This document shows, one piece after another, positions 1 to 22,130 of a DNA stretch of 22,130 nt; the stretch's first letter is position 1; each line of letters begins with the position of its first letter. Below the pieces are notes generated by a model. The model worked only from the letters and a program-made list of their open reading frames with translations, did not search any database and was not told where the DNA came from. This stretch comes from a virus. The translations under genes were made by a program, and so were the position numbers. The stretch covers positions 1 through 22,130 of IMG/VR virus record IMGVR_UViG_3300024581_002302, one strand, 5' to 3'.

Positions 1-67
1 CAAACTGTCCACTTAAGACACACTGCACAGAGGCCTGTGCGATCTGGAACTCCGCAGTGCAGGCAAT

Positions 68-92
68 AAAAAAGGGCCGAATGACCGGCCCT
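68..92 (-). terminator. Rho-independent terminator downstream of the tRNA 3' fragment
   Basis: Minus strand reads AGGGCCG-GTCATT-CGGCCCT followed by a T-run. Confidence 0.8.
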
Positions 93-107
93 GACTGGTG
101 TCTGAGT

Positions 108-152
108 TGGTGGCGGGGGGGAGATTTGAACTCCCGACCTTCGGGTTATGAG
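108..152 (-). other. 3' half of initiator tRNA-Met(CAT); probable att core (attP or prophage boundary)
   Basis: Minus strand CTCATAACCCGAAGGTCGGGAGTTCAAATCTCCCCCCCGCCACCA gives the anticodon loop, T-arm and CCA end. The upstream sequence provides no D-arm and no 5' anticodon or acceptor strand. Confidence 0.85.
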
Positions 153-299
153 GGCGAAACATTTCTTCAGGATCCCAGTCTCTCACTGGAGCATTCTCTG
201 AGGTTCCCCTCCTGGTTCCCAGACACACGGTGCCCTTACCCGAAGATCTCGCCTTCTCTCTGTGTATTCCGGACCTGTTCACCGGGTAACAAACAAGAC

Positions 300-335
300 A
301 AAAGAAAAGCGCCCCGCCTATGAAGGCGAAGCGCT
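300..335 (-). terminator. Probable terminator downstream of the recombinase gene
   Basis: AGCGC..CGCCT-N4-AGGCG..GCGCT interrupted stem, followed on the minus strand by TTTCTTTT. Confidence 0.55.
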
Positions 336-396
336 GAGAGAACCCACATGTAACCGCTCAGGATGAGCAGACAACAAAGGGTACGAGGGGCGACAT

Positions 397-1302
397 TCAG
401 AGAGCCGCGCCGGTGGTTGCCCGACCTGCGTTCAGGTGCTCGACCTTGGCTGCATCCTTCAGAGCGGGCAGAGCCTTGGCAGCAGATGAAGTGGTGATCT
501 CACCGCCGCACTGCTTCTCGAGGGTGGACCAGCCCTCGGTGGTCAGACCAGACAGGCGGGCCTGCTTGTACAGAGCAGCGACTGCACCCTTCAGGTCTTC
601 GCGCTCGGGAAGTTCAGACGCCTTGGCATCCGCCGCAGGGGCCTCCACCTTCTTCTCCGGTGCCGGAGTAGGTGCCGAAGATTCCGCCCTCTCCGCTTCC
701 TTTCCCGAGAACGCAGCCTCGAGAGATTCGACAGCCTTGGCGGTGGCCTTCTCCTTTACCGGTGCAGGTGCGGGTGCTTCTTCGGCCACGGGCTCCGGAC
801 GAGAGAAGCCGGCCTGGTCCATCTCCTCGGAGGCATACAGACCAGCGAGCAGATCGGAGAAGCCGAGGCGCAACGCAGAAGCGAGCGCGACCTTCTTGAT
901 CATGGTCGACGGCATCTTCTGCCAGAGGTTCCCGCCCTTGTAGTCGTCGAAGCGGACGGTGGAGGTGAAGCCGCGGGTGCAGCCCTTGCGGTAGATGGTC
1001 ACGCCGCAGGCAGCTGGGGGAGACTTCGGCAGCCAGACGTCGAACTTGCTTCCCTCTGCGTCATAGAAGACGGTGTCGATTCCGTCGAGTGAAGGTGCGG
1101 CCACCTTCAGCATCCCGTTGATCGAGGTGATGAACGTGCACTTGCCACCCTTCGGGATGGCGTACAGCTCGTTGTTCAGCGGGTCGAGGCCGCGGCTGAT
1201 GGAGATGTGCTCGAGCTGAGCAAGGGCTGCAGCGTCCAGACCCTTGCCGACGGTTGCGGAGACCAGCTTCTTCGTGCGGTCGTCCCAGCGTTGTTCAGAC
1301 AT
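397..1302 (-). CDS. Bet/RecT-family single-strand annealing protein
   Basis: GLDPLNNELYAIP, TSINGM and LWQKMPSTMIKKVALASALRLGFSDLLAGLYASEEM are typical Bet-like motifs, followed by a Pro/Ala/Glu-rich linker. Start placed at MSEQ. Confidence 0.85.
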   Translation of the reverse strand: MSEQRWDDRTKKLVSATVGKGLDAAALAQLEHISISRGLDPLNNELYAIPKGGKCTFITSINGMLKVAAPSLDGIDTVFYDAEGSKFDVWLPKSPPAACGVTIYRKGCTRGFTSTVRFDDYKGGNLWQKMPSTMIKKVALASALRLGFSDLLAGLYASEEMDQAGFSRPEPVAEEAPAPAPVKEKATAKAVESLEAAFSGKEAERAESSAPTPAPEKKVEAPAADAKASELPEREDLKGAVAALYKQARLSGLTTEGWSTLEKQCGGEITTSSAAKALPALKDAAKVEHLNAGRATTGAAL

Positions 1303-1303
1303 G

Positions 1304-1337
1304 AAAAAACCCTGCCATGTGGGAAACACGACAGGGT
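1304..1337 (-). terminator. Terminator-like hairpin between the repressor and recombinase genes
   Basis: ACCCTGTCGTG-N7-CATGGCAGGGT, an 11-bp stem with G-U pairs, then a T-run. Confidence 0.65.
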
Positions 1338-1369
1338 ATGAGGCATCGCAACGTCTGGACGTCGTGATG

Positions 1370-2098
1370 TCAGGAGAGCGCAGCGACCACAGCCTGGGGC
1401 TCGCGGTCCTTGCCATCGAGTGCCTTCAGTGCGCTGCAGATGGCGTTGATGTCAGCGGTCAGCTCGTCGGCGGAGTAGCTGTCGATCGAAGCAGCGGCCG
1501 CGATCATCTTCCGGGCCTTGGCGTCGTCAGTGACAGATGCGAAGAGGGCCTTCGCTTCCATGAAGTCCTTGCCGCTGGCCTTGATGGTCTTCTCGATGAA
1601 GGCGCCGATCTGCTGTGCAGCCTCGGAGGTGGTGGCAGAACCAGCACCGCCAACGACGCCGGGGATCTGGATGTAGCCGAGATAGAGGTTGATCCAGCCA
1701 CCGGCATCGATCGGCATCTCAGTGGAAGGATCGAGGATCGCCTTGGCGTCCTTAAGGAGTTCTTCGATGCGGGCAGTCAGCTGACCGGTGCCCATCTGCT
1801 TCAGCAGGTCGCGGTCGTTGTGGTACGCCCAGGTCGCGACATTGATCGCGCCGAGCGCGTCGACAGTCTTGACACCGAGCATCCTCATCCGCCCGTTGCG
1901 GATGTGCGAGACCTGACTCGTATGGAGTGCGCCGGGCTCACCGAGTGCGAACTCGGCCAGCTCTTCGAGGATGGGGTGGGACCACTGGTTCTGTGCCAGC
2001 AGATAGATGACGACAGCAGACATGTGCTGCTTGCCGAACTCACGCCGGGCCGCGTTGTCCTGGAGAACCTGAGAACGGTCGAGAGTTGAGGAAGTCAT
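1370..2098 (-). CDS. Putative CI-like repressor with an XRE-type HTH-like N-terminus
   Basis: LHTSQVSHIRNGRMRMLGVKTVDAL resembles XRE helices 3-4. The gene is divergent from small HTH genes and the replication operon. Confidence 0.5.
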   Translation of the reverse strand: MTSSTLDRSQVLQDNAARREFGKQHMSAVVIYLLAQNQWSHPILEELAEFALGEPGALHTSQVSHIRNGRMRMLGVKTVDALGAINVATWAYHNDRDLLKQMGTGQLTARIEELLKDAKAILDPSTEMPIDAGGWINLYLGYIQIPGVVGGAGSATTSEAAQQIGAFIEKTIKASGKDFMEAKALFASVTDDAKARKMIAAAASIDSYSADELTADINAICSALKALDGKDREPQAVVAALS

Positions 2099-2279
2099 GG
2101 ATAAAGGGTGTTGAGTGTTTGATAACCCTGTTGTCACTCACAGGGAATCAGCAGGGAGTTGCACAAGTGCTGCTCCGTCCCGATGCCCTCACCATGGCAC
2201 ACAGTGCGAACCCTGACAAGCAATCGGAAAACGATAAGCATCCGAACCAGACCAAAGCGTAGTCGCCGACACAAAAACG

Positions 2280-2435
2280 ATGATCGATCCGGAGATCAAG
2301 AAATATGTCCACGCCCTACTTGACAGGGGACTGACAGCCCAGACAATCGCTCGCGCGCTTGCGGGACACGTGTCAACGCGCACGATCACGAACTGGGCCA
2401 CCGCATACAGAAAGGAGCAGAACGAGTCCTCGTAG
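2280..2435 (+). CDS. Small Cro-like HTH protein, 51 aa (not in ORF track)
   Basis: MIDPEIKKYVHALLDRGLTAQTIARALAGHVSTRTITNWATAYRKEQNESS shows a clear HTH pattern and is the first gene of the rightward operon. Confidence 0.7.
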   Translation: MIDPEIKKYVHALLDRGLTAQTIARALAGHVSTRTITNWATAYRKEQNESS

Positions 2436-2460
2436 GTTGTGAGGGTACGAACCCTTACAG

Positions 2461-2661
2461 ATGTCCAACGTCACCGCGCGGCAACGCGCACTTCTGAAGT
2501 GGGCCTCAACGCAGACCGTCTTCACCATCTCCGCCTGGACCCGCGAGTCCGGCGTCAGCTATCCGACCGCGAAGAAGGACTTCCAGCGGATCGGCGATGC
2601 CATCGAGCCCTTCTACATGGGCGCCCAGTGCATGGGCTACTCCTTCAAGGAGGCCGCCTGA
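2461..2661 (+). CDS. Small winged-HTH protein
   Basis: TISAWTRESGVSYPTAKKDF resembles a DeoR/HTH_11-type recognition helix. TGATG coupling to the next gene. Confidence 0.6.
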   Translation: MSNVTARQRALLKWASTQTVFTISAWTRESGVSYPTAKKDFQRIGDAIEPFYMGAQCMGYSFKEAA

Positions 2662-3548
2662 TGAGCCGCGAGAACCTCAACATCCCGATCGACAGGATCG
2701 ACTGGATGTGCAACCACCTGAACTGCGAGTTCGGGAAGGCCATCCGTCTTCTGCAGCTGTACGGCTTCATCGAGCACGTGAACTCCGTCTCGTCCGAGTA
2801 CGGGTTCAGGCAGGGCCTGTACGCCAAGAAGTCACACCAGAGCCGGACGACCGTTCGGGACGACCTGGTCTTGCTGACGAAGCTCGGCTGGATCAGCGTC
2901 ACTACCGACGCCCACGGAACCGATGTCGAACTCCTCGGAATCCCCTTCGACGGAGAGGCATGTACTCCCAGTGGTCGACCAGAGGGAGTACGTCCCCCTG
3001 CACAGAGGGAGTCCATCCCCCCGGACAGTGGGAGTCCATCAGATAAGAAGACTCTTAAGAACTCCTCTATCGAGGAGAAGAAGGACGCCCCATCCACTCT
3101 CAAGAAGGAACTCATCCTGAAGTGGAACGAGTGGAAGCCGAAGTCCTGGACCACGTTGAAGGGCATCTCCCCGTCGCGTGATGCTTCGATCCGTGCGCTC
3201 GGCGGTTACCGCGCGGTGATCGAACTGATCCCTGCGTTCATGGCTGGCGCCAAGGCGAACAAGTTCTGGGTCTCGAAGGAGATCTCGTTCGAGAACGTCA
3301 TCGGCACCGGCAAGACGCCGAAGGGTCACTTCCACGAGCTGGCAGAGCGTGGTGCGAGTGCGAACACGCACACCGCCCCGGGTACTTTGTCGCAACCCAC
3401 CAAGCGCCCCGAGCACCGCGACTTCTTCCCTCCGACCGATCCCTGGTCTGAGTTGCGGCCGAAGGTCAACGACTTCAAGGACGACGACGATCGCGATCGG
3501 CGTCATGCCGAGGCGTGGGAGTTCTACCGCCAACAGGAGGCAGCATGA
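2661..3548 (+). CDS. Phage replication initiator (lambda O-like organisation)
   Basis: N-terminal wHTH (QSRTTVRDDLVLLTKLGWISV), a central low-complexity linker carrying DNA repeats, and a position directly upstream of the helicase. Confidence 0.7.
   Translation: MSRENLNIPIDRIDWMCNHLNCEFGKAIRLLQLYGFIEHVNSVSSEYGFRQGLYAKKSHQSRTTVRDDLVLLTKLGWISVTTDAHGTDVELLGIPFDGEACTPSGRPEGVRPPAQRESIPPDSGSPSDKKTLKNSSIEEKKDAPSTLKKELILKWNEWKPKSWTTLKGISPSRDASIRALGGYRAVIELIPAFMAGAKANKFWVSKEISFENVIGTGKTPKGHFHELAERGASANTHTAPGTLSQPTKRPEHRDFFPPTDPWSELRPKVNDFKDDDDRDRRHAEAWEFYRQQEAA
2957..3070. repeat. Iteron array with adjacent AT-richer tract; probable replication origin
   Basis: Four 17-bp units spaced 23 bp apart: 2957 (inverted, CACTGGGAGTACATGCC), 2980 CAGAGGGAGTACGTCCC, 3003 CAGAGGGAGTCCATCCC, 3026 CAGTGGGAGTCCATCAG. 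They are followed by ATAAGAAGACTCTTAAGAACTCCTCTAT. Confidence 0.75.
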
Positions 3549-5149
3549 CCGACCAGAACTTCCAGGAGAAGATCTTCTCCGCAGTCGATGAGCTGATCGC
3601 CGACGGCACGTTCTCGATGGAGGACGGCCAGCTGGCGGTCGCCAACCCCGAGCAGGTGATCGCTGAACTCGACGAACGTCGGGAGGAGCGCAAGTCCGGC
3701 GAGGTCCTGCAATCCGAGACCAGCGACCAGGAGCGTCTGATCCTGGGCTTCGTGCTCCACGGCGAGAAGGACAACACGCCCGTCTGGGCGAAGTTCCGCC
3801 AGGCCCTCGGCCTGCGTCCTGATCAGGCTGTCCCTTCCAACATCTGGACCGAGACCAGCCACAACCGTCTGAGCGAAGAGGTCGACGCGATCTTCCGCGG
3901 TCAGCGCGACGTCCGCACCCTGAACGGCCGGACCCTGATCGACAGCTACCGCCTCCGGGTGGAACGCGAACAGGCCAGCGGTTCTGTGCAGGCCCTCTCC
4001 CAGATCGTCAGCGAGCTGCGCGACGAGGCCGGTGGCTTCGTCGAGAACGACATGCGGATCGCTATCGAGCTTCTGCAGTCCGCACGTGCCCGCGAGATTC
4101 TCAAGTCCGCAGGCCGCGAGCTGGAGTACGCCCTGAAGCGTGACCGGAACGTCGAGACCGTGGTCTCCGACATGAACCGGGCCATCGAGAACGCGAAGGC
4201 TCTGGTGAAGGGCCGCATGGGTGACGACATCGAGTTCGACACCTTCGAGAGCCTGGCCGAGGTGCTCCGTACCGGGATGCAATCAGAGAAGGCCACTCCT
4301 ATCTCGACCGGCATCCCCGCACTCGACATGGACCTGCAGGGTGGCGTGAACCCGATGGACACCGGGAAGTTGAACGTCATCGCCGCACGCACCGGCGTGG
4401 GCAAGACCACCGTCGGCGTGGCCGCAGCGATGGGGCTCACCCTTAACGGCGGGCACTCCCTGTTCCTCTCCTGCGAGCTGAGCCAGACCGAGATCGGCGC
4501 CCGGGCGATGGCGCACTACGCGTTCAAGCGCGACATGCGCGACTGCAAGTCCTGGATCCTCGAAGGACGTGGCACCACCCGCGAGGTGCCCGCGAACTAC
4601 GACGCCCTGTGCAACCAGTGGACCACCGAACGCCAGGCCGGCGACATCGGCAACTTCCAGTCGAAGGCGATCTTCCACGCATCAGCCGAGGACATGGTCG
4701 ACGCCATGTACGCCGCCAAGGCCAAGGACCCGAAGCTCTCCGCGGTCTTCATCGACCACTTCCACGCCCTGCGTCCCTCGAAGGGATACAACAACCGCTC
4801 GCAGGAGATGGAAGCCCGGATCCTCTTCCTGTACCAGGCCGCCAAGGCTTGCAAGGTTGACCTCTTCCTGATGGCTCAGCTGAACCGGGAGGCCTGCCTC
4901 CACGATAAGCCGGGCCTGGATCACATCAACGGCACCGACGCGATCGCACAACTCGCGACCGCTGTCTGGCTCTTCGAGTTCCCGAAGCGTGAGGAGGGCG
5001 AGCCCTTCGACGGCACCCGCCTGGTCCTGCACCACGGCAAGTTCCGGAACGGTCAGCGCGATGAGCGTGGCCGGCAGGTGTCCTTCGAGAAGCACGGCCT
5101 CATCCTCCAGCGGGAGTTCTGCACCTACACCGGCGAGTTCGCAGCCTGA
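3545..5149 (+). CDS. dnaB: DnaB-like replicative helicase
   Basis: ISTGIPALD, Walker A AARTGVGKT, LSCELS, VFIDHF, MAQLNRE and GKFRNG. ATGA overlap with the initiator gene. Confidence 0.9.
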   Translation: MTDQNFQEKIFSAVDELIADGTFSMEDGQLAVANPEQVIAELDERREERKSGEVLQSETSDQERLILGFVLHGEKDNTPVWAKFRQALGLRPDQAVPSNIWTETSHNRLSEEVDAIFRGQRDVRTLNGRTLIDSYRLRVEREQASGSVQALSQIVSELRDEAGGFVENDMRIAIELLQSARAREILKSAGRELEYALKRDRNVETVVSDMNRAIENAKALVKGRMGDDIEFDTFESLAEVLRTGMQSEKATPISTGIPALDMDLQGGVNPMDTGKLNVIAARTGVGKTTVGVAAAMGLTLNGGHSLFLSCELSQTEIGARAMAHYAFKRDMRDCKSWILEGRGTTREVPANYDALCNQWTTERQAGDIGNFQSKAIFHASAEDMVDAMYAAKAKDPKLSAVFIDHFHALRPSKGYNNRSQEMEARILFLYQAAKACKVDLFLMAQLNREACLHDKPGLDHINGTDAIAQLATAVWLFEFPKREEGEPFDGTRLVLHHGKFRNGQRDERGRQVSFEKHGLILQREFCTYTGEFAA

Positions 5150-6654
5150 TGAGAATCCACCAGAACACCATCGACCAGGTGCGCGAACGCGCGCAGATCC
5201 TGGATCAGTTCGAGCAGTCGAGCCTGAAGAAGATCGGCTACGAGTTCGCGGCCCGCTGCCCATGGCATGACGACAAGCGCCCCAGCCTCAGCATCAGCCC
5301 ACAGAAGAACTTCGCGTTCTGCCACGTCTGCGCACGTGGTGTCGATGCGATCGGATGGGTGCAGGACCGCCAGGGTCTGAGCTTCTCCGAGGCGGTGATG
5401 AACCTCGCCGGCCAGTACAACATCGAAGTGCAGGCTGCAGACGAGGAGGACTCCGCCAAGTTCGAGGAGCAGCGCAAGGAGCGCGCCCGCCTGTTCAGAC
5501 AGCGCGAGCAACAGGTCGCCGAGTACACCGAGGCCGTGTGGGATTCCCCCGCGCTCGAGTACCTGATGGGCCGCGACCTGACACCCGAGACCATCGAAGA
5601 ATGGAACCTCGGCTGGTCTGCTGCTGCTCGCCGGGTGATGTTCCCGCTCAACGATGCGCAGGGGCGCACCGTCGGATTCACCGGCCGGGTCCTCGATGAC
5701 TCGAAGCCGAAGTACAAGAACTCGCAGAACGACGCGATCTACCAGAAGGCGAACCTCGTGTTCGGTCTGGACAAGGCGCGCGAGCGGATCATGCAGACCC
5801 AGCAGGTGGTGATCACCGAGGGTCAGTTCGACGTGATCCGTCTCTGGCAGGAAGACATCCGGAACGTCATCGCCGTGTCTGGTTCATCCCTGACGAAGGG
5901 CATGATCGAGAACCTGGTCCGCACGACCCGCGTGACTCAGGTCGTGCTCTGTTTCGACGGTGACCTGGGCGGAGAGAAGGCAGCCGAGCGTGCGATCAAT
6001 GAGCTGCAGGAGTTCGCACTCCGTGGCGAGCTGGACCTGCGCATCCTGGTCATGCCCGAAGGGACCGATCCGGCTGACTGCGCCGAGATGTTCGGGTTCC
6101 TCCTTGAGGAGGCCGTCACCTGGGTCGAGTACATGTTCGAGCGTGCGGTGGCGAAGGTCGACCTGAACGACCCGACAGCAATCACCAAGGCAGAGCAAGG
6201 TGTGAAGCGAATCCTGCGCATCCTCCCGAAGGGTGGCCTGCGTGAGTACGTGCAGCGCCGGGCGAAGGAAGTCCTGAAGGCTGTCCCTGTTGTCCCCGCT
6301 GCCAAGGTCCACACCCAGAAGCAGATCGACCGCTGCCGGTGGGCCGAGCGTCGCGCGCTTCGTCTGTACCTGCTCGACGAGGGCTGCCGCCCTGCGCTTG
6401 CAGACATCAGCTACACCGACCCGATGATGCAGCAGGCCTGGTCCCTGATCACCACGCTCGAGGGCATGGGTCAGAGCAGCCAGCTGCTGATCGCGTTCGC
6501 TGCGGTCCTGAAGCGACTGGATCGTGACCTGGCCGACGAGCTGTCATCCCTGTGCAACCCGATCGCAGAGGTCGCTCGTGTGATCAAGGCGAACCCGGTG
6601 AACGAGTTGGAGGGGGCGATGAACGTTCTGCTGTCCGATTGTTGTTCGGAGTAG
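5149..6654 (+). CDS. dnaG: DNA primase
   Basis: CHC2 zinc finger CPWHDD...CHVC, GFTGR, PKYKNS, and TOPRIM motifs EGQFD and CFDGDLGG. Confidence 0.95.
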   Translation: MRIHQNTIDQVRERAQILDQFEQSSLKKIGYEFAARCPWHDDKRPSLSISPQKNFAFCHVCARGVDAIGWVQDRQGLSFSEAVMNLAGQYNIEVQAADEEDSAKFEEQRKERARLFRQREQQVAEYTEAVWDSPALEYLMGRDLTPETIEEWNLGWSAAARRVMFPLNDAQGRTVGFTGRVLDDSKPKYKNSQNDAIYQKANLVFGLDKARERIMQTQQVVITEGQFDVIRLWQEDIRNVIAVSGSSLTKGMIENLVRTTRVTQVVLCFDGDLGGEKAAERAINELQEFALRGELDLRILVMPEGTDPADCAEMFGFLLEEAVTWVEYMFERAVAKVDLNDPTAITKAEQGVKRILRILPKGGLREYVQRRAKEVLKAVPVVPAAKVHTQKQIDRCRWAERRALRLYLLDEGCRPALADISYTDPMMQQAWSLITTLEGMGQSSQLLIAFAAVLKRLDRDLADELSSLCNPIAEVARVIKANPVNELEGAMNVLLSDCCSE

Positions 6655-6677
6655 AACAGCCCCCGGTACCCTGTACC
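6643..6677 (+). promoter_or_regulatory. Phage promoter/operator motif (palindrome plus GGTACCCT box)
   Basis: TGTTC-GGAGTA-GAACA, a 6-nt gap, then GGTACCCTGTACC. The arrangement recurs at other gene junctions. Confidence 0.65.
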
Positions 6678-6692
6678 AGCTGAGACGATGCA

Positions 6693-7082
6693 ATGCGGAC
6701 CGCGCTTATGCAGGCAATCGCCTGGATCAGTCACCGCCACATGGTGCACTTCGAGGCGAACAAGAATCTCGCCGGCGCTGTCGGGGCCTTCTTCATGCGC
6801 CTCGTCAACCAGAAGGAATTCGACTATTACAAGGCGTCCTACGAGCAGCAGGGCGAGCTGACTGAACTCAAAGCGCTCTCTGCAGCTTTGGAGATCAAGC
6901 ACCTCGCCGACAACATGGACGGCTGGCAGGACCACCACGGCATCGGTCTGAACATGATCGCCGGCGTCCTGATGGAGCAGACCGAGTGGGAACCCGAGGA
7001 CGTCGACGACTTCGTTGACCGTCTGACCGAGGGCTTCTTCTCCTACGGCGGCGGCCACGGCTTCGACGAGGACCTGGACTGA
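6693..7082 (+). CDS. Hypothetical acidic protein
   Basis: ORF with phage-like GC3 codon usage, downstream of the conserved motif. Confidence 0.7.
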   Translation: MRTALMQAIAWISHRHMVHFEANKNLAGAVGAFFMRLVNQKEFDYYKASYEQQGELTELKALSAALEIKHLADNMDGWQDHHGIGLNMIAGVLMEQTEWEPEDVDDFVDRLTEGFFSYGGGHGFDEDLD

Positions 7083-7237
7083 TGCAAAGCACCGTCTACA
7101 GGCTCGGGATGTGGAACCCCGCCGGCGCAAGGCACAAGGACTTCAAGACAGCCGAAGAGCGCGACAGGTATCGCGAACATGCAACCCGCACCGGGTACGT
7201 CTGTTGGGATGGAGGTGTCCATGTCCACTCTCGTTGA
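7082..7237 (+). CDS. Hypothetical protein, 51 aa (not in ORF track)
   Basis: MQSTVYRLGMWNPAGARHKDFKTAEERDRYREHATRTGYVCWDGGVHVHSR; TGATG-coupled and fills the gap before dcd. Confidence 0.55.
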   Translation: MQSTVYRLGMWNPAGARHKDFKTAEERDRYREHATRTGYVCWDGGVHVHSR

Positions 7238-7763
7238 TTGGCAGATCCGCCGCATGGCCCTGGAGGGCCCGGCCCATGGCATCGAGCCATACAGAGAGGA
7301 GCAGCTGAACCCGGCCAGCTACAACCTGAAGGTCGGCACGAAGGGGATCATCGAGATCGCCCCGCAGCGCTCCTGGCGTGGTTCCAATGAAGCCAAGACC
7401 CGCCAAGAGATCGACCTGACGAGGGGCTTCAACCTGGCCCCCGGTGGCTGGATCCTTGTCGACGTCGAGGAGTTCATCAAGATTCCTCGGAACATGGAGG
7501 CTCAGGTCATCCTTCGCAGCTCTGCAGCTCGTCGGGGATGGGACCACGCGCTCGCTGGGTTCGTGGACCCTGGGTACCAGGGCCGGCTGACGCTCGAGTT
7601 CGTCAACTGCTTGAAGTACGAGTACCTCGAGATCAAGACGGGGATGGAGCTGGTGCAGCTGAAGCTGTCAAAGCTCGAGCAGCAACCCGAGCGCGACTAC
7701 TCCCAGACCGGCAGGTACTACGGCGCGAACATGGTCGAAGGCTGTAAGGACTCGAACATCTGA
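7221..7763 (+). CDS. dcd: dCTP deaminase (trimeric dUTPase fold)
   Basis: QLNPASYNL, LRSSAARRG, AGFVDPGYQGRLTLEF and a C-terminal GRY motif. Confidence 0.92.
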   Translation: MSTLVDWQIRRMALEGPAHGIEPYREEQLNPASYNLKVGTKGIIEIAPQRSWRGSNEAKTRQEIDLTRGFNLAPGGWILVDVEEFIKIPRNMEAQVILRSSAARRGWDHALAGFVDPGYQGRLTLEFVNCLKYEYLEIKTGMELVQLKLSKLEQQPERDYSQTGRYYGANMVEGCKDSNI

Positions 7764-7796
7764 ATCTGAGGATTCGATGAAGTATTGCTTCGGGTG

Positions 7797-7826
7797 TTGA
7801 CACCACGAGGACAGGTGCTGCATATT
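7797..7826 (+). promoter_or_regulatory. Host sigma70-type promoter
   Basis: Intergenic TTGACA-N18-CATATT; the same hexamer pair occurs at 11270-11298. Confidence 0.65.
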
Positions 7827-7850
7827 GTGTTCAAGCGACACCACGAACCC

Positions 7851-8009
7851 ATGCGCAACTTCTTCATGGCTCTGACCGCCACCACCATCGCTGGCATCGC
7901 TGCCACCAGCTACGCCACCCGCACCATCGAGTCCTCCGACCTCGCCGACCAGTTCGCCGAACGGAACGCCCAGCTCTGCCAGCTGGACGCCCGCTACTGC
8001 AAGTCCTGA
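7851..8009 (+). CDS. Small protein with a hydrophobic N-terminus and a C-terminal Cys pair
   Basis: MRNFFMALTATTIAGIAATSYA...LCQLDARYCKS; first ORF after the promoter. Confidence 0.7.
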   Translation: MRNFFMALTATTIAGIAATSYATRTIESSDLADQFAERNAQLCQLDARYCKS

Positions 8010-8012
8010 TCG

Positions 8013-8153
8013 ATGCAAGTCAACGAACGCGGAGTTCGGATCAACCCGAACTGCAAGCCCTCGGAAGACATCTACGCCCAGATCGCGAGGCACAAGGCCA
8101 AGCAGGCCAAGGGCACCACGAAGCAGCAGATCGAATCGCTGCTCGACAACTGA
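8013..8153 (+). CDS. Hypothetical basic protein, 46 aa (not in ORF track)
   Basis: MQVNERGVRINPNCKPSEDIYAQIARHKAKQAKGTTKQQIESLLDN; fills the gap with typical codon usage. Confidence 0.6.
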   Translation: MQVNERGVRINPNCKPSEDIYAQIARHKAKQAKGTTKQQIESLLDN

Positions 8154-8174
8154 ACACTCAACCCCCGAACTGAC

Positions 8175-9089
8175 ATGACCGCACGCATCCAACACGCCGC
8201 CGACTCCCTGCACATCTGGCTCGACAACGCCGGACGCCTGGATCTCCTCGAGCGCGATGAGACCATCCTCCTCGGCCGCACTGTCCAGTCCTGGCAGAAG
8301 GGCGAAGCCTCAGAGAAGGAAGGCCGCAAGGCTCTGAACAAGCTGATCCGCCACAACCTCCGGCTCGTTGCTTCTGTCTGGAAGAAGCAGTTCACCTTCG
8401 TTCGTGCTTCTGATCCTCGCGCTGCTGATCTCCTGCAGGAGGGCTGCTTCGGCCTTCGCACCGCAGCCATGAAGTGGGACCCCGAGCGTGGCTACACGTT
8501 CGCGACCTACGCCGTGAACTGGATCCGGAAGGACATGGGCCAGTACCTGCGCGACAAGGACCGGACCATCCGCCTGTCCGCTGACTGCTACGCCGTGGTG
8601 AACATGGCGAACAAGTTCATCGACCAGACCATCGCCGCAACTGGCGAGCGTCCTTCTCTCGAGCAGATCGCTGAGAAGTGCAAGAAGAAGCCCCAGGCCG
8701 TGAAGCAGTTCCTCGAGCTGTATCAGCGCGCCAACGCCAAGACCTCGCTCGATCAGCCCGTCAAGGGTGGCGACGACGATCAGTTCTCTATCGGAGACAT
8801 GACCATCGCCCGCGCCGAGTACGACATGGCCTTCGACAAGCGCACCGAGAAGCTCGGCCGGATCATCGAGATCCTGATGGAGTCGGCTGGCCTCAGCCAC
8901 GAAGAGAAGGTCCTCGTCCGTGAGCGCAGCCTGTACAGCAGCGAGCCTCGCTCGTTCACTGTCATCGCTGACGAGCTGGGCATCAAGGGCACCCAGGCTC
9001 GCCCCACCTACCTCCGCGCCATGGCTCGCCTCGAGGACGCCGCCAAGGCTTCGGGGATGACCGTCACTGGTATCCTTTGCCGCGCCTGA
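8175..9089 (+). CDS. RNA polymerase sigma factor, RpoD/group 2-like
   Basis: Region 2 HNLRLVASV and DLLQEGCFGL...WDPERGYTFATYAVNWIR, region 3 SLDQPV, and a region 4-like HTH SFTVIADELGI. Confidence 0.92.
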   Translation: MTARIQHAADSLHIWLDNAGRLDLLERDETILLGRTVQSWQKGEASEKEGRKALNKLIRHNLRLVASVWKKQFTFVRASDPRAADLLQEGCFGLRTAAMKWDPERGYTFATYAVNWIRKDMGQYLRDKDRTIRLSADCYAVVNMANKFIDQTIAATGERPSLEQIAEKCKKKPQAVKQFLELYQRANAKTSLDQPVKGGDDDQFSIGDMTIARAEYDMAFDKRTEKLGRIIEILMESAGLSHEEKVLVRERSLYSSEPRSFTVIADELGIKGTQARPTYLRAMARLEDAAKASGMTVTGILCRA

Positions 9090-9132
9090 ACCTGTTCGGG
9101 TTCGCATTCACACTCACTCGCTTTTTAATTCC

Positions 9133-9516
9133 ATGGCTCACATCAGCATCGCCGGCAAGGTGATCAAGCAGCCCGAGCTTCGCTTCTTCGACAGCGGATC
9201 TCAGACCCTCACCCTCTCCGTCGTCGACCGGGAGTACGTCAAGCCCAAGAAGGGCGAAGAAGAGGCCCCCGGCCAGTTCTACGACGTCGAAGTGTGGGGC
9301 AAGTACGCCGAAGTGTGCGCCGACCGTCTGGTCAAGGGCTCACGCATCGCTGCCACCGGTAAGGCCGAATGGCAGGAGTACACCACCAAGGCCGGCGAGA
9401 AGCGCCGCGTCCTGAAGGTGACGAATCCCTCGATCACTTTCCTCGACACCAAGGCCGAGAAGGAGGCCATGGGCGGAAGCGCTCCTGCTGCTTCTTCTGA
9501 CGACACCCTGTTCTGA
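9133..9516 (+). CDS. ssb: Single-stranded DNA-binding protein
   Basis: OB-fold pattern PELRFF...VEVWGKYAE...LVKGSRI and an acidic tail DDTLF. Confidence 0.92.
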   Translation: MAHISIAGKVIKQPELRFFDSGSQTLTLSVVDREYVKPKKGEEEAPGQFYDVEVWGKYAEVCADRLVKGSRIAATGKAEWQEYTTKAGEKRRVLKVTNPSITFLDTKAEKEAMGGSAPAASSDDTLF

Positions 9517-9524
9517 TTCGTATC

Positions 9525-9932
9525 GTGATCGACGAGACCACCATCGATCTCAGCGAAGACCTGGGCGGATGCCTGGGTCTCGTTGTATTCGACCACCAGC
9601 CCACGACAACCCCTGGACGTGTCCGCCCCTTCGTGTGGGCCTTCCTTCTCCTCCGTGGTGCTGTCAGATCTGAAGAGATCATCGGTGCTCTGACCGGTCA
9701 CGTCGCGGACGACGACCACCGCACCTGGGACGACCCTCTTGATCGCACCAGGCTCGACGCCGTTGTTCAGGACACCCTCGCCGAGATGGTGGCCCACAAG
9801 ATCCTCCGGGTGAATGAGAGCGGTCTCTACGTTCTCCGCCCCGAGCAGATCGGCAAGGCCACCAGCCTCGTCTGTTCCCTGAACGCTCAGCTCCCCGACC
9901 ACCTGCTGATGGAGGTCGATGGCCAAGTCTGA
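9525..9932 (+). CDS. Hypothetical protein (possibly winged helix)
   Basis: GTG-start ORF packed in the operon. Confidence 0.65.
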   Translation: MIDETTIDLSEDLGGCLGLVVFDHQPTTTPGRVRPFVWAFLLLRGAVRSEEIIGALTGHVADDDHRTWDDPLDRTRLDAVVQDTLAEMVAHKILRVNESGLYVLRPEQIGKATSLVCSLNAQLPDHLLMEVDGQV

Positions 9933-10125
9933 GCAGGAACGCCTCGCCGGCCCGATCAAACCTCTGCCCGTACTCCGCAAGGGCACACAGGTGAAGGTCT
10001 ACATCGGCGCCGGATGGGCGAAGGGAACAGTCAACGACTCCACCCGCGACGCCTGCACCGTTTACCTCACCCAGCAACGAAGAACCACCCGGTGCCACGA
10101 CGCCCGGAACATCATCCCCATCTGA
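9919..10125 (+). CDS. Small hypothetical protein, possibly an SH3/Tudor-like beta barrel
   Basis: LRKGTQVKVYIGAGWAKGTVND pattern. Confidence 0.6.
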   Translation: MAKSEQERLAGPIKPLPVLRKGTQVKVYIGAGWAKGTVNDSTRDACTVYLTQQRRTTRCHDARNIIPI

Positions 10126-10128
10126 CCC

Positions 10129-10785
10129 ATGAACAACGCGCGACGCGATGCTGAATGGCTCGCCTTCAACCGACCAGCCGAAACCCCCGAAGCTGACAGC
10201 TACGACCACATCAACCCCTCGCACTACAAGGGCGACCGCAAGTACGAGCCGATCGACGTGATCGAAGACTGGGGCCTCGACTACCACCTGGGCAACGCGT
10301 TGAAGTACATCGCGCGCAACGGTCGCAAGCCTGGCGAAGATCGCCAGCGTGGACTCTCGAAGGCCATCTGGTACCTCGAGCGCCTGAAGGATCAACTCTC
10401 CGAGGAGGATCAGTGCGCAGCTGATGCCGATGAACTCCTGGCCTCTATCGCTGCCGACGAGCAGGAGGAGGTCGAGTTCAACGCCCTGGGCGAGATCCCC
10501 TCCTCTGTTCTCTTCGGCGCTGACGATCCGATGTACTACGAGGGCTACGGGAAAGACCTCAGCAAGTTTCAGGACACCGAGATCGTCTTCACCGAGCACG
10601 AGGGCGACCAGATCCTCGGCCACCAGAAGAACGGCGACGTCGTCTGGCTCGGCCACGCTCCCCGCTCGTACAGCTACGAGGACGTGATCACCTTCGATCG
10701 TGATCAGAAGGAAGCGGAGCGTGATCCCTACGACGACATGCCCTCCGATCACCGGTCCGACTTCTTGATTGACTTCGACCGGTAA
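10129..10785 (+). CDS. DUF3310-family protein (related to T7 gp1.7 nucleotide kinase) with an acidic C-terminal extension
   Basis: INPSHY...EPIDVI...YHLGNALKYIARNGRK...LSKAIWYLER. Confidence 0.85.
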   Translation: MNNARRDAEWLAFNRPAETPEADSYDHINPSHYKGDRKYEPIDVIEDWGLDYHLGNALKYIARNGRKPGEDRQRGLSKAIWYLERLKDQLSEEDQCAADADELLASIAADEQEEVEFNALGEIPSSVLFGADDPMYYEGYGKDLSKFQDTEIVFTEHEGDQILGHQKNGDVVWLGHAPRSYSYEDVITFDRDQKEAERDPYDDMPSDHRSDFLIDFDR

Positions 10786-10804
10786 GGGTTAGAACACGCA
10801 CTGG

Positions 10805-10832
10805 AAGCCTCGGCCACCGCCGGGGCTTTTTT
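10805..10832 (+). terminator. Rho-independent terminator
   Basis: GCCTCGGC-CACC-GCCGGGGC followed by T6. Confidence 0.8.
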
Positions 10833-10833
10833 C

Positions 10834-11208
10834 ATGCGCGAGATCCAGTTCACCCTCGAGTTGCCACTAATGAGCAAGGCACGCCCACGCTTCGGGCAGG
10901 GCCGCTCGTATCTGCCGGCGAAGTACAGGGAGTGGAAGAACAACGCCCGCGATCAGCTGAAGGCGATCTGGGTCGAGTTCGAGCTGGACACCCTCGAGCA
11001 GTTCGAGATGGAGGTCGAGGCCTACGGTCCCGGCCGATGTGACGCGGACAACCTGATCGGGGCGCTGCTCGACTCAGGACTACCCGACAAGAAGACCGGC
11101 TGGCGCGGTGCCTGGAAGGACGACCGCGTGACCGTGATCCCCTACATCTCGTTCAGATGGCACCGATCCAAGGAAGAAAAGTGGGTAGTTCTACTCAGAA
11201 CAGGTTGA
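10834..11208 (+). CDS. rusA: RusA-like Holliday junction resolvase
   Basis: SKARPRF, DADNL and WKDDRV motifs. Confidence 0.8.
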   Translation: MREIQFTLELPLMSKARPRFGQGRSYLPAKYREWKNNARDQLKAIWVEFELDTLEQFEMEVEAYGPGRCDADNLIGALLDSGLPDKKTGWRGAWKDDRVTVIPYISFRWHRSKEEKWVVLLRTG

Positions 11209-11269
11209 CATCTCAGACTCTTTTAAGGAACAACACACCCAAAACGTAGTCCAGAACACAAAAGGGGCA

Positions 11270-11298
11270 TTGACACCGCGAACACAAGACGACATATT
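11270..11298 (+). promoter_or_regulatory. Host sigma70-type promoter
   Basis: TTGACA-N17-CATATT in an AT-richer intergenic region. Confidence 0.7.
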
Positions 11299-11342
11299 TG
11301 ACCCATCAAATCCAGCCTGTTTCAAGCGGAACAGGCACCACC

Positions 11343-12014
11343 ATGATCAGCACCTCTGCCATCCTCCTCGTCACCGACTCCGCTTCAATCGAGCGTCTTC
11401 AAGACTCCGGCACCTGGCCCCAGGTCGCCCTCCGCTATGAGGACATGGCCAACATCGACCAGGTGTTGTTCCTTGATCGCGACCAGCAGGCCATCACCCA
11501 CATGGCCATCCTGAATGCAGCCGAACCCTGGGTCCCGACGCACGTCAAGGGTCAGCCCCTGACCTTCATCCCTTCCGTCGAGGAAGTGATGGACATGTTC
11601 GACCCCATCGAAGTGAGCAACGTCAGCCTCGAGCTGATGGGCACCATGGGCCGCCCTCCTCTGCTGCACCGTGAGGCACTGCTGATCGCCGACATCGACG
11701 AGATGCTGAACGCAGAAGATCCTGAAGCCTGGGTGCTCGGCGAGATCGCTGACCAGGTGATCATCAACGGCCGCAACTTCGACACCAGCTCCGCGCTGCG
11801 TGCACTCGAAGGCGAGCTGGGTGATGTCGAGGCTCTGGCCCGTGAGTTCACCGAAGTGTCCGCAGGCATCGAGGGCGAACAGATGGACAAGCTGCCCACC
11901 AACTGGGCCAAGGGATGGAACCAGACCGAGGAGCAGCAGGCTGCCCTTCTGTCTCTCCTGAACAGTGCGATGTCCACCTACATGGCCGAGACGGCTGACG
12001 ACTGGAACATCTGA
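11343..12014 (+). CDS. Hypothetical, strongly acidic protein
   Basis: ATG-start ORF after the promoter, with a marked excess of Asp/Glu. Confidence 0.75.
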   Translation: MISTSAILLVTDSASIERLQDSGTWPQVALRYEDMANIDQVLFLDRDQQAITHMAILNAAEPWVPTHVKGQPLTFIPSVEEVMDMFDPIEVSNVSLELMGTMGRPPLLHREALLIADIDEMLNAEDPEAWVLGEIADQVIINGRNFDTSSALRALEGELGDVEALAREFTEVSAGIEGEQMDKLPTNWAKGWNQTEEQQAALLSLLNSAMSTYMAETADDWNI

Positions 12015-12051
12015 GGCCTCATACCTTGAAGGGTTGACACCTCGACCCCGC

Positions 12052-12990
12052 ATGGAACTGAGTAACGCACCGACCCAGATCGCCTTCCACCAGCCCGACC
12101 CCGACTACAGGCGCACCGAGGGGCTCAGTCAGTCAGCCATGAAGGAGCTGCTGATCTCCCCGGCGCACTACCAGGCCGCATACGGCCCGAACGCCGAGCC
12201 CCGCTTCGCTACTGCTGCGATGACCTGGGGCCTCGCCCTTCATGCACGTGTGCTCGAGCCTGAGAAGTTCGACAACCTCTTCTACGACCGCAGCTCGAAG
12301 CCGAAGGAGCCGACGATCGCAGATCTGAAGGAGATGCTGGACGAGTCCGGCACCGAGTACCCGAAGTCCGCGAAGAAGGCAGACCTCGAGAACCTCCTCT
12401 GGCCCGAAGGCAAGAAGAAGGACAACCGGACCTCGATGGATCCGAAGGACTTCGACAACGTCATCCGCGCCGCCGAAGCGCTGCGCACTCATGACATCAC
12501 GGGCGACTGGTTCTGCCCTGGCCAGGAGAAGTACAGGGAGTTCAATGAGGTGTCGCTGTACTGCAGGAACGAACTTGGCCAGACCTTGAAGGGCCGCTTC
12601 GACCGGATGCTGCTCACTGACGACACGGTGACCATCCTCGACTTGAAGACCACGCAGGATGCAACTCCTGCAGGCTTTGTTAGGAGTGTCCAGAATTTCT
12701 CATATGATCTGCAGGCTGCCTGGTACACCTACCTCGCCGAGCAGTGCTACCCGGGACGGTCCGTCGAGTTCTTGTTCGTCGCGATCGAGAAGAAGGCACC
12801 CTTCGGGATCTCCGTCTTCCGTGCGTCTCCTCAGCTGATCGCCAACGGTCAGAAGAAGATGGCGCGGGCCCTCGAACTCTTTGCCCAGTGCGAGACTCTG
12901 GACTACTGGCCCTCCTACGACCCGATCATCCACGACCTTGTGCTCCCGCAATGGGCCCTCCACAAGGACACCTCAGACCCCTCGTTCTGA
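12052..12990 (+). CDS. RecE/exonuclease VIII-like PD-(D/E)XK nuclease (DUF3799-like)
   Basis: LSQSAMKELL, WGLALHARVLEP, EVS...KGRFD...LDLKTT and YDLQAAWY. Confidence 0.88.
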   Translation: MELSNAPTQIAFHQPDPDYRRTEGLSQSAMKELLISPAHYQAAYGPNAEPRFATAAMTWGLALHARVLEPEKFDNLFYDRSSKPKEPTIADLKEMLDESGTEYPKSAKKADLENLLWPEGKKKDNRTSMDPKDFDNVIRAAEALRTHDITGDWFCPGQEKYREFNEVSLYCRNELGQTLKGRFDRMLLTDDTVTILDLKTTQDATPAGFVRSVQNFSYDLQAAWYTYLAEQCYPGRSVEFLFVAIEKKAPFGISVFRASPQLIANGQKKMARALELFAQCETLDYWPSYDPIIHDLVLPQWALHKDTSDPSF

Positions 12991-12997
12991 ACCTCTC

Positions 12998-13495
12998 GTG
13001 GCACCAAAAGGAAAACCGACCACATCCACCGAGCGGATGCGCCTCAAGAAACTGCGCGAGCAGGGGAAGGCGCCTCCACTCAAGAAGTGCAAGGTCTGCG
13101 GCAAGAACCTGAAGAAGGGCGCCGGCTCGAACCGTGCCTGGGAAGCCGACCTCTGCTGGAACCACTGGGTGCAGACCGACGAAGGCAAGGTCACAAGACG
13201 CCGCCAAGGTCTAGCGAAGCGAGAGGGAGTGTGGGGTGTGACCTTCTTCGGTGGCGAAGACGTGAAGCCGTTCACGAACATGCGGAGCGCGCTCTCTGCA
13301 TCTGTGAACAAGGGAGGCCGGGACAACTTCCCGGTCTTTGTTGTATGGAGCACCGGCATCGTCACCATCCACAGCGGACTAACCGCACGGAAGGCCATCG
13401 GCCTGCAGCCAGAAGATGGCGACCAGCTGATCGACGAGTTCGAGTACTTCCTCGAGATGGTCCCTGATCACCTGAAGACCTGGTTCGAGAACTAA
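12998..13495 (+). CDS. Hypothetical protein with a probable zinc finger
   Basis: GTG start, basic N-terminus, CKVC...CWNH. Confidence 0.7.
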   Translation: MAPKGKPTTSTERMRLKKLREQGKAPPLKKCKVCGKNLKKGAGSNRAWEADLCWNHWVQTDEGKVTRRRQGLAKREGVWGVTFFGGEDVKPFTNMRSALSASVNKGGRDNFPVFVVWSTGIVTIHSGLTARKAIGLQPEDGDQLIDEFEYFLEMVPDHLKTWFEN

Positions 13496-13516
13496 CAGGC
13501 CCGGGTACCCTGTGCC
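13482..13516 (+). promoter_or_regulatory. Phage promoter/operator motif
   Basis: GGTTC-GAGAAC-TAACA, a 6-nt gap, then GGTACCCTGTGCC. Confidence 0.65.
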
Positions 13517-13534
13517 ACCTCGAACCGGCACGTC

Positions 13535-13705
13535 ATGTACGTCGTTCTCACCTGGCCGAGGGGGAAGCGCCCCACGGTGCACGGTCCCTTCGGCTCGCAC
13601 CTTGCAGCATCGGACTACAGCAAGGAGTACACCGAGCAGACGAAGATCGCCTGCGAAGTACGCCCCCTTGCGACTCCTGAGGTCTTCGGCGACGAGGGTC
13701 TGTGA
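13535..13705 (+). CDS. Hypothetical protein, 56 aa (not in ORF track)
   Basis: MYVVLTWPRGKRPTVHGPFGSHLAASDYSKEYTEQTKIACEVRPLATPEVFGDEGL; TGATG-coupled to thyX. Confidence 0.65.
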   Translation: MYVVLTWPRGKRPTVHGPFGSHLAASDYSKEYTEQTKIACEVRPLATPEVFGDEGL

Positions 13706-14358
13706 TGGATTTTCAGAAGGAAGTTCACAACGCGAAGCTCGTCAGCATCACCCCAGACGCTGAGAAGCAGATCGTCTACATGGCACGCGTGAGCAATCCC
13801 GCGAACCAGAAGAACATGGAGACGGCTCCGAAGCTGATCAAGTACCTGATCAAGGCTGGCCACTGGTCACCCTTCGAGATGGCCAGCATCCAGGTCGAGA
13901 TCAACACGACCCGCGCCATCGCCGCGCAAATTTTGCGCCACCGTTCGGCGTCATATCAAGAGTTCAGCCAGCGGTACAGCTCCGTCGACCAGCTGCCAGA
14001 GATCGGGATCCCCCATCTCCGCACCCAGGACCTGAAGAACAAGCAGGCCAGCCACGACAACCTGGACCCCGACATCCAGGAGATGCTCTCCCTGCACATC
14101 GAGCGCCACTACTCCCAGGCCCAGGACCTGTACACCCAGCTGCTCGCAGCAGGCGTGGCCAAGGAGTGCGCTCGCTCCGTGCTTCCCCTCGGAACGCCGA
14201 GCCGTCTCTACATGTCGATGACTGTTCGCACGGCGATCCATTACTGCGCCATCCGCGCCGACAAGGCCACCCAGCTCGAGCACCGGATGATCGCCGAGGA
14301 CATCAAGGGAATCATCGAGGAGCACCTTCCGAACGTTTACGAGGCCGCCTTCACATGA
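13705..14358 (+). CDS. thyX: Flavin-dependent thymidylate synthase
   Basis: ARVSNP, GHWSPFEM, RHRSASYQEFSQRY, KECARSVLP and TQLEHR. Confidence 0.97.
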   Translation: MDFQKEVHNAKLVSITPDAEKQIVYMARVSNPANQKNMETAPKLIKYLIKAGHWSPFEMASIQVEINTTRAIAAQILRHRSASYQEFSQRYSSVDQLPEIGIPHLRTQDLKNKQASHDNLDPDIQEMLSLHIERHYSQAQDLYTQLLAAGVAKECARSVLPLGTPSRLYMSMTVRTAIHYCAIRADKATQLEHRMIAEDIKGIIEEHLPNVYEAAFT

Positions 14359-14435
14359 ACCTCGTCTTCTGCCTGTGCACAAGCTTCTGCGCCTGGTTGT
14401 TCTTTGTCTCGATCATGTGCGGGTTCGCATCGTGA
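14355..14435 (+). CDS. Putative hydrophobic micropeptide, 26 aa
   Basis: MNLVFCLCTSFCAWLFFVSIMCGFAS; ATGA overlap with the thyX stop. Confidence 0.4.
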   Translation: MNLVFCLCTSFCAWLFFVSIMCGFAS

Positions 14436-14524
14436 CATACGACCAGATCCTGATCCTCGTGGCCCCGATCCTCTTCGGGGTCTTCCTGTTCCTTCTCTCC
14501 ATGTTTGGCGATGCCTTCGTCTGA
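14432..14524 (+). CDS. Putative single-pass membrane micropeptide, 30 aa
   Basis: MTYDQILILVAPILFGVFLFLLSMFGDAFV; GTGA overlap. Confidence 0.5.
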   Translation: MTYDQILILVAPILFGVFLFLLSMFGDAFV

Positions 14525-14657
14525 TCAGAAGACCTTCTGGCGTGACCTGTTCAGGGAACGGCCAGACCTGAACCCTCCCGGCTACGACGAGACAGTCGCC
14601 CGGCTGTACCCGGAGAAGAAGCAGGAACCTGAGGAGGAATGCGACATCGAATTCTGA
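14511..14657 (+). CDS. Hypothetical protein, 48 aa
   Basis: MPSSDQKTFWRDLFRERPDLNPPGYDETVARLYPEKKQEPEEECDIEF; ends at the terminator. Confidence 0.6.
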   Translation: MPSSDQKTFWRDLFRERPDLNPPGYDETVARLYPEKKQEPEEECDIEF

Positions 14658-14679
14658 GACCCTTCGGGGTCTCTTTTTT
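14656..14679 (+). terminator. Rho-independent terminator
   Basis: GAGACCC-TTCG-GGGTCTC followed by T6. Confidence 0.9.
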
Positions 14680-14734
14680 ATGCCTTCGGAATGCTCGGGT
14701 GATCACCGCGTGATGCGGGCTCACCCATGCCGAG

Positions 14735-15253
14735 ATGGCCATCTACGACCACAACAAGGGACTCGAGAAGAGAGGCAAGCGCGAAACGCCTGAAGCGTTC
14801 GAGGCCTTCACCGTGTACTTGGAACTGAATCGCGAGCGTTCGCACGCGAAGGTCGCAGGGATCCTCGGCTGTTCTGTGAACAACATCCAGAACATGGCCA
14901 AGCGCAACAACTGGTCGAAGCGCGCCGCGGCCTATGACGCCGACCGTGTGAAGCAGAGCTTCGCCGACGTGCGCAAGGAGCGCGAAGAGAAGCACAAGCG
15001 CGCCATCAAGAAATTCAGAGAAGAGCAGGAACGCCGGGCCCAGGGCATGGGCGAACTCGCCGACCTGATGATGGAACTCACCGCCGACAAGCTCCAAGCA
15101 ATGCGAGCAGCTGGCGAGCTGCCCAGCGAGCAGTCCATCTCCAACCTCGCCAAGACCGTCGCCTCACTGGCCGACATGGCCATGAACCTGCAGGCCACCG
15201 CTTTGGGGGTGGATGAACTGGTCGACACGCTCGAAACGGAGCTGGGAGAGTGA
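14735..15253 (+). CDS. Probable terminase small subunit
   Basis: N-terminal HTH (RSHAKVAGILGCSVNNIQNMAKRNNWSKRA), helical C-terminus, GTGA overlap with the large subunit. Confidence 0.7.
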   Translation: MAIYDHNKGLEKRGKRETPEAFEAFTVYLELNRERSHAKVAGILGCSVNNIQNMAKRNNWSKRAAAYDADRVKQSFADVRKEREEKHKRAIKKFREEQERRAQGMGELADLMMELTADKLQAMRAAGELPSEQSISNLAKTVASLADMAMNLQATALGVDELVDTLETELGE

Positions 15254-16806
15254 AGAAGGGCCTCGGCTCGAAGTTCCTGCGCAAGGCGTCAAGGGATCGG
15301 GAACTGGTCTCCAAGGCCAGGAAGGCCAAGCAGCTCGAAGTCAAGCAGAGCGTCACCGACCTGACTTTCCGCGAGTACATCGAGCTGGTGATGCCCAGCT
15401 TCCAGTTCTACGCGTGGAACCTGATCCTGATCGACAGGCTGCAGGAGGTGGCCGACGGGAAGCTGTCGCGACTGCTGGTGCAGTGCCCACCACGGCACGG
15501 GAAGTCCGAACTCGCGAAGCTGTTCGCCGGGTACTACTTGCTCAGGTACCAGAACCGCTTCGTCGGTGTGTCCTCCTATTCGATGGACCTGGCCTCCACC
15601 TTCTCCCGTGCGTCGCGTTCGTATTACGAGGCAGGCGGTGGCAAGTTCAACCCGGCCTCGCAGTCGGTGCAGTTCTGGGAAACAGAGACGAAGGGCGGCT
15701 GCTGGGCTGCAGGCTCAGGCGGCTCCATCACCGGCAAGGGTGCGCACCTGGCGATCCTCGACGACCCGGTCAAGGGTCGCGAAGAAGCAGAGTCCCCCGC
15801 CTACATCCGGAAGCTGCACGACTGGTACAAGTCCACCCTGCGGACCAGGATCAACCCCGAAGGCGGGGCCATGGTGATCATCCAGACCCGATGGTCTGCC
15901 ACCGATGCGATCGGCCTGGTGATGGACCTCGAGGAGCAAGCGCCCGAGGAGTACAGAGAGGGCTGGCACATGGTCGACTTCCCGGCCGAGTACGAGGAGT
16001 GGGACTACCGCCCGCACATCCCCGAGTGCATCACCGTTGAGGAGGACTTCCGCACCATCCCCGGCCAGGCTCTCTGTCCTGAGCGCTACGACGAGAACGC
16101 CCTCGGCCAGATCAAGGCATCGATCGGTTCGCGCGAGTACGGCTCGCTGTATCAGCAGAACCCGCAGGCCAACGACGCCGCAATCTTCAAGCCCAGCTGG
16201 TGGCAGTTCCGCTCGATGGAGGAGGCCGAGTGGACTCGGGTCATCCTGTCGGTCGACTGCGCCTTCACCGCTACAGCCACCAGCGACTTCGTGGCCATCG
16301 CTGCCCTGGGTGAACGCGAGGACGGATCGATCGATGTCATCGACGTGATCAACGAACGGATCGATGTGGTCGGCACCATGCGCGCCATCCAGCAGGCCGC
16401 CTTCAGGTTCAACCCCGCCGCAGTCCTGATCGAGAAAGCAGCGAACGGTGAGGCCGTGATCCAGATGATGGGGAAGAAGCTCCCGAACATCATCGGCATC
16501 AGGGCCGACAAGTCGAAGATCGCCAGAGCATCAGGCGCTGCACCGATGGTGGAGGCCGGCACCGTGTGGATGCCGAACGAGGCCCACTGGTTGCGCTTCG
16601 TGCTTGATCAGTTCGCACAGTTCCCTGTGGGCAAGAACGACGACGCGGTCGACGCCATCACCCAGGGCTTGAACTGGATGCGCGAACGCCAGCCCATGCG
16701 CCAGACCGTCGCGACCTGGGGCCGCAGCGATCGTCCGATTCACGTCCATGCACCCGACCTGGGACGTCGCCAGGGGATCGGCTTCGGAACGCCGGACAGT
16801 CTATAA
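15250..16806 (+). CDS. terL: Terminase large subunit
   Basis: Walker A CPPRHGKS, Walker B AILDDP, IQTRW, LYQQNP, and nuclease motifs SVDCAF, SDF and NDDAVDA. Confidence 0.93.
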   Translation: MKKGLGSKFLRKASRDRELVSKARKAKQLEVKQSVTDLTFREYIELVMPSFQFYAWNLILIDRLQEVADGKLSRLLVQCPPRHGKSELAKLFAGYYLLRYQNRFVGVSSYSMDLASTFSRASRSYYEAGGGKFNPASQSVQFWETETKGGCWAAGSGGSITGKGAHLAILDDPVKGREEAESPAYIRKLHDWYKSTLRTRINPEGGAMVIIQTRWSATDAIGLVMDLEEQAPEEYREGWHMVDFPAEYEEWDYRPHIPECITVEEDFRTIPGQALCPERYDENALGQIKASIGSREYGSLYQQNPQANDAAIFKPSWWQFRSMEEAEWTRVILSVDCAFTATATSDFVAIAALGEREDGSIDVIDVINERIDVVGTMRAIQQAAFRFNPAAVLIEKAANGEAVIQMMGKKLPNIIGIRADKSKIARASGAAPMVEAGTVWMPNEAHWLRFVLDQFAQFPVGKNDDAVDAITQGLNWMRERQPMRQTVATWGRSDRPIHVHAPDLGRRQGIGFGTPDSL

Positions 16807-16811
16807 GGAGT

Positions 16812-16836
16812 CGAACGACGCCTGGTACCCTGTGCC
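16812..16836 (+). promoter_or_regulatory. Phage promoter motif
   Basis: CGAACGACGCCT-GGTACCCTGTGCC, ending 15 nt before the sigma factor start codon. Confidence 0.6.
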
Positions 16837-16851
16837 ACTTGCAACAGCGGA

Positions 16852-17634
16852 ATGTCAGTGCGTCCCCTCGGCTTCCAGCTGAACAAGGAGCAGGCCGCCA
16901 AAGCTGCCGAGAACATGAACCTCGCCAGACGCGAGGCCTGGAGATTCCAGAGACGGACGGACATGGACTACGGCGACCTCGAGTCCGTGGCATTCATTGG
17001 CCTGATGAAGGCCTGCTACAAGTTCGACGCCAGCAGAGGCTGGAAGTTCTCCACCTACGCCGTGCCGGTGATACGCGGGGAGCTTCTGCACTACGTGCGC
17101 GACCACTCCTACCTGCTGCGCCTCTCCCACCGGATGCGCGAGAACTGGGTGAAGGGTCGCCGCTTCCTTGATCGTGGCCACACCGATCAGCAGGTGGCCG
17201 ACGAGCTGAAGATCAAGCTCGAGGAATGGCTCGACACCCGTCAGGCCTGCAGTGGTGCACCCCTGGAACTGAAGGACTCCGTCGCTGTCGCTGACAAGCA
17301 GCTGGAAGTCACAGAAGACGATCGGCTCGAGCGCCTGGAGAACGCGGTCAAGAAGGCATGGAGCCGGATGGGCTCACCCTTCGCCAAGAATCTCGCGGCG
17401 CACTATCGCTTCGACCACCTCCTGAAGGAGCACTCGGCCGACACCTTCGTCGCCCTGTCCCTGGCGATCTACGAGGGCAGAGACATCTGCTACGTCGACA
17501 TGGGGATGCCCGGGAAGGACGTCGCCACGAATCAGATCCAGGCGATCAGCGTCGAGGCCACACCCGCAGGCGAGCTGGTGTTCTCCGGCTTCGACATGGG
17601 CAACGGCAGATACCAGCCTTCTCTGTTCGAGTGA
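16852..17634 (+). CDS. RNA polymerase sigma factor, SigF/SigB (group 3)-like
   Basis: DLESVAFIGLMKACYKFDASRGWKFSTYAVPVIRGELLHYVRD and region 3 TDQQVADELKI; the C-terminus is divergent. Confidence 0.88.
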   Translation: MSVRPLGFQLNKEQAAKAAENMNLARREAWRFQRRTDMDYGDLESVAFIGLMKACYKFDASRGWKFSTYAVPVIRGELLHYVRDHSYLLRLSHRMRENWVKGRRFLDRGHTDQQVADELKIKLEEWLDTRQACSGAPLELKDSVAVADKQLEVTEDDRLERLENAVKKAWSRMGSPFAKNLAAHYRFDHLLKEHSADTFVALSLAIYEGRDICYVDMGMPGKDVATNQIQAISVEATPAGELVFSGFDMGNGRYQPSLFE

Positions 17635-17638
17635 ACCC

Positions 17639-17673
17639 TGTTCGGGTTCGCATCGTGACCGGTACCCTCTGCC
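17639..17673 (+). promoter_or_regulatory. Phage promoter motif
   Basis: TGTTCGG lies at the same 22-nt offset from GGTACCCTCTGCC as in the copy at 6643. Confidence 0.6.
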
Positions 17674-17693
17674 ATCACCTGCGCACCTCGACC

Positions 17694-17828
17694 GTGCCCC
17701 ACAACCTGATCACCGTCCACTCCTGGCAGGCCCTGGTCGCCCTGTACGGCTCCGCCTTCCTCTGCGCCGTCCTGTTCGTCGGAATCATCACCGCCCTGAC
17801 CCACCTCAGCGAAACAGCCAAGAAGTGA
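17694..17828 (+). CDS. Small membrane protein, 44 aa
   Basis: GTG start, hydrophobic segment ALVALYGSAFLCAVLFVGIITAL, GTGA overlap with the next gene. Confidence 0.55.
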   Translation: MPHNLITVHSWQALVALYGSAFLCAVLFVGIITALTHLSETAKK

Positions 17829-18349
17829 ACCTTCCACCACGCACGCACACCAGGCGGAACCGACGACTGCCGGCCGCCTTCTACGACGACATGTGCGAGA
17901 TCGCCCTGCAGCGTTTCGAGCCTCCCTACGCCAACGTCTCCAGGGCTGAGTGGGTGCAGGTGGTCATGGATGCCTGGCAGACCGAGACCTGGTACGAGCC
18001 ACTGATCACCCTGATACCTGGCAGGACGGACAACATCGCCAGCTCACTGAAGCGCCGCGTCCTCACTGATGCAGGCGAGAAGGAGAAGCCAGGCGAGACA
18101 CAGATCCGCCAGATGATCGAGAAGGGCATCGAGTCCGTGTGGAACATCAACACCGAGTCGATCTCCTACCGCGCACACTGCGGCAAGGTGCACGCATCGT
18201 TCAAGAGCCTCGACGCTGCGCGTGGCTGGCGGATGCTGGCCTATCGCTACGAGCGCGAAGGCCGTCGGGCTGTTGATGTGCCCCGCGAGGAATGGAATCT
18301 GGAGCAGCTCGAGGAGCTGGGACGCAACACCCAGACCGAGCTGTTCTAA
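17825..18349 (+). CDS. Hypothetical protein
   Basis: Operon-packed ORF with typical codon usage; start uncertain. Confidence 0.7.
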   Translation: MNLPPRTHTRRNRRLPAAFYDDMCEIALQRFEPPYANVSRAEWVQVVMDAWQTETWYEPLITLIPGRTDNIASSLKRRVLTDAGEKEKPGETQIRQMIEKGIESVWNINTESISYRAHCGKVHASFKSLDAARGWRMLAYRYEREGRRAVDVPREEWNLEQLEELGRNTQTELF

Positions 18350-18351
18350 TT

Positions 18352-18386
18352 TGTGCGACTGAGAACAGGCACTCGTACCCTGTGCC
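18352..18386 (+). promoter_or_regulatory. Phage promoter/operator motif
   Basis: TGTGC-GACTGA-GAACA, a 6-nt gap, then CGTACCCTGTGCC. Confidence 0.65.
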
Positions 18387-18395
18387 GTTCTTTAC

Positions 18396-18953
18396 ATGCG
18401 CCGCATGTTACCCACTGAGCCGCAGCCGCAGGTTCGACTCCATACGGAGCAGCGAACCGCAGCATCCAAGATCAAGGCAGCAGACGACAAGATCGTCGAA
18501 GCCATGAAGCAGGTCGGACGCGAAGCCCCCGAGGGCATGGTGACCACCCAGCTCGCAGAGGCTGGCCTGACCATGGCCGCCGACCGCTGCTACGCGATGA
18601 GCCTGATCGAATCGCTCCCTCCGACTTCACCGTTGAAGGACGCACCCCTCGACGTTCACCTCGCACTGACCTCTCAGGGTCACGCGATGCTGAAGTACCT
18701 GATCAGCGAAGCCGAGAAGCACCTGGTCGATGGTCGGCCGATGGCCTTCTTGAACCGTGACTGGGCAGACGCTCGTGTTCGTCAGCTGAAGCAGGAAGCT
18801 GCAGAAGCCCGCCGTCGCGATCGCACTCCCAGCGAACCGACCTCTGTCCTCCTCGCACGCCTGCAGCGTGAACTCGAAGAGGAGCGTGCGAAGCGCATCG
18901 AAGCCGAGCGCATCGCAGAAGAAGCACTTCAACTCCTGGAGGAATCCAAGTGA
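18396..18953 (+). CDS. Hypothetical protein with a C-terminal coiled coil
   Basis: LARLQRELEEERAKRIEAERIAEEALQLL; GTGA overlap with the next gene. Confidence 0.7.
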   Translation: MRRMLPTEPQPQVRLHTEQRTAASKIKAADDKIVEAMKQVGREAPEGMVTTQLAEAGLTMAADRCYAMSLIESLPPTSPLKDAPLDVHLALTSQGHAMLKYLISEAEKHLVDGRPMAFLNRDWADARVRQLKQEAAEARRRDRTPSEPTSVLLARLQRELEEERAKRIEAERIAEEALQLLEESK

Positions 18954-20062
18954 GCAACCTTCGCGCACGACTGAACAAGCTCAAAGGCCTCGAGCCTTCT
19001 GTGACCCCGGCAGCCGCCGAGGTCTCTGCTCTGGCTGAGTACCAGGCCAACATCGACGAGTCACGCCTTCGGGCCATGGAGGCTCGCGATCGCGCCCGCA
19101 ACGAGGTGATCGAGACCGACTGGAACTCGAAGCTCGACAAGGCCAACGAGATCGAGGCCGAGGTCGAGTCCTTCCTTGCTACCCGCAAGAAGGGCCAAGG
19201 CATGAAGCGCGGCGGCTCCCTCCTGGTCCAGGTGACCGACGTCCATTTCGGCGGAACGGTCAAGGGACTCGAGGAGCGTGAGAACGCGAACGAGTACTGC
19301 CTGCACAAGGCAGCCCACCGTCTCGCTGTCTACGCCGAGGAGATCCTGTTCTACGCCGCGGCCCATGGTGTCGATGAGCTGGTGATCGCCTTCACCGGTG
19401 ACATCTTCGACTCGAAGGTGGGCAAGGAGCGCAAGGACAAGATGCTCCACGCAGAGGGCACCGCCTGCTCCGCATACCTGAAGGGCCGGGACCTGATCCG
19501 CCAGTTCGTGGACACCTTCCGCGAGTCTGAGCTGTTCGGCTCGATCACCCTCGCAGGCATCGCCGGCAACGAGGCCCGCCTGTACGACGACCGCGGTCAT
19601 GGTCACGTGACTGCATCCGAGAACTGGGACTCTCTGCTGAATGCAGACCTGGTGGCCTGGTACGCCGGCTCGGATGTCGACCTGAAGATGCGCGTCAACC
19701 GCTGCGTGATCGAGATCCAGGGATGGAAGGTTCTCCTGTTACATGGTGACCAGGCCATCGACCGGAACCTCAGCCAGACCCGCTGCTACAGCGTCCTCGC
19801 TCAGCACAAGGCGGACTTCGGCATCTCTGGCCACATCCACTCCGGACTGGTCACGCCGTACTGGGTGCGCTCTGCTTCCTTGATTGGCACCGACGCCTAC
19901 GCGGGCGACGGCCTCGCTCTTGATGGCATGGCGTCGCAGACCATCTTCTGGCTGCGCCCTGGCAAGCGGAACACGATCCAGGTCGACTTGCAGAACGCTG
20001 ACCCGGACATCGAGCCCTTCGAGGTCTTCGACTACGACGGGGCCTTCGGCGCTGCTGCTTGA
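18950..20062 (+). CDS. Calcineurin-like metallophosphoesterase with an N-terminal coiled coil
   Basis: Five-motif signature TDVHFG, GDIFD, GNE, LLHGD, GHIH. Confidence 0.85.
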   Translation: MSNLRARLNKLKGLEPSVTPAAAEVSALAEYQANIDESRLRAMEARDRARNEVIETDWNSKLDKANEIEAEVESFLATRKKGQGMKRGGSLLVQVTDVHFGGTVKGLEERENANEYCLHKAAHRLAVYAEEILFYAAAHGVDELVIAFTGDIFDSKVGKERKDKMLHAEGTACSAYLKGRDLIRQFVDTFRESELFGSITLAGIAGNEARLYDDRGHGHVTASENWDSLLNADLVAWYAGSDVDLKMRVNRCVIEIQGWKVLLLHGDQAIDRNLSQTRCYSVLAQHKADFGISGHIHSGLVTPYWVRSASLIGTDAYAGDGLALDGMASQTIFWLRPGKRNTIQVDLQNADPDIEPFEVFDYDGAFGAAA

Positions 20063-20086
20063 TTGTTCGCATTAGAACAAACACAC

Positions 20087-20108
20087 AAGGGCCTTCGGGC
20101 CCTTTTTT
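20087..20108 (+). terminator. Rho-independent terminator
   Basis: GGGCC-TTCG-GGCCC followed by T6. Confidence 0.88.
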
Positions 20109-20110
20109 AG

Positions 20111-20133
20111 TACAGGCACTCGTACCCTGTGCT
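20111..20133 (+). promoter_or_regulatory. Phage promoter motif
   Basis: ACAGGCACTCGTACCCTGTGC, 21 nt identical to 18365-18385. Confidence 0.65.
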
Positions 20134-20150
20134 GTTCCACATTCACGACC

Positions 20151-20312
20151 ATGTTCATCCCCCGCAACGCTGGGAACGGTCGCTCCCTCCACCAGGACGG
20201 CCACACCCTCGGCGATTTACCGAAGAAGACATCGATCGGCAACGGTCGACGCAAGGCGGGCTCCTACAAGAGGGGCGGCAAGAAGCGCTACCGGGGGCAG
20301 GGTCGTGGCTGA
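20151..20312 (+). CDS. Small, very basic Gly/Lys/Arg-rich protein, 53 aa (not in ORF track)
   Basis: MFIPRNAGNGRSLHQDGHTLGDLPKKTSIGNGRRKAGSYKRGGKKRYRGQGRG; first ORF after the promoter motif. Confidence 0.7.
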   Translation: MFIPRNAGNGRSLHQDGHTLGDLPKKTSIGNGRRKAGSYKRGGKKRYRGQGRG

Positions 20313-20604
20313 GCCACTGGTCCTCCCGTACCTGATCGGCTTCTGGGGACGGATTCGCGCAGAGCTTCAAAACGATGGCGCCGCTTCTGCTGTGCACCAG
20401 CTCTGGCTTCTGCGTCGTCAATCCCCCGAGGCCTGGCATGAGTTCGCGAGGAACGCCGCCGACTTCGGCCTCCCCTATCCGCAGCTCCTTCTTCTCAGCT
20501 GCCTCTGGGAATTGTCGAAGGAGGAACACCTATCAGACATCGCAGCCCGGCTGGCTGCACTTCCTGATCACTTGCTCACCGCCTTCCATGTCATCCACGA
20601 CTGA
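20305..20604 (+). CDS. Hypothetical Leu-rich protein
   Basis: GTG start overlapping the previous gene; fills the gap before the CP12-like gene. Confidence 0.55.
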   Translation: MAEPLVLPYLIGFWGRIRAELQNDGAASAVHQLWLLRRQSPEAWHEFARNAADFGLPYPQLLLLSCLWELSKEEHLSDIAARLAALPDHLLTAFHVIHD

Positions 20605-20779
20605 ATGCTCCTGTCCTCCCGGCTGCGTGTACTGCGCAAAGACCGGCGAGTGCACTTGCCCTGAACACACCGCCCCGTACTCGAACCTCGAGGACAGGCC
20701 CGAAAACCCGACCGCAAAGTTCAAGCGGTACTGCGAAGAAAACGAAGGCGCCGTCGAGTGCCGCATCTATGAGGACTGA
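20588..20779 (+). CDS. cp12: Atypical CP12-like protein with a Cys-rich N-terminus, 63 aa
   Basis: C-terminus FKRYCEENEGAVECRIYED matches the CP12 C-x8-C tail; N-terminus CSCPPGCVYCAKTGECTCPEH. Confidence 0.75.
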   Translation: MSSTTECSCPPGCVYCAKTGECTCPEHTAPYSNLEDRPENPTAKFKRYCEENEGAVECRIYED

Positions 20780-20783
20780 TCCG

Positions 20784-21071
20784 ATGAGTGCTGATCCCTA
20801 CGGCTACGCCGACCTGGACATCTATTCGTTCAACGTGAACTTCGACAAGAAGTTCGGGTTCAACGTCGACGCCCCGGTCAAGTCCAGCTCGGAAACCTCT
20901 CCCGCTCCGCACCCCCACCTCGAGGGAGTTGATGCCGGCGAATTGTTCGTCGTCGCAACCCCCGACGTGATCTACGGCCCCTACGCCACGCGGAACGCCG
21001 CCGAGTCCCTCCTCACGGACGGAACGGTCAACCCTGACGAGTCCCTCGTCATGCAACTCACCTACCCCTGA
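20784..21071 (+). CDS. Hypothetical protein
   Basis: ATG-start ORF (MSADPYG...) packed between the CP12-like and thioredoxin-like genes. Confidence 0.7.
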   Translation: MSADPYGYADLDIYSFNVNFDKKFGFNVDAPVKSSSETSPAPHPHLEGVDAGELFVVATPDVIYGPYATRNAAESLLTDGTVNPDESLVMQLTYP

Positions 21072-21076
21072 CTCCC

Positions 21077-21370
21077 ATGTTCAAGCTCTACGCGGTCGTC
21101 AACTACAAGACGTGCGGCTGGTGCAAGAAGTTCCGCCCCGTGCTCGAAACGAACACGAAGGCGATGAACCCTCGGGCTCAGGCCATGGTCGAAGAGGTTG
21201 ACCTCTCCACCCCCGAAGGCAAGGCACTGGCCGGCCAGCTGAACTTCTCGGGTGGCATCCCCTGCCTGATCGCGCGCAAGGGCGAGACCGAGGTGTACCG
21301 CCAGCCCGGCTACCAGGACGGGACGAAGTTCGCCCAGACCCTGTTCACCCTGTTCTCGACTTACGCCTGA
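21077..21370 (+). CDS. Thioredoxin/glutaredoxin-like protein
   Basis: CGWC active site, cis-Pro motif GIPC, 97 aa. Confidence 0.85.
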   Translation: MFKLYAVVNYKTCGWCKKFRPVLETNTKAMNPRAQAMVEEVDLSTPEGKALAGQLNFSGGIPCLIARKGETEVYRQPGYQDGTKFAQTLFTLFSTYA

Positions 21371-21396
21371 CCTGTTCGCATACGAACAGTGACAAC

Positions 21397-21421
21397 GCCC
21401 CGGCAACTGCTGGGGCTTTTT
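21397..21421 (+). terminator. Rho-independent terminator
   Basis: GCCCCGGC-AACT-GCTGGGGC followed by T5. Confidence 0.8.
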
Positions 21422-21441
21422 AATCCCACCGACTTCATCTG

Positions 21442-22130
21442 ATGCACATCACCGTCATTCACGCACCCGAGCGCTGTGAGCCCTGCCGCGACATGGGCGA
21501 GCGCATCGAGAGCGTCGGGAGGCGAATCCCCGAGCTTCGCTCCCACATCAAGTTCCTGCACGCCGACAAGCAGGAAGTCCCGCACGACTTCTCCGTCATC
21601 CCCACGATCCTCCTGATCGATGACGAAGGCGAGGAGCTGTTCCGCTCTGAGGGTCGCGTCTCCGAGGTCCTCTTCGAGCGTCTGGCTGCAGCTGCTGTTG
21701 CTGGTGAGTACTCCCCCGAGGAGTTCAGCGAGCACGCACCCAGCGCGAACGTCGTCTTCTATCGCACCTACTCCCGCCGCACCGAGAGCGAGCAGCGCGA
21801 GACCTATCTCGAAGCGATCCATCGCGTCGCCAAGGACATCAGCACCCTCGGCAAGTTCACCGACGAGGAAGCCGACCTGGTCCTGCAGCAGGCCCTCGGC
21901 CAGCACGCCCTCCCCTCTGGCCGTTGGCTGTGGGTGGGTGGCACCCCCTGGATCAAGAAGCAGGAGAACTTCTCCGGTGCATACAACTGCACCTCGACCA
22001 GCGTCACCGATAAGGACGCCTTCGGTCTGATCATGGAGCTGGCGATGATGGGCTCCGGCACCGGTGCCATCCTCGAGGACCACATGGTCGCGAAGCTCCC
22101 GAAGGTGCTGAACGCGATCAAGATCACCAA
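21442..22130 (+). CDS. nrdJ: Class II (adenosylcobamide-dependent) ribonucleotide reductase with a fused N-terminal thioredoxin-like domain; runs off the window end
   Basis: One open frame from ATG 21442: MHITVIHAPERCEPCRDM...VIPTILLIDDEGEELFRSEG, then APSANVVFYRTYSRR...LPSGRWLWVGGT...SGAYNCTST...FGLIMELAMMGSGTG, typical of cyanobacterial-type monomeric NrdJ. Confidence 0.9.
   Translation, partial: MHITVIHAPERCEPCRDMGERIESVGRRIPELRSHIKFLHADKQEVPHDFSVIPTILLIDDEGEELFRSEGRVSEVLFERLAAAAVAGEYSPEEFSEHAPSANVVFYRTYSRRTESEQRETYLEAIHRVAKDISTLGKFTDEEADLVLQQALGQHALPSGRWLWVGGTPWIKKQENFSGAYNCTSTSVTDKDAFGLIMELAMMGSGTGAILEDHMVAKLPKVLNAIKIT

What the first reader, a model, noticed from the sequence alone, without database searches (positions are those of the whole stretch)
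20588..20779. CP12 tail grafted onto a metallothionein-like Cys/His module
Seen: MSSTTE-CSCPPGCVYCAKTGECTCPEH-TAPYSNLEDRPENPTAK-FKRYCEENEGAVECRIYED. Known: the CP12 C-terminal C-x8-C tail binds GAPDH, the central AWDxVEEL core engages PRK, and cyanophage CP12s dampen the Calvin cycle. Here the AWDxVEEL core is absent, the usual loop Pro is missing, and the N-terminus is CxC-x3-CxxC-x5-CxC-x2-H with seven potential metal ligands. Inference: a GAPDH-only inhibitor gated by metal (Zn/Cu) or redox state, possibly a new CP12 architecture.
Basis: partly seen in the sequence, partly recalled or inferred. Interest (0 to 1): 0.8.

Follow-up and report, generated by a model that had tools for sequence, protein, structure and literature searches.

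The report
Cysteine-headed CP12 tail in cyanophage
A P-SS2-like virus of marine cyanobacteria encodes a conserved 63-residue protein that keeps only the GAPDH-plugging tail of the Calvin-cycle inhibitor CP12 and replaces the PRK-binding half with a small, probably metal-binding cysteine knuckle; this is a new variant of a known viral trick.

Summary
ORF 20588-20779 (+) encodes the 63-aa peptide as written. It lies in a 99.5-kb IMG/VR cyanosiphovirus whose TerL is 61% identical to phage P-SS2.

**CP12 tail.** The tail is a real CP12 GAPDH-binding domain. Pfam CP12 alone falls just below its cut-off (21.3 against 22.7 bits). A profile of 20 homologues hits solved CP12 chains at E 2e-7. C-x8-C, RIYED and the Glu69 equivalent are all kept. 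The AWD_VEEL/PRK-binding domain is absent.

**Cysteine head.** The N-terminal cysteines are conserved. CxxC-x5-CxC is invariant in 20/20 sequences, and the extra CxC is present in 16-17/20. Cys/His swaps at ligand-like positions favour a metal site. No metallothionein or other family matches the head.

**Co-fold.** A co-fold with Synechocystis Gap2 scored ipSAE 0.76, best control 0.00. Only residues 45-63 touch. This may reflect memory of solved complexes.

**Distribution.**
- The gene is syntenic (exonuclease, this gene, thioredoxin, Trx-NrdJ) in a second virus.
- P-SS2 has an unannotated 58-aa counterpart.
- No cellular copy was found.

**Reading.** It is most likely a GAPDH-only CP12 with a Zn- or redox-sensitive head. 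Metal binding and the lack of PRK binding are untested. The scan noted the same family earlier on another genome (e1-5884208).

The parts
20588..20779 (+). CDS of the 63-aa Cys-headed CP12-like protein (P0001), stop codon included
   Evidence: homologues; syntenic copy L002:5971-6162
20606..20671 (+). N-terminal cysteine module, residues 7-28: CxC-x3-CxxC-x5-CxC-xx-H. The core CxxC-x5-CxC (C13, C16, C22, C24) is invariant
   Evidence: AF2 predicts a beta-hairpin at 14-16/21-23, block pLDDT 63-73. No family, PDB or Atlas match
20672..20719 (+). Variable acidic, Pro-rich linker (residues 29-44), with indels among homologues
   Evidence: residues 25-44 carry 10 of the 22 non-synonymous codon differences against L002
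20720..20776 (+). [quoted passage not shown]
   Evidence: profile against 6gfo_E E 2.2e-7, 3zdf_C 5.3e-7; the whole predicted interface lies here; PMC6800369
20087..20104 (+). Terminator-like hairpin closing the preceding exonuclease unit
20122..20133 (+). Copy of the recurrent GTACCCTGTGCC box (candidate phage promoter element) that opens the unit holding the gene
   Evidence: 9 matches in the window against 1.4 expected
20784..21071 (+). Conserved 95-aa ORF of unknown function, 5 nt after the stop; also follows the gene in L002
   Evidence: no Pfam or PHROG match
21077..21370 (+). Thioredoxin-like protein (CGWC motif) in the same unit
   Evidence: Thioredoxin_2 E 7e-5; homologous to P-SS2 gp010
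21397..21416 (+). Terminator-like hairpin closing the unit
21442..22130 (+). Start of the Trx-like/class II ribonucleotide reductase fusion; runs off the window

Best explanation
This is a real, selected phage gene for a truncated CP12.

Shown by sequence: residues 45-63 are a complete CP12 C-terminal domain. It has the helix, the C-x8-C disulfide loop, the Glu that clashes with the NADP 2'-phosphate, and the R-I-Y-E-D end that enters the GAPDH active site.

Inferred: when the C49-C58 disulfide is formed, the tail plugs host Gap2 in its NAD-bound form. That throttles the reductive step of the Calvin cycle in the infected Synechococcus-type host and spares NADPH for the adjacent thioredoxin and ribonucleotide-reductase genes.

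Shown: the two-helix PRK-binding domain with AWD_VEEL is gone. Inferred: PRK is not recruited, so no GAPDH-CP12-PRK ternary complex forms.

In its place sits an 18-22 residue beta-hairpin knuckle with four invariant and two to three further Cys/His. I read it as a metal site: most simply Zn(Cys)4, possibly a second metal or a Cu(I)/Fe site using the extra CxC and His. Its role would be either to give the otherwise disordered peptide a folded, protease-resistant head, or to act as a zinc-thiolate redox switch. The metal and the function of the head are inferred, not shown.
For: Tail:
- Pfam CP12 E 4.8e-4.
- The family profile retrieves PF02672 proteins from 5.8 billion sequences and solved CP12 chains at E 2.2e-7.
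- E57, C49, C58, I60, Y61 and D63 are kept in 18-20 of 20 sequences.
- They map to CP12 residues 57-75, the GAPDH-binding domain, including Glu69 (PMC6800369).

Co-fold with G3P2_SYNY3 plus NAD plus Zn:
- ipSAE 0.76, best control 0.00.
- The mark was reached by 58 of 80 solved complexes and 2 of 110 mismatched pairs.
- The runs agree in 100% of contacts; partner pLDDT is at least 61.
- Only residues 45-63 are in the interface.

Head:
- C13, C16, C22 and C24 are invariant; C7 and C9 are present in 16-17 of 20.
- The head and the tail are conserved while the linker drifts.
- AF2 predicts a hairpin carrying the four Cys.
- Ligand-type swaps occur: His (12 of 20) or Cys (P0007) at column 28. P-SS2 keeps CxC-x3-CxxC, whereas distant members keep CxxC-x5/6-CxC, so there are always four ligands. 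L030 and L031 carry CxC-x5-CxH before a CP12 tail.

Context:
- The order exonuclease, this gene, Trx, Trx-NrdJ is the same in L002 and P-SS2.
- One promoter-box-to-terminator unit holds the gene and the Trx.

Phage-only so far: there is no cellular copy in the genome-contig scan, and 401 cyanobacterial genomes gave only canonical CP12 hits of 39 bits or less.
Against: - The single-sequence Pfam score is below the gathering cut-off (21.3 against 22.7 bits).
- The co-fold may pass from memory of the solved CP12-GAPDH complexes. It also used a Synechocystis stand-in, not the unknown host's Gap2.
- The loop Pro is replaced by Glu in this clade, with unknown effect on the tail fold.
- Nothing shows a metal. 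The AF2 model is of low confidence (mean pLDDT 62), and the four core Cys sit so that cross-strand disulfides are also possible.
- Absence of AWD_VEEL does not prove that PRK is not bound through another surface.
- The phage lacks talC, so the classic CP12-plus-pentose-phosphate gene set is incomplete.
- No expression data could be obtained.
Confidence: 0.6

Rival explanations
1. The tail works as above, but the head binds no metal. Its four to six cysteines form two or three disulfides under oxidising conditions, a cross-strand ladder on the hairpin. The head would then be a purely redox-conditional fold, an enlarged version of the N-terminal disulfide hairpin of canonical CP12, or a thiol buffer that delays reduction of the tail disulfide by host thioredoxin in the light.
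For: - CP12 is itself a disulfide-gated, conditionally disordered protein (PMC6800369).
- In the AF2 hairpin, C13 and C24 are cross-strand neighbours.
- The N-half alone weakly matches repeat proteins with CPxGxVYCxxTGxC units that look like secreted, disulfide-rich proteins (P0010 and P0011).
- The weak Foldseek rows are disulfide-rich peptides (not significant).
- A thioredoxin gene lies in the same unit.
- A 2026 preprint proposes redox buffering by phage CP12.
Against: - His or Cys alternate at column 28, and His stands in the last ligand position in L030 and L031. That fits metal ligation, not disulfides.
- CxxC and CxC pairs on a knuckle are the usual zinc geometry (established knowledge).
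- Odd ligand counts (5 or 7 Cys) occur in P0008 and P0007.
Confidence: 0.3
2. The head is a new partner-binding domain, so the protein is an adapter. It tethers to GAPDH either PRK, through a non-canonical surface, or a different host or phage protein such as the adjacent 95-aa protein or the thioredoxin.
For: - In canonical CP12 the N-terminal domain exists to recruit a second enzyme.
- The head is as conserved as the tail.
- The acidic stretch after the head (P-E-D-H-A-P ... L-E-D) could mimic the acidic AWD_VEEL patch. This is inference only.
- The 95-aa neighbour is conserved beside the gene in two genomes.
Against: - There is no sequence or profile similarity of the head to the CP12 PRK-binding domain.
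- P-SS2 lacks the 95-aa neighbour.
Confidence: 0.15
3. The CP12-like tail no longer binds GAPDH. The protein would be a small zinc-finger or redox protein that serves the thioredoxin/ribonucleotide-reductase cassette, for example as an electron-transfer or regulatory partner, and the tail would be a relic or would bind another NAD(P) enzyme.
For: - The gene is always found next to Trx and Trx-NrdJ.
- The loop Pro is lost in this clade.
- The P-SS2 counterpart has a degenerate end (C-R-E-F-D-V, with Arg in place of the Glu69 equivalent).
- The CBS-CP12 fusions show that CP12-like segments need not bind GAPDH (PMC3906501).
Against: - In this protein and 18 of 20 relatives, every position of the tail that contacts GAPDH in solved structures is kept under evident purifying selection.
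- The co-fold passes.
Confidence: 0.1

Closest known systems
Canonical cyanobacterial CP12 (Thermosynechococcus CP12 in 6GFO/6GVE; Synechococcus elongatus CP12 in 3B1J)
   Same: [quoted passage not shown] It is a small, acidic protein.
   Different: It has no two-helix N-terminal domain and no AWD_VEEL motif, and only HMM positions 47-70 match. The head is a Cys4-6 beta-hairpin knuckle. The loop reads N-E-G instead of N-P-D.
T4-like cyanomyovirus CP12 (for example P-HM2; about 70 aa, as in L011, L017, L024)
   Same: It is a phage-borne CP12 thought to shut down the Calvin cycle during infection, and it keeps the same tail.
   Different: The myovirus proteins align over nearly the whole CP12 HMM and are modelled as still contacting PRK (preprint 10.64898/2026.09.10.750766). 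They have no Cys cluster. They are usually found with talC, zwf and gnd; talC is absent here.
Short tail-only viral CP12s (41-58 aa: amphipathic helix, often with C-x5-C, plus tail) and the cyanobacterial 'CP12-C' class listed by Lopez-Calcagno et al. 2014 after Stanley et al. 2013
   Same: They lack the PRK-binding core and keep the C-terminal Cys pair. Distant members of this family also carry the N-terminal amphipathic stretch.
   Different: None of them has the invariant CxxC-x5-CxC knuckle.
Other grafts of the CP12 tail: the plant GapB C-terminal extension and the cyanobacterial CBS-CP12 fusions (5NMU)
   Same: They show that the CP12 tail is a portable module that can be attached to other domains.
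   Different: The partner domain is an enzyme subunit or a CBS pair, not a mini cysteine knuckle. The CBS-CP12 fusions are reported not to bind GAPDH.
Zinc-thiolate redox switches (Hsp33 CxC...CxxC, RsrA-type anti-sigma factors) and copper CxC clusters (CopY, Mac1). Recalled from memory; an analogy only
   Same: They have CxC and CxxC pairs, sometimes with a trailing His, and four to seven ligands within about 20 residues.
   Different: No sequence relationship was detected. Spacing and context differ. The metal is unknown here.

Membership tests
CP12 (Pfam PF02672) | C-terminal cysteine pair C-x8-C followed by [RK]-[IL]-[YF]-x-D at the very C-terminus | tested here: met
   C49-x8-C58-R-I-Y-E-D is present. 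It is invariant or nearly invariant in 20 homologues.
CP12 (Pfam PF02672) | Conserved Glu before the second Cys (Glu69 of T. elongatus CP12), which excludes NADP(H) | tested here: met
   E57 is present, and Glu holds this position in 18 of 20. The position was mapped through the profile alignment to 3zdf_C and 6gfo_E. Its role is taken from PMC6800369.
CP12 (Pfam PF02672) | Score at or above the Pfam gathering cut-off | tested here: not met
   The score is 21.3 bits against 22.7, because only a third of the model can match. A family profile reaches solved CP12 at E 2.2e-7, and it reaches PF02672 proteins at E 4e-6.
CP12 (Pfam PF02672) | Central AWD_VEEL motif (PRK-binding acidic patch) | tested here: not met
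   The motif is absent from the sequence, and HMM positions 1-46 are unmatched.
CP12 (Pfam PF02672) | N-terminal cysteine pair closing a two-helix hairpin | tested here: not met
   N-terminal Cys are present but with other spacing (1-3-2-5-1). They are predicted on a beta-hairpin, not on helices. The model confidence is low.
CP12 (Pfam PF02672) | Binds and inhibits photosynthetic GAPDH (Gap2) | tested here: inconclusive
   The co-fold gave ipSAE 0.76, best control 0.00. The mark was reached by 58 of 80 solved complexes and 2 of 110 mismatched pairs. Contact agreement was 100% and partner pLDDT at least 61. It supports binding but does not show it, may come from memory of solved complexes, and used a stand-in Gap2.
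Metallothionein (Pfam metallothionein families, including bacterial SmtA type) | Match to a metallothionein profile | tested here: not met
   No metallothionein family appears in the Pfam scan, even at E up to 10. Only the cysteine density (6 in 18 residues) and the CxC motifs resemble metallothioneins.
Zinc knuckle / small Cys4 metal site (structural class, not a sequence family) | Four conserved ligands in two closely spaced pairs on a beta-hairpin | tested here: met
   CxxC-x5/6-CxC is invariant in 20 of 20. The hairpin is predicted at 14-16/21-23.
Zinc knuckle / small Cys4 metal site (structural class, not a sequence family) | Bound metal ion | not testable with these tools
   Zn rode along in the co-fold but is not scored or reported. 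ICP-MS or a PAR assay is needed.

The most novel reading that the evidence does not exclude
The cysteine head is a working sensor or adapter rather than a structural cap. It could be a zinc- or copper-thiolate switch that makes inhibition of host GAPDH depend on the metal or oxidant status of the infected cell. Alternatively, it could dock a partner other than PRK onto GAPDH. Either would add a new input to the CP12 switch, one invented by siphoviruses and independent of the light/dark thioredoxin signal.
Probability: 0.25. Interest if true: 0.75.

Novelty: new variant of a known kind. Interest (0 to 1): 0.55.

Why it matters
CP12 is the textbook example of a phage gene that redirects host carbon metabolism. 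So far it is described in the papers I could search for myoviruses and podoviruses, with a near full-length CP12.

This work shows that P-SS2-like siphoviruses, including the reference isolate P-SS2 where the gene is unannotated, carry a stripped-down form. It keeps only the GAPDH plug and adds a conserved cysteine knuckle.

If it works as read, three things follow:
- It separates GAPDH inhibition from PRK inhibition in a natural system.
- It gives a minimal 63-residue tool for switching off Gap2.
- It raises the testable idea that metal or thiol chemistry, rather than only the light/dark thioredoxin signal, sets when a virus shuts down carbon fixation.

It also shows that annotation pipelines miss CP12 in cyanosiphoviruses: the Pfam score lies just under the cut-off. 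Surveys of cp12 distribution among cyanophages therefore undercount it.

Tried and rejected
**The head: searches that found nothing**
- Pfam and PHROGs gave nothing for the head. DUF3378 at E 0.35 is noise.
- phmmer of residues 5-32 against PDB sequences gave only non-significant rows.
- The ESM Atlas by features gave no usable hit.
- Foldseek of the AF2 model against PDB gave nothing at E <= 0.001; the model's pLDDT is 62, so this says little.

**Other searches**
- megablast of 4 kb against the phage collection found no match.
- tblastn of P0001 against phage isolates found only tails of other CP12s at E >= 0.2, and it missed the P-SS2 ORF.
- talC was not found in this phage.
- The genome contigs pattern scan found only three canonical CBS-CP12 loci of Mastigocoleus.
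- A search of 401 cyanobacterial genomes with the family profile found only canonical CP12, none of them Cys-headed.
- A word-index search with the L031-type protein found nothing. A viral scan with it returned only the amphipathic-helix class.

**Readings considered and rejected**
- P0010 and P0011, the repeat proteins hit by the N-half, were judged motif-level resemblance, not shown homology.
- P0054, a 1151-aa protein listed in a 90% cluster, is unrelated; it is a table artefact.
- The longer 134-aa reading from the ATG at 20375 was rejected. It overlaps the upstream ORF out of frame, and it is impossible in L002.

**Tools and papers not available**
- Thompson et al. 2011 could not be read.

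Full report
**What is there.** The window is the first 22 kb of a 99,525-base IMG/VR virus record estimated 93% complete, with 62% G+C. Its neighbours are phage genes: small and large terminase, a sigma factor, an exonuclease, a thioredoxin-like protein and a ribonucleotide reductase. The large terminase is 61% identical to that of cyanophage P-SS2, a siphovirus of Prochlorococcus MIT9313. It is 46-48% identical to the terminases of the Synechococcus siphoviruses S-CBS2 and S-CRES1-3. The gene therefore belongs to a P-SS2-like cyanosiphovirus. From its G+C content the host is probably a Synechococcus-type cyanobacterium; that is an inference.

**The tail is CP12.**
- Pfam CP12 (PF02672) matches residues 39-62 to model positions 47-70 of 70. 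The score is E 4.8e-4 and 21.3 bits, just below the 22.7-bit cut-off, because only a third of the model can match.
- Homologues settle the point. An exhaustive phmmer search and two word-index searches gave about 21 full-length relatives of 54-84 aa at 33-78% identity.
- A profile of these relatives then retrieves ordinary PF02672 proteins.
- The same profile hits solved CP12 chains: 6gfo_E at E 2.2e-7, the 23-residue CP12 peptide 3zdf_C at 5.3e-7, and CBS-CP12 5nmu_A at 8.9e-7.
- Residues 45-63 correspond to residues 57-75 of Thermosynechococcus CP12. McFarlane et al. describe these as the GAPDH-binding domain that inserts into the active site. They include Glu69, which excludes NADP(H) (PMC6800369).
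- Conservation in the family is high: F45, C49 and C58 are invariant; I60, Y61 and D63 are kept in 19 of 20; E57 (the Glu69 equivalent) is kept in 18 of 20.
- The loop Pro is replaced by Glu (N-E-G) in this protein and 14 relatives. The five most distant members keep N-P.

**What is missing.** Residues 25-44 are an acidic, proline-rich linker with indels. There is no AWD_VEEL motif and no match to the first 46 HMM positions. Against the syntenic copy in L002, the linker carries 10 of the 22 non-synonymous codon differences, while the head and the tail are conserved. That is the pattern of two functional modules joined by a spacer.

**The head.**
- The pattern is C7-x-C9-x3-C13-xx-C16-x5-C22-x-C24-xx-H27.
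- Across 20 sequences, C13, C16, C22 and C24 are invariant. C7 is present in 16 and C9 in 17.
- His is not fixed at column 27 (4 of 20) but at column 28 (12 of 20). In P0007 that column holds a Cys.
- The three most distant members have only CxxC-x5/6-CxC.
- The P-SS2 counterpart, described below, has only CxC-x3-CxxC.
- So every member keeps the central CxxC plus at least one flanking CxC, which gives at least four ligands.
- A separate small group of viral CP12 tails (L030, L031) carries CxC-x5-C-x-H just before the tail.
- His/Cys alternation and a constant count of four or more ligands fit a metal site better than a disulfide set. This is indirect evidence.
- AlphaFold2 on the 20-row alignment gives a low-confidence model (mean pLDDT 62). 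It has a beta-hairpin (14-16, 21-23) carrying the four invariant Cys, and two short C-terminal helices (41-51, 56-62) as in CP12.
- The head matches no Pfam or PHROG family, no PDB sequence, no Atlas cluster and no PDB fold. 'Metallothionein-like' is thus a description of composition, not of kinship.
- The N-half alone weakly hits two repeat proteins with CPxGxVYCxxTGxC units (P0010, P0011). I treat this as motif resemblance.

- The verdict was 'supports binding; does not show it'.
- ipSAE was 0.76, best of three controls 0.00.
- The mark was reached by 58 of 80 solved complexes and 2 of 110 mismatched pairs. These counts hold only roughly here, because my own alignment and small molecules were used.
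- The runs agree in 100% of contacts, and partner pLDDT is at least 61.
- The confident interface uses only residues 45-46, 49, 53-54 and 56-63 of the phage protein.
- On Gap2 it uses residues 98-100, 122-123, 153-155, 179-199, 210-214, 233, 242 and 317.
- The head is not placed against Gap2.
- CP12-GAPDH complexes are solved, so the pass may come from memory. It shows that the tail looks like a competent CP12 tail, not that this copy binds.

**Context and distribution.**
- The gene lies in a short unit bounded by a terminator-like hairpin (20087-20104), a copy of the recurrent GTACCCTGTGCC box (20122) and a second hairpin (21397-21416).
- Within the unit it is followed by a conserved 95-aa ORF and a CGWC thioredoxin. 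The Trx-NrdJ fusion comes next.
- A 106-kb IMG/VR contig (L002) has the same order: sigma factor, exonuclease, a 63-aa homologue, an 88-aa ORF, thioredoxin, Trx-NrdJ.
- In the reference phage P-SS2, the 230-nt 'gap' between gp009 and the thioredoxin gp010 holds an ORF at NC_013021.1:6197-6373.
  - It encodes a 58-aa protein with CxC-x3-CxxC and a CP12 tail.
  - hhalign against the family gives probability 94.5% and E 7.7e-8; Pfam CP12 gives 22.1 bits.
  - It is unannotated in all three P-SS2 records.
  - CP12 is not mentioned in the P-SS2 genome paper (PMC2784084).
  - Its tail end is more degenerate (C-R-E-F-D-V).
- No cellular genome among about 185,000 species representatives matched the family-specific tail pattern, apart from three canonical CBS-CP12 loci.
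- A profile search of 401 cyanobacterial genomes found only canonical CP12 at 39 bits or less, whereas family members score 68-118 bits. In what was searched, the Cys-headed form is phage-only.

**How unusual is it?**
- Viral contigs hold several CP12 architectures:
  - the roughly 71-aa T4-like form;
  - many 41-58-aa proteins made of an amphipathic helix (often with C-x5-C) plus the tail;
  - the L030/L031 form;
  - the present Cys-headed family.
- Cyanobacteria also have CP12 classes that lack one or more canonical features (PMC3906501). Loss of the PRK-binding core is therefore not new.
- The conserved cysteine knuckle is new as far as I could find. A 2026 survey of 1,421 CP12 sequences reports cysteine enrichment at only four HMM positions. 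My literature searches for a cysteine-rich or zinc CP12 found nothing.
- The scan's own notes record the same family in another P-SS2-like genome (e1-5884208) with the same reading. That is not independent evidence.

**Mechanism proposed.**
- Shown: an intact CP12 GAPDH-binding tail, absence of the PRK-binding domain, a conserved Cys4-6(His) head, and conserved placement beside the thioredoxin and reductase genes.
- Inferred: the oxidised tail plugs NAD-bound Gap2 and lowers NADPH use by the Calvin cycle, without assembling PRK.
- Inferred: the head binds a metal (Zn most simply). It either stabilises the peptide or acts as a thiolate redox switch.
- I put about 0.6 on this package as a whole. 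Taken singly, I put about 0.75-0.8 on 'functional GAPDH-binding CP12 variant', about 0.5 on 'metal-binding head', and about 0.6 on 'no PRK binding'.
- Rivals are a disulfide-only head (0.3 for that part), an adapter head that recruits PRK or another partner (0.15), and a tail that no longer serves GAPDH (0.1).

**Limits.**
- Contexts are known for only three genomes of one lineage, so synteny is not independent support.
- Thompson et al. 2011 could not be read. My statements about myovirus CP12 rest on reviews and on the 2026 preprint.

Noticed in passing
L058 (NC_013021.1, cyanophage P-SS2) 6197-6373 +: An unannotated 58-aa ORF lies between gp009 and the thioredoxin gp010. It has CxC-x3-CxxC plus a CP12 tail (F-x3-C-x8-C-R-E-F-D-V). 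hhalign against the family gives probability 94.5% and Pfam CP12 gives 22.1 bits. No feature is annotated there in any of the three P-SS2 records.
   Followed up: yes
L030:3322-3483 and L031:1282-1431: This is another mini CP12: 49-53 aa with C-G-C-x5-C-D-H directly before a CP12 tail (Pfam CP12 22.7 and 26.5 bits). L030 lies in a phage-like context (phrog_61 2OG-Fe(II) oxygenase). It may be an independent Cys3His knuckle on a CP12 tail. Further members could not be found.
   Followed up: partly
L003-L010, L013, L015-L016, L019, L023, L033, L039, L041-L042, L049, L059-L067: Many viral contigs encode 41-58-aa proteins made of an N-terminal amphipathic helix, often with a conserved C-x5-C as in W-L-x-C-K-L-F-K-R-C, plus a CP12 tail. 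A similar N-terminal stretch occurs in distant members of the Cys-headed family (P0007, P0008, P0013, P0021).
   Followed up: partly
window 20784-21071 + (L002:6166-6432): A conserved 88-95-aa ORF follows the gene closely (5 nt after its stop). It has no Pfam or PHROG match and is absent at this place in P-SS2.
   Followed up: partly
window 21077-21370 + and 21442-22130 +: A free thioredoxin-like protein with a CGWC motif (CGFC in P-SS2 gp010) is followed by a ribonucleotide reductase. The reductase's first ~90 residues contain a C-E-P-C motif and look thioredoxin-like. The same pair occurs in L002 and P-SS2. Earlier scan notes already describe the fusion.
   Followed up: no
window 20122-20133 and 6666, 13505, 16825, 17662, 18375: The GTACCCTGTGCC box recurs on the plus strand in front of genes: 9 matches with up to 2 mismatches, against 1.4 expected. 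It is a candidate phage promoter element.
   Followed up: partly
window about 20300-20604 +: A helical-looking ORF end (frame of 20059-20604) overlaps the start of the CP12-like gene by 17 nt. It has no family match and no counterpart in L002, and its true start is unclear.
   Followed up: no
protein P0054 (cluster of P0016): A 1151-aa protein that looks like an indolepyruvate:ferredoxin oxidoreductase is listed as a member of the 90% cluster of a 56-aa family member. The two are unrelated, so this is most likely a table artefact.
   Followed up: yes

Follow-up and report, generated by a model that had tools for sequence, protein, structure and literature searches.

Genes and features at the locus

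The stretch of DNA analyzed here (the window, 22,130 nt) comes from a marine cyanobacterial virus and comprises bases 1–22130 of a 99,525-nt IMG/VR record with an estimated completeness of 93%. At its 3' end, a free gene for a thioredoxin-like protein and a terminator-like hairpin are followed by a single reading frame in which a thioredoxin-fold domain precedes a class II ribonucleotide reductase (RNR) and which runs past the end of the window (Table 1). A CP12-tail ORF also lies upstream of the fusion gene.

Table 1. Features at the 3' end of the window and in the continuation of the virus record.
Feature	Position	Strand	Basis or remark
Free 97-aa thioredoxin-like gene, CGWC	21077..21370	+	Adjoins the fusion gene on its 5' side; the P-SS2 homologue is gp010 'thioredoxin'
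Terminator-like GC hairpin and T-run	21397..21426	+	Between free thioredoxin gene and fusion gene; consensus scan
Fusion gene	21442 to 24039 of the virus record	+	865 aa; passes the window end
Thioredoxin-fold domain, residues 1–90	21442..21711	+	AF2, Foldseek, family profile, PF00085 in relatives
CEPC redox motif, C12 and C15	21475..21486	+	Start of helix 1; aligns on CGPC
P54 codon, presumed cis-proline	21601..21603	+	Falls on the cis-Pro loop (IPT) when aligned to solved thioredoxins
Predicted docking surface, residues 66–80 (beta 4, G71-R72 loop, start of last helix)	21637..21681	+	Complex prediction
Linker, residues about 88–98	21703..21735	+	Length varies among relatives
RTPR N-terminal part including C183	21727..22130, continuing to 24039	+	TIGR02505, PF21995, 1L1L

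An earlier note on this DNA had read a stop-free frame from ATG 21442 to the window end, and the ORF listing and the translation both bore this out. An in-frame TAA (21421–21423) is located 21 nt 5' of this ATG, which is therefore the earliest possible start. The contig was extended beyond the window, as had been proposed, and the full ORF was recovered with its stop at 24039 and 865 uninterrupted codons. The motifs that had been quoted were all found (CEPC at residues 12–15, VIPT with P54, LLIDDEGEELFRSEG, and APSANVVFYRTYSRR after the linker). The gene was indeed missing from the ORF track, most likely because it crosses the window end, and was listed once open-ended ORFs were allowed.

Neither a stop nor a frameshift was found at the junction of domain and reductase, and the frame is open and conserved in relatives. 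A marine-metagenome Logan contig spans 21647–21785 with 1 mismatch and 0 indels, and gives weak independent support for the frame; the four sequencing runs examined yielded just fragmentary low-depth contigs of close relatives, whose uncovered parts are uninformative. Translation from an internal start had also been raised as a way in which the two parts might be separate. Codons 18–165 hold no in-frame ATG, GTG or TTG, which rules out a canonical internal start yielding a complete, separate reductase. The linker was of low pLDDT when the domain was folded alone and reached 89–90 in the full-length AF2 model. The thioredoxin-fold domain and the class II reductase are genuinely joined in one frame, and the fusion is obligatory.

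The thioredoxin-fold domain

The first ~85 aa had been assigned a thioredoxin or glutaredoxin fold; the fold was recovered over residues 1–90 and is of the thioredoxin type. Residues 1–90 were modeled by AF2 with the family alignment at pLDDT 93–97, in a beta-alpha-beta / beta-beta-alpha arrangement (beta 2–7, helix 13–35, beta 36–40, beta 55–59, beta 65–70, helix 75–87). When the domain was submitted to Foldseek, the top 50 matches were thioredoxins, thioredoxin-fold proteins or thioredoxin-fusion chains, the first neighbor being 9bxs_E, B. subtilis TrxA in a ribonucleotide reductase complex. Target-normalized TM-scores against stand-alone thioredoxins were about 0.5–0.65. The family profile matched about 195 PDB thioredoxin sequences (best E 1e-6), with CxPC placed on CGPC and V-P-T/P54 on the cis-Pro loop, and P54 would accordingly be in the cis conformation.

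Other measures place the domain at a distance from classical thioredoxins. PF00085 scored 15.7 bits (E 0.015) on residues 1–93 of the fusion protein, below its cut-off of 23.5, and was matched at E <= 0.01 by 29 of the 56 fused relatives (best 4e-8). Four strands are present instead of five, the first strand and helix of classical thioredoxins being absent, and the alignment begins at about residue 28–30 of thioredoxins of roughly 105 aa. The motif reads R-C-x-P-C, with R in place of the canonical W before CxxC, and so differs from WCGPC. The domain is a divergent, minimal thioredoxin-type subfamily, not a textbook member; it is called divergent because its own PF00085 score falls below the cut-off while 29 of 56 relatives and the family profile match thioredoxins. 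A glutaredoxin or NrdH identity was considered and rejected: the Glutaredoxin model PF00462 matched none of the 56 family members, the Glrx-like DUF836 model touched a single one (E 0.009), and the motif is CxPC and not of the CPYC/CVQC type.

Residues A8, C12, C15 and P54 are invariant in the 56 fused sequences, in which mean column identity is 35–36%. H7, R11, P14, R21, D42, G71 and R72 are at least 93% conserved in the same set, with P14, G71 and R72 each at 98%. By block, conservation of the domain is 0.79 at the active site, 0.53 at the predicted docking surface and 0.42 over the rest.

The class II reductase body

The reading of the remainder as a class II RNR was borne out and refined: the enzyme is a triphosphate reductase of the monomeric, host-like type (RTPR, TIGR02505). 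TIGR02505 scored 667.9 bits against a cut-off of 340.05 (residues 92–853 on positions 19–722 of the 724-position model), and the B12 insertion domain PF21995 was matched at E 2.4e-11 (44.3 bits against a cut-off of 27). Among PDB sequences, 1L1L alone was matched, in an alignment that takes in NPCGE and the C-terminal CxxxxC. The full-length AF2 model (pLDDT 89.4, pTM 0.90) was likewise closest to 1L1L by Foldseek (E 2e-36), and its C-terminal tail is predicted to be disordered, with pLDDT <50 from residue 840.

C504 (in NPCGEI), C514 and the C-terminal CTSAAC were aligned onto 1L1L by HMMER, and C183 was paired with the LNNC cysteine of 1L1L by eye only. None of 90 sequences departs from C183, C504 or C514, and conservation of C847/C852 is 90% or higher. 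From these sequence matches, residues ~96–865 are assigned as a monomeric adenosylcobalamin ribonucleoside-triphosphate reductase of the L. leichmannii type, for which adenosylcobalamin-dependent activity is predicted.

Some cyanophage 'class II' reductases were later moved to class I, and the P60 clade was kept as genuine class II cyanophage enzymes (PMC6370689). The fusion gene is related to the P60 clade at the DNA level. When the 99.5-kb record (an estimated 93% complete) was searched with the class I beta subunit model PF00268, no match at E <= 1 was obtained; a very divergent beta subunit could escape this model. A class I or class O enzyme misnamed class II was rejected on the TIGR02505, PF21995 and 1L1L matches and the absence of PF00268.

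Predicted docking of the domain on the body

The domain (residues 1–92) and the body (residues 96–865) were submitted to complex prediction as separate chains. Docking scored 0.62; among 3 controls the highest value was 0.00. The docking mark was attained by 58 of 80 solved complexes and by 2 of 110 mismatched pairs, counts that hold roughly here since our own alignment was used. Runs agreed in at least 96% of contacts, with partner pLDDT of at least 88. The predicted interface joins domain residues 66–74, 76–77 and 80 to body residues 114–127 and 825–832. The latter segment falls on helix 827–834, which precedes the flexible tail that carries the Cys pair. The CxPC residues lie outside the confidently predicted static contacts.

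Body positions at the interface differ between fused and unfused enzymes by 0.58, about twice the 0.28 of the average position (block permutation p about 0.008). K114 is present in 97% of unfused enzymes and is replaced by T, N or R in fused ones; L828 is present in 94% of unfused enzymes and is H, R or A in fused ones. Recall of a known complex by the model seems unlikely because no Trx-RTPR complex was found by sequence among solved structures. The prediction supports docking of the domain on the body, to be read as intramolecular packing and not as catalysis, the two chains being parts of one polypeptide. Taken together, these observations agree with a reductant tethered close to where the tail emerges.

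The free thioredoxin gene and the upstream region

The earlier note described the fusion correctly and left unmentioned the separate thioredoxin-like gene that adjoins it. The product of that gene matched Pfam Thioredoxin_2 at E 7e-5 and Thioredoxin at E 0.0017, both under the gathering scores, and was the only PF00085 match in the genome search. It is 82% identical to the copy in the prophage of Synechococcus sp. SYN20 and 54% identical to that of cyanophage P-SS2 (CGFC); the gene occupies the same position in both. Between the studied phage and SYN20, the fused domain is 52% identical, the whole fused protein 78% and the free thioredoxin 82%. In a distant fused clade (L008), no free thioredoxin gene was found within 6 kb.

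The free protein and the fused domain share the same minimal topology. They were aligned end-to-end by hhalign at E 0.0015, with 15% identity and a probability of 17%, and homology between the two is weakly suggested by this alignment. With the upstream copy present in three genomes, the fused domain is not the sole candidate reductant.

A hairpin with T-run similar to the one between the two genes was seen by eye at the same place in P-SS2. Rfam models, the cobalamin riboswitch included, gave no match upstream of the fusion gene at E <= 0.1. No thioredoxin reductase is encoded, PF07992 having no match in the phage genome.

Distribution and origin of the fusion

The earlier note knew of no redoxin fusion at the N-terminus of a phage NrdJ. 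By whole-protein search the fusion is carried by at least 56 sequence clusters, with full-length relatives of 854–898 aa. Carriers include the published phage P-SS2, the chromosome of Synechococcus sp. SYN20 (as a prophage), MAGs, many metagenome contigs and an IMG/VR contig, and a grx::nrdJ fusion is already listed in the literature (PMC6187632). Relatives thus do not always encode two genes, as that note had allowed they might: the fused single frame is open in at least 56 clusters. The SYN20 locus and an 86-kb contig share a P-SS2-like gene order of terminase, sigma factor, reductase and a DUF4055 gene (PF13264). A PSS2-like prophage in SYN20 was independently reported (preprint 10.1101/2025.10.05.680603).

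In a tree of the reductase body, fused forms lie on one side of a branch with 99% support, together with a single basal unfused sequence. This placement is compatible with one origin of the fusion.

No free-standing form of the domain was found by phmmer among 1.84 billion representatives, in which the two true matches were both fragments of fusions. A word-indexed profile search of 5.8 billion proteins likewise found no free-standing form; its three matches among short proteins were two fragments and one frameshifted fusion. The frameshift in a related 83-kb contig (P0133) lies directly after the domain. Among GTDB species-representative genomes, 147 pattern matches were obtained and 0 were confirmed, in a narrow pattern scan that is weak as evidence of absence. 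Two 12-residue matches in viral contigs from a single-sequence scan (L005, L006) were dismissed as chance, being out of frame in unrelated prophage genes. No PHROGs family was matched by the fused domain, the free thioredoxin or the CP12-tail ORF.

Comparison with known systems

The closest systems are P-SS2, in which the gene is gp011 'nrd' (NC_013021), and the SYN20 prophage. Both carry the same fusion in the same order (free thioredoxin gene, hairpin, fused reductase). Relative to these two, the whole protein is 66–78% identical and the domain 42–52%; the motif is CRPC in P-SS2 and CEPC in the SYN20 prophage and in the studied phage. The deposited P-SS2 CDS (856 aa) begins with an internal ATG and leaves CRPC out of the record; an in-frame ATG 25 codons upstream of the deposited start restores MKVLLLHAPDRCRPC. 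The start of the P-SS2 reference gene should accordingly be shifted 75 nt upstream. In the P-SS2 paper the gene is named only as a cyanobacterial class II RNR, beside the 'thioredoxin' gp010 (Sullivan et al., 2009, PMC2784084). P-SS2 also carries cobO, for which no match was found in the studied phage. Fused sequences have been public since 2009, and entries titled only 'ribonucleoside-triphosphate reductase' conceal the extra domain.

In the Grx::ATP-cone::NrdB protein of Facklamia ignava, the fused Grx is the enzyme's own working reductant (Rozman Grinberg et al., 2018, PMC6187632). The same work surveyed RefSeq for Grx domains, not Trx, and listed fusions to NrdA, NrdB and NrdD and to one NrdJ (grx::nrdJ, Labrenzia aggregata). 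The studied protein shares with the F. ignava type an N-terminal CxxC redoxin domain on an RNR component. The Facklamia-type domains are grxC-type, glutathione-dependent glutaredoxins, and the characterized one is on a class I radical-generating subunit, whereas the phage domain is of the thioredoxin type (CxPC), is attached to the catalytic polypeptide of a monomeric class II RNR and defines a virus-borne clade.

The L. leichmannii RTPR 1L1L (22% identity to the fusion protein) is a monomeric enzyme that matches it at the thiyl cysteine of NPCGE, the two active-site cysteines, the B12 insertion domain and the CxxxxC tail. No redoxin domain precedes 1L1L, and free thioredoxin serves as its reductant. 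A CxPC-type site with proposed or shown service to an RNR is also found in the thioredoxin of cyanophage Syn5 (bioRxiv 10.1101/2025.10.05.680603) and in B. subtilis TrxA on the class Ib RNR (9bxs). Those two are separate five-strand proteins with WCGPC; the fused domain is covalently tethered, carries R ahead of its first Cys and is missing the initial strand and helix. A systematic study of RNR extensions, in which ATP-cone distribution is discussed, deals with ATP-cones and C-terminal domains; the N-terminal domain described here is not among the extensions it names (PMC9669993). A full-text literature search returned no account of a thioredoxin-RTPR fusion in cyanophages. Redoxin-RNR fusions as such are already known.

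Proposed function and alternatives

In class I and monomeric class II RNRs, turnover oxidizes an active-site Cys pair that is re-reduced by a mobile C-terminal pair, and the C-terminal pair is itself re-reduced by thioredoxin or glutaredoxin (PMC9669993, PMC6187632). By analogy, turnover of the phage enzyme would oxidize C183/C514 to a disulfide, which would be re-reduced by the flexible pair C847/C852. The tethered thioredoxin domain, docked beside the tail-bearing helix, would then re-reduce the tail by dithiol exchange. The oxidized domain would in turn be recharged by a host thioredoxin reductase that depends on NADPH or ferredoxin, perhaps with the free phage thioredoxin as an intermediary.

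The fused domain is probably an in-cis reductant of the C-terminal tail (probability about 0.65); architecture, fold, conservation and distribution were established by the analysis, and the electron path is inferred. This is the reading of the earlier note, and architecture, fold, conservation and predicted docking make it the best-supported one. The accompanying suggestion that dNTP synthesis could become less dependent on host redoxin is half right: a host reductase is still needed to recharge the domain because the phage encodes no thioredoxin reductase. Several observations weigh against an in-cis reductant, namely the weak PF00085 score of the domain itself, the replacement of W by R, the position of CxPC outside the predicted contacts, and the faster divergence of the fused domain compared with the free thioredoxin.

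Alternatively, the domain could act as a redox switch that senses the thiol or photosynthetic state of the host and gates the reductase, for example between light and dark, with electrons supplied by free thioredoxins of host or phage. Its packing as a fixed module on body segments 114–127 and 825–832 is regulatory-like, a free thioredoxin gene is kept beside the fusion in three genomes, and monomeric RTPRs, to our knowledge, lack the ATP-cone on/off switch. An invariant CxPC with a cis-Pro is nevertheless the signature of catalytic dithiol exchange, the distant clade L008 is fused yet has no free thioredoxin gene within 6 kb, and the characterized precedent, Grx::NrdB, is a true reductant (PMC6187632); a switch is therefore considered unlikely. 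Quite improbable is a general phage thioredoxin that was tethered by chance, with other host or phage proteins as its clients and the fusion serving co-expression or stability. Phage thioredoxins are widespread and can alter host metabolism (bioRxiv 10.1101/2025.10.05.680603), and a CxPC site off the confident static interface may be open to other substrates. However, the domain family was found as an RTPR fusion only and never free, the body surface at the docking site is changed specifically in fused enzymes, and the domain surface beyond the active site and docking block is poorly conserved (0.42 mean), unlike that of a redoxin with many clients.

If the domain were a structural appendage or a vestige that plays no part in redox chemistry, serving for example folding or solubility, this would agree with the weak Pfam score of the sequence and with the faster divergence of the domain than of the remaining protein. 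A vestige would be expected to lose both cysteines and the cis-Pro, which are invariant in 56 sequences at about 35% identity, and this reading is given very little credence. The probability of an artefact, in which two genes were joined by an error of sequencing, assembly or gene calling, or a class I-like enzyme was misnamed class II, is close to negligible. Cyanophage RNRs have been misclassified before (PMC6370689), and the related contig P0133 is frameshifted directly after the domain. Against a joining error, at least 56 independent clusters have the same open frame, as do P-SS2, the SYN20 genome and the IMG/VR contig, and the junction is bridged with no indel; against a misnamed class, TIGR02505 and PF21995 are matched, PF00268 is not, and the P60 clade is acknowledged as true class II (PMC6370689).

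The in-cis reductant may also form part of a longer phage relay, a tentative extension to which a low probability is given, in which electrons would pass from a host ferredoxin/NADPH reductase to the free CGWC thioredoxin, from there to the tethered CxPC domain, and on through the tail to the active site. If such a relay were true, dNTP synthesis would be wired to host photosynthetic reducing power and replication would be light-gated in one polypeptide. The upstream CP12-tail gene would then belong to the same thiol-redox module.

Significance

Of the steps in the RNR cycle, re-reduction is understood least, since redoxin and tail touch each other only transiently. With its redoxin tethered beside the tail, a natural single-chain class II enzyme would be well suited to the trapping and imaging of this step. 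Among cyanosiphoviruses and prophages, the whole P-SS2-like lineage appears to have permanently attached a reductant of its own to the enzyme, and several members encode free thioredoxin as well. The fusion would serve as a marker of redox limitation during cyanosiphovirus replication, and its spread suggests that in marine Synechococcus and Prochlorococcus replication is limited by the reducing power available to dNTP synthesis.

Redox genes and the intergenic hairpin upstream of the fusion gene

Upstream of the gene that joins a thioredoxin-fold domain to a class II ribonucleotide reductase (RTPR), a free thioredoxin-like gene was found, and its position was kept in cyanophage P-SS2 (motif CGFC) and in the PSS2-like prophage of Synechococcus sp. 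SYN20. When this phage was compared with SYN20, the free gene was 82% conserved and the fused domain far less so (52%). The GC-rich hairpin between the two genes may mark a boundary between two transcription units, or it may attenuate read-through; an equivalent hairpin and T-run were located by eye in P-SS2. For the 63-aa Cys-rich ORF, the Pfam match (E = 4.8e-4; 21.3 bits) was slightly below the 22.7 cut-off. This CP12-tail ORF and the two redoxins form a run of three thiol-redox genes (window 20588 onward).

Positions of features in the window and in the P-SS2 locus (L003)
Feature	Position	Strand	Description
Cys-rich ORF	window 20588-20779	+	63 aa; CP12 tail (PF02672) match in C-terminal 24 residues
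Free thioredoxin-like gene	window 21077-21370	+	97 aa; CGWC; directly 5' of fusion gene
GC-rich hairpin, then T-run	window 21397-21426	+	between free thioredoxin-like gene and fusion gene
Reductase motif-coding stretch	window 22018-22077		~60 nt; codes for conserved ELAMMGSGTGAILE motif
P-SS2 hairpin and T-run	L003 about 2803-2830		equivalent of the hairpin above
P-SS2 nrd upstream segment	L003:2838-2912 (NC_013021 6778-6852)		75 nt, from in-frame ATG to deposited start

Start of the P-SS2 nrd gene

The deposited nrd CDS of P-SS2 (NC_013021) starts at an internal ATG. Translation from the in-frame ATG upstream of it yields 25 more residues, among them the conserved HAPDRCRPC motif; because these were left out of the CDS, the thioredoxin domain appears to have been cut short by the reference annotation.

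Reductase relatives and metagenome depth

Two close RTPR homologues, P0067 (1180 aa) and P0088 (1001 aa), were much longer, and Pfam domains of the intein or homing-endonuclease kind were present in them (PF05204 and PF14528; PF14890 and PF13392); some of the reductase's relatives are therefore intein hosts. In P0133 (147 aa, from an 83-kb ENA contig), the thioredoxin domain was followed by the reductase N-terminus read in a shifted frame; either the sequencing went wrong here or the fusion has broken naturally. P0084 (769 aa, locus L009) was the sole unfused reductase to group with the fused clade. On visual inspection, it looks like the host or S-CBS2 type over the N-terminal half and like the fused type over the C-terminal half, so P0084 may be a recombinant or may have lost the domain secondarily.

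Across four marine metagenomes, summed contig depth rose from ~5 to several thousand over the ELAMMGSGTGAILE-coding stretch, which is shared near-exactly with abundant contigs from other organisms, probably host nrdJ genes.

Cobalamin supply

The cob(I)alamin adenosyltransferase gene cobO has been reported in P-SS2 (PMC2784084), whereas no match to PF02572 was obtained across the whole genome record of this phage, so its adenosylcobalamin would be supplied wholly by the host.
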